DNA from: Candidatus Heimdallarchaeota archaeon | GTDB taxonomy: Archaea; Asgardarchaeota; Heimdallarchaeia; JABLTI01 | Length of the DNA stretch: 64,000 bases | Direction of reading: 5' to 3' | Assembly (NCBI GenBank): GCA_019056785.1 | Contig: DXJV01000025.1 | Coordinates: forward strand, 20,613-84,612 | Shown here: positions 1-64,000 of the stretch, piece by piece | Position numbering within the stretch: position 1 is the stretch's first letter | How the letters are laid out: each line of letters opens with the position of its first letter | Translations under genes and position numbers: made by a program | Notes under the pieces: model-generated | The model's input: the letters and a program-made list of their open reading frames with translations, nothing else | The model's database searches: none | Told to the model about the DNA's origin: nothing

Positions 1-723
1 TTCTTGAATGATTTCTTTCTGTTTTACAAGTGAGAGAATGCCCAAAACTAACGAGAAGACAAAATGAATTAAAAGAATCGAGGGAGTTATTACCACTGCT
101 GACCGGTAGAGGAAAAAGAATAGATAGGCAGAAAGTAACAACAGGCCACCAATAACAACAAATTCCCATTGTGTAGCGAAAATTTGGGTAAAAGCAGTAA
201 TAAAGACCAGCCAGAAGGCAGTTAGCTGTAGACGCATGGGCGCTTCAGAGGAAAGCGCATAAATATTCTGAGGGTCCGATGAAAAATTCGCAATAAAATA
301 GAGAAAAATAGGGAGTAATAAACTCAAACCGATAATGATCATAAACATTGGCGTTACATTTGATGCGAAAAGCGTGAAAAAAATTTGTGTTATACCAAGT
401 AAAACGATTTCAATGAAAACCATGAAAAAGGAAGTAAAGCCCAGAATGCGAATAGCTCGTTCAGATTGGAAAAACCTCTGTAATGAAGCGTTAATAAATG
501 GAAAGGAAGAAAGGAACAAGAGAAAACTTGAAGTCGCCACCAGGAAACTCGAGATTGCCAATAGCCAACCAAAAACGGTCAAATAACCTGGTAGTGCACT
601 AGGGGGTGAAATTTGATAATAAGGTAAAACCAAAAATAAAACAAAGAGAGCCAATTCTAGGATAAGAATAAACGGAAAGAAGAGTCTTCGAAACCATTGC
701 AATGAAACTAATTGTTTTACCAA
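1..723 (-). CDS. Multi-pass membrane protein, 3' end runs off the window
   Basis: Not in the ORF track. Manual translation from TTG at 723 (MVKQLVSLQWFRRLFFPFILILELALFVLFLVLP...) stays open to position 1 and has many hydrophobic segments. GGAG-like RBS upstream. Confidence 0.8.
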   Translation of the reverse strand, partial: MVKQLVSLQWFRRLFFPFILILELALFVLFLVLPYYQISPPSALPGYLTVFGWLLAISSFLVATSSFLLFLSSFPFINASLQRFFQSERAIRILGFTSFFMVFIEIVLLGITQIFFTLFASNVTPMFMIIIGLSLLLPIFLYFIANFSSDPQNIYALSSEAPMRLQLTAFWLVFITAFTQIFATQWEFVVIGGLLLLSAYLFFFLYRSAVVITPSILLIHFVFSLVLGILSLVKQKEIIQE

Positions 724-1168
724 AGAAATTCAACTCCAATTGTACCTTTAAAGAAATTATTTTCCATTAAAGAGTTTTTGCCCATTTTCTGTGTTTTTTT
801 TAGCCGTTTTAAAAGAAAAAGGAGAGTATTTTATTAGGATTTAAACTAAATTCCTGTTAGAAAATTTCTTTATTGGGAATCAAAAAAATGCTTCGAAAAA
901 AGTGCAAAATTTTTTTCTAAGGCATTCAAAAAAGACTTTTTCCTTACAAAGTAACCATGGAAAAAGCTTGGAAAAGAAGATATAACGAGACAGAGTTTAT
1001 AATATAAAGCATAGAAAATGAACGAAATACGAAAACGAGGGCACAGAAAAGACATTTTTTAAAAATGAGAGATTAAACCACTCATTTTAGGCGTTTTCAG
1101 CCAAAGCTGAAAAGCCTTTTGTTAAAGGAAACGAAGAAATGTAACAAGAAGATCACTGAGGAAGAAAA

Positions 1169-2272
1169 ATGACTGAAAAAAAATTCAATTACTCACCGGA
1201 AAGTTTCCCAGAAAATCGCTTGCCGGTTGGGATTGATTTCTCAAAAATGGACATTATCAACCTCCCCACAACCAGAGGAACAGAAGGAGAACTGAGAAAA
1301 GAAATCAAAGCAGAATTAGTGAAATTTTCAAGAACTGATAAGATAAAGAGACCTGCAAAAAGTACAATGGCGATAGGGTCCTTTGTCACAAGAGAACAGC
1401 TGCAAGCAATTTTACGAAAAGACAGAAGGGATCGAAGCTATTTCAAAATGCTTGATTATTGTAGAAAATACGACAAACAAACAACAGAGCTTTGCGCGGA
1501 TTTTGACTTACTCCGGGACTTTTTCCCATCCGACCTTTTAACAGAAGTAGAACAATATTGCTTGAAAATTATTTCGAAAATTGAACAAAAAGTAAAAGAA
1601 CAAGGAAATTTAAAGCTAACCCCAAGAAAAAGGAGGGGATTTGTCCTTGCAATCCTACGCTCGCATTGTCGTCGAAATGGCCGAAAGTTCCCGAAGGAGC
1701 TTCTCGAAGAGATTAATGATCGATTCAATTACACAAAACGCATTAAACCTTTTGAAATCTGTAAAGCGGAGAAGGAATTGATAGATTGGAACTTCCTAGC
1801 AAAAACAGCCGGGAGAGAAACAGAGGATATTCGAATTTTTTATCTAAACGTTATCAATAGCATTAATCGACTTAAGAGGAACCCTACAATTGCCAAAAGT
1901 AAAGAAAAAAGCAACATAGTTTCTCAAACACAAAAATACATAAACAATTTTGCAACCAACAAGGAACAACGAAAGGCATTAGTAAAAGTCATAAAACATC
2001 AAGACAAGGATTTCATTGCACGGTTGATAATCTGGACAATTGCAAAGCATTTTGCAAAGAAAGAATACAATCTCATTTACCGCGAACCAGAGAAAGAACC
2101 AGGTTGGAAAGAACTTTTCCTTGTCGAGAACCTACAAGGGCAAATGTCCGAAGAAATTCCGATTCGTTCTTTCAAGTTCATTTTCTGGGCGAGCTTCCAT
2201 CTAAGAAAGAAACTCCGAGAAATCGGTCTGTTCCCAGAAGAAGAAACTGAAGAAAACGAAAAAACAAATTAA
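1169..2272 (+). CDS. Hypothetical protein, possibly a divergent TFB/TFIIB-like cyclin-fold protein
   Basis: 367-aa ORF with GAGGA RBS. The segment KLTPRKRRGFVLAILRSHCRRNG...PKELLEEIN...IKPFEICKAEKEL resembles a TFIIB cyclin repeat. No Zn ribbon. Confidence 0.45.
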   Translation: MTEKKFNYSPESFPENRLPVGIDFSKMDIINLPTTRGTEGELRKEIKAELVKFSRTDKIKRPAKSTMAIGSFVTREQLQAILRKDRRDRSYFKMLDYCRKYDKQTTELCADFDLLRDFFPSDLLTEVEQYCLKIISKIEQKVKEQGNLKLTPRKRRGFVLAILRSHCRRNGRKFPKELLEEINDRFNYTKRIKPFEICKAEKELIDWNFLAKTAGRETEDIRIFYLNVINSINRLKRNPTIAKSKEKSNIVSQTQKYINNFATNKEQRKALVKVIKHQDKDFIARLIIWTIAKHFAKKEYNLIYREPEKEPGWKELFLVENLQGQMSEEIPIRSFKFIFWASFHLRKKLREIGLFPEEETEENEKTN

Positions 2273-2354
2273 TTTTTAAAAAATTAAAATTTTTTATAAA
2301 TAATGACTTGAGGAAAAGAAAGGAAAAACAATCCCAAAAAAGGGATGGCGTTTT

Positions 2355-2675
2355 CTAATGTTTCTTCTTGATAGAACGAATGAAATCTAATTTCTTTGTA
2401 GTAAGTTCTTTCTTCTCAATTGCTTCTTTGAACTTTTTGTTAAGCAAAGCAATGATTTGTCGAGCTGTTTCTTCATCTACATTGTTCTCGTTGAGGATCT
2501 TCCTAGTGTTTTCCAAAGTGTAAGTTTTCTGGTTGGAAATGCTTTTTTCCAAATTATCCAATTCTTCGTTTGAGAAAAGGCTTTTGAAAAAGAGAAGAAC
2601 GCCTCGAACGATTAGCGTTGGCTCTCCAGAAGCGGTTTGCATATATTCCTTAAAGTAATCGGTTTCTGTTGCCAT
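2355..2675 (-). CDS. Hypothetical helical protein
   Basis: 106-aa ATG ORF with plausible composition; no recognised motif. Confidence 0.65.
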   Translation of the reverse strand: MATETDYFKEYMQTASGEPTLIVRGVLLFFKSLFSNEELDNLEKSISNQKTYTLENTRKILNENNVDEETARQIIALLNKKFKEAIEKKELTTKKLDFIRSIKKKH

Positions 2676-2858
2676 CTATCTACACCATTTTATTTTTCTA
2701 CTTCCCTAAGAAAAAAGTTCTCTATTAAAAGATTTGCTTTTCATTCGAAAGAAAGTTTTTTATGGCTGATTTTAATGGGAGGAAAACCTTTTGGATTATT
2801 CGTAGAGTTTTTTTCCTAAGGAAAAATTGATATTTACTAGAAAAATGGCTAATAAAGC

Positions 2859-3881
2859 ATGGATGCTTCTAAAAACAACCCCCCTATTTGGCAGCAAGTT
2901 CTGGCAGATATAGCTCTTTTAATTGTTAATGTGATTTGGGGGAGCACGTTCATAATGGTTGATACTGCCGTAGAAACAGTTTCTGTTTTCGTTTTCCTCG
3001 CGCTGCGTTTTGGGATTGCTTTTCTCGCCCTCCTGATTTTCTTCGCCTATTTCTTGATAAAGAAGCCGCCAACAAAAGCCGATCTCTGGAGAGGAGTTCT
3101 TATTGGAGTATTTCTTTTTGGTGGATATACTTTTCAAACTTTTGGTTTACAGTGTGGGACAGGCCCCGGCAAGGCAGGTTTCATCACAGGCCTTTCAGTT
3201 GTTCTTGTGCCAATTTTTTCAGCGATCATTCTGAAAAAGAAGCCGCACTCTCTTTCATGGCTCGGAATTGCAATTGCAGTAATTGGTTTGGGACTCCTTT
3301 CATTTGACACGGGTTGGCATTTTGGCATCTCGGACATAAAAGGAGACTTCCTCGTTCTTGCTGGTGCGATCTGCTTTGCCTTTCATATTATCTCCATTGA
3401 TAGATTTATCCAAAAAAGCCTTTTTATTCCCCTAACAGTTTTCCAGGTGGGAACAACAGCAGTACTATCCTGGCTTTTAACCGTGACTTTTTGGGGGCGT
3501 TCCTTTCCAATTGTTTTCAATTCGCAAGTTCTATTCGCAGTCATCTTCACAGGCTTGGTGGCAACAGCCTTAATTTATGCTACACAAACGTTCGTCCAAA
3601 AACGAACTTCACCAACACATGTAGCAGTTATCTTTGCTACGGAACCAGTTTTTGCAGCCATTTTTGCAGTGAGTTTAACAACAGAAACATTCCTTTTAAG
3701 ACAATGGGGTGGATGTGCTCTTATTTTAGCAGCAATGCTTTTCCAACAAATTCTCGATATTTTCTATATAAAAGATGCTCGTGCGAAAAAAGAACCGTTG
3801 AAAAACTCTAACACAGAAAAAAAGGAAGAGAGTAAAACACATTCAATAGAAGAAGAGAAAACGCAAGAAAAAAGTGTCTAA
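2859..3881 (+). CDS. DMT/EamA family transporter
   Basis: IWGSTF, LRFGIA, QTFGLQ...AGFITGLSVVLVP and EPVFAAIF motifs; about 10 TM segments. Confidence 0.92.
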   Translation: MDASKNNPPIWQQVLADIALLIVNVIWGSTFIMVDTAVETVSVFVFLALRFGIAFLALLIFFAYFLIKKPPTKADLWRGVLIGVFLFGGYTFQTFGLQCGTGPGKAGFITGLSVVLVPIFSAIILKKKPHSLSWLGIAIAVIGLGLLSFDTGWHFGISDIKGDFLVLAGAICFAFHIISIDRFIQKSLFIPLTVFQVGTTAVLSWLLTVTFWGRSFPIVFNSQVLFAVIFTGLVATALIYATQTFVQKRTSPTHVAVIFATEPVFAAIFAVSLTTETFLLRQWGGCALILAAMLFQQILDIFYIKDARAKKEPLKNSNTEKKEESKTHSIEEEKTQEKSV

Positions 3882-3883
3882 AA

Positions 3884-4177
3884 TCACTTCTTTGTTCTTT
3901 TCTTTTTTGAAGAAATAGCTTTTTTTCCTCTAGAGGTCTTTTGTCGAGGTTCGCTTCTGAAAAGATAAAGGGTTTCATCCTTTTTAGCAGTAGCTTCGGC
4001 TTGACGGGTGTTCACAACAATATAAGGCGCTGAAACGGGGCCAATAATATCAACAGCTTTACCAACAGTTTTAAGCTCTTGATTTACAATGCGCGAGTTG
4101 AGCCGAATTGGTTTTGATGTTCTAACGAGAAGATCGCCTTTATTGGTGATGACAACCACTTTGCCTAGTTTTTTCAA
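3884..4177 (-). CDS. gar1: H/ACA ribonucleoprotein Gar1/Naf1 family protein
   Basis: MKKLGKV...VGKAVDIIGPVSAPYIVV signature; adjacent to srp19. Confidence 0.88.
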   Translation of the reverse strand: MKKLGKVVVITNKGDLLVRTSKPIRLNSRIVNQELKTVGKAVDIIGPVSAPYIVVNTRQAEATAKKDETLYLFRSEPRQKTSRGKKAISSKKKRTKK

Positions 4178-4239
4178 GGAGGATCACCTTTTGTGAACAC
4201 GTTTACACTCGAGTTGCTTTGAGAATGGATTTGTTGCGC

Positions 4240-4632
4240 CTAGCGAGTCTTCTGGCGATATACGCTGCCTTTTTTAGTTTTCTTCTTTGCTATTTCTTTC
4301 TTCTTGGCTGTAGGTTTTGGAAGATTGACTTTTGACAAATTTTTGGCAATTAATCGCAGCTGTTGTTCTTTCGAGCCATCTTTTGGGATAAATAATCGGC
4401 CTTTCTTATGATACCAAGTTCTTGAATAATGCTTCCCCGGATCTAATAAGACTTCAAAACCCGCCTTTTGAGCAGCCAATGCAACACGTTTTAATTCCGG
4501 ATCATCGAAGGCAAGTTTTAACGGTACACGACGTCCCATTCTCCAAGAGAGATTTTTGTCAAAATATTCTGGATAAATAACGCGGAGATCTTTTCGCTGG
4601 GTACCTTTGCCTCTTCGTGCTCTACTCGACAC
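4240..4632 (-). CDS. srp19: Signal recognition particle protein SRP19
   Basis: VIYPEYFDKNLSWRMGRRVP, KHYSRTW...GR and SKEQQLRLIA motifs. Confidence 0.93.
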   Translation of the reverse strand: MSSRARRGKGTQRKDLRVIYPEYFDKNLSWRMGRRVPLKLAFDDPELKRVALAAQKAGFEVLLDPGKHYSRTWYHKKGRLFIPKDGSKEQQLRLIAKNLSKVNLPKPTAKKKEIAKKKTKKGSVYRQKTR

Positions 4633-4866
4633 TCGTAATAACCTCGAGATAATATTCTTCTACTATATAGTTGAAACCTTACAAACAATTATATTAATTC
4701 TTGCTAATCTACTTTATTTCCAACTTTTTAAATGCTTTCAAAAGAAAGTGCAACTGAAGTTTAGTTTCTCACAATTTTTCAAAGGATTTTTTCATAAGCT
4801 TAATCCACAAATTTATGAATAAATTGACTTCCCATAGCAGATAATTTACATCTGGAGACATTAATT

Positions 4867-5268
4867 GTGCATGAATTCTCAACCGCAGTAGGAGTCGTTG
4901 AAACAGTCTTGGATGTTGCAAGACAAAACAACGCCATAAAAGTAAAAAAAATTGAATTGGTCGTTGGGGAGTTTACCATGCTTAATGATGATCAGTTAAA
5001 ATTTTCATTCGAAATCGCGAGTGAAGGGACTATTGCAGAAGGAGCAGAAGTAATCATTAAAAAGCAAAAAGGGGAGATTGAATGCTTGGATTGCCAGTAT
5101 AAGGGTGAAATCGCCGACCGAGAGAAGAAGGAAGAATTAGATCACTTTGTGGTCGATTTAGTTAACATTTTCGAGTGCCCAAAATGCCATTCGAATAGAA
5201 CTAAAATCAGCGGTGGAAGAGACATTTATGTAAACAATATTGAAATCGAACTAGAGGATGAGAGTTGA
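4867..5268 (+). CDS. hypA: Hydrogenase maturation nickel metallochaperone HypA
   Basis: MHE N-terminus, two CxxC pairs (CLDC, CPKC), C-terminal GGRDIYV. Confidence 0.93.
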   Translation: MHEFSTAVGVVETVLDVARQNNAIKVKKIELVVGEFTMLNDDQLKFSFEIASEGTIAEGAEVIIKKQKGEIECLDCQYKGEIADREKKEELDHFVVDLVNIFECPKCHSNRTKISGGRDIYVNNIEIELEDES

Positions 5269-5347
5269 GACCATTAGAAAGACAATTTGCTAGAAAGAAT
5301 TTTTATAGGAAAATTGGCAAGTGATATCCGTTGGCTCGGGATTTTCA

Positions 5348-6109
5348 ATGGCACTCAATTGGATAAATTATCTATGCTTTATTGTTGGTTATGTAAATGT
5401 AGTCAGTTTCACTGTTATAACAGCCATCGTTCTAAAACGAAACCCAAAAGAAAAACTCAATTGGATTTTCGCCCTAAGTTTTTTCTTCTTAGCAATTGCC
5501 TACGCGTTGTTGCCAACTGGAGCATTTGTCTATACTGAAACAAATCCTACAACAATGGTAAATTTGACGAGAATTTATGCCTTCTTTTTGTTCGTTGCGT
5601 TGGCTATCTTAATGTTAAGTGCCTTGGCAATAAATTATAGCACTGTCTTTATTTTGAAATGGTACATCTGGTTACCAATCGTAATTGTAATAGCAACACT
5701 TGGAGGTTTAATTTTTGCAACGGATATTATTTCAGCTGTTCCCGGTCCAAACCCTGATATAAAAACCAAACCACTTTTTATTTACAGTTATTATCCCCTT
5801 AGCTTGATCGTTGCACTTTTAATTTACATCTATTTTATTAGAGCGTATAAACTAACAACCGATGAAAATTTGAAAACAAGTTTGAAGTTCTTTTTAGCAG
5901 GCTTATCGATTTGCCTTTTCTCAATTATCCCAAACATATTGTCAAATGCTTTAGCGGATATTTGGGAAAATGCTCAAGCCTTAAATGGACTCGAGTTCAT
6001 CTTTGTGCTCATTGGAACAACAGTACTTTTAGGTGGTTTTCTATTAAAATCGAGAAGAAAAGTGATAGAATCATTTCAGCAACAACTGCAAAAAGTTACA
6101 ACAAATTAA
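5348..6109 (+). CDS. Hypothetical 7-TM membrane protein
   Basis: About 7 hydrophobic helices with KRNPKEKLNWIF after TM1. Start placed at ATG 5348; the ORF is open from 5321. Confidence 0.7.
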   Translation: MALNWINYLCFIVGYVNVVSFTVITAIVLKRNPKEKLNWIFALSFFFLAIAYALLPTGAFVYTETNPTTMVNLTRIYAFFLFVALAILMLSALAINYSTVFILKWYIWLPIVIVIATLGGLIFATDIISAVPGPNPDIKTKPLFIYSYYPLSLIVALLIYIYFIRAYKLTTDENLKTSLKFFLAGLSICLFSIIPNILSNALADIWENAQALNGLEFIFVLIGTTVLLGGFLLKSRRKVIESFQQQLQKVTTN

Positions 6110-6116
6110 AGAGAAA

Positions 6117-6976
6117 TTAAAGCCAGGATGGATCATACTTGCCAATCCATGAAATGCCAAAAGCACCAGGTCCAAGATGAGAGGCGATTGTTGGCCCGAT
6201 ATCGATAAGCAAAACTTCTTCAGGAGGATCCGACAAGCCCTTTATAAAGTCAACAAGCTCCTCTCCCAAGTGAGGGACATTTGAATGCCCAACGATTAAA
6301 GTTTCACAAAGACGATTTTCTGACGCTTTTTGAGCAATTTTTCTGAGCAATTTATGCATGTGCTCTTTCCCGCGCACGTTACCGGGAGAATGAAGTACGC
6401 CATTCGAAATCCGAAGAATTGGTTTGATTGATAGCAAGGAACCCATCAACCAAGAAATGGTGCCAATTCTCCCGCCCTTTCGGAGAAATTTTAAAGTATC
6501 AACTACACCCAGTAATTGTGAGTGGGGAATCAAAACCTCAGAGATAAATTTAACCACCTCTGTTTTGGATGCTCCCTCTTTTGCTTTTTTAGCTGCAAGA
6601 TAAACAATAACCCTGACTCAATTGTTGCAGCTTCAGTATCAATTAAAGTCAATTGGTCATTTAAAAGATTCGCCACCATTCTCGCAGTAGAATACATCGC
6701 AGAAAGCTTTTTGGAGATCGTTAAAACAATAACATCTTTTGATTCTTGAAAAGCATGTTCATAGGCAATTTTGAATTGTTTTGGTGCCGGAACACCAGTT
6801 GTAGGAACATCACCAGCTGCCAACCGTTTGTAGAATTCCGCACGAGAGAGGTCAAATTGTGAATAGATCACATCATTAAAGATTACATTTGCGGGGACAA
6901 CTTCGATATTAAGTTCATCAATTATTTCAGCACTCAAATCACAAGCAGAATCTGCAACAATTTTTACAGGAGACAT
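6117..6976 (-). pseudogene. degV: DegV/FakB fatty-acid-binding protein split by a 1-nt frameshift near 6610
   Basis: N-half has IVADSACDL, PTTG, ISKKLSAMY. C-half has DTLKFLRKGGRI, IKPIL, IGPTIASHLGPGAFG. Adding one base at GGG-TT-ATT (6613-6606) gives ESG-x-IVYLAAKKAKEGASKTEVVKFI. Confidence 0.85.
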
Positions 6977-7070
6977 TGTTATCCCTTCTTCATATTTATT
7001 ATTAAAAAAATCTCTTAATATTAGAAAACTTTTTGGATAAAAAGAAACCCTCTTTAAAAAGTTGGTAAAA

Positions 7071-8018
7071 ATGGTTGCAGTCTGGATAATTGTGTTCCTC
7101 GCTGTTGTACAGGGCATTTTGGAATGGCTACCGGTCTCAAGTGAAGGACAGTTGGTACTTATTTTAAATTGGTTAAATGAGTCGGAAAATGCACTTGCAA
7201 TAACGCTTTTCCTTCATATCGGAACTTTGATGGCAATTATCATTCGTTTTCGAAAAGATTTAGGAGTATTATTGGGAGTAAAAAGACGAGAAAAAGAGTC
7301 AGAGGAGAGTAAAGCTCCAGAAGTAGAAACAGTCAATGATGAAAAAGAGAGTGGCGAGAAAGGTCAATCAAAAGAAGAACAAAAAGCATTGTGGAAATTT
7401 TTGCTGTTAGGAACGCTTTTTACAGGCATTATAGGTGTACCGCTATATTTCCTTGTGAAATATGTTTTACAAGAAGGAGATCTACTGACATTTGCAAATG
7501 GGGCAATCACCGGAGGAGACATCATAACAATGCTAGTTGGTATTTTTTTAGTTGGCACAGGAATATTCATTTTTATTTCAAAGAGAAGAGTTTCAGCTCG
7601 ATCTTTGCTCCAGATGAAAACTTGGGAAATGATTGTTGTTGGTTTAGTGCAAGGTTTGGCAATTATCCCGGGTGTCTCAAGGTCAGGTTCGACAGTAAGT
7701 ACAATGCTTCTTGAAGGAATCCAAGAAGAAGAATCTTTGCGATTGAGCTTTTTACTGAGTATTCCAGCAGTTATTGGAGCAAATATTCTAACATTCATAA
7801 TCGATCTGGCAAAAGGGGAAATGTCATTTACTGGCATTCCAATCTATGGAATGTTTCTGGCGATCTTCATAGCAGCGATAGTTGGCTATCTAACCATTGA
7901 CATGTTTTTACGGTTTGCAAAGAAAGTGAATTTTGGATGGTTCTGTGTTGCTCTGGGGGCATTAGCACTTGTTATTACAATTATTGTTATTATTCTACGA
8001 GCAACAACAGTGATTTAG
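7071..8018 (+). CDS. uppP: Undecaprenyl-diphosphate phosphatase (BacA/UppP family)
   Basis: QGILEWLPVSSEG, LHIGTL, QGLAIIPGVSRSGST and SFLLSIPA motifs. Confidence 0.92.
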   Translation: MVAVWIIVFLAVVQGILEWLPVSSEGQLVLILNWLNESENALAITLFLHIGTLMAIIIRFRKDLGVLLGVKRREKESEESKAPEVETVNDEKESGEKGQSKEEQKALWKFLLLGTLFTGIIGVPLYFLVKYVLQEGDLLTFANGAITGGDIITMLVGIFLVGTGIFIFISKRRVSARSLLQMKTWEMIVVGLVQGLAIIPGVSRSGSTVSTMLLEGIQEEESLRLSFLLSIPAVIGANILTFIIDLAKGEMSFTGIPIYGMFLAIFIAAIVGYLTIDMFLRFAKKVNFGWFCVALGALALVITIIVIILRATTVI

Positions 8019-8027
8019 AAAACTAAT

Positions 8028-8765
8028 TTAGAGATATTTAAGAAAACCTATTGGAAGATTTGCACGTTTCCATTCGACGACTTTCCCTTCGAGACCCATA
8101 TCCATGACTTTTTTACCATCATTGCCAATTACAAGAAGAGCTGTACCTTGAATTGATTGTTGGCAGAAGAGATTGAGCCACTTATCAGTACGGCGCATGA
8201 TTTTTGAAGCTATTTCCGCCGGTGGGTTCATAGAATATCGCTCGTACATTTCATCAAAATCGGCAAAGTGAAGAATTAGAAGATCATGACGGTTTAAAGC
8301 CTTGAGAGCTTTAACATAGATATTTACATCTGTTTTTTCTGTCATCGCAACGTTCGGGAGGGTAGTGATTTTAGGGATATCCTCCTCCCGCGCAATCACT
8401 CTCACTCGCTTTCCATTTGTCACAACGGTCGAAACAAGATTAAAAGTAAGACTTTCAGTGCTGTAGAACATAGATTGTAGCATTGGACCGGAAAGGGCTT
8501 TTGCCTTTGATTCGGTTTCAATCAGTAAGAGATTTTCCAAATTTTTAATCATCCATACAGGTTGATAGGTGACAATTTCAAAAAGACTGAAATTGTCGAT
8601 AATAACAACTAACACTTGATCGACAGAGTCAGCAGGCAAGTCGAGTTTTTCAATTGACGGTAAATAAAAAGGACGACCCAACCCCAACAATTTTAGAATG
8701 ATGGAAGGGATCTGCTCTACAGAGATATTGAATGTCTTCATTCCCAAATCTTCAGCGATTTCCAT
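8028..8765 (-). CDS. Alkaline-phosphatase-superfamily-like protein, probably catalytically degenerate
   Basis: VLVVIIDN, LLILHFADFD and LLVIGNDG follow the order of the AlkP core strands but lack the His ligands. Confidence 0.5.
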   Translation of the reverse strand: MEIAEDLGMKTFNISVEQIPSIILKLLGLGRPFYLPSIEKLDLPADSVDQVLVVIIDNFSLFEIVTYQPVWMIKNLENLLLIETESKAKALSGPMLQSMFYSTESLTFNLVSTVVTNGKRVRVIAREEDIPKITTLPNVAMTEKTDVNIYVKALKALNRHDLLILHFADFDEMYERYSMNPPAEIASKIMRRTDKWLNLFCQQSIQGTALLVIGNDGKKVMDMGLEGKVVEWKRANLPIGFLKYL

Positions 8766-8961
8766 TTAAAAACTCCCAAAGTATTGTCATTATTATTGAT
8801 AATTTGAAAATCATTAATAAGTTTTTTATCTATGGCAATCATTTTTTTGGAAAATTAAAGACCTTCAATAAAATAGTGGAGAAAGAAAAGAAGAGTTAAG
8901 TAATTACGAAAGATTTTAGTTTGAGGAATAACAACACTTCAGCTATTGAGGGTTAGTCATT

Positions 8962-10395
8962 ATGCGACAAAAACAGAAAAAAAAAGAAGTGCGGAAAAAC
9001 ACCGGTGGCATTGAGGAGAAACAGGAACCAATAGAATTGCAAGAAGAAGAACACAAACAATTGAAATTGTGGGAAGTCCTAAAGCTACCATGGTATGAAG
9101 TAGTGCTTGTCATTTTGCTTGTAGGAGCAACGGTGGCAATGTTTGTTTTAGATCGGATTTTACCCGGGGGAATGCTCATAGGAGTAGTAATCACTTCTGC
9201 TCTCCTCGGTCTTTGGCTAGCGTTTCGACCCAGCGAATTTGCAGTTGATGGTCTCGACAATTTAATGAAATATGCGGGCCTAACAGCATATGTTGCAGGA
9301 GTCATATCAAGTCTGGCAAGCAACCTTCCAGAAGCCGTTGCCGCAGGCATCTTGCTTGTCAAAGGACACGCAGCAGGGCAACAAGATTTGGTAAATACAG
9401 CCTTTTATACTACTCTTTCGGCCGCTGGGTTTAATGCTATTCTATTAGCAATTGTTATTCTCGTTGGTGGAAAAAAGAAAGGCTATGTAGAAATCAAGGT
9501 TGAAACAATGCGTGCTGAAAATGTTTTACTCCGCTGGGGATTTGTTGCAACATTTCTTACCTTTGCCATTGCAATTATTGAGATTCTCTTTCAGATTTTT
9601 ACTGAAGTGAAAAATCAAACGTTCTTTGCAGGCATTGAACACATCCATGGTGAGCTTCCACGTATGGCTGCTGCGGTATTGGTCGTTGGCTATCTTGTTT
9701 ATCTTGTCTATTTAATTGTTAAAGGACGACAAGCCAAAGCACTTGACCACATCATTGAAAAGCAAACGAAACCAACAAGAGGACCACTTGATGAAAAAAT
9801 GCCCAATACAAAAGAATTGGCAGAAAAGACTGAACCAAACATTCTGAATACAGTTACTTGCGATGAAAGCGATGAAACCTATCGCCAAAGTGGAAAAGGA
9901 ATTGATAACCCATTTCTGGTTGCACCTGCCTTAGAGCGCCCTCATGTTAGTTTAGGGGCGGCAATTGTACTAGTAATTCTCGGAATCGGTGGAATTGCGG
10001 GAGGTGGTTATCTTCTTAGTCATGCAATTGAAAGTTTGTTGGAACATACCTCCATTAATATCGGCCTAGCGGCCCTTCTTGTTGGATTTTCAGGCTCAAT
10101 CCCGGAACACGGTATTGCTGTTGTTGCAGCAGCAAAAGGAAAAACAGATGTTGCATTAGGGAATATTATCGGTGGTATTTTGCAAATGACTTTATTGGTT
10201 TTCGGAGCTTTTGCAATGATTATCCCAGCTCCAATTGACTACTTCATGCTCTTCCAAATCGCAACAATTGCTGTCATAATATGGTTTGTTCTGAGAAGTA
10301 TAACAGATGACCATAGATTGACATCTTTTGAAGCGATTATGATAATGTTGGCTCAAACTTTCGGCTTCATTCTGTTGATAACTGAACTAACTTGA
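8962..10395 (+). CDS. Cation/Ca2+ antiporter (CaCA family)
   Basis: Two alpha repeats (ASNLPE; SGSIPEH...ALGNIIG) separated by a central hydrophilic loop. Confidence 0.88.
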   Translation: MRQKQKKKEVRKNTGGIEEKQEPIELQEEEHKQLKLWEVLKLPWYEVVLVILLVGATVAMFVLDRILPGGMLIGVVITSALLGLWLAFRPSEFAVDGLDNLMKYAGLTAYVAGVISSLASNLPEAVAAGILLVKGHAAGQQDLVNTAFYTTLSAAGFNAILLAIVILVGGKKKGYVEIKVETMRAENVLLRWGFVATFLTFAIAIIEILFQIFTEVKNQTFFAGIEHIHGELPRMAAAVLVVGYLVYLVYLIVKGRQAKALDHIIEKQTKPTRGPLDEKMPNTKELAEKTEPNILNTVTCDESDETYRQSGKGIDNPFLVAPALERPHVSLGAAIVLVILGIGGIAGGGYLLSHAIESLLEHTSINIGLAALLVGFSGSIPEHGIAVVAAAKGKTDVALGNIIGGILQMTLLVFGAFAMIIPAPIDYFMLFQIATIAVIIWFVLRSITDDHRLTSFEAIMIMLAQTFGFILLITELT

Positions 10396-10402
10396 AAAAG
10401 CA

Positions 10403-10437
10403 ATTGATGAGAAACCTCTCATCAATGATCTTTTTTT
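10403..10437 (+). terminator. Hairpin plus T-tract between convergent genes
   Basis: Perfect 10-bp inverted repeat ATTGATGAGA (10403-10412) / TCTCATCAAT (10417-10426), followed by a T-run. Confidence 0.5.
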
Positions 10438-10457
10438 AAAAGGGGGGAAGGGTTTGT

Positions 10458-11441
10458 TTATTTGAAATATTTTTCAAGATTTGCTGAGAGACGCTCATTG
10501 GATGCATAGACTTCTGCTGGTTTGAATTTTTGCCCGGTAATAAGTTCATAAGCATTGATAACATTTAATGCTGCATTTACTATGACATCTTCAGGAAGGT
10601 CGGGGATTGTCCCGTCACCGGTGAAGCCCTGTTCTCGAAGCCAGTTTCGAACATATTCTTTGTCTAGGCCCTTTTGGTCTACTCCTTGCTCAAATCGCTC
10701 TTTGTAAAATTCTTTCAGCCAGTATCTAGAAGAGTCTGCTGTTAGCACCTCATCGATTAAAACAAGCTCATTATCTGGTGTATAACCAAATTCAAATTTG
10801 GTGTCGACAAGAATTCCTCCTTGCTTGCTAACAACAGCATTTCCTTCTTCGTAGAGCTTGAAGGCAACGTTAATGATTCTATCAAGCACTTCTTGGGAAA
10901 CAATTCCTTGTTCGACGATTTCCTTTGGCGTAATTTCAACATCATGCCCTTCTTTTGCCTTCGTCGTTGGCGTAAAGACTGGCTCGGGAAGTTTCTCATC
11001 TTTTCGCAGATCCGGTGGAAACTCAACACCTGAAATAACAAGTGGTAAACCTTGTTCTTTCAAATATTTATAGCGGCGCCAAGCAGAACCAGTAAGATAC
11101 CCCCGGATGATCACTTCAAGTTCAATAGGGCGACATTTTTGAGCAATCATGACATTTGGGTCGGGAACAGCAATAATGTGATTTTTCATAAATTTCTTTG
11201 TTCGTTCAAACCAAAATTCCGATGTTTGATTCAATGCTTGCCCTTTATAGGGGATGCCCTGATTCAAGATGGCATCAAAAGCTGAGATGCGATCTGTTGT
11301 AATTATTATGATTTTATCATCATGAAAATAAAGGTCCCGTACTTTTCCACTTTTTTTCTCGCCAAATTTCGGGAGGTCGGCTGAGAGAAAGACATTCGGA
11401 ATTTGCTTTTTAATGGTCTCTGTTAAAGAAATATTGTTCAT
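10458..11441 (-). CDS. purC: SAICAR synthetase
   Basis: GKVRDLY, TDRISAFD, GYLTGS, FTPTTKA..GHD, DTKFEFG, DEVLTADSSRYW and DKEYVR motifs. Confidence 0.96.
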   Translation of the reverse strand: MNNISLTETIKKQIPNVFLSADLPKFGEKKSGKVRDLYFHDDKIIIITTDRISAFDAILNQGIPYKGQALNQTSEFWFERTKKFMKNHIIAVPDPNVMIAQKCRPIELEVIIRGYLTGSAWRRYKYLKEQGLPLVISGVEFPPDLRKDEKLPEPVFTPTTKAKEGHDVEITPKEIVEQGIVSQEVLDRIINVAFKLYEEGNAVVSKQGGILVDTKFEFGYTPDNELVLIDEVLTADSSRYWLKEFYKERFEQGVDQKGLDKEYVRNWLREQGFTGDGTIPDLPEDVIVNAALNVINAYELITGQKFKPAEVYASNERLSANLEKYFK

Positions 11442-11586
11442 AATTAAAACACACACCAATTTCCTTTTAAAAATCGATGGTCTTTTGAATTTATTGTTTA
11501 ATATAAATAAAACTAAATTTTCTGAAGAAAAACTATTAATTAAGGGAGATAAAAAGGTTAGTTACTATCAAATGAGAAGATGAAAA

Positions 11587-12816
11587 ATGCAAGATAAAAA
11601 GAGTGCCCTTAAAAAACTCATAGAAGACTTGAACAAAGGAAAAGACCTCGAGGAAGCTAAGAAAGAATTCCAACAAATCATCACGGAAACAGGCCCGGAT
11701 GAGCTTGCAAAAGTTGAGGAAGAATTAGTAAAGGAAGGTATGCCTCGAGAAAAGCTAAACCAACTGTGCGAAGTACATTTGGCAGTGTTTAAAGAACGAT
11801 TAGGCAGCCAGAAATTAATCGTAAAAAAAGGCCATCCATTGGCAATCTTGATGGAAGAGCATCGCATTTTACTCGAGTATGTTCAGAAACTGAACACAGC
11901 AGCAGCTAAAATCGCAAAGAAAAAGGGCTTTAAAGAAAGCACAGCTTTAATGGCAGATGTGAAGGATGTTGCTAGACACTTAGAAGCATCAGCTAAGCAT
12001 TATTTGCGTGAGGAAAATGTTCTTTTCCCATTCATAGAGAAACATGGGCTTACAGAACCACCAGCACAAATGTGGATTGATCATGACAACATTCGAGCAA
12101 CAAAAAAGACTTTGTATGACATCATACAGAAAGCAGATGAAAAGAAAGTGGACTTTAAGGAGTTTAAAGAAATTCTCTTAAAAACTGCAAATGAACTGGT
12201 GACAATCATTTCCAGCCACTTTTTCAAAGAGAACAATGTCTTATTCCCGGCATCAATGAGGTTATTAACAGCTGAAGAATGGGACACAACGAGAAAAGAA
12301 TTCGACGAGATTGGTTATTGTTGTTTCACACCAGAAGACATAATCAAGCCTGAAGAAACAAAAGAGAAAGCAGCGACTGCAGAAAAAGCCGGTCCTCCCA
12401 AGCAAATGGCTGAAGGGGTTATAGAATTTGAGACAGGACCATTACCAATAGCTGTTATTGAACCAATTCTAAACACATTACCCGTTGATATTACCTTTGT
12501 CGATGAGAATGACATTGTAAGATATTTCAGTAAAGGAGACGAACGGATTTTTGTAAGAACGAAAGCGATCATTGGGAGAGCAGTTATTAACTGCCATCCT
12601 CAGAAAAGCTATGATGCTGTGGAACGAATTCTGACGGACTTCCGGGAAGGAAAGCGGAAGACAGCTGAATTTTGGATCAATCTAAATGACAGGATGATTT
12701 ACATCCGCTATTTCGCTGTCCACGATAAAAATGGGAAATATCTTGGAACATTAGAAGTTTCACAGGACATTACGGAGATTCAAAAACTTGAAGGCGAAAA
12801 GCGATTACTGGATTAG
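11587..12816 (+). CDS. DUF438 / hemerythrin-like / PAS domain protein
   Basis: LCEVH, GHPL..LMEEH, HYLREENVLFP, HFFKENNVLFP, and a C-terminal PAS region (LPVDITFVD...NCHP). Confidence 0.88.
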   Translation: MQDKKSALKKLIEDLNKGKDLEEAKKEFQQIITETGPDELAKVEEELVKEGMPREKLNQLCEVHLAVFKERLGSQKLIVKKGHPLAILMEEHRILLEYVQKLNTAAAKIAKKKGFKESTALMADVKDVARHLEASAKHYLREENVLFPFIEKHGLTEPPAQMWIDHDNIRATKKTLYDIIQKADEKKVDFKEFKEILLKTANELVTIISSHFFKENNVLFPASMRLLTAEEWDTTRKEFDEIGYCCFTPEDIIKPEETKEKAATAEKAGPPKQMAEGVIEFETGPLPIAVIEPILNTLPVDITFVDENDIVRYFSKGDERIFVRTKAIIGRAVINCHPQKSYDAVERILTDFREGKRKTAEFWINLNDRMIYIRYFAVHDKNGKYLGTLEVSQDITEIQKLEGEKRLLD

Positions 12817-12821
12817 AAACA

Positions 12822-13865
12822 CTAATCCTTTCGTCCTTCCGTTATTTTTTGTAGTGCAGTTATAAGAATATCAGCTTGTGGTGGAGCAAGGGGTTTACCA
12901 TCAATTAAAGCACCTTCACTTTTCTTGGTGACCTCGCCAACCACTGCAATTGGGAGAGTCTTTGCGACTTTTTCTGTAAGAAGACTAGCTTTTTCTTTTG
13001 ATGTTACAACAACCAATGTCCCTGAGGATATCAATCGCAAAGGATCAATTTTCAAAAAAGAAGCAAGCTCATGAGCTTCCTTTGTAAGGGGGAATTGTTC
13101 AGAAGAAAGCCGCAAGCCAAAGCCTTCAGGAACAATTGTTTCATAAATCGCCCCTAAAATCCCCCCTTCTGTTGCATCGTGCATTAGACCTGGGCGAATC
13201 AATTTATTAACTGTTAATGCAACATCCACAACAGAAAGCGCTTCTCCTAAAGCAAGCAATTTTGAGAGAAAACTCTTACTGAAAAATTGCTGTAAGTATT
13301 TTTTCCCTTCATGAGCAATTATCCCCATTCCTTCTTTTGCACAAAAACCAACACAAACAATGACATCACCCACAGTGATCTTTCTTGGGACATAAAAATC
13401 TCGAGGAACAAAACCAATCATCGCACCTGAGAGGACCGGAGAAACCACAGATTGGGAAAATTCGGTGTGCCCTCCAAGGACAGCAATGCCTAGATTCGAG
13501 CATGTTTGTTGGACATTTTTTTGAATTTTGAAAACCTCTGCTTCTGAAAAGCCGGGCGGAAAAACCATCGTTATGTTAAAACCAAAAGGGAGTGCACCAC
13601 TTGTGACAATATCATTGGCATTTATTATTACAACTGATTTCCCGGGGTTTGCTGTTGGGAAAGTAATTGGGTCGGTTTTTACAACCAAAAGCACTTCTTC
13701 TGAGCTCTGATAGAACTCTTGTGCCCGTTGGCTCGCAAGAGAATAATCAAGAACAGCAACATCCACACCTACTTTCGGTCCTTGTAGAACGCCTTCAATT
13801 TTCTCGGCATAGTGATAGTCAAGAAGCTTTTCGAGAGAACGGAAAGGGAGCTTACCTTCTTCCAT
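12822..13865 (-). CDS. AIR synthase (PurM/HypE-like) family protein
   Basis: GKLP, GPKVGVD, TDPIT, NANDI, GGHTE, MHDATEGG and LISSG motifs. Confidence 0.88.
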   Translation of the reverse strand: MEEGKLPFRSLEKLLDYHYAEKIEGVLQGPKVGVDVAVLDYSLASQRAQEFYQSSEEVLLVVKTDPITFPTANPGKSVVIINANDIVTSGALPFGFNITMVFPPGFSEAEVFKIQKNVQQTCSNLGIAVLGGHTEFSQSVVSPVLSGAMIGFVPRDFYVPRKITVGDVIVCVGFCAKEGMGIIAHEGKKYLQQFFSKSFLSKLLALGEALSVVDVALTVNKLIRPGLMHDATEGGILGAIYETIVPEGFGLRLSSEQFPLTKEAHELASFLKIDPLRLISSGTLVVVTSKEKASLLTEKVAKTLPIAVVGEVTKKSEGALIDGKPLAPPQADILITALQKITEGRKD

Positions 13866-13964
13866 CTGTTATTCACCCCGTGATGGTAGTAGTAACAACA
13901 AACTATTTTTAGATAATAAAAAACTATTCCAATTACTTGAAAGAGCCTTAAGGAAATCACTATT

Positions 13965-14810
13965 ATGAATGAATTGAAAAAGTTACTATTGGAACTTGAT
14001 GAACATATGCAAGAAGTGTATCAGACAAATGCCGGAGAGAAAAAATTTCTCGAAAAAACCGACAATATTAATGTCACAGGCGAACGTTCTCGAGTAATTG
14101 ACATGCTTTTAGAAGAGACAATAATTGACTTCTTTAAGGAGAAAGCTTTTCCTTGTGTGATTGTAACAGAAGAACGAGGGAAGGTAGCCTTAACTGCAAC
14201 ACCTAAGTTTGTAGTTATTACTGACCCCCTCGATGGGACAACGAATTTTTCCAGAGGAATACCTTTAACTTGTTATGGCATAGCAATTGCAAAAATAAGG
14301 AAGAAAAGTGAGCAAACCGCATTCAATGACATCCAGGCAGCCGCTGTCCGATCATTTCATACTGATGAATTTTTTCTTAGTGACAGCAAGGAGGGAAGCA
14401 CCTTAAACAATCAAGCTATCACACCATCAAAAGAAACGAACTTACAAAAAAGCTTACTAGCAATTGATTTGGATAGAATTTGGCATAAAAAACCAGCAAA
14501 AGTACAAGCAGTTTTGTCAATCGTGAAACAATGTAAAGGTATTCGACGATTTGGTGCAAATCTCCTCGATATGTGCTATGTAGCTGCCGGACGAATTGAA
14601 TGTATGATTGACATCCGGAACATGCTCTCTATTGTTCATACACCAGGATTATTTATCGCCAAAAAAAGTGGTGCTGTTCTTAGCACAAAATTATACGAGG
14701 AATTCAACCCTACCTTGGAAGCTCAAGAGAAGATGAGCTTCGTGTTATGCAACAATGCCAACCTTGCAAGTAAAATATTAGCTAAATTAGATGAAAGCCA
14801 CTTTAAATGA
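13965..14810 (+). CDS. Inositol monophosphatase / fructose-1,6-bisphosphatase family protein
   Basis: TEE, DPLDGTTNF and RRFG...DMCYVAAG motifs. Confidence 0.9.
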   Translation: MNELKKLLLELDEHMQEVYQTNAGEKKFLEKTDNINVTGERSRVIDMLLEETIIDFFKEKAFPCVIVTEERGKVALTATPKFVVITDPLDGTTNFSRGIPLTCYGIAIAKIRKKSEQTAFNDIQAAAVRSFHTDEFFLSDSKEGSTLNNQAITPSKETNLQKSLLAIDLDRIWHKKPAKVQAVLSIVKQCKGIRRFGANLLDMCYVAAGRIECMIDIRNMLSIVHTPGLFIAKKSGAVLSTKLYEEFNPTLEAQEKMSFVLCNNANLASKILAKLDESHFK

Positions 14811-14846
14811 CAGTCATTGCTTAATTTCCACGAGGAAAGAATCCCA

Positions 14847-15605
14847 TTAAATTGCTTTCCAATAAAGACGTGCTTTTGTTAATAATTCGTTATTTTTAAT
14901 CTTGGTGATTTTGCTAAGGCTCACAAGACTATCATCTGTTTTAGATGCTTTTTGGAACTCTGTTTCAACAAGAACAGTATCTTGATGAAATGCCTGCCCT
15001 TTAAAACTAATTTCCAATTTGTTAACAACATATTTCTTGAGGGTTTTTGATGGCACACTTTCCAAGAGCCACTCCAAATAGATAGCATTATTTACATGGT
15101 TATTTAGATCCAGGTCTGAACGGCGAACAGTAAGTGTTGCAGAAGCATCAGTTTTTTCCGGGAGAGGGAGCTTTGGAAAATCATAAGAAACCGACCGTCT
15201 GTCAAGTATTGGTCGGTCAGACACATAATCTAAATAATTAACAGGTTTTCTTTTAACATAATTATAAAGAATCCAACTGGTAGTTGCACTACAAACGATT
15301 TTTCCAGACTCGTTAATAATTTCAAAATCCCGTAAAGAATATTTCTCACTCTCACTACGTGCAACCCAAGAGCGAATGGTTAAAAGTTCATCAATGGTGG
15401 GATACTCATACATTTCAATGTAATATCGAAGCAAATACCACGTAAGATTGCGCTTGAAGATATGTTGAAAACTAACACCCAAATTTGACGCATGCTCAAA
15501 AGCCACTTCCTGGAGATAGTTAACAATAGCCGTGAACTTTATATGACCGGTGTAAGTCATATCTAACGCTCGAGGTTTAACTTGCAATTCATAGATGTCT
15601 ATCAT
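14847..15605 (-). CDS. Acyl-ACP thioesterase (FatA/FatB-like double hotdog)
   Basis: YLQEVAFEHA, SLRDFEI, ATTSW and the catalytic VRRSDLDLNNHVNNAIYLEW motif. Confidence 0.88.
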   Translation of the reverse strand: MIDIYELQVKPRALDMTYTGHIKFTAIVNYLQEVAFEHASNLGVSFQHIFKRNLTWYLLRYYIEMYEYPTIDELLTIRSWVARSESEKYSLRDFEIINESGKIVCSATTSWILYNYVKRKPVNYLDYVSDRPILDRRSVSYDFPKLPLPEKTDASATLTVRRSDLDLNNHVNNAIYLEWLLESVPSKTLKKYVVNKLEISFKGQAFHQDTVLVETEFQKASKTDDSLVSLSKITKIKNNELLTKARLYWKAI

Positions 15606-15787
15606 TTACTGAACACCAAATGAAAATCTTGTTAGTATCAAGTCACTTACAAAAGTTTCCATGGAACTTGTTAAAAATAGACAAGTTTTTCTTGTAATTA
15701 ATATAGCCAAAAAGATTCCTTAAAAAAAACTTTCTACATTTGACTTATCTTTAGAAGGTGCATGTAAAAAAGAAAAAGTGAAGACTA

Positions 15788-16435
15788 TTATTTTGGCCGT
15801 TCTTTATGACAAAGCCACCAATCATAACACTCGTATTTCTTCTTTCGCTCTGCAGCGGTTTTCACATCACTTGCAGGAGGAATGATCACGCGATCTTTTA
15901 TCAGTTCATTATTGGGCCAGTTTGCCGGAATTGCAACATTATGCTTGTCTGCAATTTGGAATCCTTCAAGAATCCGTAGAATTTCATCCATGTTTCTACC
16001 CATTTCAGGTGGATAGTAAATGATAGCTCGAATGATGCTTTCAGGGTCAATAACAAAGACCGCTCGAACGGTGCTTGATGATTTGTGCGGGTGAATCATG
16101 CCATAAAGCTTTCCTACCTGGCCATGGTCAGCAATGATAGGAAATTCAATGTCTACATCTAAATTTTCTTTGATCCATTCAACCCACTTAATATGACTAA
16201 AAACCTGGTCAATACTTAAGCCAAGAAGTTCAGCGTTAAGCTTTGAAAATTCCGCCTTTCGTTTTTGAAAAGCAACAAATTCTGTCGTACAAACAGGCGT
16301 AAAGTCCGCAGGATGAGAGAAAAAGATCACCCACTTACCGGCGTAATCTTCCGGAAAGTTGATTGGACCATGAGTGGTCGTTGCAGTAAAACTTGGGGCT
16401 TTGTCACCTATTAAGGGAAAAGTAGTTTCTTCCAA
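15788..16435 (-). CDS. Peroxiredoxin (archaeal Prx6/TSA type)
   Basis: [29 protein letters not shown] and C-terminal CYDWWLC. Confidence 0.95.
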
Positions 16436-16587
16436 TGTGTATACCTCTAATTAGTTTATTTTTAAAGAAACACTCTCTTTTTTATAATTATAAATTCTTC
16501 CTTATAAAGTGAATGTTTTTCTTGCTAAAACTTTAATTTTGAAGTGGTCTAAATAATAAAGGAACGATTTTAGGAGATTGAAAGGAA

Positions 16588-18615
16588 TTAATCAATTGGT
16601 GTTTTGGCTTTTTTCTGTGCCATCTTCTTCTTTAGTTGCTCTAACATCGCAGGCGAAATTTTCCCCTCTGCAACCATCTTTTTAATCTTTTCAGGGTCAA
16701 GCATGCCCATTTCCATCATTGCAAGAGGTGAAAGCTCTACTTCTTCCTCCTCTTCTTCTTCGAGCACTTTCTCTACATCGATTTCCTCTAAGCCTTGGAA
16801 TTTGTAATAGGTTTCATAGATATCGGCATAAAGTCCTTTCTTTCGGATTAACTCCTCATGCGAGCCCATTTCAACAAGCTCACCATGCGAGAGAACAATT
16901 ATTTTATTAGCATCGAAAATTGTCGAAAGACGATGAGCGATAACAAAGGTTGTACGTTTTTTAAAGAGCGTCCTTTGTGCAACTTGAACAAGAGATTCGG
17001 AGTACGCATCAAGTCTTGATGTAGCCTCATCAAGGATGAGGATCTTTGGGTCAGCAAGCATTGTCCTTGCGATTGTAATGATTTGTCTCTGCCCAGCGCT
17101 GAGTTGTTTTCCACCTTCCCGGACGACGGTTTGATAGCCATTGGGAAGCGCCTCAATAAAGGTATCAGCACCAATCATTTTGCAAATTGTATAAACTTCT
17201 TCATCTGTGGCATCAGCTTTTCCGTATTTGATATTTTCTAATACAGTTGCTGTGAAAAGATAAGGCTCTTGAGGTATCAAACCAATTGCTTTTCGCAATG
17301 ATTTTTGGGCAATTTTTTTGATATCTTGCGCACCTATTTTTATGGATCCTTTTTGGATGTCATAAAAACGCGTTAGAAGCATACTTGCAAGGGTTGTCTT
17401 GCCGGCGCCAGTCTCACCTACAAGAGCAACCATTTCTCCTTCTTCTACTTGAAATGTGATGTCTTTTAGTACCCAGTTTTCATTATCATAAGAAAACCAG
17501 ACATGTTCAAACGAAACAGAATAATCATTTCCAAGAGGTTCGGCGTCAGGTGCATCAGGAATAGAGGGAGATGCCTCCAGAACATCGAGAACCCGGTCAA
17601 CTGCTCCTAAAGATGTCTGTAATTGTGGGAAAGATAAGGAGAGATGTGCCACAGGGCGGAGAAATTGTGCAGCCAGAATTGTACCTAGGAAAATCTGCCC
17701 AATTGAAATAGAAGCGAGATAACCACCCATCCAAAGAATAGCTGCAGTGACGATAGAACTAATCGAGGAAATTAAGGGCATCATAATGTTCATCATTAAG
17801 CCAAATTTTTTACTCATCTTATAATTTTCCTGATTCAAAACCCGCATTTGACTTGAGAGATTCCCTTCTTGGTTAAATGCTTTACTAACGGCAATTCCTG
17901 CAAAGCTTTCAGCGATCTTACCGGAAACAATGCCAAAAGTTTGTCGAATGCCAAGAACGATACGTCTACCGATAGTACTCAGAACAAAACTCAAAAGAAG
18001 GGCAAAGGGAATGGACCCAAGACAGATCAAGACAATTTGCCATGGCAGGCGAATGAGGATCACAACGAGAGTCGTCACCAGTAGAAAAAGTTGTACTGCA
18101 ATGCTAATGAAGACTTGAAGACCGGTTGACACTTCATCGGTATCACTGGTAATCCGCGCAGTAATATTGCCACTTTGCTCTTTTTTGAGATAATCCATTG
18201 AAGCATTAATAAGCTTGTTATAAACATCTTTCCGGATTTTATGAACCATATCAGCACGCACTTTAGAAAGCAAACGAGTTGTTAAGGAGTTCAAAATAAA
18301 CCCAAAAGACCCCAACAATACATAGAATAAGGTGTAAATAATTATAATTGTTCTTTCAGAAAGGGTTACCCCAAACCATACAATCACTTTACCTAAGGAG
18401 GGATCAATAGCATCGATCCCATTAGACAAGATAATAGGATTAAGAATTTGAGTTGCAGAGTAAGCAAGACTCAAAAATGCTGCCAAGACAAGTAAACCTA
18501 CGAAACCTTTCAAATATTTGCTTAAAGCCTTTAAGAGTACTGGAGTAGGCCGTGTTACCTTTTTCCGGTCGGCAATTCGACCGATCATTCGCCCTGCGCC
18601 GCCACCATGTCCCAT
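16588..18615 (-). CDS. ABC exporter, fused TMD-NBD subunit
   Basis: GETGAGKTT, LSAGQRQ, ILDEATS and IAHRLST motifs; 6-TM domain. Confidence 0.93.
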   Translation of the reverse strand: MGHGGGAGRMIGRIADRKKVTRPTPVLLKALSKYLKGFVGLLVLAAFLSLAYSATQILNPIILSNGIDAIDPSLGKVIVWFGVTLSERTIIIIYTLFYVLLGSFGFILNSLTTRLLSKVRADMVHKIRKDVYNKLINASMDYLKKEQSGNITARITSDTDEVSTGLQVFISIAVQLFLLVTTLVVILIRLPWQIVLICLGSIPFALLLSFVLSTIGRRIVLGIRQTFGIVSGKIAESFAGIAVSKAFNQEGNLSSQMRVLNQENYKMSKKFGLMMNIMMPLISSISSIVTAAILWMGGYLASISIGQIFLGTILAAQFLRPVAHLSLSFPQLQTSLGAVDRVLDVLEASPSIPDAPDAEPLGNDYSVSFEHVWFSYDNENWVLKDITFQVEEGEMVALVGETGAGKTTLASMLLTRFYDIQKGSIKIGAQDIKKIAQKSLRKAIGLIPQEPYLFTATVLENIKYGKADATDEEVYTICKMIGADTFIEALPNGYQTVVREGGKQLSAGQRQIITIARTMLADPKILILDEATSRLDAYSESLVQVAQRTLFKKRTTFVIAHRLSTIFDANKIIVLSHGELVEMGSHEELIRKKGLYADIYETYYKFQGLEEIDVEKVLEEEEEEEVELSPLAMMEMGMLDPEKIKKMVAEGKISPAMLEQLKKKMAQKKAKTPID

Positions 18616-18620
18616 TATTT

Positions 18621-20513
18621 TTACCCTCCTTTGGGCGTTTTTACCCTTGATTCTTTTTTCTTGTTTATCAGCTCTTTTCCTCGAGGGAGTAAACTCAACA
18701 TAAATTGATACTCGCTACAGCGTTCCAATAATTCTTCATGGGTACCAAGGTCAATAACCCGTCCTTTATCTAAGAAGAGAATTAAATCAGAGTCAACTAG
18801 TGTTGAAAGCCTTTGCGTAACAATGATTGAAGTTCGTCCTTTGATTAGTTCCTCCATTGCTAAGCGCAGTCGAATTTCAGTTTTGATATCTACGGCAGAA
18901 GTTGAATCATCGAGCAACAACAGTTTTGGTTCTGCTAAGAGTGCCCGAGCAATAGCAATGCGCTGTCTTTGCCCTCCTGAAAGAGTGACGCCACGTTCAC
19001 CGATGATAGTGTCATAACCTTTTGGAGTAGATTCTATAAATTTGTCAATTTGCGCTCTCCTTGCAGCAGTTTTTATTTCCTCCATTGATGCTTCAGGTTT
19101 GGAAAAGGCAATATTATCCTTAAAGGACGCACCAAAAAGAAAGATGTCTTGCTCTACAAGGGTGACATCCTTTCGAACGTCAAAAGTACTAACCTCGCGC
19201 AGGTTGGTATCACCTAAAAAGATTGCACCAGAAGTAGGGTCATATAACCGCAAGAGAAGCTTGAGGATCGTGCTTTTTCCTGAACCAGGACCACCCAACA
19301 AAGCAACACGAGAACCAGGAGGAATGGTGAAACTAACATCTTTTAAAACTAGCTTTTCTTTCCCAGGATAACTAAAAGAAACATTTTGAAAGACAAGGGG
19401 CCTTGACCAGTCTAATTTTTTCGATTTGACAGGTTCGATTAATGGATCCTTAAACGTCATAACATCCCAAATACGTCGAGCATTTATCCGCCCGGCTTGT
19501 ATGGCAAGCAACCTTATCGGAAGCATAAAATTGAGGATCACAAGCTGGATCAACAAAGTGAGCATTGAGGAAAGCTGCCCCACACTCATCAATCCATTAT
19601 CTTGTAAAACAAACCAAAGTCCAATACCAAAGGAAGCAGCAGTAAATAACACCATGATTAAAGCGGGCCAGTAGAAAGAGCTCAAATACCCCTCTTTCCT
19701 AATTTTGTCTGCAAGACGCAAACTTACTTGAGTGAATTTCATCTCTTCAGTTTTTTCATTATCAAAAGAACGCACCACTTCTATCCCTCGAAAGGTTTCT
19801 TGCGAAGCGCTTGAGACATTACCAAGCTCTGTGGCAAGCTCTCGCCGGATGGGACCAACCCTGCGAGCGTACACCCACGCCAAGAAAATGTAAAGACTGA
19901 AACCAAAAGTGATCATCAATCCTATTGGCCAATTCCCAACACCAATGAACTCACTCCCAATGGGAATGCGAATAAAGAAATAAGATGTTGTTAAAAGAAT
20001 GCTTAAAAAAGAAGAAACAACTTGCCGTATCGAAGGATGGTAAGCAAAGCGGATTTGATTTGTTTCATTCATTGCCATAGAAAGTAAAATACCAGAATCA
20101 TGCTCGTCATGAAAAGCCATGGAATGCTCCTGAACCACATCAAAGAACTCTTCGCGGATATCACGCTCAAAACGATAACTCGCAATCCCCCAGAGATAAC
20201 CACTAAGAAAAGAAGTGAGCCAACCAATCAGAGCAGCACTAATAATTAAAACAACAATAATAATAAAATTACGGCCATAACCTTCAGTTTTAAGAACATC
20301 AATTCCCAAACCCAATAACACACCCGGAAGAATAGAGATAACAGCATTAATAATCAAGAAAGTAATCGAAATAAACATTAATCCAGGATAGCGTGTTAAA
20401 CCTGACCAAAACCAATGATTCATTGACCGGTATTTTTCAGTTGCTAACTGCCTTGGCGGTTTTGTCTTCTCTGTTTTGTATGCCTTTTTTTGTGTAATTT
20501 GCTGTGTGACCAT
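18621..20513 (-). CDS. ABC exporter, fused TMD-NBD subunit (degenerate-site partner)
   Basis: GGPGSGKST, LSGGQRQR, LLLDDSTS (D in place of the catalytic E) and TQR in place of the H-loop, typical of a heterodimeric exporter. Confidence 0.93.
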   Translation of the reverse strand: MVTQQITQKKAYKTEKTKPPRQLATEKYRSMNHWFWSGLTRYPGLMFISITFLIINAVISILPGVLLGLGIDVLKTEGYGRNFIIIVVLIISAALIGWLTSFLSGYLWGIASYRFERDIREEFFDVVQEHSMAFHDEHDSGILLSMAMNETNQIRFAYHPSIRQVVSSFLSILLTTSYFFIRIPIGSEFIGVGNWPIGLMITFGFSLYIFLAWVYARRVGPIRRELATELGNVSSASQETFRGIEVVRSFDNEKTEEMKFTQVSLRLADKIRKEGYLSSFYWPALIMVLFTAASFGIGLWFVLQDNGLMSVGQLSSMLTLLIQLVILNFMLPIRLLAIQAGRINARRIWDVMTFKDPLIEPVKSKKLDWSRPLVFQNVSFSYPGKEKLVLKDVSFTIPPGSRVALLGGPGSGKSTILKLLLRLYDPTSGAIFLGDTNLREVSTFDVRKDVTLVEQDIFLFGASFKDNIAFSKPEASMEEIKTAARRAQIDKFIESTPKGYDTIIGERGVTLSGGQRQRIAIARALLAEPKLLLLDDSTSAVDIKTEIRLRLAMEELIKGRTSIIVTQRLSTLVDSDLILFLDKGRVIDLGTHEELLERCSEYQFMLSLLPRGKELINKKKESRVKTPKGG

Positions 20514-20642
20514 TTTTCAAGATTCCTATTAACAAGTGGGCGAGGAGTCATACAAATCACACATATTTAACTTTTTTGCTAAATCCAACAAAAACTTTAT
20601 TTAGCACGCAAAAAAATAAAAAAAGATAGCCATAGTCAGTAG

Positions 20643-21539
20643 ATGACTGAAGAAATGTTTATCTTGCAACAAGACTTGGAAGAAAAGAAAGACATAACTA
20701 TCAGAGGAGTAAATAAAGCACTCTACAATGCTTTTACAGCCTATAGCAAAAAACAAGGGTTGTCAGCAGGAGAAGCATTCAATGTGATCACCACCATATC
20801 TTTACGGCAGCCTTGGAGAGCACATAGTTTTCGAAGACACAAACCACCAATTCGAATGGGCATCAAGCCTGAAATAATAAGTAATATGGAACAGCTTGTA
20901 GTGACAAAGAAGGATCTAACGGCTGCAGGCGAAAAGACGATGTTTTTATTTCGGAATATTCGAAAACTCGTTTTTACAGAGGATATCGATCCGCAGACAT
21001 TACTAAAACATGTCAAGATGATTCAAAAAAGCAATGTTACATTTCCAAAAGACATACCAAAAATAATTCAACTAGGGCTGACATTCAAAAAACCGTTTTA
21101 TAAACACCCAACAAATAAGGAAGAACTAAAAGACATTACCATCCGAAACGTTTCTGTTCAATTGTATGACGAGTTACTGTCCAAAGCTAAAGAACAAAAC
21201 AAGAAAACAGGAGAGCTCTTTTCCGAAATTTTGGCCCATAACCTCAGTGTCTTTGAAATTTCTGAAGAGGTCCATTCACTTGGCGGGCGCGAATTTTTAA
21301 TTATTAGCTACGAAGAGTCGCTAACTGTTTCTCGAAAAGATTTAGAGATGCTTGGCGAGCGAGGAGTATTCTTTTATAAAATCAAACGATTAGTTTTTAT
21401 AAAAGATGTCACTCCTGAACTGTTTCTGAAAAGCGTTCTTAAAATTGTCAAATGTCAAGAAGTAATTTTACCCACTAACATTCCACGGTTAATCGTTCTG
21501 TCTCGTGTTGTTGATTGTTTAAAAACAAATATCACTTAA
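20643..21539 (+). CDS. Internally duplicated protein with two ribbon-helix-helix-like domains; putative regulator
   Basis: KDITIRGVNKALYNAF...AGEAFN and KDITIRNVSVQLYDEL...TGELFS repeats, each followed by a similar ~90-aa module. Transcribed divergently from the ABC pair. Confidence 0.6.
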   Translation: MTEEMFILQQDLEEKKDITIRGVNKALYNAFTAYSKKQGLSAGEAFNVITTISLRQPWRAHSFRRHKPPIRMGIKPEIISNMEQLVVTKKDLTAAGEKTMFLFRNIRKLVFTEDIDPQTLLKHVKMIQKSNVTFPKDIPKIIQLGLTFKKPFYKHPTNKEELKDITIRNVSVQLYDELLSKAKEQNKKTGELFSEILAHNLSVFEISEEVHSLGGREFLIISYEESLTVSRKDLEMLGERGVFFYKIKRLVFIKDVTPELFLKSVLKIVKCQEVILPTNIPRLIVLSRVVDCLKTNIT

Positions 21540-21681
21540 GTATAAATTGAATAGAAACAATTCTTCGGATAATTTGAAAAACCAATTAATTACTTGTTTT
21601 GAAGTTGAGGGTTTTTTCTACAAGAAAACAACCTCAAAAATGCACGAATAATTCTTTAAACAGGAGGGGATAAATTTGCTA

Positions 21682-24600
21682 TTAAGCATCTCGTAAAATA
21701 GCGAAAATTGCCTCATGTGATAAATACCGTTGGTAATATAAAGTAACATTCATCATGAGTGTTTCTTGCCCTTTTGTTTTAATTTCAAAAGTAAAGGTCC
21801 CTGAGGTTCTAGGTTTTGCCTTTGCTAAGAAGGTTTGAAAGTCTGCCCAATACTCTTTAGACAGCAAGTCAAGAAAGCGCATACTCTGGAGTTGCCGTTT
21901 AATATAACCCAGCTTTCTCGTTGCGATGTCATTTACCTCGAGAATAAGGCCGGATTTATGGTCAATCACAAAGATTATTTCTTCGAGGATGTTAAAAATG
22001 GATTGCAAATCTATTTGGCGTTCTTTTATTAGCTGCTCTGCTTGAAATTTCGCAATAGCAGTACCAATATCCTTTCCGATTGATTCCAAAAGTTGTTGGT
22101 CGGTTGCGGAAATACTTCGTGCTTTATTTAAAAGGAGGATCAAGGCGCCAATTATTTCCTTTTTTGAAAAGAAGGGGATACCAATTAACATTTCAATATT
22201 CTTCAAAGGAGTGTCAGGGGAGAGAACCTGCAAATCATCAATGATTATTGTCGCCCCCTTTTTAATCAATGGTGTTAAGAATGTTTCCGAAGAAAGCGCT
22301 TGTTGAATGAGAGAAACAAGCTGTTTTGAAACCCCTAATGATTTATTTATTTCGAATAGGTTGTTTTCGCTCCGTAAAAGAATAAGCCCTCCAGAAAAAT
22401 CAAGAGAATTTAGAACCGTATCAAGAACAAAATCAAGGAATTGATTCAAATTATTAGCACGATAACCGGCAGAGATGATTTTATTCATAACTTCGAATTC
22501 AAAAAAGTGATTGCGGAGATTTCGCTCGAGTTCCTTTCGCACGGTAACATCATTTCCGATAAATAATAAGGAATCCGGTTTTTGATTGTTGTCCAAAATC
22601 ACCGAAGCGCTTAATTCAATTGGAAAGACACTTTTGTCAGATCGTTCCATTAAATAATCATAATTAATAAATGAGCCAGTTTTTAGGAGTATTTCGATAT
22701 CTTGAGCCAACCGAGCCTGATCAGGCGCTATAAGAAAACTTTGAAATTCTTTCCCAATCAAATCTTCGGCTTTTTCAACGCGAAGCAATTCTAACGCATA
22801 TTTATTCACTAATCTTATTCCTGACTGTAAATCTGTATGGAAAATTGCCAACGGAGAAGTGTTGATAAGCTTTTCAAAGGTCTCTTGACTTTCACGCAAA
22901 GCATCTTCTGAGTACCGTCGTTCAACGGCTAGAGAAAAGAAGTTCGAGATGATATTAAAGAAGAAACGATCTTCCTCGGTTATTTCTGTTGGGCGAGTTG
23001 AAGCAATAAGTATTATCCCTAACAGTGCACTTTCTTTATTTAAAATAGGCCAACAAACAACAGCTTTCGTATTGAAAACTTTTAACCGATCGAGGAATTT
23101 TATAGTTATTTGATTTTCATTAATATCAGGTGCATAAACAGCTTCTTTTGTTTTCGCAACATAATTAACGAAAAATTTCGGATCATCGACAGGAATAGAT
23201 TGGATTTCATAAGAGATTTCTGCAGGAATAACATAGGCAGCTGGTTCCAATTGCCTTTTCTCCTGATTGAACAATCGCACAATACCAAAATCAAATGCCA
23301 AGACGTCTAAAAGCCCTGTTAAAACTCTTCGAGAAAGGTCAAAAACATCTCCAGAAGTTAAGGCTGCGCTAGCAATAATGTGAAAAGCTTGTCGTTCCCG
23401 TTCAATTGTTAGTTGTGCCCGTTTTTGTTCGGTAATTTCCAAAACAATGGCACTTATCGCTTGTGAATCATGAAAATTAATGGGCGCTAAATGAAGGGAG
23501 ATCCATTTCTTTTGTCCCTCTTTTGAAATGATTTGATATTCTTCTTTCTGGGAGATCCCCTCCTCTTCAACGATTCTAATCTGTTTTCGCAAGCGTTCTC
23601 TATCTATTTCTGTAAATAACTCAGCTGTTATCTCACGAGATTTCATATGACTAATTTCTTCTCGCTCGAAACCAGAAATGCGTAAAATCTCGTCGTTGAA
23701 AAAGAGCAAATCACCTTGATTATTTAGAAGGATAACACCAATCAATGATTGCTCTGCATAAGCCCTAAATTTCTCTTCACTGTCACGCAATGCTTGTTCA
23801 GCTTGAAATCGTTCAAGAGCAGAGGCTATCATGCTTGAAATGGTTTCGAAGAGTATTTTAACTTCTCCTTGAATTTCTTTTGGTTCTTGATTAGCTAACT
23901 GTAAAACAGCTATTAATTCATCTTTCGAGTTTACAATCGGCCAGGTTATATTAGCACCTACAGTATAATCTTTGATAAGTGGTACAAAATCCTTGATGAG
24001 CTCATGCTTACTGATATCCGGAGCAAAAACCGGTTTCTTCGTTCTTCCGACAAGAGCACCAGCATGCTTTTCTTGTGTTAAGGGGATAATAGGCAAGTTC
24101 TTAATAGCTTCAGGATCAATACTGGTTGCAGCACAAGGCACCAAAAGGTTAGTTTCCGGATCATAAAGGCGGAAAGAGCCAGTGTCGAATTGGAAAATTT
24201 TGGTAAGACCAGAAATAATATCCTTACAAAAAGTTTCAATATCATTAGCAAAGACAGCCGCATTGGCAACTAGTTGGAAAACAGAGCGATCACGCTTAAG
24301 AGCATCTTCAGCCAATTTTTGGCTGGTAATGTTAATAAAAATTCCTTCGATAAAACCCTTGTCTGGATATAAGCGAGAAGATTCCTGAATCCAAATAGTG
24401 GAACCATCTTTTCGCTTTATTTGAATAACTTCTGCCTCATAGTAACCATTCACTTTCAGCTTTTCGATTAGCTTTTTCCTTTTTTCCGGATGAGGATAAA
24501 AGAAAGAAGCAGGATAGCTTTTCAACTCCTCAACAGTATCGAATCCTAAAAGCTCTGCCATTTTCGAATTCGCTTCAATAATTTGCCCTGTTTCAACATC

Positions 24601-25458
24601 GGTCCGGAACATTCCGGTTAAAGCATTTTCAAACAGATTTTGGTATTTTAGATAATTTTCTTTGTCCTCTGTATTGTCAATAATAACAGCCGAAACAGAA
24701 GTTAGTCTGCCTTGCGCATCAAAAGCACCGATATTAAATTGGAGCCACCAACGTTCTTCACCATCTTGTTTGATGATTTTGTATTCCAACATTTTGGGAA
24801 CAAAACCCTGCCTGAATTCAGCAATACGCGCTAGGTAATAATCCTGAAAGTCCGGGTGAATGATTTTAGCAATAAAATTTGGCGTTTGGCGCCAAGCTGA
24901 AATTGGATAACCACTTAAATCTGCGAGAAACTTATCAACAATTGAGTATTTGAGCTCTGGAATCTCAATTTTTAAGAACCCTCGAACGCGTTTTGTTAAT
25001 TCATCATACGTGCTCTTCAAATCACTAATCATTTGCTCTAATTCGGCGAGGTCGCGCTCAAGTTTTAAGCGGGTGACTCGCTCCTCTCGTTCTTTCAATG
25101 CACGATTAATTGCCGGAGCCAATCTTTCAAGACGAGACTTGATAACATAGTCTGTTGCGCCTTTTTTCAAAGTTTCAATAGCAAGTTCCTCCCCCAAAAC
25201 ACCGGAAATGAAGATAAAAGGAATACCGGGAGCATATTTTTTGGCAAGTTTAAGTGCTTCAAAACCATCAAAAGAAGGCAAATTAAAATCAGCAAGAATA
25301 ATATCAAATCGTTTATTGATTAATGCTTGTAAAAAATCTTCTCTCGTAGCCGTTAAGGTAATTTCACAATGGACTTTGTGAACTGCCAATGTTTCACGGA
25401 TCAATTCTGCATCGATGTTGTTATCTTCAAGATGCAGTACTTGTAAAGGAGAAGTCAT
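21682..25458 (-). CDS. Response-regulator receiver + multiple PAS/GAF domain sensor protein
   Basis: REC domain (LHLED, ILADFNLP, GATDYVIK), PAS repeats and three GAF-like blocks. No kinase motifs seen. Confidence 0.88.
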   Translation of the reverse strand: MTSPLQVLHLEDNNIDAELIRETLAVHKVHCEITLTATREDFLQALINKRFDIILADFNLPSFDGFEALKLAKKYAPGIPFIFISGVLGEELAIETLKKGATDYVIKSRLERLAPAINRALKEREERVTRLKLERDLAELEQMISDLKSTYDELTKRVRGFLKIEIPELKYSIVDKFLADLSGYPISAWRQTPNFIAKIIHPDFQDYYLARIAEFRQGFVPKMLEYKIIKQDGEERWWLQFNIGAFDAQGRLTSVSAVIIDNTEDKENYLKYQNLFENALTGMFRTDVETGQIIEANSKMAELLGFDTVEELKSYPASFFYPHPEKRKKLIEKLKVNGYYEAEVIQIKRKDGSTIWIQESSRLYPDKGFIEGIFINITSQKLAEDALKRDRSVFQLVANAAVFANDIETFCKDIISGLTKIFQFDTGSFRLYDPETNLLVPCAATSIDPEAIKNLPIIPLTQEKHAGALVGRTKKPVFAPDISKHELIKDFVPLIKDYTVGANITWPIVNSKDELIAVLQLANQEPKEIQGEVKILFETISSMIASALERFQAEQALRDSEEKFRAYAEQSLIGVILLNNQGDLLFFNDEILRISGFEREEISHMKSREITAELFTEIDRERLRKQIRIVEEEGISQKEEYQIISKEGQKKWISLHLAPINFHDSQAISAIVLEITEQKRAQLTIERERQAFHIIASAALTSGDVFDLSRRVLTGLLDVLAFDFGIVRLFNQEKRQLEPAAYVIPAEISYEIQSIPVDDPKFFVNYVAKTKEAVYAPDINENQITIKFLDRLKVFNTKAVVCWPILNKESALLGIILIASTRPTEITEEDRFFFNIISNFFSLAVERRYSEDALRESQETFEKLINTSPLAIFHTDLQSGIRLVNKYALELLRVEKAEDLIGKEFQSFLIAPDQARLAQDIEILLKTGSFINYDYLMERSDKSVFPIELSASVILDNNQKPDSLLFIGNDVTVRKELERNLRNHFFEFEVMNKIISAGYRANNLNQFLDFVLDTVLNSLDFSGGLILLRSENNLFEINKSLGVSKQLVSLIQQALSSETFLTPLIKKGATIIIDDLQVLSPDTPLKNIEMLIGIPFFSKKEIIGALILLLNKARSISATDQQLLESIGKDIGTAIAKFQAEQLIKERQIDLQSIFNILEEIIFVIDHKSGLILEVNDIATRKLGYIKRQLQSMRFLDLLSKEYWADFQTFLAKAKPRTSGTFTFEIKTKGQETLMMNVTLYYQRYLSHEAIFAILRDA

Positions 25459-25563
25459 TCAAATCCTCTTTAATGCATTAATTACGCTTTTTTGGTGGTT
25501 TGCTTGATAATAAATAGTGCAATTTTTACATTATAATAATTTAGTTTGCGGAAAAGGGAAAAA

Positions 25564-28500
25564 TCAATTTTGAGCAATAACCATTTGGTGATCAAGAAAA
25601 ACAATTACAGAAAGATGAAGCTTTAACGAAAACACATTGCCATCTCGAGTGATAAAATCCAAGGGTATTGTTTTGGACTCGCCATCCCTTAAAGATTTAA
25701 GAGTATTCTTTAAAAGCTTCTGTGTTTTTTCAGTCGTAATGGTAGCGATATCCATCGTAAGTAGCTTAGAAAGATCATAACCAAGTTTTTCTTGGAATTT
25801 TATATTTACATTCAAAATTTGGTTGGTCTCTTTATTGAAAACGAGGATATAATTTTCAAGAGCATTGAAGATCGTTTGGAGATATTTTTGTGAGGACTGT
25901 AATTCTTCTTCAGCTTGCATCTTAGCAAGTGCCGTTCCCATTTCACGCCCAATAGCCTCAAGGGTCATTAATTCATCTTTAGCTAGGGACCGCCGTTCTT
26001 TAGAACTCAATAGTAAACCTCCGATAACAACTTGTTTAGAGAAGAAAGGTACACCGATCAGTGTTTGTATTCCAAATTGCTGATGACCTTCACTCTTTGC
26101 CATAAAGTTATCAACGTAAATCGTTCGCCCTGCTACAAAGAGTTCTTTGAAGGGAGCGGATTTTATTTTGAGGACTTTTGCTTCTCGAATGAAATTGGCG
26201 GACATACCTAATGAGCGTTTTAGAAAAGCCTGCTCTTTCTCTTCATCTATTAAATAAATTGCACCACCATTAAAATCCAAAGAATTGAGGACTGTTGTCA
26301 GAGTGAAATCTAATAATTCATTCATGTTTCTTGCCAGATAACCGGCGGAAATCACCTTATTCAAAGTTTCAAGTTCAAAAGTTCTATCCTTCAAGGTTTC
26401 TTTTAGTTCCACTAAATCTGAAGTGTCTAAAATGATGATATTGATTGTTTTTTCATTAAATTCCTTATCATCTATTACAACATAGGTCATTATAACAGGG
26501 ATGAGAATGCCATTTTTTTGCCGGAGGATACTTTCAAAGGTAACTTTCCCTAGCTCTAATGTACTCTTGAACAGATTTCTTTGCTTTTCTTCGCTACCGG
26601 GAGGAGCAAAAAGAGTAATGTCTTTCCCAATAATGCTCTCAGGTTGATAACCCAAAATCTCTTCTATAGCTGCATTTGCAAAAAGAATCTTCCCATCTTC
26701 ATTGGCAGTTATAATTACCTCTTTACTGTTCTCGACGATATTTGCTAAAAGCCGGCGATTACGCTCGATTTGCTTTCGTTCTGTAATGTCTTGGATTATT
26801 GCCATAATTGCTTGTGGAACGCCTTTAGCATCGACTATGACCGAAGCAGAAAAGTCTGCATAAAAAGTTGTTTTGTCTTGACGATGGAATAGTAATTCAT
26901 AATTTCGCACTCTCCCAGCATGTAAAATTTCCGATATGAATTCCTTCTGATCAAATGTTGTTTTATCCACAATAAATGCAAACAGATTCTTACCTAACAA
27001 CTCACTTTCAGTATTCATTCCAAAGCTTTTCGGCGCTTGTTTGTTGACAAAATGGATATCTCCCTCAAGAGATAGAAGGAAGATCGCAAAAGGAGAAGTT
27101 TCAACAAGGGTCCGATAACGTGCTTCACTGTCACAAATTGCCTCTTCTGCTTTTTTTCGTTCGGTAAGATCAGAGATTAAAAGCTGAACCGCCGGTTCTC
27201 CTTGATAAGAAGTTAATGTTGCGAAAATTTCCGCAGGGAATTCTTCGTTTGAGGCCCGTTTTAATTTCGTTTCGAGTTTCAATTTAGGCGCGCCATCTGA
27301 CTGATAAATTGAATGTAAGAAGACCCTCATTTCTTCCCAACTCTCAGAAGAAAAGAAGGTTATCAAATCTGAACCAATGATATCTTTGATTGAACTGACT
27401 TCAAACATTTCAAAAACAGTTGGACTTGCAAATTTTATTTCATCTTCCTGAACAATTAAAAGTCCCAGTTGAACCGGCAAAGATTCGACCAATTTCCGAT
27501 ATTGGCTCTCACTCTCTCGCAGAGCGTCTTCTGCCATTTTCCGCTCAATGGCGGTTGCGAAGATTTTTGATATGTTTTCAAAAAAGATTCTGTCACTTTC
27601 TTGAAGGGGAATTTTCTTCTGGGAACCTATTTGAATGATGCCTAGAAACTTTTGGTTTGAATTGAAAATTGGCCAAGAGATGTATGAACGATAATGGAAC
27701 TTAGCATTTATATCAGTATTGCGTAAAAAGTCATTTTGTAACACATCAGGTTCGATGATTTCTTTTGTCAGAAATCGACTTAAAGGGAAGTCAGTATTAT
27801 TTATCGAAACATGTGTTAATGTCTCTCTTGCTTCTTTACTTAAACCAACCTCAGCCATTGGAAGAAGTAAACGTTCATTTTCAAAATAAATTCTAATCAG
27901 CCCCGAATCGAACCCCAAATTCTCAACTAATCCCGTAAGAACTTTTTGGCAAAGATCGCGTAAGTCAATTGTTTGTACGGCTGCCTCAGCAATAAGCTTG
28001 AAAATTAACCGGTCGCGGGTTAATTCTTGTTCAGCTTTCTTCCTTTTCGAGACATCTATTATAGATGCAATGCTTTTAGTTGTTCCAGGAATAACACTTG
28101 CAGTTAAAAAGGCATCAAAATAATGCCCCGCCTTATGTTTAATTTTACACTCGAACGCTATTGGTGTAGTTGAGTTTCTTTCTCGGTGTTGTTTATCCAG
28201 AGCCAAGAGTCGTGGCAAATCATCTGGATGGATAAATTCAGTCCATTTCCTCTTCCCTTCGAGCTCTTTCTTTTTAAAGCCAGAAATAGTTTCAATTTGA
28301 TGATTACATTTAGAAATGATCATATCTTTTTCAATGATAATCGTAGCTGTGCCTTTATGCTCGAAAATGTTTTCTAGTTCATGTTCGCGCTCAAATAATT
28401 CTCTTTGGGCCTTTTTTTGTTCGGTAATATCTATGATCACACCTTCAATAAAGCCTTCTTCTGGGAAAATTCGCGCAGATAAACTCACCCAGATTTTTTC

Positions 28501-29535
28501 ACCATTCTTTTTCAATAATTGAAGCTGATAGCCAGTTAATGTACCATGAGCTTTTATTGTCGCAAGGAATTCTTGCCGGTTCTTTTCATCAGGATAGAAT
28601 TGTGTTACGAAAATCTTCTTATACTCATCCACGGTGTCGAAACCAAAAATGCGCGCCATGGTTTCATTTGCTTCTATGATGCGACCGGTGGTTATTTCAG
28701 TGCGATACATGCCGACAAGGGCATTTTCGAAAAGATACTGGTATTTCAATGTTGATTCTTTTGTTTCTGTGTTATCAATAAGAACGATAGAAACGGAGAC
28801 TAACTCTTGTTCAGTGTTATAAGCACCAATGTTAAATTGCAACCACCAACGCTCTTCTCCATCCTTTCGAATAATTTTATATTCCAACATCTTCGGAACA
28901 AAACCTTCACGCATCCGTTGGAAGTTTTCACAGTAATAGTCCTTAAAGTCAGGGTGAAGTATTTTCTCAATAAAGTTGGGCGATTTATACCACTCTTTTA
29001 TTGAATACCCACTAAGCTCTTCAATGAATTTATCGACAAGAGAATATTTGCCAGAGGGCAAGTCCATCTTCAAGAAGCCACGAACGCGCTCGGCAATTTT
29101 TCGATACATTTCTTCAAGCTCAGAGATCTCTTTCTCCAACTTTGCACGGCGCTTTCGTTCTTCAACCTCTTTTAATGCGCGATTAATTGCCGGGATCAAT
29201 CGTTCCATCCGTGATTTTAACACATAATCTGTTGCACCACTATGTAATGCCTCGATGGCAAGCTCTTCACCTAAAACCGCGGATACAAGAATAAAAGGCG
29301 TTTTTAAACCCATTTTTCTGGTCAATTCTAAGGCAGAAAGACCGTCAAAGGACGGCAGGCTATAATCAGCAAGAATAAGATCGATTTTCTCTTCCTTTAA
29401 AACTTTAATAAATGCGTCTTTCGTGTCCACGCTGATAACTTTTGCTTTCAATCCCTCTAAGTCTAATATTTCTTTGACTAACTCAACATCGTTTTGGTTG
29501 TCTTCTAAATGTAAAATCATTAACTGTTTGGCCAT
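25564..29535 (-). CDS. Response-regulator receiver + multiple PAS/GAF domain sensor protein (paralog of 21682-25458)
   Basis: REC domain (LHLED, ILADYSLP, GATDYVLK). Shares GFVPKMLEYKI and ERWWLQFNIGA blocks with its neighbour. Start placed at ATG 29535. Confidence 0.88.
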   Translation of the reverse strand: MAKQLMILHLEDNQNDVELVKEILDLEGLKAKVISVDTKDAFIKVLKEEKIDLILADYSLPSFDGLSALELTRKMGLKTPFILVSAVLGEELAIEALHSGATDYVLKSRMERLIPAINRALKEVEERKRRAKLEKEISELEEMYRKIAERVRGFLKMDLPSGKYSLVDKFIEELSGYSIKEWYKSPNFIEKILHPDFKDYYCENFQRMREGFVPKMLEYKIIRKDGEERWWLQFNIGAYNTEQELVSVSIVLIDNTETKESTLKYQYLFENALVGMYRTEITTGRIIEANETMARIFGFDTVDEYKKIFVTQFYPDEKNRQEFLATIKAHGTLTGYQLQLLKKNGEKIWVSLSARIFPEEGFIEGVIIDITEQKKAQRELFEREHELENIFEHKGTATIIIEKDMIISKCNHQIETISGFKKKELEGKRKWTEFIHPDDLPRLLALDKQHRERNSTTPIAFECKIKHKAGHYFDAFLTASVIPGTTKSIASIIDVSKRKKAEQELTRDRLIFKLIAEAAVQTIDLRDLCQKVLTGLVENLGFDSGLIRIYFENERLLLPMAEVGLSKEARETLTHVSINNTDFPLSRFLTKEIIEPDVLQNDFLRNTDINAKFHYRSYISWPIFNSNQKFLGIIQIGSQKKIPLQESDRIFFENISKIFATAIERKMAEDALRESESQYRKLVESLPVQLGLLIVQEDEIKFASPTVFEMFEVSSIKDIIGSDLITFFSSESWEEMRVFLHSIYQSDGAPKLKLETKLKRASNEEFPAEIFATLTSYQGEPAVQLLISDLTERKKAEEAICDSEARYRTLVETSPFAIFLLSLEGDIHFVNKQAPKSFGMNTESELLGKNLFAFIVDKTTFDQKEFISEILHAGRVRNYELLFHRQDKTTFYADFSASVIVDAKGVPQAIMAIIQDITERKQIERNRRLLANIVENSKEVIITANEDGKILFANAAIEEILGYQPESIIGKDITLFAPPGSEEKQRNLFKSTLELGKVTFESILRQKNGILIPVIMTYVVIDDKEFNEKTINIIILDTSDLVELKETLKDRTFELETLNKVISAGYLARNMNELLDFTLTTVLNSLDFNGGAIYLIDEEKEQAFLKRSLGMSANFIREAKVLKIKSAPFKELFVAGRTIYVDNFMAKSEGHQQFGIQTLIGVPFFSKQVVIGGLLLSSKERRSLAKDELMTLEAIGREMGTALAKMQAEEELQSSQKYLQTIFNALENYILVFNKETNQILNVNIKFQEKLGYDLSKLLTMDIATITTEKTQKLLKNTLKSLRDGESKTIPLDFITRDGNVFSLKLHLSVIVFLDHQMVIAQN

Positions 29536-29724
29536 TCTCCAAGCTCTCAAGAGGGTAGTAATAATTTAATGGCATCTTCTAATGCAATTAAAGAAAAATT
29601 AAATCTAAAGGTTATAATTCTTACTTTTGCGTCAATTATGGATGTAGAGAGGAACAAAATGTGCGCATTTCAAAAATAATTTTAAAAGAACAAGTAAACA
29701 TAAGAAGTATTGGTGTGGTTTTGT

Positions 29725-30480
29725 ATGATGCTCCAAACTGAAAACATGACCTGGGAAGAAATTGACTTGGCAATAAAGAACGGTTTTGATACAATTATAA
29801 TTGCCGTTGGATCTATCGAACAACACGGGAAACACTTACCAACAAAAACAGACTCCCTTATTGGGGAAGAGGTAGTAAGGGAGGTTGTAAAAAAACTTGG
29901 CAATGCTTTGCAAGGACCAACGATCCGTCTTGGCTGCTCAAAACACCACCTTGGATTTCCAGGAACGATAACTCTCGAGACTGAAACATTTAAAGCTGTT
30001 ATTAGGGACTATGTTATGAGCCTTTCAAAACACAATTTTAAGAATGTAGTTTTCTTACCAAGTCATGGCGGGAATTTTCAACCATTAAAAGAGAGTATAA
30101 CGGAATTACAACCACAATATCCAAATTTGAAACTCCGAGCATACACGGACTTGTATGGCTTTATTGAACTTTTAAACGGCTTCTCAATAGAAGAAGAAGT
30201 TTCTGCAGAAGAAGCAGGCGCGCACTCTGGAGAAAATGAAACATCAATTGTTTTGGCACTTGCAGAGGAGCTGGTAAAAAAGGAGAAATTCGACTGTGGA
30301 TTTGTAGGAACCTTTGGCCCAAAAGAAGGAGAGATTGTCATGACACAAGGGATAAAAGCTCTTAGTCCAAATGGCGTTTTAGGTGACCCTCGCAAGGCAT
30401 CAGTAGAAAAAGGGACAATTTATTTCAATAAAATGGTTGACTTCTTTATAAAAAAAGTACAAGAATTCCTTGCTGACTAA
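29725..30480 (+). CDS. Creatininase / creatinine amidohydrolase family protein
   Basis: GSIEQHGKHLP..TD, SKHHLGFPGT, SHGGN, HSGENETS and NGVLGDP motifs. Confidence 0.93.
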   Translation: MMLQTENMTWEEIDLAIKNGFDTIIIAVGSIEQHGKHLPTKTDSLIGEEVVREVVKKLGNALQGPTIRLGCSKHHLGFPGTITLETETFKAVIRDYVMSLSKHNFKNVVFLPSHGGNFQPLKESITELQPQYPNLKLRAYTDLYGFIELLNGFSIEEEVSAEEAGAHSGENETSIVLALAEELVKKEKFDCGFVGTFGPKEGEIVMTQGIKALSPNGVLGDPRKASVEKGTIYFNKMVDFFIKKVQEFLAD

Positions 30481-30493
30481 TTGTTCAGTGAAC

Positions 30494-30868
30494 TCATTTC
30501 GCGACTTCTGCAGCAATAATTTCAGTTGAGAGTTTGTCTTTTTCACGCTTTGTAATTGCAATAAAGATGGCTCGAATTATCGTGTAAACTGTTGATGGGA
30601 CAAACCATGACAAGGGGACAATAAATACAACAAAAGCCCCTCCACTTGTCGTTAGAGAAGATGAATAATTGATGAAGAAGCGCACGAAAAGATAGGCAAT
30701 TAAAAGACACACACCAAGCATAACAGCTAAAGTAGTTAGCCACGAATAAAAATTGGCTTGTTTTCGCTTGTGTGCTCGGAATACAATCCGGTAAAACAAT
30801 ACGTTAAATAATAAACTAAGAACAACTGCAAGAACTACAAATAATCCCATTGCCTGTTCAGGTTCCAT
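30494..30868 (-). CDS. Small 3-TM membrane protein
   Basis: Three hydrophobic helices; GGTGA RBS before ATG 30868. Confidence 0.7.
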   Translation of the reverse strand: MEPEQAMGLFVVLAVVLSLLFNVLFYRIVFRAHKRKQANFYSWLTTLAVMLGVCLLIAYLFVRFFINYSSSLTTSGGAFVVFIVPLSWFVPSTVYTIIRAIFIAITKREKDKLSTEIIAAEVAK

Positions 30869-31054
30869 AAATTTCACCCATTCAACTTTCTTTTGTTTTG
30901 AAAACTAAAGAATACTCCAGAACTTTATTATTTAAATCTATAGAAATGAAAAAGGTAATTGTACATATGACAATATTCAAATGCTAGAGAAAACACTGTT
31001 TACTTGGAATACCTTGTTTGGGAGATAGTTATTTAAAGTAAGAAAGCAAATAAA

Positions 31055-31921
31055 ATGAGATTTATAACGATGGTAGATATAAGAAAATTGAATTCTCCCA
31101 AAGAAACAAAAGGAAAAATTAAAGGCATTATCTTTGATTTTGATGGCGTCCTCTCCTCTTTCCAAATGCGCATAGGGTGGCCTATTTTAAATGCTGCACT
31201 CATGGTTAAACCGGAACTTTCGCGAAAACGAATTATCGATACTACTATGGTGATTTTTGACCATCTGACAACTCTCGAGAAAATGCCAAAAAAAACCGAA
31301 CTTTTGAAGTTAATATTTGAAACAGGCAAACGCTTTGGAATGAGCAACTTCCAAGCATTGAAATTCATTGTAATTACATCCATCATTTATGCTAAAAACC
31401 GTAAAAGAATCGTTCCGAGAACAGGCGTTAGAGAAGTTTTACAAGAATTGTTGGCACAAGATTTTATCATGATCTTACTGACAAATAGTAGTCATGGTGT
31501 TATAAAAGTTGCAAAAGAAAGAATTCCGGAATTGAACCGATTTGACCTGATTTTAACGCGCGATGATCTAAAAGCCATAAAACCAAGTGAAGAAGGCTTT
31601 TTGAAAGTCCTAGAGCTCACAGGACTAAAGCCCGAAGAGCTTCTTTCAATCGGTGACCAAGCAAGTGACATCATTGCAAGCAAAAAAGTGAAGATTAGAA
31701 CAATTGCTACATTTGATGAAGGAATGGAATTTACGAAAAAACATTTGATAAGAGAAAAACCGGATTTCATTATTTCCGATCTACAGGAAATCCCCGAGCT
31801 TTTACGCTTCCTTCGGGACAGAATAATCGAAGATATTCGAACAACAATTGATTTAACTGAAAAACCGCTTCAGGAATATCTGTTAAGTGATGAATTAAAC
31901 GTTAAATATACCGGCCCATGA
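31055..31921 (+). CDS. HAD-superfamily hydrolase (phosphoglycolate-phosphatase-like)
   Basis: FDFDGVL, LTNS, KP and IGDQASDI motifs. Confidence 0.9.
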   Translation: MRFITMVDIRKLNSPKETKGKIKGIIFDFDGVLSSFQMRIGWPILNAALMVKPELSRKRIIDTTMVIFDHLTTLEKMPKKTELLKLIFETGKRFGMSNFQALKFIVITSIIYAKNRKRIVPRTGVREVLQELLAQDFIMILLTNSSHGVIKVAKERIPELNRFDLILTRDDLKAIKPSEEGFLKVLELTGLKPEELLSIGDQASDIIASKKVKIRTIATFDEGMEFTKKHLIREKPDFIISDLQEIPELLRFLRDRIIEDIRTTIDLTEKPLQEYLLSDELNVKYTGP

Positions 31922-32037
31922 TTGCTTTTCATTGGAAGCAATCCATTAACGAATCCCTTTCTAATGGAGAGAAGCAAGAATTTAATCCTGTAAAAAGTAA
32001 AAGGGGCGTAAACCCCTAAAAACCATTTAAAAGAGAG

Positions 32038-32871
32038 TTATTCTTTTTGAGAACCTGTTATTCTGAAGGAAGGCAGTTTCATCGCAGGAACTTTAAATTG
32101 GGAATCATTTAACTCTGAATATTTTCCGAGGAGGTCAATAGAACGCAAGAATCGAAGAGCGGAATCGGTATAGCACAACGTTCGTAGGGGGAATTGTATC
32201 TCACCATTTTTAACGAACCATGTACCATCTCACATCAAGCCCGTAAAGATACCCTTAGTTGGGTTAACTGCATTTTGATAGTGAAAATGTGTTACCAGTA
32301 TACCATTTTTTGTTTCAGCAATCATTTCCTCAAGTGATGCTGTCCCTTCTTCAACTAGAATGTGACTTGCAATTGGAAGGGAACGCCCTCGAAAGCGCCC
32401 ATTGTGTCCAGTAGTTGTGACGCCGTCCTTTGTGGCAGTAAGAGTATCATATGCGAGATTCTTTACAATACCCTTTTGAACCAACTCCAGTTGCGTTTTT
32501 GGTTGCTCTTCATCATCAAAGAAAGTACGATAGGGAATTCGAGAGTCATAAGCATCATCCCACATGGTAAATTTCTCGCTGAAGAGTTTCTCACCAATTT
32601 TATCTCGGAGGAAGCTAATATAATCCAGGTACAGCAAAGCACTAAAGCCGAAATAAGAAATGAAGAACATGAAACCAGCAACTGCAGCTGGCTCGAGAAT
32701 CACTTCATAGTCTCCGGGCTCAATGTTTTTCATCCCAAAACCATTAGTGGCTTTTCGAGTAGGTTTTTCAGCAACGGTTTGCACATGTAACTTTGAAAAA
32801 TCACGGTTATTATCAGCAGACCACCCGGCAGTTTCCTCTGTTTCGTCATATCGCGCATTTTTCTTTTGCAC
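32038..32871 (-). pseudogene. TldD/PmbA family protein, 5'-truncated, with an internal TGA
   Basis: PGDYEVILEP.AV, FDDE, TTGH, LEEMI...GILVT motifs. After the TGA at 32232-32230 the same frame continues DGTWFVKNGEI...VPAMKLPSFRITG to TAA at 32038. The N-terminal half is absent. Confidence 0.85.
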
Positions 32872-33119
32872 CTGGTAGTTATATCCCCTCTTATGCTTAC
32901 CATTCTTTCTATTTTTATTGAACGTTTAATTTTTATTGAATATTTTTAAAAAAGCTTGCCACCGGCAGACAATTCGAGCTTTCAACAATGAGAATGAAAC
33001 GTTCCATGAACCATATGTACACCTTCTAAAACCTTCTGCGCACCATTCTAAGAGATTGTTAAAAATCACCTTGAAACAATACTACAATTAGCAAAAAAAC
33101 GAAATAAAGGTGAAATGAA

Positions 33120-34097
33120 ATGAAAAAATGGCTATTAGGATTAATATTTGCAAGTCTATTAGTAATGCCTGTAACGGCACAACTTGTCTCTGCTGAAGAT
33201 CAGCATATAGGTATAAGAGATGAAGTTGATTCAATCACTGTGTCAACAGAATATATGACAGTTCGGATTCTCCCCAGCCAAGCTCACTTGATTTGGTGGT
33301 ATGGAAATGTCTCGAGTGCAGACGAAATGTATAAACTCCAATTATTGAAGATTCAAGAATTTACAGGTGATGATGCCATCCTTGATGACAAAAGTGAGCT
33401 TGGGGGAATAAGCTATAGTTTAATTTCTGACAGCTGGAGTTATGCTATTGTTCAAACAGCACAAGAGTTAACTATCACTATGACCCTGACGGGATTAGCA
33501 AACGGTGCAACAATACAACTGGTAATGCACGTGTATACTACTGATGTTCCAATTAATGGAACCGATCAAACAGTAGATGCCTTAACTGAATTAAAATTCG
33601 ACATTATAATCGAAAATTGGGTGTTCTCCCCCACAGCTGCAGGAATTGCTATCGAATCATTCCTAACTGAAGTTCAAAATCGACATCGCGTACGTGTTAG
33701 AAATGGCACACTTAATGAGAATGGCAATGCCACCCGAACCATGCAATTCATAAGCGACAAGTATGACGACCAGGCAGTTGCTTATTTCGAATGGAATACT
33801 TTTGCCCATGTTTACAACTCAACTGGAGATCTTGTAGATACGGTTGATGTTGGAACAAGTTATTTCGCAGATATGATCTCCCCACCCCCAGGCATGGGAT
33901 TTGAGGAAGTACAAGACCACCTCTGGTTAACATATCCCAACTACGAAAACAATATGAAACTCATTCACGACCCAACTATTGGGTTAAATGCTGACCTTCT
34001 CGCTAGCAGCGTTCCATTATATGTCATTCCCCTTGTTGGTGGATTGGCCGGAATTGCTATTGTTTCTGCTGTAATTCTCAAGAAGAAGAGAGCCTAA
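33120..34097 (+). CDS. Secreted beta-rich protein with a C-terminal membrane anchor (cell-surface protein)
   Basis: N-terminal signal peptide, IHDPTIG near the C-terminus, then a TM helix followed by KKKRA. Confidence 0.75.
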   Translation: MKKWLLGLIFASLLVMPVTAQLVSAEDQHIGIRDEVDSITVSTEYMTVRILPSQAHLIWWYGNVSSADEMYKLQLLKIQEFTGDDAILDDKSELGGISYSLISDSWSYAIVQTAQELTITMTLTGLANGATIQLVMHVYTTDVPINGTDQTVDALTELKFDIIIENWVFSPTAAGIAIESFLTEVQNRHRVRVRNGTLNENGNATRTMQFISDKYDDQAVAYFEWNTFAHVYNSTGDLVDTVDVGTSYFADMISPPPGMGFEEVQDHLWLTYPNYENNMKLIHDPTIGLNADLLASSVPLYVIPLVGGLAGIAIVSAVILKKKRA

Positions 34098-34212
34098 GAA
34101 AAAATTCCTCTCGGGGATTTTTGCTCTCTTCCTCTTCTTTTTCTCTTTTTAATAAATCGGAACATTCAAAAAGTAGCCTTGGTTAGGAAAACACAAGAAT
34201 ACCTTTGAAAAG

Positions 34213-35283
34213 GTGGCTTCTTTGACAGAACAAATCAAAAAAGATTTGGAAGAACTTTCACAAGCAATTGGCGTTTCTTCTCGCGAAAGAAGAGTCGTCC
34301 GAATTATAAAGGAAAAAATTGAGCCGTTGGTTGACGAACTCAAAATCGACCTTTCAGGCAATTTAATTGCGACTTTGAAAGGGACAGAAAAGAATGGTCC
34401 TGTTTTGCTACTTGATGCCCATACAGATGAAATTGGAGTAATGATTCGCCATATCTCACCAGATGGCTTTCTCTATTTCGCAAAAATTGGTGGTTTCGTT
34501 GACTTACTATTTCCAGGGCAAACAGTCATTCTCGCTCCGGATGATGAGACGAAAAAAACAGTAATTGGAGTCATTGGACTAAAACCGCCACACATAACCA
34601 AGGGAGAGACAAAAGTTCCAAACCCTGAAGACTTGGCTATAGATATTGGAGCAAAAAGTGCTGAAGAAGCAGAGTCATGGGGGATAACAATTGGAACAAC
34701 TGGAACACTTCTCGGAAAATTCTTTGAAATATCTAATGGGCGGGTTATCGGAAAAGCATTTGATGACCGAACGGGTTGTGTAGTATTAATCGAACTACTC
34801 AGACGTCTGTCCAAAGAAAGGCCAAAGGGGACAATTGTGTTTAATTTTGCTTCCGCAGAAGAAGTTGGTGGACGAGGGGCGACAACTGCTGCTTATCAAG
34901 TCCGGCCGGCCATGGCATTAGCTATTGAGAATACGACAGCTGCCGACACACCAGGTGTGGCACCACAGGATTGCCCAACAATGCTTGGGAAAGGACCGGC
35001 TATTACTGTTGCTGACCGCTCACTCATTGTAAACCAAAAGATTCTCGAACACCTGCAACATTTGGCAAAGAAAAAGAACATTCCTTATCAATTTAAAAAA
35101 CCGCTTTCTGGGGGAACGGATGCAGGACGAATAGCACTTGTTAGAGAAGGCATTCCTTCTGGTGTTGTTTCTGTTCCTTGTCGCTACATTCATAGCCCAA
35201 TTTCTTTACTGGAATTAAAAGATATAGAGCGAACGTGTGATCTTGTGGAGGCGTTTGCGCGCACTTTCCACGAGATTCTTTAA
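34213..35283 (+). CDS. M42 family aminopeptidase (TET-like)
   Basis: DAHTDEIG, KAFDDRTG, AEEVG, GGTDAG and RYIHS motifs. Confidence 0.95.
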   Translation: MASLTEQIKKDLEELSQAIGVSSRERRVVRIIKEKIEPLVDELKIDLSGNLIATLKGTEKNGPVLLLDAHTDEIGVMIRHISPDGFLYFAKIGGFVDLLFPGQTVILAPDDETKKTVIGVIGLKPPHITKGETKVPNPEDLAIDIGAKSAEEAESWGITIGTTGTLLGKFFEISNGRVIGKAFDDRTGCVVLIELLRRLSKERPKGTIVFNFASAEEVGGRGATTAAYQVRPAMALAIENTTAADTPGVAPQDCPTMLGKGPAITVADRSLIVNQKILEHLQHLAKKKNIPYQFKKPLSGGTDAGRIALVREGIPSGVVSVPCRYIHSPISLLELKDIERTCDLVEAFARTFHEIL

Positions 35284-35366
35284 TCTTTTTTTAGTTCATA
35301 ACAAGAATTTTAAAACTTAATAGTCCCTCTACAAGCGATAGTAATTTGAATGGAGAAGAAAAGCAA

Positions 35367-36737
35367 ATGGTTACAACAGATTTACGCCCCTTTTTCAATC
35401 CCAAAAGCATTGTACTGATAGGAGCATCGGAAAGGCCAGGATCAATTGGAGGAATGTTGGCAAAACATCTTCTCGAGGGGCAATTTGAGGGAGAGCTCTA
35501 TTTTACCAATCCAAAACGAGATGCGGTTTTTGGGCATAAATGCTATCAAAACCTTGAAGTATTACCAAAAGACCCTGAACTTGCAGTGTTAGCTATCCCG
35601 GCAAAGTTCATCCCAGCAGAGCTGAAGAATTGTGCCAAACGAAACATCCATCATGCCATTGTTTTAAGCGGAGGCTTTTCAGAAGTAGGGAATTATGAAC
35701 TCGAAGAAGAATTGATTAAAGTTTCCCGAGAAAACGACATTCGAGTAATTGGTCCCAATTGTGCAGGAATTGCTTCTACCCATACAAAAATGATGGCTGC
35801 AATGGAAAACACCTGTATTCCTGGAGGACTCTCAATCGTCTCGCAGAGTGGCGCGTTAGCGGGCTCAATGATGTTACGGGCAACCTATGAAGGATTAGGT
35901 ATTGATAAATGGATTTCTTTTGGAAACGCTTCAGACGTAGAGGAAGCAGAACTCATTAATTACCTTGCAAAAGAAGAGAATTCACCAACAAAAGTGATTT
36001 TTCTTTACCTTGAGGGTGCAACACATGGACGAAAATTAATAGAGACATTGAAAGAAGTCACGAAACTTAAACCAGTGATATTTTTAAAGGGAGGAAGAAC
36101 CGCAATCGGTAACAAGGCAGCTATGACTCACACAGCATCTCTGGGGGGAGATCCGAAAATTTACAAATCTGTTGCAAAACAGACCGGAGCAATCTGGGTC
36201 GAATCTTTGGACGAAGCATTTGACACTTATGAAGTACTTTCTACCTATCTTGACAGAGGAGGAAAAAGGGTAGCAATTGTTACAAATTCAGGTGGCCCAG
36301 GGGTTTTGACCTCAGACAACCTTGCTTTGCATGGGCTGGAATTGAATCAACCTTCACAAAAGTTACGAGCACAACTTGAGGACCTCCCAGCAGCATGCCC
36401 TCGTGAGAATCCTTTTGATTTGTTAGGTGACGCCACCCCAGAAAGATATGAACTCGCTTTACGAGCAATAGCTCATTCTGGAGAATATGACACCATAATT
36501 ACTATTATGGTTCCCCCAGGTGATGCAGACATTAATGGTGTTGCAAGGAAAATCATCGAGATCGCAAATGAGGAACACCAAACGGCGATAATTAGTTGCC
36601 TTCTCGCCGGCGAAAAAGTAGAACAAGCGATCAAAATTATGCGGGAGAATGGTCTCCCAAGTTTCCCGACACCAAAACGTGTTGCTTGGGCGGCTTATGC
36701 ACTTTATAAGTGGCAAGAGATAAAGAAAAGAGCCTAA
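35367..36737 (+). CDS. ADP-forming acetate/acyl-CoA ligase, alpha subunit
   Basis: FFNPKSIVLIGAS, GPNC, SQSGA, THTASL, TNSGGPG and NPFDL motifs. Confidence 0.92.
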   Translation: MVTTDLRPFFNPKSIVLIGASERPGSIGGMLAKHLLEGQFEGELYFTNPKRDAVFGHKCYQNLEVLPKDPELAVLAIPAKFIPAELKNCAKRNIHHAIVLSGGFSEVGNYELEEELIKVSRENDIRVIGPNCAGIASTHTKMMAAMENTCIPGGLSIVSQSGALAGSMMLRATYEGLGIDKWISFGNASDVEEAELINYLAKEENSPTKVIFLYLEGATHGRKLIETLKEVTKLKPVIFLKGGRTAIGNKAAMTHTASLGGDPKIYKSVAKQTGAIWVESLDEAFDTYEVLSTYLDRGGKRVAIVTNSGGPGVLTSDNLALHGLELNQPSQKLRAQLEDLPAACPRENPFDLLGDATPERYELALRAIAHSGEYDTIITIMVPPGDADINGVARKIIEIANEEHQTAIISCLLAGEKVEQAIKIMRENGLPSFPTPKRVAWAAYALYKWQEIKKRA

Positions 36738-36775
36738 GAATTTTCGGCTTTTTCTCCCTTTTTTTCAAAGAACAT

Positions 36776-39700
36776 TCATTGTGGGGTGATGATTATTTGT
36801 GCTAAGGCACGGATGTAAGAATAGAATGTATCCGCAGCCGAAGAGCCAATATATCGCTCTATTAAAGTATTGAAAAACTCGAGTGCCTTAATTTCTTTTT
36901 TATTCAAATCATTATAAGTTGCTTTCCTTATGAACTCTTCAATGGTTTGATCCTCTTTAACACGTTTTAATGAATAATATTTTGTAACGAGAAAACGTAT
37001 CTCGGTTTTATCATCCGGTAGCTTCTTGAGGGCAACTGATGGTAAAGAGGAAAAGACAGGTGAAAGAATGTTTTTTGGAATAGCAACATTCCCCAGACTG
37101 ATATACCAGTTCTTGCTTCGCTCATCGAATTTTACAATGCGGTCTTCTTTGAAAATTGAGAATGCATCAGAAAGCGCTGTTCTTACGATCTTATTAAAAG
37201 CCGGGACGATCTCTTCTTCAAGAGTAGTGCGAATTATTGTCACTTTGTCTTTAGGTGAATCCTTTTTCGGGATTGCTTGAAGAGCCTGTGTGATCTTTTT
37301 CCCGAGAGCTTCATATGGCAAAGGAGAGTCATTTGTTTTTGAAAAAGAGGACCAGAAAAGTTTCTCGATAATTTCTTCAATGAATTGTGAATGCTCAACC
37401 CAAAGAGGTGTATAAATTTTTATCAAATCTTGAAAATCGCCCTTTATGGGAGAAATATTGACAATTGATTTAAGGCTTTGCTCATCCATTAACACGGAAT
37501 ATTTATTGGGATGATAACGAAGGCTCTTATGAATATTCTTTGAGGCGTCCTGGAAAAGCTGTTGGAGCTCTGCCGGGCGAATCTTTCGTCCTAACTTACC
37601 ACCTGCAAGAACTGAAGAAAACCATCGATTTACATTTCGTAAAGCCTTTAGCTGGGTGCCGAATTTTTCTTTCCCATCGGTTCTGCCGGCTTTAGTTCTA
37701 ATTTGCTTTTCTAAGTTTTCAATTGCAGTTTTAATTTTAGCGAAATTTTTTAGCAAAACTTGAGAGGAGAAATTGAGCCATAAATACTCCATAACAAATG
37801 GTTTAGCAAGGAGGTCTTCCAAAATACCCTCAGCTTTTAATTCAGGAATCGTTACGTGCAACCGTTTTAGGGACGCTTTAGTTAATGAGGAAAGTTTCTT
37901 TTGTTCGACGCTCTTAATGCGGCCGGCCGAAAAAGCCTCTGAAGCCAATTGAAATGGTGTGGGTAGAAGAGCCGAAAATTTGAGCTGTTGAGAAAGGAAT
38001 TTAACAGTTTTGCGAGAGAATAATTCGCGCGCATTTGGGCGCTTAGAAAGACGTGTAAGAATAGAAGTAAGAACATACAAACTTTGCAAATCGAGAGCAA
38101 TCTTTTGGATCATCTTACTCATAGTTGTTGGTAGCAGAGGAAACTTTTCAGGGCCAAAGATCTTTTGTAAAATTCGTCCAGTGGTTGCTTCTAGAGAGGC
38201 ACGGAAGGATTTGAAGAAGTAGGAGAGGTTTTCATAATTCTCAAAACGAGTTGTTGTTGCTTTTGCCTTCGCAGCACGTTTTAAAACCAACTTCTTTGTA
38301 TCAGCAGGTATTGTAAAGGCTAAGATATGCTCAAACTGCTGGATGCTTTTTTGCAGTAGCTCTTCTGGCTTATATTTCCGACCATAACTTGACTTTGCCA
38401 AGCAATCAGTTAGAAGGGTATAAACAATGTCAGGAACCTTTCGGAATTGATAGGGATGGATGACTTGTTGAAGAAAATACAGGAGCATAAGGTCTTGAAT
38501 TGATGAAGACTTTTCTTGGATAACAGATGAATGAATTTGCCCCACAGAATTATACAGAATGACAGCCTCATCCAGTGTAGTCGAAAATTTCTCGAGCGTT
38601 TTTGTGCATTCTTTTTTAATGTACTGCTCGAGACTTTTAAGCTCAGGATTAGCAATTAGAATAAAAGGATGTTCTTTTTTAATGGACTCCACAAAACGAT
38701 TGTAGGAAGAAAGAATGATCTCATTCTTTCGTTTTAGAAAATCATTTGGCGAGTATTTCACAGTAAATTGCTGGATAATGCCTGTCAATTTTTCAGAAAT
38801 CCAGCTCTTGTCTGCCAATTCCTCCTTTAACACACGTGCCAGCGCCTTATTTACAACGGACTCTAGCTCTTTTTTATCAAAAACGGTTTCTTTTGACATG
38901 GCAACGAATTTCAAGGGAAATTTATTGAATAATTTCCGGTATAACTCCTGATTCATGTTGCTCAATAATTCTGGGACTTTTGTTTTAAGCTGTTCAAGTT
39001 TGGTGACCATAACCTTTTCGAACAAGAAACTTTCATTTATCAACTCAACATCAGGGATTTCGCCTTTTTCACGTCGAGAAAGCGCACGGGACGAATCATT
39101 TAATTGTCTAATAATCTTAAGGATTTCGCCGGTAATTTCCTTCCGGGCAACAGATGATTTCTTTCGGAGAAAGTTGTCCAAAATTTTAATAATTTCACCA
39201 AAAGGATTTGGAGATTGAGCAAAAAGAAAGGGGAAAAACGCATCATCTTTAATCCCTTGAATGTAGAGATACTGGGCAAGTATAGTCAGCAATTCCTTAT
39301 GGCTTAAATGGGCCAGGCGTTGTGAGACGAATTCATGGGACCATTCTTCAAAAGAACTCTGATCCTCCCAAATGCCCTCCAACACTTTAATGAGCTTGGG
39401 TTTCACGCTTTTTACTAACTGTTTCACTTTATCCGAATGCTTGCGGTAAAGCTGATTAGCAACGGCTGCAATTTGAGCATAAGCTTGATCAATTTTCGGT
39501 ACCAAACCGATGGCCGTATACTCATTTTCAAAGGTAGTTACAATTACTCGCGCCAATTCAGTTGCGTACAGAGCAATAAAATCGAGACACTTATCTTCCC
39601 CTTCAAAGCCTTTAATTGCTATTAAAATAATCGGGGAATGGTCTCCAACCCGGATTGCTTTAGAGGCCAAGATACCATTTTGGAAACGTGAAAGATTCAA

Positions 39701-39886
39701 TGTATCAATTGAAGCTGCTGCTTCAAGATTAGGTTCATCACTTGCTAAACCGATTTCTTGTGCAAAGTTTGCTAACGCACCACCGAGAGCACTAACTAAA
39801 GAAGTATCTGTTTGAATGAATCCTAAAGAAAGGAAATCAGTATTATCTTCTCTACAAATGATGATTTGGGCGTCCAAGACAAACAC
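36776..39886 (-). CDS. Large helical protein with an N-terminal longin-like domain
   Basis: N-terminal beta-beta-alpha (DTSLVSALGGALANFAQEIG)-beta-beta-beta-alpha pattern. Paralog of 42622-45735. Confidence 0.65.
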   Translation of the reverse strand: MFVLDAQIIICREDNTDFLSLGFIQTDTSLVSALGGALANFAQEIGLASDEPNLEAAASIDTLNLSRFQNGILASKAIRVGDHSPIILIAIKGFEGEDKCLDFIALYATELARVIVTTFENEYTAIGLVPKIDQAYAQIAAVANQLYRKHSDKVKQLVKSVKPKLIKVLEGIWEDQSSFEEWSHEFVSQRLAHLSHKELLTILAQYLYIQGIKDDAFFPFLFAQSPNPFGEIIKILDNFLRKKSSVARKEITGEILKIIRQLNDSSRALSRREKGEIPDVELINESFLFEKVMVTKLEQLKTKVPELLSNMNQELYRKLFNKFPLKFVAMSKETVFDKKELESVVNKALARVLKEELADKSWISEKLTGIIQQFTVKYSPNDFLKRKNEIILSSYNRFVESIKKEHPFILIANPELKSLEQYIKKECTKTLEKFSTTLDEAVILYNSVGQIHSSVIQEKSSSIQDLMLLYFLQQVIHPYQFRKVPDIVYTLLTDCLAKSSYGRKYKPEELLQKSIQQFEHILAFTIPADTKKLVLKRAAKAKATTTRFENYENLSYFFKSFRASLEATTGRILQKIFGPEKFPLLPTTMSKMIQKIALDLQSLYVLTSILTRLSKRPNARELFSRKTVKFLSQQLKFSALLPTPFQLASEAFSAGRIKSVEQKKLSSLTKASLKRLHVTIPELKAEGILEDLLAKPFVMEYLWLNFSSQVLLKNFAKIKTAIENLEKQIRTKAGRTDGKEKFGTQLKALRNVNRWFSSVLAGGKLGRKIRPAELQQLFQDASKNIHKSLRYHPNKYSVLMDEQSLKSIVNISPIKGDFQDLIKIYTPLWVEHSQFIEEIIEKLFWSSFSKTNDSPLPYEALGKKITQALQAIPKKDSPKDKVTIIRTTLEEEIVPAFNKIVRTALSDAFSIFKEDRIVKFDERSKNWYISLGNVAIPKNILSPVFSSLPSVALKKLPDDKTEIRFLVTKYYSLKRVKEDQTIEEFIRKATYNDLNKKEIKALEFFNTLIERYIGSSAADTFYSYIRALAQIIITPQ

Positions 39887-40184
39887 CTAATTCTTCTTGA
39901 AAGTTAATTCTTAACTAGAACATCAATAGTAACCATCTCGAATGGGTTCTAAAGATTTTTTCTAGAGGCATGTTTTTTTTTGCTTTTTTATAGAAAAAGT
40001 AATGCTTTTAAAATACTTTGGAATACTAACAATTTTAAGTCAGAGACGGGGAGAAGGTCAAATGCCTCTATCAAAGTTTTTTTAATAATAGATTCCTAAA
40101 GCTGGTTAAAAAGAAGATAGATTCTAATTGTACTTGAAGAGTATGATTTTAAATAAGAAAAAGAATGAAAGGATGAATTCAATC

Positions 40185-41225
40185 ATGGCATTTGATATTA
40201 TAAAAGAACAACGAATGATTCGTACACTGTTTTATTCTTTAATTCACTCGGCAAATTTTCTTGCAGATAGAGCCGACCAGAAACAGAAATTCATCCAAGA
40301 TATTGCTACATTTGTTCGAGAACGCTCCATGGTTGAAGATGATACGCGTGATAAATGTGAGCTTGTAAAAGAGACCTTGGAAATGTTCGGATGGAAAAGC
40401 ACCAAAATTGATTATTTGGAAGGAGAGACAGAAGGACGCGTATTTCTAGGGAAAAATCGATATATCCCAAATGATTTAGCTGATTCGCAAGGAGCGTTAA
40501 TTGTTCTCCAAGCATTTATCGAGGGGTTGTGTTTTCATTTAATAAAAGCACCAGTAGATGCTCGTGCTGAACTCTCACTTCGCACAGGAAGTTTCTATGA
40601 AATTACTTTCACGCGCAGCAGCAAAGAAGCAACCACTCCAACTTATGTGAAAAAGACACCTCACCTGGCTGAAGAGACAATTGACATGTCAATCCATGAC
40701 AACCTAACCATTGAACAGCTTTTCTATCCCATCTTTACCCGTGAAATTCCAACTATGATACTTTTTGACGCTGCCTGGAAAGTCATTCGAGAATCCTATG
40801 TGGCCAATGCCCTGGGGAGTGAACTCGCCGAACAAGAAGAACTAAAAAAACCGAGTATTAGAAACATTTCCATTATCATTAAAAAGCTAACTGAGAAAGC
40901 TCCTGAAGAAGAAATCTTGAACATGGCAGAAATCATAGGGGAATTTTTTGCCAAATTTTTAAAGACGAAGATTTCAGATGCACTTTATGACAAACTGCAA
41001 CCAACTTTAAAAGACAAGCATGCGACAAGCTACTTGGTGTATTACGATTGTAAACAATTCTGTAGTAATGATCGTTTTATTAACCGCTGCATATTCATTC
41101 GGGGAATGTGGACCGGCATTTTGAGTGAAGTTTTAGGTTTTCCAATTCAAATAAAGGAAGTCTTCCATGCAGGAAAAAGAGATCGCTACTGTATGATTGA
41201 ATTTGAACCGGAAAAAAATGCATGA
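40185..41225 (+). CDS. Tandem V4R / Bet3(TRAPP)-like fold protein
   Basis: Two repeats: LEMFGW...AFIEGLC...YEITF, and C..C...CIFIRGMWTGILSEVLG...KEV..G...C.IEF. ORF open from 40128; ATG at 40185. Confidence 0.65.
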   Translation: MAFDIIKEQRMIRTLFYSLIHSANFLADRADQKQKFIQDIATFVRERSMVEDDTRDKCELVKETLEMFGWKSTKIDYLEGETEGRVFLGKNRYIPNDLADSQGALIVLQAFIEGLCFHLIKAPVDARAELSLRTGSFYEITFTRSSKEATTPTYVKKTPHLAEETIDMSIHDNLTIEQLFYPIFTREIPTMILFDAAWKVIRESYVANALGSELAEQEELKKPSIRNISIIIKKLTEKAPEEEILNMAEIIGEFFAKFLKTKISDALYDKLQPTLKDKHATSYLVYYDCKQFCSNDRFINRCIFIRGMWTGILSEVLGFPIQIKEVFHAGKRDRYCMIEFEPEKNA

Positions 41226-41245
41226 AAGCGAATGATGAAGCTCTG

Positions 41246-42535
41246 TCACTTTTCAAGCTCATTTGCCATTTGTTGTCGAACTTTTGCTAAGACTTCAGTT
41301 ATAGTTAAGCCTGTAGCATTGACAATGGTTTTTACATCTTCAAATTCTGGTTTGAAATGAGCTATTGCGCCTGTTTTTGTATAAGCGATCTTACCTTTAA
41401 GAGCAAAATGTTTTCCATTAATAACAACCTGAAAATGCTTGATTTCTCTTGGAAGCATCAGCTTTGTTCCACGTAAGATGCGAACGCCTATCGTACTTGT
41501 TTGATTCATAATTTCTGTTGCAAAACGTTCTATCTCCTCCTCTGCGCACAAAACAGAAACTTTTGTGGCGGGCCGTCCTTTCTTCATGAATAAGGGTGTA
41601 AGATAGACATCCTTTGCACCGAGTTCGAATAATCTTTCGGTTAAGAATCCAATAACTTCTCCGGAGCAATCGTCAAGGTTGGTTTCTATGATAGCAATCT
41701 CCTCTTTGGGGTAGCTTTGCTGCACCAATGAGCCGAGGAATAAACGCAAACTATTCGGGGTGTTTTCAAAAGTTTTTGTCCCGAAACCCGTTCCCACCTT
41801 TTCTAACTGAAAAATGGGTGGTGTGGTAATAAAAGTTGTTTCTAATATTTTTTGTAAAGCAGCAATAATGGCAATTCCTGTTGGAGTAGTTAATTCTCCT
41901 GCTAGTGGCCCCATCATAACAGGGATAGAGAATTTGTGGGCTATTTCTGTTACAGCCGGCACTGGCACAGGTAAGGTCCCATGAGAGAAGGTAATTGTTC
42001 CCGAACCCAAAGCAACTGGTAAAACAAAAAGAGTCACTGTAAAAAGCTCCAGACGATCTAAAAGAGTTGCAGCCCCCAATATATCTAGAAAAGTATCCAG
42101 GGAACCCACTTCATGCAAGTGGGTTTTTTCTACGGGGATATTGTGGGCTGCTGCTTCAGCTTCAAAGAGAATGTGAAATGCTTTCTTACTGAAATCTTTC
42201 GCTCGTTTTGATAACTGTTGTTGTTTTGTGTACTGGTCAATTATTGCCAGTGCATCAGAAAGCCGGAGGTGCCTTTTTGGTTCTTTAATATGAATATGTA
42301 ATTGAAGACCCTGATGAACAAATTGTTCTATTTGTTCGAGAGTGAGAGTAAATTCCGCCTTCCCCTCCAAACCCGCAGCTTTAACAACATTTGAAGCGAC
42401 TAGTTGAAGTGCTTGCAACCTGTTTTTATTTGCCTGTTCTATAGAAAGGTCTGTAAAAAGAAGGTCCAGTAGTGCTGCTAAGAACTTGTCGCCTGAAATG
42501 CCCGTGTGTTGGGCATCAATAATTAATTGTCTCAT
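41246..42535 (-). CDS. larC: Nickel pincer cofactor biosynthesis protein LarC
   Basis: GISGD, HLHEVG..D, HG.LPVPVPA, GELTTPTG, ETNLDD, MKKGRP and KPEFED motifs. Confidence 0.93.
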   Translation of the reverse strand: MRQLIIDAQHTGISGDKFLAALLDLLFTDLSIEQANKNRLQALQLVASNVVKAAGLEGKAEFTLTLEQIEQFVHQGLQLHIHIKEPKRHLRLSDALAIIDQYTKQQQLSKRAKDFSKKAFHILFEAEAAAHNIPVEKTHLHEVGSLDTFLDILGAATLLDRLELFTVTLFVLPVALGSGTITFSHGTLPVPVPAVTEIAHKFSIPVMMGPLAGELTTPTGIAIIAALQKILETTFITTPPIFQLEKVGTGFGTKTFENTPNSLRLFLGSLVQQSYPKEEIAIIETNLDDCSGEVIGFLTERLFELGAKDVYLTPLFMKKGRPATKVSVLCAEEEIERFATEIMNQTSTIGVRILRGTKLMLPREIKHFQVVINGKHFALKGKIAYTKTGAIAHFKPEFEDVKTIVNATGLTITEVLAKVRQQMANELEK

Positions 42536-42621
42536 ACTATCCCTCGAGTTTATTAGTAAATTATCAGTTAGACACTAAATAATAGTCTTTTTGCTATATG
42601 AAATAAAGATAGCCGTCTTTT

Positions 42622-45600
42622 TCAACTTTGGCTGATGGATTCTAAAATCAACTGCTCAAAGAAACGCCCCTTTGTATAGAAAAGGTCTGCCGCTTGTTGG
42701 CCAATATAGGATTCTACCAATCCGGCTAGAGAATCCAATGTTTTGAGAAAATTAGAACGCATATATTCTCGCAAACCTTCATACAGAAAGTTTCGAATTG
42801 TCTGTGACTGTTTTTGCCTGGGAGTGATTAGAGGAAGGAGGGAAGTCAAATTAAGGTTAAGTTCGGTTTTATCTTCTCCCTTTTTAGTGAGTTTGCAACA
42901 ATGAGTTTTATCAAAATAAATAGCTAGAAGCTCAGCTGGGAAGGATATCGTAGCCAACGGAAGAAGAAAAGCATTTGCTCTTTGACTATATCTTACAAAA
43001 AGATCATCTGAAAGTATAGCAAAGACTCGCGAGATAGCAGTTCGCACGGCATGATTGAACAAAACGAAAACTTCATCTTCAATTGTCTTGCGAATGATAA
43101 TTGTCTGTGCTGTTTTCTCGCCCTTAGTCGCTTCTTCCTGTAAATTCATAAGAATTTTTGCTTCAATAGAACCCTTTTGGACATCCTTTTTGACCAGATC
43201 CCAAAGAAGCTTTTCATGTAATTTATCAAAAAATGCCGAATCACGAACCCATGTTGAGGCATAAACTTCTACAATACGCTGATATCCACCAAAAGTTGAA
43301 GTTAATTGCTTTTTATTTTGTGTAAATGTTGGTGAGTATGCTTTCAAGGAAAATCCGGGGAAGGATTTCTTAGAATAATACTGAATAATCTGTTTAAGTG
43401 GCTTTACTCGACCAAAAAGACGATGGAAAAAGTTCCCCCCAGTAATGAATCCTTTATAGACAGAACAAACAGTTTTTAACGCTTGTAACTTTTGCAGTTG
43501 TTTTTTCTTCGTTTTAATGCTCATTGCATTCTTTTTAATCTGCTCCTCGAATTTTTTCTTTTCTAAGAGGAGAAGGCGATATCGCTGTTTTAATGTGGGT
43601 TCCAAAAATCTGAAAATTAATTCATTTATTACTATTGGTTCTTTGAGGAGTGCGCCAAGTTTCCCTTGATAAGATAATTCTGGGGCAACGACTTTAAGAG
43701 CGAGCAGCTGTTTCTTTGTCAATCCTTCTGGTTTGAATTCGCCCTGACTCTCTTTGGATTTACTTGTTTTTACCAGAAGAAGAAAACCATGCAACAAAGC
43801 TTGTAAAGCAATTTCAGTTAACGAGGGGAGGAGAGTTTCAAATGAGAGAGTTTTGGTGAGAACCTTTTTTACGTCTGTCGTAAGGAGCGCTGCAAAACCC
43901 GGCTGATTTTTAAGCCCCTCAAATACCAGTGCTGTTCTATAAAGAGCAGTTGAATAAGTGATCATTTTTGACAAAGAATCATTGAGAGGTTTTGGTGCGC
44001 TTGGTTGTTTAATTGTACCGAAAAATTCCTCCAGCATTTTAACGATAGTGTCTTCCAAGGCATAGGAAAAAACTTTTGAAAAGAAGGAGAGCGCTTCAAT
44101 GTTTTCAAATTTCTGTGTGGCTTTTATCCGCTTGATCCTCCGTAAAATTAGGGCACTTGTTTCAGAAGGAATCATTATGTTTGACTCTTTTTCAAAACTT
44201 TTAAACTGCCGCTCGATTAAGAGGAACACTGGATCTTGAGCTTTTTTTGTGGGTTTAACAATATTTGCAAGGATAGTTTTACAGAGAGTGTAAAAAATAT
44301 CCGGCACAGGACGGAACTGATATTTCCTGATTAACTTTTGGAGGAAAAATAATTGAACGCATTTTGAAAAAGAGATTGATGGCAGTTGCTGGCTCTGCTC
44401 GTTAATTTGCCGGAGAATATACCATAAAGCCATTGCTTCATCATGAGCAGTTCGATATTGTTCGAAAGCTTCTCTCACAAGAGCAGAAACGAGTTTCTGG
44501 GTTTGGGTTAGATTTGAATCGACAAGTGCTATGAAAGGATATTTTTTCGGGAAAACTTCGAGAAACTTCTCTTTTACTTCGAGAATGATTTCAGCGGTGT
44601 TCTTCATTACCTCTTCAGGGGAATACTGGGAAGAGAGGTCTCGCAAGAGAAGAACTATTTGTTGTGAAAACGCATCCTTCTTTTCCAAACTGCTACGCAA
44701 AAGTTGTTGGGCTGTAGCATTAAAATTCTCGCGAATAAAATCAATAGTAAGAGGTTTTGTTAAACTTGCTGCAAGAAATTTCAGGGGATATTTTTGAAAG
44801 AGTTTAAGGTAAATTGTAGTAAAGAGGTTTTCGAGAATTTTCCCTCGCGTTTTTTCAAACGAACCTCTTTTTATTACCGAAAGTTGCTCAAATAATACAT
44901 TGCTATTGAAAAAGCCCACCAGAGGAAAGCTACTCCTTTTCTTGGAATGACGACTTTCAGAAAATTGTTGCAACTGGGTAACAAGACGAGTAATTTCTTC
45001 TGCAAGCTCCTTTCGTGACTGAGCGGACTTTTTCTGCAAAAACTCAAGAACGAATTTCTTTGTAGCAGTTAAATCTGGAGAAGACGCAAAAAAAAGCGGA
45101 AAAAAAGCATCATTACGCGTACCTTCTTGATAAAAAAGCTCGACAAATTTCTCGAGAAAGAAGGAGATTTTTGTGGGAGAAAAAGTGTCTTTTTGAATGC
45201 TCTTAAGAAATAAAGTTTTGTCTTGTTGTTTCTCCCAGAGTTCTTCGAGAAAAACGTTACACGAAGAAGCAATTAGCTGAGCGAACTCCTTCCAAGTGTT
45301 TGGTGAGCTTTTATAAAGTACATAAGCAACTGCAGGAACAACTTTTACCCCTTCTACGAATCTCGGAACCGCACCACGACTTTGATATACTTTTTCAAAT
45401 TTAGTGAGAATAGCCTTAGCTAAAGCAGAGCCATATTCAAGGAGAAACATTTGATGATATGGTTCTAAATCGGGAAAGTCTCGAACAGCGATCATAAGTA
45501 ATGGATGATGTTCCCCAATTGTCAACCATTTTGAAATGAGAATGCCATTTTTAAACCGAGAAAAGTTTGCTTGGGTTGCTTCGCTATCAGCAAGACCAAT

Positions 45601-45735
45601 TTCTACGGCAAAACTGGATAAAGCCCCACCAAGTGCAGAAACCAGTGTAGCATCATTTTGAATGGACCCCATTGAGAAAAAACTCGTGCTGTCCTCTTGT
45701 GAGATAATTATTTGTGAGACCACTTCGACCAACAA
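42622..45735 (-). CDS. Large helical protein with an N-terminal longin-like domain (paralog of 36776-39886)
   Basis: DATLVSALGGALSSFAVEIG, SRFKNGIL, DAFFP, YQFR.VPDI, FEN.E.LS.F and YIG..AAD.FY blocks shared with the paralog. Confidence 0.65.
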   Translation of the reverse strand: MLVEVVSQIIISQEDSTSFFSMGSIQNDATLVSALGGALSSFAVEIGLADSEATQANFSRFKNGILISKWLTIGEHHPLLMIAVRDFPDLEPYHQMFLLEYGSALAKAILTKFEKVYQSRGAVPRFVEGVKVVPAVAYVLYKSSPNTWKEFAQLIASSCNVFLEELWEKQQDKTLFLKSIQKDTFSPTKISFFLEKFVELFYQEGTRNDAFFPLFFASSPDLTATKKFVLEFLQKKSAQSRKELAEEITRLVTQLQQFSESRHSKKRSSFPLVGFFNSNVLFEQLSVIKRGSFEKTRGKILENLFTTIYLKLFQKYPLKFLAASLTKPLTIDFIRENFNATAQQLLRSSLEKKDAFSQQIVLLLRDLSSQYSPEEVMKNTAEIILEVKEKFLEVFPKKYPFIALVDSNLTQTQKLVSALVREAFEQYRTAHDEAMALWYILRQINEQSQQLPSISFSKCVQLFFLQKLIRKYQFRPVPDIFYTLCKTILANIVKPTKKAQDPVFLLIERQFKSFEKESNIMIPSETSALILRRIKRIKATQKFENIEALSFFSKVFSYALEDTIVKMLEEFFGTIKQPSAPKPLNDSLSKMITYSTALYRTALVFEGLKNQPGFAALLTTDVKKVLTKTLSFETLLPSLTEIALQALLHGFLLLVKTSKSKESQGEFKPEGLTKKQLLALKVVAPELSYQGKLGALLKEPIVINELIFRFLEPTLKQRYRLLLLEKKKFEEQIKKNAMSIKTKKKQLQKLQALKTVCSVYKGFITGGNFFHRLFGRVKPLKQIIQYYSKKSFPGFSLKAYSPTFTQNKKQLTSTFGGYQRIVEVYASTWVRDSAFFDKLHEKLLWDLVKKDVQKGSIEAKILMNLQEEATKGEKTAQTIIIRKTIEDEVFVLFNHAVRTAISRVFAILSDDLFVRYSQRANAFLLPLATISFPAELLAIYFDKTHCCKLTKKGEDKTELNLNLTSLLPLITPRQKQSQTIRNFLYEGLREYMRSNFLKTLDSLAGLVESYIGQQAADLFYTKGRFFEQLILESISQS

Positions 45736-45995
45736 CCGACTCCTTCTTCAGCTCAAAAAAACCTTATAATTCATTTGTAGTTACTTCGTTTTTGTTAATT
45801 TCCTTCTTTGGCTGTTTTAATGTTTGTGATAGCGACATTTATGACGCATTTAAAAAGAGCTTCTTTCAATAACTATAAAGAAGTAAAAAAGGAAAAGAAA
45901 AATAAGAGAAAAAAATCATTTCCAAATCTAATTATATGAGAATAACTAACGATTCTATTGTAAGTAAATGAAACGCCTTTTGTGGTGAAAAAAAA

Positions 45996-48641
45996 ATGAA
46001 ATACGAATTTGGTCGCTCCCCTTGTCATTATCTTCAAACGGTTCTTGAAAAATTGGCTGATCTTAATAGCACAATTGTAGATCCACATGATCGAGCATTA
46101 CTAGCACGTGCAAATATGCTTGCATATGAAATTACGGACCATAAACAATATGCAACCAATGCCCGCCGGTTAGGGAAAGAAATTTTGAGAGACATCTTAA
46201 CAAAGGAAAGTTATATTCCGAAAGAAAATGAATTAAAATTACTCTATCTGTTGCAGAAACAAGGGTCTATCACTCTCGATGAGAGTCAAATCGATAGATT
46301 ACTGGAACTCCAGGAAAATTGGCCGGACCCAGATGATAGAATTAGCGCATTATTAGTGGCCTATAATCTATCTCTCGAAAAAACCGAATTGAAAGAAAAA
46401 ATTTATGCACTTCTTGAATCTTTACCCTTTGAAGAACGATTGTGGCCATATGCAACAGCCTACATAATGTCTAATCGTGAAATCGAGTTGCCGGCAAACA
46501 TTATTGAAATTGCACGGAAAATATCTGGGACAAACAATACTGCAGCGTATCTGGATAAGGTCATCTGGATCAAGTCAATGTATGACCCGGACTTTGGGCC
46601 GCGTAATGTAGAAGCCCGAAAAGAAATCGCAGAAGAAATTGCGCAATGCGATGAGCCTCGAGATTTATTGTTTGTTTTAGGGTTTATCAGAAACGAAAAT
46701 GTTTTGGAAAACATTCAAAGAGATATAGATGAAATTAGTAGTAGCCTTAAGGATTTCTCACCTAAAATAAACCTTCCTATTAATGCCCGTCAATCGCCCA
46801 CACAAGATGCAATTATCTTAGGGCGGAAAGGTTCTGTAATTAAAGACATCGGTTGCCAGGGAACACTCTATCTTGGACGGATTTCAGAAAAAGGCGCCCA
46901 CGGCCTTTATGGTAAGAAAGTACTTGTTGATGCAGGTTACCCACATATATTCTTCATCAGCGGCCATCGTGGCTCAGGAAAAAGCTATACACTTGGTGTT
47001 ATTGCAGAAGAATTAGCAAAAGCAAAGCTGGGTGTAGGAACAATCATCATTGACCCGATAGGCGTTTTTTGGGCACTGAAAAAGCAAAACAGCGATGAAG
47101 GAGAGAATTTGCTTCTCCAACAATGGGGATTAAAGCCAGAAACAATAGACAATGTTGAAGTATTCACCCCTATCGGCATTTTCGAGAAATTTGGTGACGA
47201 AACGATAGATTCACCTTTTGCCCTGAAACCATCAGACCTTCATATTGAAGATTGGTGCCGCACCTTTGACATCGACCGGTATGAGATTCGTGGAACTGTT
47301 TTAGAGAAAGCTCTAAAAATAGTAGCCAGGGAAAAGTCAGACTTTTCAATTGACGATATTATCGCTGCATTAGATGATCCAGCAATTACTAATACTTATC
47401 GAAGTGACTCCATTCAAGCCATTCGATCCCGTATGGAAGCGGCAAAGGAATGGGGCATTTTCTCAGGAAAGGGTACACCACTTTCAAGGTTAAGCTCACC
47501 AAATAAAATTTCAGTCCTTGACATTAGCAACCCGCGGATTGGTGATAGCCTTCGTGCTTTGTTGGTTGGTATCATTGCCCGTAAAATCCTCGAAGCACGC
47601 ATACGTTCTTCTCGGGGGGAAATGTTCGAAGTGTCTGGAGAAGAAGATGGCTCAATTCCAGTCACATGGCTGCTTATTGATGAAGCACATGTTTTAGTGC
47701 CAGCGAATAAGAAAACAGCGGCTTCAGACCCCTTAATTGAGTATGCAAAGCAAGGAAGAAAACCGGGTTGCGCCCTCGTGCTTGTTACACAACAACCATC
47801 TGCCATGCATAAGGATATTATGAGCCAAATTGATGTAATGATAACCCACCTTTTGACTTTTGATGATGATATTCGAGCTTTTCTTAAACGAGTGCCAGCT
47901 TCTGTCCCGGACCAATTTGAAGATTCGGACTTTATCAGAAGCATGCCTACAGGAGTAGGAATGATTTCTGACCAGTTAACACAAAACCGCAGTTTTATAG
48001 TGAAAATTCGCCCCCGAGTCTCACTCCATGCAGGAAGAGAAGCATTACCTAAATCACTCCGAAGAAAAATACGCGCCAAACATGGTGGAGAAGTGGCTTT
48101 TGGGAAGCGAGATGTCTTAGTGGCAACAGCAATCAGTGAAGAGTCTCAACCCGACGAGAAACCCTCGAGCATCCCGGAACCCGTCCCAGAAAAACCAAAA
48201 GTAAAGCAACCAGTAAAAGCAAAAAGAAAACATCCAGCAAAAGCAATTGATTTGCCCATACCTGAACCATCAAAATTACCCGAAAAAATGATTCTGAACA
48301 TTTTAGAAAGAAAACTCGAATATGGACACAATACATTCCTCTTTGATGGCTCAAAATCAGTGCGCTTCGATAAACTCCAGCGCTCGGGGTTCTTAAGTGG
48401 CTCTATCGAAGAAAACTTGCCCCCAATCATTGCTGAGCTGGAAAGAATTGGTTGGGAAATAAAGGCAATTGTCCCTGAAAAAACCTTCGTCGTTATTCTC
48501 ATGCAGCTAGAATCAGCCTCATTGGGTATTTCATATGCCATATTTAAAGGCGACACCGCCCTCTCATTCATTGTTGTTGCAAAAGAGCGGTTCAAGAAGA
48601 GTATCTACGACAAAATCTTCAATTTAAAACAAAGTAGGTGA
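45996..48641 (+). CDS. HerA/FtsK-superfamily (DUF87) ATPase with N- and C-terminal extensions
   Basis: Walker A GHRGSGKS, IIDPIG, Walker B LLIDEAH, QGRKPG and TQQP motifs. Confidence 0.88.
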   Translation: MKYEFGRSPCHYLQTVLEKLADLNSTIVDPHDRALLARANMLAYEITDHKQYATNARRLGKEILRDILTKESYIPKENELKLLYLLQKQGSITLDESQIDRLLELQENWPDPDDRISALLVAYNLSLEKTELKEKIYALLESLPFEERLWPYATAYIMSNREIELPANIIEIARKISGTNNTAAYLDKVIWIKSMYDPDFGPRNVEARKEIAEEIAQCDEPRDLLFVLGFIRNENVLENIQRDIDEISSSLKDFSPKINLPINARQSPTQDAIILGRKGSVIKDIGCQGTLYLGRISEKGAHGLYGKKVLVDAGYPHIFFISGHRGSGKSYTLGVIAEELAKAKLGVGTIIIDPIGVFWALKKQNSDEGENLLLQQWGLKPETIDNVEVFTPIGIFEKFGDETIDSPFALKPSDLHIEDWCRTFDIDRYEIRGTVLEKALKIVAREKSDFSIDDIIAALDDPAITNTYRSDSIQAIRSRMEAAKEWGIFSGKGTPLSRLSSPNKISVLDISNPRIGDSLRALLVGIIARKILEARIRSSRGEMFEVSGEEDGSIPVTWLLIDEAHVLVPANKKTAASDPLIEYAKQGRKPGCALVLVTQQPSAMHKDIMSQIDVMITHLLTFDDDIRAFLKRVPASVPDQFEDSDFIRSMPTGVGMISDQLTQNRSFIVKIRPRVSLHAGREALPKSLRRKIRAKHGGEVAFGKRDVLVATAISEESQPDEKPSSIPEPVPEKPKVKQPVKAKRKHPAKAIDLPIPEPSKLPEKMILNILERKLEYGHNTFLFDGSKSVRFDKLQRSGFLSGSIEENLPPIIAELERIGWEIKAIVPEKTFVVILMQLESASLGISYAIFKGDTALSFIVVAKERFKKSIYDKIFNLKQSR

Positions 48642-48647
48642 AGAAGA

Positions 48648-49757
48648 ATCGCAAAAAAGAAAGAGCCTAAGTGGTTTGGAACGTTCTTCACGGAAAACCA
48701 ACCACTCTTCCGAAAGCTCTTTGAGCAGGTGATTTGGCCGATAATTAACCCACTCATCTCAAAAGCAGAAGCATCAAACATAACAGTAGAAGAACTGACA
48801 AAAGAGCTGAAAGAGGGCATCTGGAAGATCTTTTTCCAAACCTTGCAATTGAATAGAAATAAAGAAGAAGAAACAGCAATTGCCAACCAGCTCAAAAAAC
48901 TGGCAAATGAAAATATAATAGATTTCGTTCTAGACCTTATAAAAGATTTTTCTTTCAGCTTTCATGAAGACTTCACAGAGGGTGTCAGCCCAGAAGAAGT
49001 AACAGAATCACTAGAGCAATTCATAAACCAACAAGTCATCATCGAATGGATCGATTATCTCGTTGAGTTCTCCATTACCCCCTTGTTAATTCTCTCATTA
49101 AAAGAGCCATATAAAATCAAAAAGGGGAAAGAAATTATTACAAGGATCTTTTTAGCGATAGTCCAGGGATTGATAGGAAAAGAAGAAGCAGAAACACAAT
49201 TACAAACAGTTTTAACCAACGAATTGCAAGTACCGGAAGAACCGCTCCGATTCGTGAGCGCAATGGCTCGAACAATAGCAAGGGGAATGGAAAAGTTTGG
49301 ACTCACCGGTTTAGCAAAAATTGCAGAAGAAACGCTCAAAGAAAAGAAAGAAATAACAATACAACGAAAATACACCAATGTTCGACAGGCTGCAAAAGAA
49401 ATCATTTTCGACCGAGAGAAAGTAATGGAAGAATGGGAAAAGAATATTTTACAACCAGCAACAATAGGACTACGGATGGCCGGTAAAGAGCGATATAAAG
49501 GATTCATTACCAGCTGTAAAAAGAATTTTGAATTGTTTCTTGACCAATTGCTCTCGGCGAGCGATTTTGAAAAAAGAGTCGATAAAGAGTTGCGAAAGTT
49601 CGGCGGCAAAGAAGAAGAATTAATGCAACCGATTCGAGACTCCATAGTAAGCTCAGTTAAATTTCTCGAACTCGCACGAATTGATGACCCTACACTTAAC
49701 TTATTAATGATGATCATCGATGAGGAACGTGAAATTACAAAAAGAAACTGCACCTAA
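48648..49757 (+). CDS. Hypothetical alpha-helical protein
   Basis: Open frame continues directly after the HerA TGA. Possible non-canonical ATC start at 48648 behind AGGTGA; first standard start is GTG 48729. Confidence 0.7.
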   Translation: MAKKKEPKWFGTFFTENQPLFRKLFEQVIWPIINPLISKAEASNITVEELTKELKEGIWKIFFQTLQLNRNKEEETAIANQLKKLANENIIDFVLDLIKDFSFSFHEDFTEGVSPEEVTESLEQFINQQVIIEWIDYLVEFSITPLLILSLKEPYKIKKGKEIITRIFLAIVQGLIGKEEAETQLQTVLTNELQVPEEPLRFVSAMARTIARGMEKFGLTGLAKIAEETLKEKKEITIQRKYTNVRQAAKEIIFDREKVMEEWEKNILQPATIGLRMAGKERYKGFITSCKKNFELFLDQLLSASDFEKRVDKELRKFGGKEEELMQPIRDSIVSSVKFLELARIDDPTLNLLMMIIDEEREITKRNCT

Positions 49758-50454
49758 CTTTAAGCGAATTTTTGTTGCTTACTGTGCCAGTAAGAAAATA
49801 ACAATGCGAAAAACATTCCCTTTTATGATGTCTTTTTCAACCACTTGAGGAAGGGTGTTTTTTTGATGGGATTTCTAGCCAAGGAAATCGATTCTACAAA
49901 ACAGTAATCTACAAGTTCGTTTTTCTGATTTATTATCTCAGCCATCAAAATCACCAGGAAGCGTTTCCCGACAGGGAATTCTGACTGTTTTCATTAAAAC
50001 CCAAACTCCTATTTGGAAGAATAGTTTCTTTACTCAACTAAAATATATTTCAACAAAGCTTGAAACGGCAACAGTAACTAGAAAGTGAAAACTTCCTCTT
50101 GCACCACGAGTAATAAAAGCAAATTACATGGAGGAGAGGGCATTAAAAAGTGCCATAAGAACACATTTATTATTGATGGTGAAACTAGCTATTAATGAAT
50201 CCTATATGGGAACATTAAAAATTGTGAATAACAGAATAATCATAAAGAAAGATTCAGTATCGGTAAGGAAAAAGGAAGAACCTTATCCAACTAAAGATGC
50301 TGAATAAAAGCATCTACTGATCCCCCTCAGGAGCGAGGCTGACTGAACGAGCACAGCCACCTCAGGAAGCAAAAAAAACTCAGAGAGCGGGGAGAAGAAC
50401 CCAAAAATTCAAATAAAATTATTGTTGAAAAAAAATGAAAGGTTGGTTATAAGA

Positions 50455-51123
50455 ATGCCCAAAATCAAGAATTGGCTTTTTGGCAAAGAGAAGCCTAAGG
50501 ACACCGAAAGTATTGCTAAGATTCGCCGTGTCATTAATAAGTATACTTTACAGTCTCGTCGTCTTTCCCAGCAAGCAGATGAGCAGAAAGATCTTGCTAA
50601 GGAGATGATGAAGAGCGGCAACAAGGCTGGCGCCAAGCAAGCTTTGATGCGTCGTCAGCTTTATCTTAAAAAACTCAACGAGACTCAGAACAAGATTTTA
50701 AATTTACAAGGTATGATCGAATCCATTTCCGAAGCAAAAGATGTTGCTGAAACTACAAAAGCCATTCAGGAAGGTGTCACTGTTATTGAAGATACCTTAA
50801 AAGATGTCTCTCCTGCGGACACCGAGCGCGCCATGCTTGAAATGCAGTCCTCTATGGAGAAGGTTTCCTTTGCATCTGAAGCATTAGCTGATACCTCCTT
50901 CTCCGAAACCGAGCTCGATATTGATATGGAAGATGCTATTGATCAAGAGATGAAAGAGCTCGAGATGGAGCTTTCCCTTGGTCAAGTGGAAGAGCTTCCG
51001 GATGTTTCCACTACAACACCTATTAAAACAACTCCTCAAAAAGAGAGAAAAGAAAAAGACGAAGTTAGTGAGGAGATATCCGAACTCCGGAAAAAGATCG
51101 AACGCGAACGCAGCGGCGCATGA
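50455..51123 (+). CDS. ESCRT-III / Snf7 family protein
   Basis: Basic N-terminus (KNWLFGKEK), AKEMMKSGNKAGAKQALMRR helix, acidic C-half (IDQEMKELE...ELPDV), amphipathic C-terminal helix. Confidence 0.9.
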   Translation: MPKIKNWLFGKEKPKDTESIAKIRRVINKYTLQSRRLSQQADEQKDLAKEMMKSGNKAGAKQALMRRQLYLKKLNETQNKILNLQGMIESISEAKDVAETTKAIQEGVTVIEDTLKDVSPADTERAMLEMQSSMEKVSFASEALADTSFSETELDIDMEDAIDQEMKELEMELSLGQVEELPDVSTTTPIKTTPQKERKEKDEVSEEISELRKKIERERSGA

Positions 51124-51139
51124 AACCCGCTGTTAACAC

Positions 51140-51187
51140 GCGATAGCACCCTTTGTTCTTGCTATCGCCCTTTTGCTTTTTCTTTTT
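51140..51187 (+). terminator. Hairpin plus T-tract after the Snf7 gene
   Basis: GCGATAGCA (51140-51148) / TGCTATCGC (51160-51168) followed by a T-rich tract, between convergent genes. Confidence 0.55.
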
Positions 51188-51458
51188 AGTCTTCTCCCAC
51201 AGCCATATAAACCATATCGTCTTTGATCGCTTCAATGCGTCGTTTATTTTTTGTTATAAATTGGACATGGACGATGCCCCGGATCTCGAGTTCCATTAAC
51301 GCCTCGTTTATCTCTGTCTTGGACACCTCGCCAAATTCCATGGACAAGATCTTGATAAGCTCATCATCTATGAGCACTCCTTGACGCTTCTCAATTGCCA
51401 TCAATATTGCAGTAGATAGTGGCATTGTCTTCCAAATGGCTTTTTTTTCTTTGGACAT
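51186..51458 (-). CDS. Small winged-helix protein downstream of cdc48
   Basis: PLSTAIL...DDEL...EINEALMELEIRGIVHV...KRRIE fits a wHTH pattern; GGAG RBS. Confidence 0.75.
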   Translation of the reverse strand: MSKEKKAIWKTMPLSTAILMAIEKRQGVLIDDELIKILSMEFGEVSKTEINEALMELEIRGIVHVQFITKNKRRIEAIKDDMVYMAVGED

Positions 51459-51631
51459 CGCAAAGTAAAACTCCTTATGAAACTCATTCTAATGAAAAGA
51501 TAGGAAAATTCCTCATATCCTTTTTTATTTGTCCTATTTTAAAAGCTTATGGATGATGTTTAGTTTCTGTTACAAAAAGAAAAGAAGAGGAAAAAGAAAG
51601 TTCCAGAGAGAGTTCTTTATTGTCATGCCGG

Positions 51632-53824
51632 TTAAATGGTGGTTGGAAGTTGTGAAACTTCAATAGAGGCGCGCTTGAAATTCTCTTTGGCTTTTTCATA
51701 GTACTTCATTGTCTCTGGTGTGATGGAGGCATGCACTTTCTTTCTCGCAAGTTCAAAGTGCTTCAAAGCAACAATTTCACTATTCATATCTTCTCGCAAG
51801 GATAGCATTGCTGCTTCTCTACAGAGTGATTCGATATCTGCACCTGAAAAGCCTTCAATACTCTTTGCTATTTGCTCTAGGTTTACATCGTCTGCCAAAG
51901 GCATGTTTTTAGTGAAGATTTTCAAAATACGCAAGCGTGCTTTTTGATTTGGTGGGGGAACTAAGACATATCTATCGAACCTTCCAGGGCGTAACAAGGC
52001 AGGGTCGACAATATCAGGCCGATTTGTTGCGGCAATAATAACTACTTGTCTAATCATTTCCAGCCCGTCTATTTCTGTTAAGAGCTGGCTAATCACTCGT
52101 TCGGTCGTCCCCGAGTCACCAAAACCACTTCCCCGTCGCGGGGCAAGAGCATCGATCTCATCAAAGAAAACAATAGTAGGAGCAGACATTTTCGCCTTCC
52201 GGAATATTTCGCGAACAGCCTTCTCCGATTCACCCACCCATTTGCTCATCACTTCAGGGCCTTTAATACTGATGAAATTCACTTCACTTTCTGTTGCAAC
52301 GGCTTTTGCCAAGAGGGTTTTCCCACAACCTGGTGGACCGAAAAGTAATACGCCTCGCGGTGGTTTAATTCCCATGCGTGTGAAGGATTCTTTGAATTTC
52401 AAGGGCCATTCTATCGCCTCCTTCAACTCACGGATTTGAGCATCTAAGCCGCCAATATCTGACCAGCGAATATTAGGTATTTCAGTAAATACTTCTCGTA
52501 TAGCAGAGGGTTGTATCTCTTTCATTGCGGCCATTATATCATCTTGAGTGACAATTAACTTATCCAGTAATTCAGGAGTAATGACTTTATCGGCAAAATC
52601 AATATCAGGTAGATAGCGCCTAAGAGCTTTCATTGCAGATTCGCGGCATAAAGCTTGCAAATCCGCCCCAACATAGCCATGGGTTTTTTCAGCAATTAAA
52701 TCGAGATTGACATCCGGTGCTAACGGCATTCCTCGAGAGTGAATGAGAAGTATCTCTCGCCGTCCGTCTCTGTCAGGAACGCCAATTTCAATTTCCCTGT
52801 CAAATCGTCCGGGGCGGCGCAATGCTGGATCAATAGCATTGGGTCGATTCGTTGCGCCAATTACCATTACTTCACCACGAGAAACCATGCCGTCCATCAG
52901 GGCAAGTAATTGAGCAACAACTCGACGTTCAACCTCACCGGTTACATCTGCACGTTTACTGGCAATAGCATCTAATTCATCAATGAAAATAATCGTAGGA
53001 GCCTTAGCATTTGCTTCTTTAAAGATCTGACGTAAACGCTGTTCTGACTCACCGTAAAATTTAGACATGATCTCCGGGCCGTTAATAGTGATGAAATTTG
53101 AGGCACTTTCATTAGCCACAGCTTTTGCGATGAGCGTCTTTCCACAACCTGGTGGTCCATGTAAAAGTACCCCCTTTGGTGGGTCAATACCAAGCTTCTG
53201 GAACAATTCAGGGTGTTTCATTGGTAGCTCAACCATCTCACGGATGCGTCGAATTTGATCACCCAACCCACCGATGTCTTCATAAGAGGTTCGTGGGAGG
53301 TCCTCTTCAGATACTTGAATTGGTTTATCGATGACCTTTAATTCTGTATCCTCAGTTATACGGACAATCCCCTTCGGAGTAGTGGAGGTCACAGTAAAGG
53401 GCAGAGATTTTCCGAGAATGGGAATGAGAACAGTATCATCCTCTGTTAGGGGATAGCCCAATAATTTCCGTTTTACAAAATTCTCGAAGCTATAATCAAT
53501 TGCTACAGGTGTTTGAAATGGTGCCAGAGTGACAATTTTCGCATTTTTTGCGTCGGCTTTTGTAACAGTCACTTTTTCAGAAAGACTGACGCCGGCATTC
53601 TTACGCAGAAGTTTATCCATACGAATTAGCCCAGCATTTTGATCCTCAGGATAGGCCGGCCAGGCAATTGCAGCTGTGACTTTCTTCCCTTTAATTTCCA
53701 CAACATCACCCGTAGTGACATTAATTTGTCTCATTGAGAGACCATCAATTCGGACTTTTTGGCGGCCGATATCCCGTTGCCTAGCTTCAGCAACTTTGAG
53801 GGTAATACTTGGTTTAGTAGGCAT
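51632..53824 (-). CDS. cdc48: CDC48/VAT family AAA+ ATPase
   Basis: N domain (LKVAEA..RDIG) and two AAA modules, each with [11 protein letters not shown] and the SRH motif (RPGRFD). Confidence 0.97.
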
Positions 53825-53993
53825 AATTCTCAACCTCTGTCAATAGAATTTAAGCGGGTAGCTTTCTGCTTTAAATATTTTTGGCTGTTCATTTACTATT
53901 TCAAGTTTTGCTTTTCTTTACAAAAATTGAGCTTAGAGAATTATTAAAGACTCGTTTGTGGGCAAAAACAAAGAAAAAAGAAAAAACAAACCC

Positions 53994-55442
53994 TTAGGTC
54001 TTGTGTTTCCAGACTGTTCCTTTTGGTGTATCCTCGAGAATGACATCCAATTTTGCCAGACGATCCCTGATCATATCACTGGTTTCAAAGTCTTTTCGTT
54101 TCCGGGCAGCATTACGGATTTCAATGAGAAAATTGAGAAGCTCATCTGTGAGTTTATCGCCTTGTAAGGCTGCGTCTTTTAGAGAAAGCTTTTCGAAAAG
54201 GCCAAAGGTGCCCAGCAATGTTTTATAAATCGTGAAGGCTTCTTGGAGAACGCCAGGATTGATGTCTCCTTCTAGATATTTATTTAATGACTTCGCAAGT
54301 TCGTGAATGATTTTTAATCCTTTTGGGGTATCAAAGTTATTATCCATAACTTGTTCGAATTCGTTCTTTAGCGCATGAGCCTTGGTTAAGAGCGCTTCTT
54401 CTTGCTCAGAAAAGGGCGATGCGATGGTTGGTTCTCTTAAAACAGCCAGGACATTTTCAAGGGTATTGCGCAACTTTTCAACGCTATTTTTTGCACTGAT
54501 AAGCTTATCCTCAGAAAAGACGAGTAAGGCGTCATAGCGTGTCGAAAGATAAAGATAGCGTATAGTATCGGGTTCAAAAGACGACATAAGCTGATGTAGA
54601 GCTGTGACATTCCCAAGTGACTTTGACATCTTTTCTTCTTTTATGCTTAGAAATTCACCATGTATCCAATAATGAACAAAAGGTTTCCCTGTAATGGCTT
54701 CTGCTTGGGCAATTTCGTTTGTATGGTGTGGAAACTTCAAATCCACAGCACCGGTATGAATATCAAACGTTTCACCAAGATATTTCATTGACATAACAGA
54801 ACATTCAATATGCCAGCCAGGGCGCCCTTTCCCCCAAGGGCTTTCATAATATATCCCTCGTTTGATCTCTTCTTCTGTACTCTTCTTCCACAATGCAAAA
54901 TCCTGAACGTGTTCTTTATCGTACTCATCTGCTTTCGCTCGTTCACCAACTTTTTGTTTACCTAACTTAAGGTTAACAAGTTGACCGTATTTGTCGAATT
55001 TTTGGATGGCAAAGTATACTCCATCTTCCGTCACATAAGCAAATCCTTTATTCACGAGTTTTTGAATCCAATTGATCATATCTTGGATATGATCTGTCGC
55101 TCGAGGATAGATATGAGCCCGTTTGATATGCAACCAATCTATTCCTTTAAAGAAGATCTTTGTATATTTTTCTGTGAATTCTTTTAAAGTAAGCCCTTCT
55201 TTTGCTGAATCACGAATAGTCTTGTCATCAATATCTGTGATATTCATAACATGAAAGACTTCAAAGCCTTTAAACTCAAAGTAGCGGCGAAGAATGTCCG
55301 CCATAAAGAAAGTGCGATAGTTACCAATATGGGGAGTTCCATAAACAGTTGGCCCACAAGTGTACATTTTAACCTTCCCTTCAACAAGGGGATGGAACTC
55401 TTCCATTTTATGCGTAAGACTATTTCGAACAATGATAGCCAT
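53994..55442 (-). CDS. cysS: Cysteine--tRNA ligase
   Basis: CGPTVY, HIGN, DFALWK, GRPGWHIECS and KMSKS motifs. Confidence 0.97.
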   Translation of the reverse strand: MAIIVRNSLTHKMEEFHPLVEGKVKMYTCGPTVYGTPHIGNYRTFFMADILRRYFEFKGFEVFHVMNITDIDDKTIRDSAKEGLTLKEFTEKYTKIFFKGIDWLHIKRAHIYPRATDHIQDMINWIQKLVNKGFAYVTEDGVYFAIQKFDKYGQLVNLKLGKQKVGERAKADEYDKEHVQDFALWKKSTEEEIKRGIYYESPWGKGRPGWHIECSVMSMKYLGETFDIHTGAVDLKFPHHTNEIAQAEAITGKPFVHYWIHGEFLSIKEEKMSKSLGNVTALHQLMSSFEPDTIRYLYLSTRYDALLVFSEDKLISAKNSVEKLRNTLENVLAVLREPTIASPFSEQEEALLTKAHALKNEFEQVMDNNFDTPKGLKIIHELAKSLNKYLEGDINPGVLQEAFTIYKTLLGTFGLFEKLSLKDAALQGDKLTDELLNFLIEIRNAARKRKDFETSDMIRDRLAKLDVILEDTPKGTVWKHKT

Positions 55443-55657
55443 CTTTTTTTCACCGATTTTCCTTTGTTCTTTATACTTCTTTAACTGTGTGCAATAGTAT
55501 TTTAATTTTCATAGTTTGCTAGTCTTATAAAAGGATTTATGCAATATTTGCTTATTTCAGGAGAAAGCATCTTAGTAGAAGAAAGCTCAAGAAGTAAGTA
55601 TTATAAATCACAAGTTCTATGAGATAGATAGATTATTTTAATCAACAAACAGGTGAA

Positions 55658-57070
55658 ATGAGGCTAACAAAAATGACTGTTGGTAAAATCACAATTAAAC
55701 CGGCAAACAAAGGAGCCATAATCACCTATTCCATTATTTCATTGTTGTTCTTTGGAGCAGGCATCCTTTGTTTTATCCTCCTGTTGGGGATACAAGTTCC
55801 CGGTGAAACATACACAATTGGAAAAGCAATAACAGACTTTTTTGCATCGATTTCTTTTGCAGGAAGCACCTTAGCGGCTTATTGGTGGGTATTATTACTT
55901 GCTGGTTTAGGGCTTATTCTCGTGGGCTTTCTTGTTGGATGGCTGTTACTTTTCTTGACGGCGAAAATTGGGCACATCCTAGTCTATGCGGGTGTGGCAT
56001 TTTACATTGTTGGTGCTATTATTGGTGTGGTACTGGCTATTCCCTTTGGAGGCGCTCTTTATGCATTAATTGGTTTGGGACCGGCAATAATTCTAATTAT
56101 TGGGCTCTTCACCAACATTAACAAGTTTAAACGCGCAGGCGAATTCATGAAATTTACCGGACAAGTTATCTTAGCAGAGAAAGGCATGTTGCTCGCCCCG
56201 ATTCTCATTGCATTTAGCTCAATGATAAGTATTTTATCAATGGGATCTATTTTCGCCTATCTGGTCTTTATTTTCGATGCGATCCCTTGGCTAGGCTATT
56301 TATTAGGTTCCCTAGCGTCTCTCCTACAATTGATCGTTTATTATGGCACCTTTTATGTCGCAGAAGCAATAAATACTACGTATGCTTATGAGTGGTATCG
56401 CAAAAGAGATCCTGACATGAAGTTTTGCAGGAAAAACGTCGCCGGAAATTTCGGACCAATCTTTGCTTTCGGTGTCACTACAGCCCTTGTTAGCTGGTTG
56501 CAAAGAATGCTAAGAAACGCTGCCGCCAATGCACGGACCAAGGGTGCAGCAATTTTAGCAATACTCGCCCGGATTGTTGCAAGCCTTTTAGGAATCATCT
56601 TCAAGTATCTGACCTATTTCACACTCCCTGCAATTGTTGTAGAAGGCCGGAAGTTCAAAGATGGTATAACGAGGAGCTTCAATTTACTGAAACGGTATTA
56701 TATGGATGTCATTATACGTGAAACTGGCGTTGATCGAGGAATGGGCATCTTACAATGGATTGCCATTTTTATCTATGGTATTTTAGGTGTCATTGCTGGC
56801 TTTGTTGTTAAGATGACGACTAATGAAAGCTGGACCTTTGCAATGCTTATTTGCGTCATTCCTGCGATTATCTTCGCAAGTATCCCCACCTTCTTCATCT
56901 TCAGACCCATGAAAACAGCCTACTTAACTTTCATCTTTGCTTATGCTCAAGATGAAGAAAGTGGCTTTAAACTTCCAACAAGAATGCCTGCGGCACTTCG
57001 TGGTGACTTGAAATCAGTTCGCAGCACAATGGATACAAGTAAATCAATTGCAGCAGTAGTGCAAAAATAA
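55658..57070 (+). CDS. Polytopic membrane protein, choline-transporter-like (CTL/SLC44/Pns1) or DUF6159-related
   Basis: About 10 TMs; FKRAGEFMKFTGQVIL...MLLAP, FGPIFAFG and YLTYFTLPAIVVEG..F....RSF.LL segments. Confidence 0.6.
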   Translation: MRLTKMTVGKITIKPANKGAIITYSIISLLFFGAGILCFILLLGIQVPGETYTIGKAITDFFASISFAGSTLAAYWWVLLLAGLGLILVGFLVGWLLLFLTAKIGHILVYAGVAFYIVGAIIGVVLAIPFGGALYALIGLGPAIILIIGLFTNINKFKRAGEFMKFTGQVILAEKGMLLAPILIAFSSMISILSMGSIFAYLVFIFDAIPWLGYLLGSLASLLQLIVYYGTFYVAEAINTTYAYEWYRKRDPDMKFCRKNVAGNFGPIFAFGVTTALVSWLQRMLRNAAANARTKGAAILAILARIVASLLGIIFKYLTYFTLPAIVVEGRKFKDGITRSFNLLKRYYMDVIIRETGVDRGMGILQWIAIFIYGILGVIAGFVVKMTTNESWTFAMLICVIPAIIFASIPTFFIFRPMKTAYLTFIFAYAQDEESGFKLPTRMPAALRGDLKSVRSTMDTSKSIAAVVQK

Positions 57071-57213
57071 GAACCTTCCGTTCTTTTCTTCCTTTTTCTT
57101 TTTTTGCTAAATAGTAAAAAAAGAACGAACATTTTTCATGCTTGTCTTTTAATTCCTTTTTTTTACTATCTACCTTTCACGTAAAGACATATTTGCAAAG
57201 AATAAAACTATGA

Positions 57214-57718
57214 CAACAAAAGCAATCACAAGCACTATATACCAATACTCGGAAACAATTATCAGTGGCAATGAGCGCAAATACACTTCTTCTCATCAAA
57301 TCAGAATTAGAAGAAGCGAAGAAAAAAGGCGTACAATTTTGCTCCATTGCCTTTAAATAGCTTGAGCAGTTAACCCCTTCTATTAAAAGAGAGCTGTACA
57401 AAGAAACAGGTTTTGACCATTACGTAATCCCCCTCACTTTTTACTTAAAGCCTATTCCCAAATTCTTCAAGCTAACTAAGAAAATTAGTGAGATAATTGA
57501 TTGCCCTGGCATAATTATTTCCTATAGTGTTGAGTCTGTTGTGCTTTTACCCCTGTTCCCACATGAAACGTTTTTTTGGCATCTGGGTTTTCTCAGAGCA
57601 GATCATAAAGCAACAACTAGTGGCATACAATGAATTATTTTCCCTTGCAGAAAAGACTCAAGTTTTACATTTCAGCTTAATTAAGAATAGTTTAATAATT
57701 GACTTTCCTATTTACTAA
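57214..57718 (+). pseudogene. Degenerate fragment resembling a TrmB-family effector domain
   Basis: Frame reads TRKQLSVAM...IKSELEEAKKKGVQF, with TAG at 57358-57360 and a frameshift in the T7 run at 57571-57577, then GIWVFSEQII..LVAYNELFSLAEK. Confidence 0.45.
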
Positions 57719-57752
57719 CAGACGCCGTTTATTACTCCGGGGTTAATAAGGA

Positions 57753-59015
57753 ATGACTAGTAGCAGCGTTGAACCAAAGAAAAAAAAACCAAAGGAACGC
57801 TTTAAACGCCTAGGTGTAGGGTTTAAGAAAAGGCTTCTAAAATTTTCAATTGTCTCTTTAATTGGGCTTTGCATTAATTTGGCGGCTTTAAATTTTGCAG
57901 AGTTTATACTCTATCATATTCACTCGAGTATTTTGGAAGCCGGACACAAGATTTGGATCTTCTCTTTTACTTATATTGACTTGATTTCAATTGCAACAGG
58001 TATCGCAGCTGCAACTCTTTCTAATTACATTCTTAATAAGATTTGGACCTTCGAAAAAGCGAAAGTTGAACGTGTTATAACCCAATTCTTGAAATACGCT
58101 GTTGTAGGAGCCTCGGGAGCAGTTCTCAAATACCTTCTAACAACGGCATTAAAAACAGCATTTCTTCATGTTATCCCCTCAGATCGATGGGCGACGGTCC
58201 CTGCCAGCGCAGTTGCCTTTACTGTTACGGTAGTATGGAACTATATTTGGAACGAAGTTTGGACGTTTGATGTTATTGAAGGTGTCTCAGAATCATTTGA
58301 AATTCCGGAGGGGATGGACTTTAGCGATGTGACAATTATCACTCCGACTTTCAACGAAGGAGAAAATATTGGCCCTTTATTGGAATATTTGAGTAAACAT
58401 TTACCCGGAGTTCATGTTATAGTTGCAGATGATGGGTCAACAGACGGGACGCGCGAATATGTTAGAGAGTTCCAAAAAACCAATCCAAAGTTTCATCTTC
58501 TTGACCGAGAAAAAGAAGCCGTCCATGGATTGACAATAAGTGTAATTGATGCTATTAAGCAAACCGAGACACCTTATTTCGTTGTCATGGATTGCGACTT
58601 TCAACACCCACCAGAAAAGGTTGCAGAGATAACTGTGAAATTACGAGAAGGCTTTCATTTCGTTGTCGGAGAACGAGATGAAATCCCAGAATGGTCCTTT
58701 AAACGGAGGTTAATCTCTTGGGGAGCATCTGTTATTGGCAAGTTCTCCCTTTGGCTACACTGTTCAGCAACATGTGGCGATGTTATGAGCGGTTTTTTTG
58801 GCGGAAAGACAGATTTTGTTAAAACAATTATTGAAAATCATCCCAAAGGGTTCAGACCTCAGGGGTATAAAATCTTATTTGAGTTATTAAAACATTCAAA
58901 AAGGAAAAAGACAACAGTAGGAAGGGTGGGATATATCTTCCAACAGAGAGCTCATGGAGAATCGAAAATCTCCAAAAAGCACATCATTGAATTCCTCAAG
59001 TCAGCTTTCCCTTAA
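57753..59015 (+). CDS. GtrA domain fused to a GT2 dolichol-phosphate mannosyltransferase-like domain
   Basis: N-terminal GtrA (KFSIV...NYILNKIWTF; KYAVVG...NYIWNEVWTF), then PTFNE, DDGSTDGT, MDCDFQHPP, DVMSGFF and GESK. Confidence 0.9.
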   Translation: MTSSSVEPKKKKPKERFKRLGVGFKKRLLKFSIVSLIGLCINLAALNFAEFILYHIHSSILEAGHKIWIFSFTYIDLISIATGIAAATLSNYILNKIWTFEKAKVERVITQFLKYAVVGASGAVLKYLLTTALKTAFLHVIPSDRWATVPASAVAFTVTVVWNYIWNEVWTFDVIEGVSESFEIPEGMDFSDVTIITPTFNEGENIGPLLEYLSKHLPGVHVIVADDGSTDGTREYVREFQKTNPKFHLLDREKEAVHGLTISVIDAIKQTETPYFVVMDCDFQHPPEKVAEITVKLREGFHFVVGERDEIPEWSFKRRLISWGASVIGKFSLWLHCSATCGDVMSGFFGGKTDFVKTIIENHPKGFRPQGYKILFELLKHSKRKKTTVGRVGYIFQQRAHGESKISKKHIIEFLKSAFP

Positions 59016-59034
59016 AGGGCAAAGATTATTCAAT

Positions 59035-59820
59035 TTAATGAAAAACCAATTTCATAGCATTTTCAAATTCGGGTGAATGGGGATCGCCCTGCCAAATAAG
59101 CCGTTTATCCAAACAAACAGCTCTATTACAGAGTTCTTTGATCAGCGGAATGCTATGAGAAACCATTACAATTGTAACGGAAGTTTCTTGGTAAATATTT
59201 GCTATAACATCTGCAATGTTTTTGGCAACCTTAAAGTCGAGTGCGGTAAAGGGTTCATCAATAAGAAGAATTTCAGGGTTGTTAACAAGTGCTCTGGCAA
59301 TCTTTATTTTCTGTTGTTGCCCTCCACTAAGATGGCCTATGGGTCGTTTTGCCATTGCATCCATTCCTACCAGTTTTAAGGCGGCGGTGATTTTTTCCCG
59401 GTGTTTTTTGGAGAGCGCCCTAAAGAAGCCAATTTGCGAGTAAAGCCCCATGCCAACCACATCTTCTACTAGTGCCGGAAAATTGCGCTCTATATTTTGG
59501 ATCTGGGGGACATAACCGATTTTTGCCTTTATACCCCGGATGTTACTTTTTGTCAAATCTTTGCCAAACACACGCAAACTCCCTTGAACGGGCTTGATTG
59601 CACCGACAATTGATTTTAAGAGCGTGCTTTTCCCAGAACCATTCGGACCGCAGATGCCAATAAAGTCATGTTGATGAACATCAAGATTGATGTCGAATAA
59701 TGCCACATTAGTTTGATAGGCAACTGCAAGTCCATTTATGCAAATTAAAAGGTCATCATCTGGCGATTGTTCATCTCTGTCATAGACTTTTTGTGAAGTG
59801 GTTTGTTCTTTTTTTGCCAT
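59035..59820 (-). CDS. znuC: Zn/Mn ABC transporter ATP-binding protein
   Basis: GPNGSGKST, IGYVPQ, LSGGQQQ, DEPF and SH motifs; operon context. Confidence 0.88.
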   Translation of the reverse strand: MAKKEQTTSQKVYDRDEQSPDDDLLICINGLAVAYQTNVALFDINLDVHQHDFIGICGPNGSGKSTLLKSIVGAIKPVQGSLRVFGKDLTKSNIRGIKAKIGYVPQIQNIERNFPALVEDVVGMGLYSQIGFFRALSKKHREKITAALKLVGMDAMAKRPIGHLSGGQQQKIKIARALVNNPEILLIDEPFTALDFKVAKNIADVIANIYQETSVTIVMVSHSIPLIKELCNRAVCLDKRLIWQGDPHSPEFENAMKLVFH

Positions 59821-59826
59821 TATCCA

Positions 59827-60849
59827 TTATTCCTCCGGTTCTTTTTTGTGTTCATGATGATGAACTAAGGGTTCTTTCTTAAGCAAGGCTTTTTTCTGGA
59901 TCTCAATTTTTTCGGCATTATGAATATGCTCGATATCACCAAAAATGCATTCTGGGTTTGGGCAATGACCTGTTTCGTCGAAAAATTTCTTGCAAAAAGG
60001 GCATTCTCCTGAGAGTTTCTTTAACGACCGTCTTTTAGGTGAAAATGCAAAGGAAACAAAAAAGACGAGTGAAACAGTTGTTGCAATAGATGCTGCAGAA
60101 GCAAGATCAAGAACATAAGAAAGGAATAACCCCACAAGTGAAGAGCTAACACCAAAAATGACAGAAAGACCAATCATCTTATTCAACTTGAAAGTCCATT
60201 GATAGGCTGCAGCAGCAGGGGTGACAATCATTGCAAAAACGAGAATCGCACCTATTGCCTTTAAGGAGACAGCAATGGTTATTGAAACTAAAATCAAAAA
60301 GACGTAATTGAGCAGGGCAACTGGAATGCCGGAAATATTAGCAAGCTCAGCATCAAAGGTTATAAAGTAAAGTTCTTTTTTAATAAGGAATAACACAACA
60401 AGCACTAAAGCAGAATAAATGACCAGAAGTATGAAATCCTCTCGATCAACTGTTAATAAATTACCAAAAAGGACTGATTTGATATCAGAGGTATATTCCT
60501 TTTGTAAGCCAATAAAAAGGGCAGCGAGAGCAATAAAAAAGGAAAAAACAATACCAATAATCACCTCATCGCGCATTATTTGTTTCTGGTTGACATAGCC
60601 AATTCCAAGAGCAGAGAGGATGGAAAAGCCCATAATTAATAACAAGGGGTTCTCAACACCAATAAGAATGCCCAGTGTTGCACCAGCAAAAGAGGAATGA
60701 GCAATTGCTTGCCCGAGAAAAACCATCCCTCGAAGTAAAACAAAAACACCAATTATCGAACAAACGATGCCGATAATTATACTCGAGAAGAGCGCGCGTT
60801 GCATAAAACCATACTGAAATGCTTGGAAGAATTCTACAATTTTAGACAT
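59827..60849 (-). CDS. znuB: Zn/Mn ABC transporter permease with a Cys/His-rich C-terminal tail
   Basis: FMQRAL, AIAHSSFAG, LFGNLL, TFD and GAILVFAMIVTPAAAA motifs. Start at ATG 60849 overlaps the znuA stop. Confidence 0.88.
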   Translation of the reverse strand: MSKIVEFFQAFQYGFMQRALFSSIIIGIVCSIIGVFVLLRGMVFLGQAIAHSSFAGATLGILIGVENPLLLIMGFSILSALGIGYVNQKQIMRDEVIIGIVFSFFIALAALFIGLQKEYTSDIKSVLFGNLLTVDREDFILLVIYSALVLVVLFLIKKELYFITFDAELANISGIPVALLNYVFLILVSITIAVSLKAIGAILVFAMIVTPAAAAYQWTFKLNKMIGLSVIFGVSSSLVGLFLSYVLDLASAASIATTVSLVFFVSFAFSPKRRSLKKLSGECPFCKKFFDETGHCPNPECIFGDIEHIHNAEKIEIQKKALLKKEPLVHHHEHKKEPEE

Positions 60850-61891
60850 GGGGAAGGTCCTCCTTATGTCGGTATCGAACAACAATAACAAGAATGGAAA
60901 TAGCAAGAAAGCCAGAACCATTCAACGCAATAAGAAACCAAAAAGAAACAACGTCGCCTATTTTAGGGGGTTCATGTGGATTTTTAAGGGCAATAAGATC
61001 ATATTCAATCATTTTGATATAGGAAGTAATGATGCTGCCCTGTGCCAGAACAAACCCTTCTACATCAGGAACATCCAAGAGGGGGGTTAACTCGGCAATT
61101 TTGATGTTCGTGTCACGTGCGATTTCTGCGACTTGTTTTTCATCTAATTGTGGTTGATTTATAATTAGTGAAACGTTTTTCGTGATGATCTTATCGACAA
61201 TATCAGCAATATGCTCTGGGCTGGGCTCTTCACCTTCGTGTTCTTCAATAATAGCAACACGTTCGACACCAAGTAGATCCAACAGATACATCATCGAGGG
61301 GTGATGCACAACAACTTTCAAATTTTGGAGCGTAAGCCGTGTGGCATTAATTTGCGCTAAAAGTGCATCTAGTTTTGCAAGATAAGCTTCTTTATTAGAG
61401 AGATAGGTGGCACTATTTGCCGGGTCGAGTGTGATAATTTCCTCGTAGATTTTAGCCACCATTGTCTTGACAATTGTTGGGTCCATCCAAACATGTGGAT
61501 TAAGAGCCTCGATAAGGGGATCATAGCGCAACATGGATTGAGTAACCAGCGTAAGAACTTTCACGTTTGGATTTGCCAGTAATACCGCATCAACCCATGG
61601 CTCTAACCCCGCAATGCCAAAGCGGATGAAGAGGTCGGCATTCGCGACAAGCTCAATTTCGCTTGGCGTTGGCTCATAAATATGAGGGTTTTCCGTGCCT
61701 GTAACAATACTTTGAACGGTAAATGCCCCTTTCCCTATCTGAGCGGCAAAATCCGCTACGATGGATAGGGAGGTGACAATGTTCAAGTTGGCTCCTTTTA
61801 CATGTTGTAAAGGAGCCTGTTGAAAGGCAGTCAAATTTACCGTGAAAACTAATACTAGAACAATCAAGCTTGAAACTCTGAATCGTTTCAT
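60842..61891 (-). CDS. znuA: Zn/Mn ABC transporter substrate-binding protein with a C-terminal TM anchor
   Basis: NPHIYEPTP, NPHVWMDP, VHH and EPSP motifs; signal peptide and C-terminal TM. Confidence 0.88.
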   Translation of the reverse strand: MKRFRVSSLIVLVLVFTVNLTAFQQAPLQHVKGANLNIVTSLSIVADFAAQIGKGAFTVQSIVTGTENPHIYEPTPSEIELVANADLFIRFGIAGLEPWVDAVLLANPNVKVLTLVTQSMLRYDPLIEALNPHVWMDPTIVKTMVAKIYEEIITLDPANSATYLSNKEAYLAKLDALLAQINATRLTLQNLKVVVHHPSMMYLLDLLGVERVAIIEEHEGEEPSPEHIADIVDKIITKNVSLIINQPQLDEKQVAEIARDTNIKIAELTPLLDVPDVEGFVLAQGSIITSYIKMIEYDLIALKNPHEPPKIGDVVSFWFLIALNGSGFLAISILVIVVRYRHKEDLPHV

Positions 61892-61978
61892 TAATTAAAT
61901 GACCCACTTCTTTTTTATAACTATTAAAGTTTTATCCTATTTAATTGTTCTTTTTTTTCGAAATTAAAAATATTAAGG

Positions 61979-62014
61979 AAAAAAAAGCTTAGAAAATAAG
62001 AGACGAGAAGAAAA
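61979..62014 (-). terminator. Pyrimidine/U-rich tract after the 5S precursor
   Basis: Minus strand reads TTTTCTTCTCGTCTCTTATTTTCTAAGCTTTTTTTT immediately after the flanking stem. Confidence 0.5.
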
Positions 62015-62030
62015 TGCTAGAACCCATCGT

Positions 62031-62150
62031 TTCCGGGATCGGACGAGTCCGGGTGTTACCCTCCAGCTTTGACCGCGTCACAACGCAGCTCAATGATGTT
62101 CCCGAACGATCGCTCAGATCAGTAATTATCATTACGTATGGAGGCTTAAC
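62031..62150 (-). rRNA. rrf: 5S rRNA gene, circularly permuted (canonical 3' half 62150-62080 precedes canonical 5' half 62079-62031)
   Basis: Re-ordered sequence GACGCGGUCAAAGCUGGAGGGUAACACCCGGACUCGUCCGAUCCCGGAA|GUUAAGCCUCCAUACGUAAUGAUAAUUACUGAUCUGAGCGAUCGUUCGGGAACAUCAUUGAGCUGCGUUGU is 120 nt, has archaeal 5S motifs, and can form helices I-V. Confidence 0.93.
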
Positions 62151-62192
62151 TTCCAGCGATGAGTTCCGCAGTATTGTTGGTTTTGCCTTCAC

Positions 62193-62210
62193 TATTTAAA
62201 GTTTCCCTCT
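62193..62210 (-). promoter_or_regulatory. BRE/TATA promoter for the 5S precursor
   Basis: Minus strand AGAGGGAAAC-TTTAAATA. The TATA box lies about 25-30 nt upstream of the start of the flanking stem (~62170-62167). Confidence 0.75.
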
Positions 62211-62280
62211 TTTTGGGAAAATGAAAGAAAAATGCTTCTTATAAAAGAGCACTCTTAAGAAGCAAAAAACAATGCTTTTT

Positions 62281-62523
62281 CTATGCTTGTTTTTTAATGA
62301 AATAGTGATTGCAGCCATCTTCTTCAAAGACACCCAAGAGCTCGTTCCCGGTTCGATTGCACCAACGTGGGAAATCTTCTTTAGAGCCGGGGTCGCTTGA
62401 AAGGACCTCTAAGACTTGTCCCATCTCCATAGTTTTGATCTGCTTTTTGGCTTTCAAGATTGGCAATGGGCATTGTAGACCTCTTGCATCAAGAGTGACG
62501 TCAGTCTTTGGTTTTTCAGTCAT
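62281..62523 (-). CDS. tusA: Sulfur carrier protein TusA/SirA family
   Basis: LDARGLQCPLP, DPGSKEDFPRWC and YFIKK motifs. Confidence 0.93.
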   Translation of the reverse strand: MTEKPKTDVTLDARGLQCPLPILKAKKQIKTMEMGQVLEVLSSDPGSKEDFPRWCNRTGNELLGVFEEDGCNHYFIKKQA

Positions 62524-62536
62524 TTCTATATCACCT

Positions 62537-62956
62537 TTAAATGAATAATTGAATATCACAATCGGCAGCTATATCCAAAAAGCCAGCAGCACCCATGTAG
62601 CCTGTGACTTCAGGAATAAGATCCTCTTTTTTAATATTCATTAAGTCCATCGTTGCGGTGCAAGCATAAAATCGAACGTTTTCGGTTTCGAGGGTTAATT
62701 TAAGAAGTTCTGGTAAGGAAGCAATTCCCACCTTCTTGATTTTTCGTTTCATCATGCCAGTGAATGGGCGCATGATGCCTGGGAGCTTTGTTTTTTTCAA
62801 GCCATTCTTCTTAAGTAAATTTAATCCCCAAAAAGTGAAGAAAATATCGACCTCCATATCTGATGCCCCACCTGCTGAGGCAAGCATCAAGGGGGGGTAT
62901 GCTTTGTCTAATGTTCCAGAATGAACGACAATTGCCATTTTTTTGGTTTCAGCCAT
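62537..62956 (-). CDS. DsrE2-type (DsrE/F/DrsH-like) sulfurtransferase
   Basis: SGTLDKAYPPL, FFTFWGL, YACTATMDL and GAAGFL motifs. Confidence 0.9.
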   Translation of the reverse strand: MAETKKMAIVVHSGTLDKAYPPLMLASAGGASDMEVDIFFTFWGLNLLKKNGLKKTKLPGIMRPFTGMMKRKIKKVGIASLPELLKLTLETENVRFYACTATMDLMNIKKEDLIPEVTGYMGAAGFLDIAADCDIQLFI

Positions 62957-63115
62957 TTAATATCAACTCAGAGAAAGATTAGTGAAACATAAAAAAAGGC
63001 TCTTTTTTAAATATGTGCGTTAATTTTCTAAAGTTAATTTGGGATTTATTTTTTAAACCGATGTATTTAAACAACAACACTGGTAAGAAAAACCAACAAC
63101 TTAAAGGTGAAAATC

Positions 63116-63481
63116 ATGGGAAAAATTGCTTTTCTATTGATGACTTCTCCGTACACCTTTCAGAATTCAGATACAGTCATTAAACTGGCACAAGCAGCTT
63201 TGAAGGCAGGTCATGAAGTAACAGGTGTTTATCTCTATACGGATGGAGTTTATAACGCGGTGAAAGCTATAAAACCGTCAGATGATCGAGATAGAAACAT
63301 TGCGGAGCTTTTCGGTGAATTGATCGAAAAAGGCATTCCAGTTGTTTCTTGTCCAATATGCGCCCAATACAGGGGGGTGCAAGCTGAAGAACAGCTTCTT
63401 AACGGCTCAAAATTCGATGGGTTAGGAGCCCTAAGTGAATTTGTAGAAGAAGCCGACAGGATTTTAATCTTTACTTCGTGA
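63116..63481 (+). CDS. DsrE/TusD family sulfur relay protein
   Basis: TSPY, VYLYTDGV, SCPICAQYRGV and GLGAL motifs. Confidence 0.88.
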   Translation: MGKIAFLLMTSPYTFQNSDTVIKLAQAALKAGHEVTGVYLYTDGVYNAVKAIKPSDDRDRNIAELFGELIEKGIPVVSCPICAQYRGVQAEEQLLNGSKFDGLGALSEFVEEADRILIFTS

Positions 63482-63484
63482 GGG

Positions 63485-63850
63485 ATGGAAATGGAAAGAG
63501 TCTTGATAATTTTTAGAAAAGGTCCCTATGGTCATATTAATAGTTTGGAAGGCATTCGCATTGCCCAAGGACTCCTTGTGCTAGATGTTGAAGCCGATGC
63601 GGTCTTTATAGATGATGGAGTATTCAATCTTGTAAAGGACCAAAATCCCACCGGTATTGGTCATCATTCAGTAATGGGGGCTCTCGAAGCGATGCATAGA
63701 TATGACATTCCAATTTTTGCGTGCAAACAATCTATGCAAAAAAGAGGGCTAACGATTGAAGACATTGACCCAGCACTAGAAGTGAAAGTGATTTCCTTAG
63801 AAGAACTCAGCGACTTGCTATTGCAAGCCGAGGCAACAATTGCATTATAG
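63485..63850 (+). CDS. DsrF/TusC family sulfur relay protein
   Basis: KGPYG...EGIR, FIDDGVFNL.K.Q and SMQKRGL motifs. Confidence 0.88.
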   Translation: MEMERVLIIFRKGPYGHINSLEGIRIAQGLLVLDVEADAVFIDDGVFNLVKDQNPTGIGHHSVMGALEAMHRYDIPIFACKQSMQKRGLTIEDIDPALEVKVISLEELSDLLLQAEATIAL

Positions 63851-63865
63851 GAGGAACAGGAAAAA

Positions 63866-64000
63866 ATGATGAAAGTACTCTTTATTGCTTCAAAAAGCAT
63901 ATACACGTGTGCTGCTCAAACAACTTTGCTCGAAATTATAACAACACAAAAGGAAAAGGGAAATGAAGTTGGGATATTAATGATACACGATGCAACACTT
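63866..64000 (+). CDS. DsrH/TusB-like protein, 3' end runs off the window
   Basis: MMKVLFIASKS...NEVGILMIHDATL; third gene after the DsrE-DsrF pair; GGAGG RBS. Confidence 0.7.
   Translation, partial: MMKVLFIASKSIYTCAAQTTLLEIITTQKEKGNEVGILMIHDATL

What the first reader, a model, noticed from the sequence alone, without database searches (positions are those of the whole stretch)
62016..62210. Flanking stem with a bulge-helix-bulge-like motif predicts splicing-endonuclease circularisation of the 5S RNA
Seen: the leader GGAACTCATCG (62167-62157) is complementary to the trailer CGATGGGTTCT (62029-62019), 11 bp with two G-U pairs. Inside this stem the trailer strand has a 3-nt bulge AAA (62032-62030), then a 4-bp helix CTGG (62156-62153) / CCGG (62036-62033), then unpaired AAG (62152-62150) on the leader strand. 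A BRE/TATA lies at 62210-62193 and a U-rich tract follows. Known: archaeal tRNA splicing endonuclease cuts BHB/BHL motifs after the second nucleotide of each 3-nt bulge, and RtcB ligates the ends. Applying that rule cuts at 62151|62150 and 62031|62030, and ligation yields ...CCCGGAA-GUUAAGCC..., exactly the conserved 5S sequence, as a 120-nt circle. The inner closing helix is imperfect, so this is a relaxed BHL form. Inference: 5S maturation here depends on the tRNA-intron splicing machinery.
Basis: partly seen in the sequence, partly recalled or inferred. Interest (0 to 1): 0.9.

Follow-up and report, generated by a model that had tools for sequence, protein, structure and literature searches.

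The report
Permuted 5S rRNA gene, circular product
This Heimdall-group Asgard archaeon encodes its only detectable 5S ribosomal RNA back half first, between cut signals of the tRNA-splicing type. Public environmental RNA from close relatives contains exactly the predicted cut-and-rejoined 120-nt ring, which explains why 5S genes seem to be missing from these relatives of eukaryotes.

Summary
On the minus strand, an 11-bp leader/trailer helix (62167-62157 with 62029-62019) leads into a 4-bp helix (62156-62153 with 62036-62033). A 3-nt AAA bulge and an unpaired AAG flank that helix, and there is no inner closing helix, so the motif is the relaxed hBHL form.

The 120 nt between the predicted cuts (62150-62031) are a circularly permuted 5S rRNA. 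Helix I is capped by a UGUG loop. Rotating the sequence restores a colinear match to canonical Asgard 5S.

This is the only 5S-like locus in the genome. The flanking helices covary strongly across the family, the class and much of the phylum.

In four RNA runs from four studies, seven Logan contigs of exactly 150 nt (120 + k-1) cover only 62031-62150. Each contig joins 62150 back to 62031, and none covers the flanks. These contigs come from close relatives (90-99% alike).

The genome encodes a crenarchaeal-type alpha/beta EndA pair and RtcB. Cleavage by EndA is inferred, not shown. Whether the ring is the form in the ribosome is also not shown.

I found no paper describing this. The scan has noted the same thing before on other DNA (110 findings in at least 82 genomes).

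The parts
62193..62210 (-). Putative archaeal promoter: A-rich BRE-like stretch followed by the TATA box TTTAAATA (62200-62193). The inferred transcription start is near 62170-62168, 1-3 nt before the leader helix.
   Evidence: Sequence. AAACTTTAAA is invariant at the same distance in all 12 loci of the family, while the surrounding spacer varies. The start site is inferred from the usual spacing of about 26 nt between TATA and start (own knowledge); it is not measured.
62157..62167 (-). Leader strand of the outer helix (h) of the splice motif, GGAACUCAUCG.
   Evidence: It forms 11 contiguous pairs with 62029-62019. Nine of the 11 pairs show compensatory changes in the class.
62153..62156 (-). 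Leader strand of the central 4-bp helix (H), CUGG.
   Evidence: It pairs with CCGG at 62036-62033. Phylum-wide H variants are CCGC/GCGG, CCGA/UCGG, CUGG/UCGG, CGUG/CACG and CAGG/CCUG, and all 4 pairs covary.
62150..62152 (-). Unpaired AAG on the leader side (the 'loop' side of the hBHL form). The predicted cut lies between 62151 and 62150, so G62150 becomes the first residue kept.
   Evidence: The inner helix has 0 bp. The RNA joint begins or ends at 62150, with a 4-nt ambiguity.
62031..62150 (-). The 120-nt excised and joined product: a complete 5S rRNA in permuted order. Positions 62150-62083 hold the 3' part and 62078-62031 hold the 5' part.
   Evidence: An HMM of canonical Asgard 5S matches the rotated sequence colinearly (50.1 bits, E 1.8e-17). 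In genomic order the match splits in two, at model positions 5-50 and 51-104. The 5S helices are 99.5% paired, and 23 of 34 pairs covary. The RNA contigs cover exactly this interval as a circle.
62072..62089 (-). Helix I closed as a hairpin: 7 bp (62089-62083 with 62078-62072) capped by the tetraloop UGUG (62082-62079). The cap joins what are the 3' and 5' ends of an ordinary 5S.
   Evidence: The stem covaries, for example GCGU/ACGC changes to GCAC/GUGC in L013, while the loop varies (UGUG, UGCG, CGCG, CUCG, UUCG, AAUG).
62033..62036 (-). Trailer strand of the central helix H (CCGG). In the mature fold the same four bases form helix III with CCGG at 62052-62049.
   Evidence: The two pairings exclude each other.
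62030..62032 (-). Canonical 3-nt bulge AAA between H and the outer helix. The predicted cut lies between 62031 and 62030, so A62031 is the last residue kept.
   Evidence: The RNA joint is at 62031.
62019..62029 (-). Trailer strand of the outer helix, CGAUGGGUUCU.
61979..62014 (-). T-rich tract with runs at 62014-62011, 61996-61993 and 61986-61979. It probably serves as the oligo-T termination region.
   Evidence: Sequence only. That archaeal RNA polymerase terminates at oligo-T is own knowledge; it was not tested here.

Best explanation
The locus is the genome's 5S rRNA gene, encoded in circularly permuted order.

Proposed pathway:
1. A short transcript is made from its own TATA promoter.
2. 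The 11-bp leader/trailer helix brings the leader CUGG onto the trailer CCGG. This forms a relaxed bulge-helix-bulge (hBHL) motif.
3. The heteromeric (alpha-beta)2 splicing endonuclease cuts after the second unpaired nucleotide on each strand, at 62151|62150 and 62031|62030.
4. RtcB joins the 2',3'-cyclic phosphate and 5'-OH ends.
5. The result is a covalently closed 120-nt RNA in which ...CCCGGAA-GUUAAGCC... is restored. The freed CCGG then re-pairs with the inner CCGG as helix III.

What is shown: the gene is permuted, it is the only 5S-like locus in the genome, the motif is conserved with covariation, and the joined 120-nt circular sequence exists in RNA of close relatives.

What is inferred: the identity of the enzymes, the exact cut positions, and that the ring, rather than a re-opened form, is the 5S in the ribosome (my estimate is about 0.6).
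For: **The gene is a 5S rRNA**
- The Rfam model RF00001 finds only two adjacent partial matches at this locus and nothing else in the 2.87-Mb genome.
- The permuted model R1 finds one copy in the genome.
- The rotated sequence matches canonical Asgard 5S colinearly (E 1.8e-17), whereas the genomic order splits the match at model position 50/51.
- All five 5S helices covary, with 99.5% of cells paired.

**The motif is real**
- The outer helix has 11 bp and the central helix 4 bp, with 3-nt unpaired stretches in the geometry of a tRNA-intron BHB.
- Compensatory changes occur in 9 of 11 outer pairs in the class. Phylum-wide they occur in all outer and all central-helix pairs.
- In lineages where the central helix is not palindromic (CGUG/CACG, CCGC/GCGG, CCGA/UCGG), the leader can pair only with the trailer.
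- Two different registers of the motif, applied with the same cut rule, both rebuild ...CGGAAGUUAAG....

**The product exists**
- Seven circular 150-nt contigs from four RNA runs of four studies carry the joint 62150 to 62031 and have no depth on the flanks.

**The enzymes are present**
- The catalytic EndA subunit is closest to the Aeropyrum, Sulfolobus and Pyrobaculum alpha subunits (3p1z_B, E 3.4e-41).
- A second EndA-like protein lacks the histidine at the aligned position.
- There is one RtcB (584 bits).

**There is a precedent**
- The permuted SRP RNA of Thermoproteus is cut at such a motif by a heterotetrameric EndA and is circular in vivo (PMC4731332).
Against: - No inner helix h' closes the leader-side bulge, so the motif is not canonical.
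- ViennaRNA prefers the leader CUGG paired with the inner CCGG. The BHB conformer is 3.9 kcal/mol less stable and makes up about 5.6% of the ensemble.
- The shared GGAA leaves the cut positions ambiguous over 4 nt ('both = 4').
- The RNA evidence is from assembled contigs, not reads. Contigs cannot show RNA ends, relative amounts or rare linear forms.
- The contigs are 90-99% alike to the window, so they come from relatives.
- No enzyme assay exists for this or any Asgard EndA on this substrate.
Confidence: 0.8

Rival explanations
1. The ring is only a processing intermediate. After circularisation the RNA is opened again, for instance in or near the helix I cap, so the ribosome carries a linear 5S. 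[quoted passage not shown]
For: Circular rRNA intermediates that are re-linearised are the textbook archaeal pathway (PMC12918454 background; PMC7758197). Contigs cannot show RNA ends or local drops in depth. An earlier check within this scan priced 'the ring is the ribosome's 5S' at 35/100.
Against: Every 31-mer around the ring, including the helix I cap, is present in the RNA contigs. The cap loops vary in sequence and include stable UNCG-type loops, while the stem covaries; this looks like a structural cap and not a conserved cleavage site. The total length of 120 nt equals that of a canonical 5S. Circular 23S is now reported inside mature archaeal ribosomes (PMC12918454).
Confidence: 0.22
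2. The permuted transcript is trimmed but mostly not ligated. The working 5S would then be a linear, permuted molecule with a nick between GGAA and GUUAAG, and the junction contigs would come from a minor ligated fraction.
For: A nick in the helix III / loop C region might be tolerated, since the flanking helices would hold the fold together. Contigs show presence, not proportions. Low-level 5S circles of unknown meaning occur in Sulfolobus and Halobacterium (PMC3326292).
Against: The junction lies in the most conserved stretch of 5S, and its sequence is rebuilt exactly in every lineage, in two motif registers. That points to selection on the joined product. In all four studies the contigs close into a circle and do not end at 62150 or 62031.
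Confidence: 0.05
3. The ring is real, but the cuts are made by another nuclease that acts on the alternative fold, in which the leader pairs with the inner CCGG, or by end trimming. Ligation would then follow through RtcB or another ligase, without EndA.
For: The alternative fold is the thermodynamic optimum here, holding about 91% of the ensemble. Known archaeal 5S maturation uses other nucleases: tRNase Z in Haloferax (cited in PMC7714728) and an A/U-motif endonuclease in Methanococcus (PMC10515664).
Against: The alternative pairing is impossible in lineages with a non-palindromic central helix (CGUG/CACG, CCGC/GCGG), yet these keep the geometry of a 4-bp helix and 3-nt bulges. The central helix covaries. 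The geometry predicts the observed junction.
Confidence: 0.1

Closest known systems
Permuted, circular SRP RNA of Thermoproteus tenax and T. uzoniensis (Plagens et al. 2015, eLife, PMC4731332)
   Same: Both are essential structured non-coding RNAs whose gene halves are swapped. In both, leader and trailer form a BHB with a 4-bp helix and at least one 3-nt bulge. The organism has a heterotetrameric EndA with relaxed specificity, and RNA-seq shows the ligated junction, so the functional RNA is a circle.
   Different: Here the RNA is the universal 5S rRNA, not SRP RNA. The arrangement is not confined to one genus: it was found in 95 of 151 sampled genomes of the phylum. For the SRP RNA, cleavage by EndA and protein binding by the circle were shown experimentally; for this 5S neither is shown.
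Circularly permuted tRNA genes (Cyanidioschyzon merolae; reviewed in PMC3978253)
   Same: The 3' half is encoded before the 5' half. A BHB forms at the junction of the termini, and a circular intermediate is made by the tRNA-splicing machinery (abstract).
   Different: Permuted tRNAs are re-opened by RNase P and tRNase Z to give linear tRNAs. Here the native ends are replaced by a tight tetraloop, and no re-opening signal is evident.
[quoted passage not shown]
   Same: A BHB in a leader/trailer processing stem is cut by EndA and the ends are ligated to a circle. For 23S, the circle or a permuted derivative can be the form in the ribosome.
   Different: Those genes are colinear with the RNA, and circularisation only joins the natural ends. 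Here the gene itself is permuted, so ligation is needed to create the conserved helix III / loop C sequence. PMC12918454 states that 5S rRNAs are not processed in this way.
Permuted mitochondrial 5S rRNAs (Valach et al. 2014, PMC4267664)
   Same: These are 5S rRNA genes with permuted order that standard models miss.
   Different: They are organellar. Nothing I read there (title and start of the abstract) mentions a BHB/EndA pathway or a circular product. I did not read the full paper.
Canonical archaeal 5S rRNA (Rfam RF00001)
   Same: After rotation, the sequence, length (120 nt) and five-helix fold are the same.
   Different: In genomic order the locus scores 23.9 bits against a cut-off of 38, so it is not annotated. 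Helix I is a capped hairpin and does not carry the two RNA ends.

Membership tests
5S rRNA (RF00001) | Match to the family covariance model at the gathering score | tested here: not met
   In genomic order the best match is 23.9 bits against a cut-off of 38. A second partial match of 16.7 bits lies next to it. The failure is explained by the permutation; see the next row.
5S rRNA (RF00001) | Colinear sequence homology to canonical 5S over the whole molecule | tested here: met
   Once the sequence is rotated at the helix I loop, an nhmmer profile of five canonical Asgard 5S genes (each 49-85 bits on RF00001) matches positions 5-104 colinearly (50.1 bits, E 1.8e-17). The unrotated sequence splits into two matches.
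5S rRNA (RF00001) | Helices I-V around a three-way junction, supported by covariation | tested here: met
   With 34 pairs counted, 99.5% of cells are paired, 23 pairs show changes on both sides, and 0 of 500 shuffles reach this. Slid controls give 32-47% paired.
5S rRNA (RF00001) | Incorporation into the large ribosomal subunit | not testable with these tools
   This needs ribosome purification or a structure. Indirect support: it is the only 5S-like locus in the genome.
Substrates of the archaeal splicing endonuclease (BHB/BHL motif) | Central 4-bp helix flanked by 3-nt bulges on opposite strands, each 3' of its helix strand | tested here: met
   CUGG/CCGG is followed by AAG on the leader strand and by AAA on the trailer strand. 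The helix covaries phylum-wide.
Substrates of the archaeal splicing endonuclease (BHB/BHL motif) | Outer helix h of at least 2 bp closing the bulge on the exonic side | tested here: met
   The outer helix has 11 contiguous pairs, and 9 of the 11 covary.
Substrates of the archaeal splicing endonuclease (BHB/BHL motif) | Inner helix h' closing the second bulge (canonical hBHBh') | tested here: not met
   There are 0 inner pairs in every locus examined. The motif is therefore the relaxed hBHL form. Plagens et al. define a BHB as needing 'at least one' 3-nt bulge.
Substrates of the archaeal splicing endonuclease (BHB/BHL motif) | An endonuclease of a type that accepts relaxed motifs is encoded in the genome | tested here: met
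   Two proteins each carry the N- and C-terminal EndA domains. One has Tyr, His and Lys at the aligned catalytic positions and is closest to crenarchaeal alpha subunits. The other lacks the His. [quoted passage not shown]
Substrates of the archaeal splicing endonuclease (BHB/BHL motif) | Cleavage by EndA at the bulges | not testable with these tools
   The product sequence fits the cut rule, with a 4-nt ambiguity. The enzyme has not been assayed.
Permuted non-coding RNA genes restored by circularisation | Halves in swapped order, with the native ends fused by a short loop | tested here: met
   Helix I is a 7-bp stem with a UGUG loop.
Permuted non-coding RNA genes restored by circularisation | The ligated junction is present in RNA but absent from the DNA | tested here: met
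   The joint 62150 to 62031 is seen in RNA contigs from four studies. All 12 genomic loci of the family are single, non-tandem copies with unique flanks. The contigs come from relatives 90-99% alike. No DNA run of the same samples was laid.
Permuted non-coding RNA genes restored by circularisation | The circular form is the functional one | not testable with these tools
   This needs RNase R treatment, a northern blot or a ribosome structure.

The most novel reading that the evidence does not exclude
A covalently closed 120-nt ring, made by the tRNA-splicing enzymes from a back-to-front gene, is the functional 5S rRNA inside the ribosomes of the Heimdall group and most other sampled Asgard lineages. 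If so, in the archaeal lineages closest to eukaryotes, assembly of a universal ribosome component depends on EndA and RtcB, and a natural ribosome works with a 5S that has no ends.
Probability: 0.55. Interest if true: 0.9.

Novelty: new variant of a known kind. Interest (0 to 1): 0.85.

Why it matters
5S rRNA is universal, and its gene is normally trivial to find. Yet closed Heimdallarchaeum genomes were published with the remark that no 5S gene could be predicted (PMC8813620). This locus explains that gap: the gene is there, but written back to front.

It also makes 5S production dependent on the tRNA-splicing endonuclease and ligase. Current reviews and a 2026 survey say that circularisation applies to 16S and 23S but not to 5S.

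The arrangement covers 95 of 151 sampled Asgard genomes, while three families keep a canonical gene. This gives a discrete, easily scored character for Asgard phylogeny and a practical fix for annotation, namely a permuted covariance model.

If the ring is the ribosomal form, it is a natural test of whether a ribosome needs free 5S ends.

Tried and rejected
- **Rfam at gathering threshold** over the whole 64-kb window found nothing, and ARAGORN found no tRNA or tmRNA. The locus therefore stands alone and is not part of an rRNA operon.
- **Thermodynamic folding** of the precursor, both single-sequence MFE and RNAalifold, did not return the BHB. It paired the leader CUGG with the inner CCGG instead. 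I kept the BHB because lineages with a non-palindromic central helix exclude the alternative pairing.
- **The sequencing-run index** gave only small shares (3-4 of 14 sampled words), and no run holds this exact sequence. The contigs could be laid only at 85% likeness, so no habitat or strain claim is made. All runs were contigs, so RNA ends, strand and abundance could not be read.
- **A chimeric assembly** between permuted and canonical 5S of different organisms was considered, because the junction 18-mer also occurs in canonical Asgard 5S (L081). I rejected it. Seven contigs close cleanly at 120 + 30 nt, include the helix I cap, and show no branch.
- **Two outputs of my BHB scanner** (L045, L069) were artefacts and were ignored.
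- **Eight literature searches** found no report of a permuted or circular 5S in archaea. The library lacks most subscription journals, so this is not proof of absence.
- **The weak MCS4 and other sub-threshold Rfam hits** around the promoter were treated as chance.

Full report
**What is at the coordinates**

Read on the minus strand, the region is laid out in this order:
- a TATA-like box, TTTAAATA (62200-62193), preceded by an A-rich stretch;
- the leader GGAACUCAUCG (62167-62157), then CUGG (62156-62153), then AAG (62152-62150);
- 117 further bases;
- CCGG (62036-62033), AAA (62032-62030) and CGAUGGGUUCU (62029-62019);
- several T-runs.

The two 11-mers pair over all 11 positions, with two G-U pairs. 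CUGG pairs with CCGG, with one U-G pair. My scanner confirms 11 contiguous outer pairs, 4 of 4 central pairs, no inner pair and a 120-nt interval between the predicted cuts.

**The enclosed 120 nt are a 5S rRNA in swapped order**

- Rfam finds no 5S at its gathering score in the window or anywhere in the 2.87-Mb assembly (82.5% complete). It finds only two adjacent partial matches at this locus, of 23.9 and 16.7 bits.
- The interval begins with GUUAAGCC..., which is the continuation of the conserved ...CGGAA|GUUAAG... of loop C and helix III. It runs through helices II (3' strand), V and IV to the 3' strand of helix I.
- It then turns through a UGUG tetraloop (62082-62079) into the 5' strand of helix I, and ends with ...ACACCCGGACUCGUCCGAUCCCGGAA.
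- I fetched five canonical 5S genes from other families of the same phylum (49-85 bits on RF00001) and built an nhmmer profile from them. The sequence rotated at the tetraloop matches that profile colinearly (positions 5-104, 50.1 bits, E 1.8e-17). The genomic order splits into model 5-50 at the 3' end and model 51-104 at the 5' end.
- On 26 loci of the class, the five 5S helices are paired in 99.5% of cells, with 23 of 34 pairs showing compensatory changes. With slid partners the figure is 32-47%, and 0 of 500 shuffles reach the observed values.
- A covariance model of the permuted form finds exactly one copy in this genome.

**The flanking motif is conserved and covaries**

- All 11 other genomes of the family hold the same layout (89-93% identity over the core) and all give a 120-nt product.
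- Within the family, the pair next to the bulge switches between G-C and A-U. Another pair switches from C-G to U-A in L014.
- Across the class the outer helix has an entirely different sequence (for example GAGAUCCUG/CAGGAUC) but stays paired. Nine of 11 pairs show changes on both sides and 90.7% of cells are paired.
- Phylum-wide, all 7 outer pairs and all 4 central pairs covary. This count is on 26 loci from 15 families and on an alignment fitted to the model.
- The directly read table is more telling. The central helix occurs as CUGG/CCGG, CCGG/CCGG, CCGC/GCGG, CCGA/UCGG, CUGG/UCGG, CAGG/CCUG and CGUG/CACG.
- In the CGUG/CACG lineages the motif is shifted by one base relative to the 5S sequence, with bulges AAA and GAA. 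Cutting after the second bulge nucleotide still rebuilds ...CACGGA-AGUUAAG....
- So two registers, one rule and one product. This is hard to explain unless the geometry of a 4-bp helix with 3-nt bulges is what is being selected.

**Geometry and the enzyme**

- On each strand the order is flanking helix, then the 4-nt helix strand, then three unpaired bases. This is the arrangement of a tRNA-intron BHB. There the bulge at the 3' splice site lies between the anticodon-intron pair and the anticodon stem, and the cut falls after its second base. That cut rule is from my own knowledge of the tRNA system and was not checked in a paper here.
- The trailer bulge is canonical. The leader-side bulge is not closed by an inner helix in any locus, so the motif is the relaxed hBHL form.
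- Such motifs are cut only by the (alpha-beta)2 and epsilon2 endonucleases (PMC5829648 abstract; PMC7714728; PMC4731332).
- The genome encodes two EndA-like proteins, each with the N- and C-terminal domains.
  - One is closest to the catalytic subunits of Aeropyrum, Sulfolobus and Pyrobaculum (E 3.4e-41 to 4.3e-30). It keeps the ...VYQHGPGIDHSPY... and ...SVKKKF... residues aligned with the catalytic Tyr, His and Lys.
  - The other has no histidine at that place.
  - Together they look like a crenarchaeal-type alpha/beta pair.
- One RtcB is present (584 bits).

**RNA evidence**

- No public run holds this exact sequence. Sixteen RNA runs share the conserved words.
- I laid Logan contigs of four RNA runs from four studies on 61990-62200 at 85% likeness. 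Seven contigs matched.
- Every one of the seven is exactly 150 nt long. They cover only 62031-62150, with zero depth in all bins outside that interval.
- Each contig maps in two pieces that overlap by 30 nt. This gives the joint '62150 to 62031, goes back 120' in all four runs.
- A length of 150 nt equals 120 + (k-1) for k = 31 (I take k = 31 from the tool's own 31-letter words). This is what a closed cycle in a de Bruijn graph prints as. All 120 words around the ring, including those across the helix I cap and across the junction, are therefore present without a stronger branch.
- Depths reach 220-fold in one run, where three sequence variants of the ring occur.
- The genomic loci are single and non-tandem with unique flanks, so the joined form is not encoded as such.

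Limits of the RNA evidence:
- The contigs are 90-99% alike to the window, so they come from relatives.
- Contigs cannot show ends or proportions.
- The four bases GGAA occur on both sides of the joint, so the cut could lie anywhere within them.
- No DNA run of the same samples was laid.

**What argues against the reading**

- ViennaRNA places the leader CUGG on the inner CCGG (62052-62049). That conformer has 91% of the ensemble, and the BHB conformer is 3.9 kcal/mol higher. RNAalifold does the same.
- In this family CCGG is palindromic, so the sequence itself cannot decide between the two pairings. The non-palindromic lineages decide for the leader-trailer pairing.
- The same CCGG must later leave the leader and form helix III, so a conformational switch is part of the model.

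**Is the ring the final form?**

This is not shown.

For the ring:
- The cap is a tight tetraloop of varying sequence (UGUG, UGCG, CGCG, CUCG, UUCG, AAUG) on a covarying stem, with no conserved feature that looks like a cleavage site.
- The ring has the length of a normal 5S.
- The contigs are closed in all four studies.
- Circular 23S in mature archaeal ribosomes has been reported (PMC12918454).

Against the ring:
- Re-linearisation is the classical fate of archaeal rRNA circles.
- Contigs would not reveal it.

I put the ring as the ribosomal form at about 0.55-0.6.

**Distribution**

- The permuted model finds full-length matches in 95 of 151 sampled genomes of the phylum. This includes every sampled family of the window's class and closed genomes.
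- Families f11, f20 and f17 carry canonical genes in the five genomes I tested.
- Record titles of the nearest loci name 'Candidatus Heimdallarchaeota archaeon' MAGs.
- Wu et al. [quoted passage not shown]

**Comparison with what is known**

- The closest precedent is the permuted, circular SRP RNA of Thermoproteus. There, cleavage of the BHB by the heterotetrameric EndA and protein binding by the circle were shown (PMC4731332).
- Permuted tRNA genes use the same machinery but are re-opened (PMC3978253).
- Archaeal 16S and 23S are circularised at BHB motifs, but from colinear genes.
- Low-level 5S circles of unknown meaning were seen in Sulfolobus and Halobacterium (PMC3326292).
- Permuted 5S genes are known in mitochondria (PMC4267664).
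- Known archaeal 5S maturation uses other nucleases.
- In eight full-text searches I found no report of a permuted or splice-circularised 5S in archaea.
- The scan itself has noted the same arrangement before, in 110 findings from at least 82 genomes. Two earlier follow-ups also report the ring in environmental RNA. I repeated that test independently for this locus.

**Verdict**

- This is a new variant of a known kind of system: a permuted RNA gene repaired by the tRNA-splicing machinery, here applied to a universal ribosomal RNA across much of a phylum.
- The enzymology and the ribosomal form remain to be shown.

Noticed in passing
L022 and L023 (closed genomes G016 and G026), L024, L025, L027, L028; second copies L066 and L069: In another family of the class (f2), the leader of the permuted 5S carries an insertion of about 31 nt. 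The insertion has its own hairpin (for example UCUGGA-UGUGU-UCCAGA) and sits between the outer leader/trailer helix and the 4-bp helix. The precursor would therefore form a three-way junction and not a plain BHB. The two closed genomes each have two permuted copies, and the second copy (L066) has a plain 5-bp outer helix.
   Followed up: partly
L071:1500-1720 (G015); also L016 and L017 (G053, G015): An insertion of about 28 nt lies inside loop C of the permuted 5S (...CATTCCGAA[AGATATGAAGGAATTTCTTCATTCCGGG]AACCCGGAAA...). It is flanked by a CATTCCG repeat. It could be a small intron or an expansion segment.
   Followed up: no
L061, L062, L064, L077, L078 compared with the window: Two registers of the splice motif exist in the phylum. 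One has the central helix CNGN/NCGG with cuts AA|G and AA|A. The other has CGUG/CACG with cuts AA|A and GA|A. Both rebuild the same ...CGGAAGUUAAG... junction. In the second register the cuts cannot lie outside the bulges.
   Followed up: partly
L080-L084 (G112, G107, G097, G064, G084): Three Asgard families (f11, f20, f17) carry ordinary, colinear 5S genes (49-85 bits on RF00001). The permutation is therefore not universal in the phylum and could serve as a phylogenetic character.
   Followed up: partly
window 62202-62297 (+): There is a weak, sub-threshold Rfam match to Mycoplasma sRNA MCS4 (27.8 bits against a cut-off of 56) over an AT-rich hairpin just upstream of the 5S promoter. It is probably a terminator-like hairpin of the neighbouring gene, or chance.
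   Followed up: no
L047:427-1467 (-) in the own genome, contig C54: The catalytic EndA gene lies directly upstream of a 346-aa ORF on the same strand, with a gap of only 6 nt. From its cysteine motif the ORF looks like a radical-SAM-type enzyme, possibly a tRNA-modification enzyme. It was not scanned.
   Followed up: no

What the first reader, a model, noticed from the sequence alone, without database searches (positions are those of the whole stretch)
62031..62150. Circularly permuted 5S rRNA gene
Seen: the minus strand first gives GTTAAGCCTCCATACG...TTACTG...GCGA...GGGAAC...GCTGCGTTG (62150-62081), the second half of an archaeal 5S rRNA. Only then does it give (T)GACGCGGTCAAAGCTGGAGGGTAACACCCGGACTCGTCCGATCCCGGAA (62080-62031), the first half. 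The canonical 5' and 3' ends (helix I, GCTGCGT/ACGCGGT) are covalently joined through a TGTG tetraloop. The gene is opened instead just after the AA bulge of helix III, inside the conserved CCGGAA-GUUAAGCC motif. Swapping the halves gives a complete 120-nt 5S with helix II (UGGAGG/CCUCCA), helix III (CCGG/CCGG plus AA bulge), helix V (AAUGAU/AUCAUU) and a GCGA-capped helix IV; nothing appears to be missing. Known: permuted genes are established for tRNAs (Cyanidioschyzon merolae, Thermofilum pendens) and for the Thermoproteus SRP RNA. I do not know of a described permuted archaeal 5S gene of this kind. Inference: this is the functional 5S gene, and standard rRNA finders would miss it or call only a fragment.
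Basis: partly seen in the sequence, partly recalled or inferred. Interest (0 to 1): 0.96.

Follow-up and report, generated by a model that had tools for sequence, protein, structure and literature searches.

The report
Back-to-front 5S rRNA gene, circularised
This Heimdall-group Asgard archaeon writes its only detectable 5S ribosomal RNA gene back half first, between tRNA-intron-type cut-and-rejoin signals, and RNA data from close relatives show the product as a closed 120-nucleotide ring, which explains why 5S genes seemed to be missing from these relatives of eukaryotes.

Summary
On the minus strand, 62150-62081 is the 3' part of a 5S rRNA and 62080-62031 the 5' part. Helix I is closed by a UGUG loop. 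Rfam's 5S model fails its threshold (23.9 against 38 bits), and the genome (82.5% complete) has no other 5S candidate.

When the halves are swapped, the sequence matches a profile of 19 canonical Asgard 5S genes end to end (E 5e-19). The 5S fold is kept in 31 relatives: 99.1% of cells pair and 21 of 32 pairs show compensatory changes.

Leader and trailer form an 11-bp helix, a 4-bp helix and two 3-nt bulges, a bulge-helix-bulge-type motif. Nine of 10 tested outer pairs covary. The standard cleavage rule restores the canonical GGAA-GUUAAG junction as a 120-nt circle.

In four RNA libraries, 150-nt contigs (120 + k-1) cover only 62031-62150 and join 62150 back to 62031. That junction is absent from the DNA of 21 related genomes. 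EndA (two paralogs) and RtcB are encoded.

A permuted covariance model finds the same layout in most Asgard families. Canonical 5S genes occur in the others.

Still inferred: that the ring, not a re-opened linear form, sits in the ribosome.

No paper in the library describes this. This scan has already reported it in at least 14 other genomes.

The parts
62193..62207 (-). Archaeal promoter: BRE-like GGGAAAC followed by the TATA box TTTAAATA (62200-62193). Predicted transcription start is near 62170, a few nt upstream of the outer helix.
   Evidence: AAACTTTAAA(A/T)A lies at the same distance from the core in all 11 family members. The transcription start is inferred from the usual archaeal spacing of about 25 nt.
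62157..62167 (-). Leader strand of outer helix h (GGAACUCAUCG), pairing with the trailer at 62029-62019.
   Evidence: 11 consecutive pairs in all 8 family members scanned. 9 of 10 tested pairs show compensatory double changes, 91.5% of cells are paired, and the covariation score for the motif as a whole (h plus H) is 0.591 against at most 0.156 for slid controls.
62153..62156 (-). Leader strand of the central 4-bp helix H (CUGG), pairing with CCGG at 62036-62033.
   Evidence: 95% of cells paired in families f1 and f3. In other lineages the leader changes together with the 5S strand (CGUG/CACG, CAGG/CCUG, CCGC/GCGG), which fits only this pairing.
62150..62152 (-). 5' three-nucleotide bulge AA|G. 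Predicted cut is between 62151 and 62150, so the product starts with G62150 (Rfam 5S position 52).
   Evidence: Geometry scan. RNA contigs start and join exactly here, with a 4-letter ambiguity because GGAA occurs on both sides.
62081..62150 (-). 3' part of the 5S rRNA: GU of helix III, 3' strand of helix II, helices V and IV, loops E and D, 3' strand of helix I.
62072..62089 (-). Helix I as a closed hairpin. The canonical 3' and 5' ends are joined through the loop UGUG (62082-62079).
   Evidence: 7 pairs, 100% of cells paired, 3 pairs with double changes, including the loop-closing pair. Loop sequence and length vary among relatives.
62031..62080 (-). 5' part of the 5S rRNA: 5' strand of helix I, loop A, 5' strand of helix II, helix III with loop C, ending in CCGGAA (Rfam position 51).
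   Evidence: (RF00001 aligns model positions 1-51 here).
62033..62036 (-). CCGG: 3' strand of helix III in the mature fold, and 3' strand of central helix H in the precursor.
62030..62032 (-). 3' three-nucleotide bulge AA|A. Predicted cut is between 62031 and 62030, so the product ends with A62031.
   Evidence: The RNA joint runs from 62150 back to 62031.
62019..62029 (-). Trailer strand of outer helix h (CGAUGGGUUCU).
61979..62014 (-). T-runs after the trailer helix (UUUU at 62014-62011, U8 at 61986-61979): likely archaeal termination signals.
   Evidence: Sequence. Function is inferred; T-rich tracts follow the trailer in the relatives as well.

Best explanation
This is the organism's functional 5S rRNA gene in circularly permuted order. 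It is a stand-alone unit with its own TATA promoter. In the primary transcript, about 20 nt of leader and the first nucleotides of the trailer pair with each other and with the last CCGG of the 5S. This builds an outer helix (11 bp), a 4-bp central helix and two 3-nt bulges on opposite strands, which is the shape recognised by the archaeal tRNA-splicing endonuclease EndA. EndA cuts in both bulges (after A62151 and after A62031), and the RtcB ligase joins the new ends. This restores the canonical ...CCCGGAA-GUUAAGCC... continuity of helix III and gives a covalently closed 120-nt RNA with a complete 5S fold, in which helix I is capped by UGUG. Shown here: the permuted order, selection on the 5S fold, the covarying flank motif, presence of the enzymes, and the ligated junction as a closed 120-nt cycle in RNA of close relatives. 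Inferred: that EndA and RtcB do the cutting and joining, and that the ring itself, rather than a re-opened linear form, is the 5S built into the ribosome. I put the latter at about 0.6.
For: Permuted order and homology. No other 5S candidate in the genome (the permuted model gives one hit). No canonical 5S in 40 class relatives, including closed genomes G016 and G026, which instead carry two permuted copies each. Fold under selection: 99.1% of cells paired, 21 of 32 pairs with double changes, covariation 0.685 against 0.05-0.14 for slid controls. Flank motif: (9 of 10 outer pairs with double changes). In one search the cut-after-second-bulge-nucleotide rule gives the canonical junction in two different registers across lineages: CUGG-AA|G with CCGG-AA|A here, and CGUG-AA|A with CACG-GA|A elsewhere. 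RNA: in 4 RNA libraries from at least 2 habitats, all full-size contigs are 150 nt (120 + k-1, as expected for a circular unitig at k=31). They cover only 62031-62150, leave the flanks at zero, and carry the joint 62150 to 62031, 'goes back 120', at depth up to 422. The 21-nt junction is not in the DNA of the own genome or 20 relatives, even with 2 mismatches allowed. Enzymes: two EndA paralogs and one RtcB. Feasibility: E. coli ribosomes work with a 5S whose native ends are linked by a 4-nt connector (PMC7283268). Precedent: the permuted SRP RNA of Thermoproteus is circularised by the splicing endonuclease pathway and is functional as a circle (PMC4731332).
Against: The RNA contigs come from relatives (90-99% identical), not from this strain. 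Being contigs, they cannot show molecule ends, so a re-opened linear form cannot be excluded. No inner helix h' follows the bulges in this family (h' = 0), so the motif is a relaxed hBH form rather than the full hBHBh'. In 4 of 9 f3 sequences the fourth pair of the central helix is lost. In family f2 a hairpin is inserted between the outer and central helix in the leader. In this sequence the MFE fold pairs the leader CUGG with the other CCGG of helix III, so the motif competes with alternative folds. Cleavage by EndA and ligation by RtcB were not tested. The genome is only 82.5% complete.
Confidence: 0.8

Rival explanations
1. The ring is only a processing intermediate. After ligation the RNA is cut again in the helix I loop, giving an ordinary linear 5S with canonical ends, as happens with permuted tRNAs and with circular pre-16S and pre-23S rRNA.
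For: Circular pre-rRNA intermediates that are re-linearised are the textbook archaeal pathway for 16S and 23S (background of PMC12918454). Permuted tRNAs of Cyanidioschyzon are matured through a circle that is then opened (cited in PMC4267664). Contigs cannot show ends.
Against: There is no spacer to remove. Helix I is closed directly by 3-5 nt in this class (UGUG, UGCG, UUCG, AUU), and pairing covaries up to the loop-closing pair. In some other lineages the hairpin is lengthened by extra base pairs. No enzyme is known that opens a tetraloop to make 5S ends. The closed 120-nt cycle in the RNA assemblies needs loop-spanning words and junction-spanning words together, with no flank words, in all four libraries. 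A 5S with linked native ends is compatible with ribosome function.
Confidence: 0.17
2. The RNA is never ligated. The mature 5S is a linear, permuted molecule with its ends in helix III, held together by base pairing, like the permuted mitochondrial 5S of brown algae.
For: Permuted final products exist (brown-algal mitochondrial 5S, PMC4267664). The pairs G62150-C and U-A across the break could hold a nicked helix III.
Against: RNA contigs in four libraries carry the ligated junction, while the junction is absent from the DNA of 21 genomes. The flanks carry a covarying splicing-type motif placed exactly so that cutting and joining restore the canonical sequence. That placement would be pointless without ligation.
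Confidence: 0.02
3. The locus is an assembly artefact or a rearranged pseudogene, and the real 5S gene lies in the missing 17% of the genome.
For: The genome is 82.5% complete, in 102 contigs.
Against: The same layout is single-copy with homologous flanks in 11 of 11 family genomes and in all families of the class. This includes closed genomes that have no canonical 5S. There is strong compensatory covariation, a conserved promoter and abundant RNA.
Confidence: 0.01

Closest known systems
Permuted SRP RNA gene of Thermoproteus tenax, circularised by the tRNA splicing machinery (Plagens et al. 2015, eLife, PMC4731332)
   Same: A universal structured ribonucleoprotein RNA encoded with its 3' part ahead of its 5' part. 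It went undetected by standard models. Its termini lie next to a functionally important element, are processed at a splicing-endonuclease site and are ligated into a circle that is the functional form.
   Different: A different RNA (5S rRNA, a ribosome component). The layout is found across most families of a whole phylum rather than a few species of one genus. The motif here lacks a clear inner helix. Enzyme cleavage and protein binding have not been tested for the 5S.
Circularly permuted tRNA genes
   Same: The 3' half precedes the 5' half, leader and trailer form a BHB, and a circular RNA is made by the splicing endonuclease and ligase.
   Different: In tRNAs a linker between the natural ends is removed by RNase P and tRNase Z, so the mature RNA is linear. 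Here the natural ends are joined by only a 4-nt loop, and no opening activity is evident.
Circular pre-16S and pre-23S rRNA, and circular or permuted 23S rRNA in archaeal ribosomes (PMC7758197, PMC12918454, bioRxiv 10.64898/2026.03.23.713588)
   Same: BHB motifs in leader-trailer stems, EndA cleavage and ligation into circles. In some archaea the circular or permuted large rRNA stays in the ribosome.
   Different: Those genes are collinear with the canonical rRNA, so circularisation is not needed to restore sequence continuity. PMC12918454 states explicitly that this pathway is known for 16S and 23S 'but not 5S rRNAs'.
Permuted mitochondrial 5S rRNA of brown algae (Valach et al. 2014, PMC4267664)
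   Same: A 5S rRNA whose topology departs from the canonical one and which standard covariance models miss.
   Different: In that case helix I is replaced by a terminal hairpin and the ends sit at the three-way junction. The RNA product itself stays permuted and linear, with no BHB and no ligation. Here the break is inside helix III and is repaired at the RNA level.
Engineered cp5S rRNA in E. coli (Huang et al. 2020, PMC7283268)
   Same: The native 5S ends are linked by a 4-nt connector, and the ribosomes remain functional.
   Different: It is artificial, opened in loop C or D and fused into 23S rRNA. It is neither a free RNA nor a circle.

Membership tests
5S rRNA (Rfam RF00001) | Three-way junction fold with helices I-V and loops A-E | tested here: met
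   RNAalifold on 31 sequences recovers helices I, II, III (both parts), IV and V in permuted topology. 99.1% of cells are paired and 21 of 32 pairs show double changes.
5S rRNA (Rfam RF00001) | Full-length sequence homology to canonical 5S genes | tested here: met
   After swapping the halves there is one nhmmer hit over HMM 3-115, E 5.3e-19, against a profile of 19 canonical Asgard 5S genes. The predicted junction CCCGGAAGUUAAGCC is identical to that of canonical Asgard 5S such as L050.
5S rRNA (Rfam RF00001) | Contiguous gene scoring above the Rfam gathering score (38 bits) | tested here: not met
   0 hits at gathering threshold. The best hits are 23.9 and 16.7 bits for the two halves. The failure follows from the permutation.
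5S rRNA (Rfam RF00001) | Free 5' and 3' ends at the base of helix I | tested here: not met
   In the gene, helix I is a closed hairpin. RNA contigs span the loop and the ligated junction. Whether the loop is ever opened could not be tested.
Permuted RNA genes matured by BHB cleavage and circularisation (Thermoproteus SRP RNA type) | 3' part encoded upstream of the 5' part in one transcription unit | tested here: met
   A conserved promoter lies upstream of the leader.
Permuted RNA genes matured by BHB cleavage and circularisation (Thermoproteus SRP RNA type) | Leader and trailer form a bulge-helix-bulge motif whose cut sites restore the canonical sequence | tested here: met
   An 11-bp outer helix, a 4-bp central helix and two 3-nt bulges. 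Nine of 10 outer pairs covary, and the predicted product is a 120-nt circle with the canonical junction. Caveat: there is no inner helix h' in this family, so the motif is the relaxed hBH form.
Permuted RNA genes matured by BHB cleavage and circularisation (Thermoproteus SRP RNA type) | Junction-spanning RNA (circular product) observed | tested here: met
   The joint 62150 to 62031 is seen in contigs of 4 RNA libraries. The contigs are 150 nt (120 + 30) and the flanks have no cover. The junction is absent from the DNA of 21 genomes. The contigs are from close relatives, not this strain.
Permuted RNA genes matured by BHB cleavage and circularisation (Thermoproteus SRP RNA type) | Splicing endonuclease and RNA ligase present, and cleavage shown with the enzyme | tested here: inconclusive
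   The genes are present: two EndA paralogs (98.9 and 63.3 bits) and RtcB (584 bits). Cleavage by the enzyme cannot be tested with these tools.
Permuted tRNA-type maturation (circle re-opened to a linear mature RNA) | A removable linker between the natural 3' and 5' ends, and end-processing enzymes that cut there | tested here: not met
   Only a 3-5 nt loop closes helix I in this class, and in some other lineages the hairpin is extended by further pairs. Absence of any opening step is not proven.
Brown-algal mitochondrial permuted 5S (mtPerm-5S) | Helix I replaced by a terminal hairpin with ends at the three-way junction, and a linear permuted product | tested here: not met
   The break here is between Rfam positions 51 and 52 in helix III, and the ends are ligated in RNA.

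The most novel reading that the evidence does not exclude
The ribosomes of Heimdallarchaeia and most other Asgard lineages carry a covalently closed, endless 5S rRNA as their normal mature form. It is made from a permuted gene by the tRNA-splicing enzymes. The permutation is ancient within the phylum, with canonical genes kept or regained only in a few families.
Probability: 0.55. Interest if true: 0.93.

Novelty: new variant of a known kind. Interest (0 to 1): 0.88.

Why it matters
5S rRNA is a universal ribosome component, and its gene is regarded as trivially detectable in archaea. Here it is encoded back to front and, by the RNA evidence, repaired into a ring. This extends the moonlighting role of the tRNA-splicing machinery, known for permuted tRNAs and one SRP RNA, to a ribosomal RNA.

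It gives a concrete answer to a published puzzle: in the closed Heimdallarchaeum genomes, 5S genes 'could not be predicted' (PMC8813620). It also corrects the annotation and rRNA-based completeness scoring of Asgard genomes. It contradicts the current statement that archaeal circularisation concerns 16S and 23S 'but not 5S' (PMC12918454).

The group is the closest known archaeal relative of eukaryotes. The finding therefore bears on what the ribosome and its biogenesis looked like at the base of the eukaryotic lineage. It also offers a natural test of why 5S rRNA stays an autonomous molecule.

The permuted covariance model built here is a practical detector. It gives 74-130 bits in the permuted families, apart from weaker full-length hits (37-64 bits) in f13 and one f5 genome, and at most about 40 bits on canonical genes.

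Tried and rejected
- **Rfam on the swapped sequence:** It could not be run, because search_rna_families takes only held DNA and I did not type sequences. I replaced it with nhmmer against a profile of canonical Asgard 5S genes and with a permuted covariance model.
- **A 'canonical' 5S in class relative G036:** the hit (38.4 bits) is false. It is the 5' half of a permuted gene that sits at four contig ends (92.1 bits with the permuted model).
- **Inner helix h' of a full hBHBh' motif:** none in this family. I therefore describe the motif as relaxed.
- **Single-sequence MFE folding of the precursor:** it pairs the leader CUGG with the other CCGG of helix III, so it does not by itself show the motif. 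Lineages with different helix III sequences resolve the ambiguity in favour of the BHB pairing.
- **Family f2:** it did not fit the simple geometry in the automatic scan for several members, because a hairpin is inserted in the leader. I did not force a model on it.
- **Sub-threshold Rfam hits around the locus:** MCS4, PyrG leader, L10 leader and others are A/T-rich chance matches.
- **Literature searches:** searches for a described permuted or circular archaeal 5S found none.
- **DNA runs:** The DNA control for the back-joint rests on assembled genomes only.
- **Naming the Asgard families by taxon:** not attempted.

Full report
**1. The observation**

Read on the minus strand, the window gives the following in order:
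- a leader;
- GUUAAGCC at 62150 and the rest of the 3' part of a 5S rRNA down to 62081;
- directly after it, the 5' part from 62080 to CCCGGAA at 62031;
- a trailer.

The natural 3' and 5' ends are joined through the loop UGUG (62082-62079), so helix I is a closed hairpin (62089-62072).

Rfam finds no family at gathering threshold in the whole window. With relaxed thresholds, RF00001 aligns only model positions 1-51 to 62080-62031, at 23.9 bits against a cut-off of 38.

In the whole assembly the only two 5S candidates are the two halves of this locus, at 23.9 and 16.7 bits. The assembly has 102 contigs and is 82.5% complete.

**2. Is it a real 5S?**

I built a profile HMM from 19 canonical 5S genes of other Asgard genomes (loci). 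It matches the swapped sequence in a single hit (HMM 3-115, sequence 3-117, E 5.3e-19, 56.6 bits). In the genomic order it gives two partial hits in reversed order.

I collected 31 distinct permuted genes from three families of the class and aligned them with flanks (A1). RNAalifold on this alignment recovers the full 5S fold in permuted topology:
- helix II;
- both parts of helix III, including the G-C and U-A pairs that bridge the break;
- helices IV and V;
- the helix I hairpin.

Counting that structure gave the following:

| Measure | Result |
|---|---|
| Cells forming standard pairs | 99.1% (75.6% in shuffles) |
| Pairs with compensatory double changes | 21 of 32 |
| Covariation score | 0.685 |
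| Covariation score, partner slid by 1-3 columns | 0.05-0.14 |

The RNA is therefore under selection for the 5S fold.

**3. The flanks**

Leader and trailer of this locus pair as follows:

| Element | Leader side | 3' side |
|---|---|---|
| Outer helix (11 bp) | GGAACUCAUCG (62167-62157) | CGAUGGGUUCU (62029-62019) |
| Central helix (4 bp) | CUGG (62156-62153) | CCGG, last of the 5S (62036-62033) |
| Three-nucleotide bulge | AAG (62152-62150) | AAA (62032-62030) |

This is the geometry of the archaeal bulge-helix-bulge splicing motif. From established knowledge, the endonuclease cuts after the second nucleotide of each bulge.

On 20 sequences of families f1 and f3 (A2), the motif behaves as follows:
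- 92.5% of cells are paired;
- 9 of 10 outer-helix pairs show double changes;
- the covariation score is 0.591, against at most 0.156 for slid controls.

A geometry scan over 41 genes from across the phylum found the motif in all 8 members of this family scanned. Each has a 4/4 central helix, an 11-bp outer helix, a predicted 120-nt circle and the junction CCCGGAA.GUUAAGCC.

Other lineages use a register shifted by one nucleotide on both sides (CGUG-AA|A with CACG-GA|A). The same cleavage rule still yields the same canonical GGAAGUUAAG junction.

In those lineages the leader tetramer changes together with the 3' strand of helix III (CGUG/CACG, CAGG/CCUG, CCGC/GCGG). This excludes the alternative pairing with the 5' strand of helix III that the single-sequence MFE fold of this locus prefers.

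Departures from the textbook motif:
- there is no inner helix after the bulges in this family;
- the fourth central pair is lost in 4 of 9 f3 genes;
- many f2 genes have an extra hairpin between the outer and central helix in the leader.

**4. RNA evidence**

A search of public runs found DNA holders of the 401-bp stretch in several independent sediment and vent metagenomes. It also found six RNA libraries with a small share of its words.

I laid four of the RNA libraries on the locus: one aquatic library from 2019 and three wetland metatranscriptomes from 2020.
- Cover is confined to 62031-62150, apart from a few letters of overhang up to 62154 explained by the GGAA shared by leader and 5S end, and the flanks beyond are at zero.
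- Seven of the eight records are 150 nt long. That is 120 + 30, as expected for a circular unitig at k=31.
- Six contigs, in three of the four runs, carry a joint: five of them '62150 to 62031, goes back 120' (depth up to 422.6, with 4 ambiguous letters because GGAA occurs on both sides), and the sixth, in X19, a one-off variant (62152 to 62034, goes back 119).
- In the fourth run, the loose ends of its single contig spell the same junction.

The contigs differ from the window at a few positions in ways that match same-genus relatives, for example UGCG in place of UGUG in the helix I loop. They therefore come from close relatives rather than this strain.

The 21-nt junction sequence is not present in the assembled DNA of this genome or of 20 relatives, including all 11 other members of the family, even with two mismatches allowed.

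A closed 120-nt cycle needs words spanning the ligated junction and words spanning the helix I loop, with no flank words. The simplest reading is a circular RNA.

Contigs cannot show molecule ends. A fraction that is later re-opened therefore cannot be excluded.

**5. Enzymes and gene context**

The genome encodes two EndA-family proteins and one RtcB.
- The 196-aa EndA paralog keeps the Tyr/His/Lys pattern.
- The 207-aa paralog is 25% identical to it, has Val where the catalytic His aligns, and gives a weak Sen15 match.

This looks like a catalytic plus structural pair, as in the heterotetrameric endonucleases. From memory, those enzymes accept relaxed BHB motifs. I did not test this.

The gene is not part of an rRNA operon. 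It lies between a TusA-family gene and a ZnuA-family gene.

An AAACTTTAAA(A/T)A element sits at a fixed distance upstream in all 11 family members; here the TATA box is at 62200-62193. This predicts a transcription start just upstream of the outer helix. T-runs follow the trailer.

**6. Distribution**

RF00001 passes its cut-off in 49 of 151 Asgard genomes.

| Family | Genomes with a canonical 5S hit |
|---|---|
| f10 | 26/26 |
| f16 | 17/19 |
| f19 | 3/5 |
| f14, f26, f27 | also present |

None of the real hits are in this class. The one nominal hit, in G036, is the 5' half of a permuted gene.

I built a covariance model of the permuted core (R1) and ran it on the same 151 genomes. It finds full-length hits of 74-130 bits in f1-f4, f6-f9, f11, f12, f17, f18 and f20-f25. 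It finds weaker full-length hits (37-64 bits) in 17 of 25 f13 genomes and 58.5 bits in the single f5 genome. On canonical genes it finds only partial overlaps of 30-40 bits.

Inspection of 20 of these hits shows the same breakpoint and a leader-trailer motif in most of them.

The two closed genomes of the class (G016, G026) carry two permuted copies each and no canonical gene.

**7. Known or new**

The taxon label comes from earlier notes of this scan, which identify the genome as Heimdallarchaeia. I did not verify the name.

Full-text searches found no paper describing a permuted or circular archaeal 5S. Relevant published statements:
- Wu et al. 2022 state that 5S genes 'could not be predicted' in the closed Heimdallarchaeum genomes.
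- A 2026 paper on archaeal rRNA circularisation says the pathway concerns 16S and 23S 'but not 5S rRNAs'.

The mechanism itself is known for permuted tRNAs and for the Thermoproteus SRP RNA, which is functional as a circle. I therefore rate this a new variant of a known kind.

This scan has already reported the same thing in at least 14 other genomes. My tests here were made independently on this locus and agree with those reports.

**8. Verdict**

The gene is real, functional and permuted (about 0.97).

Its RNA is circularised (about 0.9, from relatives' RNA). The circularisation most likely uses EndA and RtcB at the flank motif (about 0.75).

I judge the ring more likely than not (about 0.6) to be the mature ribosomal form. 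Helix I is capped directly by a short, variable loop with covarying closing pairs. Engineered E. coli ribosomes tolerate exactly such a cap (PMC7283268). This last step is inferred, not shown.

Noticed in passing
G000 contigs C54:9444-9698 (L076:1474-2064, minus strand) and C47:17456-17713 (L077:1177-1800, plus strand): There are two EndA paralogs, 25% identical. One keeps the catalytic Tyr/His/Lys pattern. The other has Val at the His position and gives a weak Sen15 match (25.3 bits). This suggests a catalytic plus structural heteromeric splicing endonuclease, reminiscent of the crenarchaeal and eukaryotic enzymes.
   Followed up: partly
L016:1486-1678 (G015, family f3) and L110:101-250 (G067, family f13); 150-nt hits also in G126, G156, G057 and G140: Some permuted 5S genes carry an extra 29-30 nt at the same place on the 3' side of loop C/helix III, ending in CCGGG before AACCCGGAA. 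The insertions occur in two distant lineages. This could be a small intron or an expansion segment inside the 5S.
   Followed up: no
L019, L025, L038-L040 (family f2), leader regions: In many f2 genes a conserved hairpin (for example UCUGGA-UGUGU-UCCAGA) is inserted in the leader between the outer helix and the 4-bp central helix. This turns the 3' bulge into part of a three-way junction. The second copy in closed genome G016 (L045) has the simple geometry.
   Followed up: partly
G036 contigs C77:3922-4036, C90:13-127, C106:11-125, C132:13-127 (L116, L017, L044): A shorter permuted 5S (115 nt) sits at the ends of four contigs, so it is a repeated unit that breaks the assembly. Its 5' half alone scored 38.4 bits with RF00001 and could be mis-annotated as a normal 5S.
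   Followed up: partly
151 Asgard genomes: Canonical and permuted 5S genes have a complementary family distribution. Canonical genes are in f10, f16, f19, f14, f26 and f27, and permuted genes are in nearly all other families. The polarity of the change (one ancient permutation with reversals, or several origins) is open.
   Followed up: partly
window 62202-62297: An A/T-rich hairpin lies just after the stop of the TusA-family gene (62281-62559, minus strand). It gives sub-threshold Rfam matches (MCS4 27.8 bits, PyrG leader 21.5, L10 leader 16.7). I read these as chance hits on a terminator-like hairpin.
   Followed up: no
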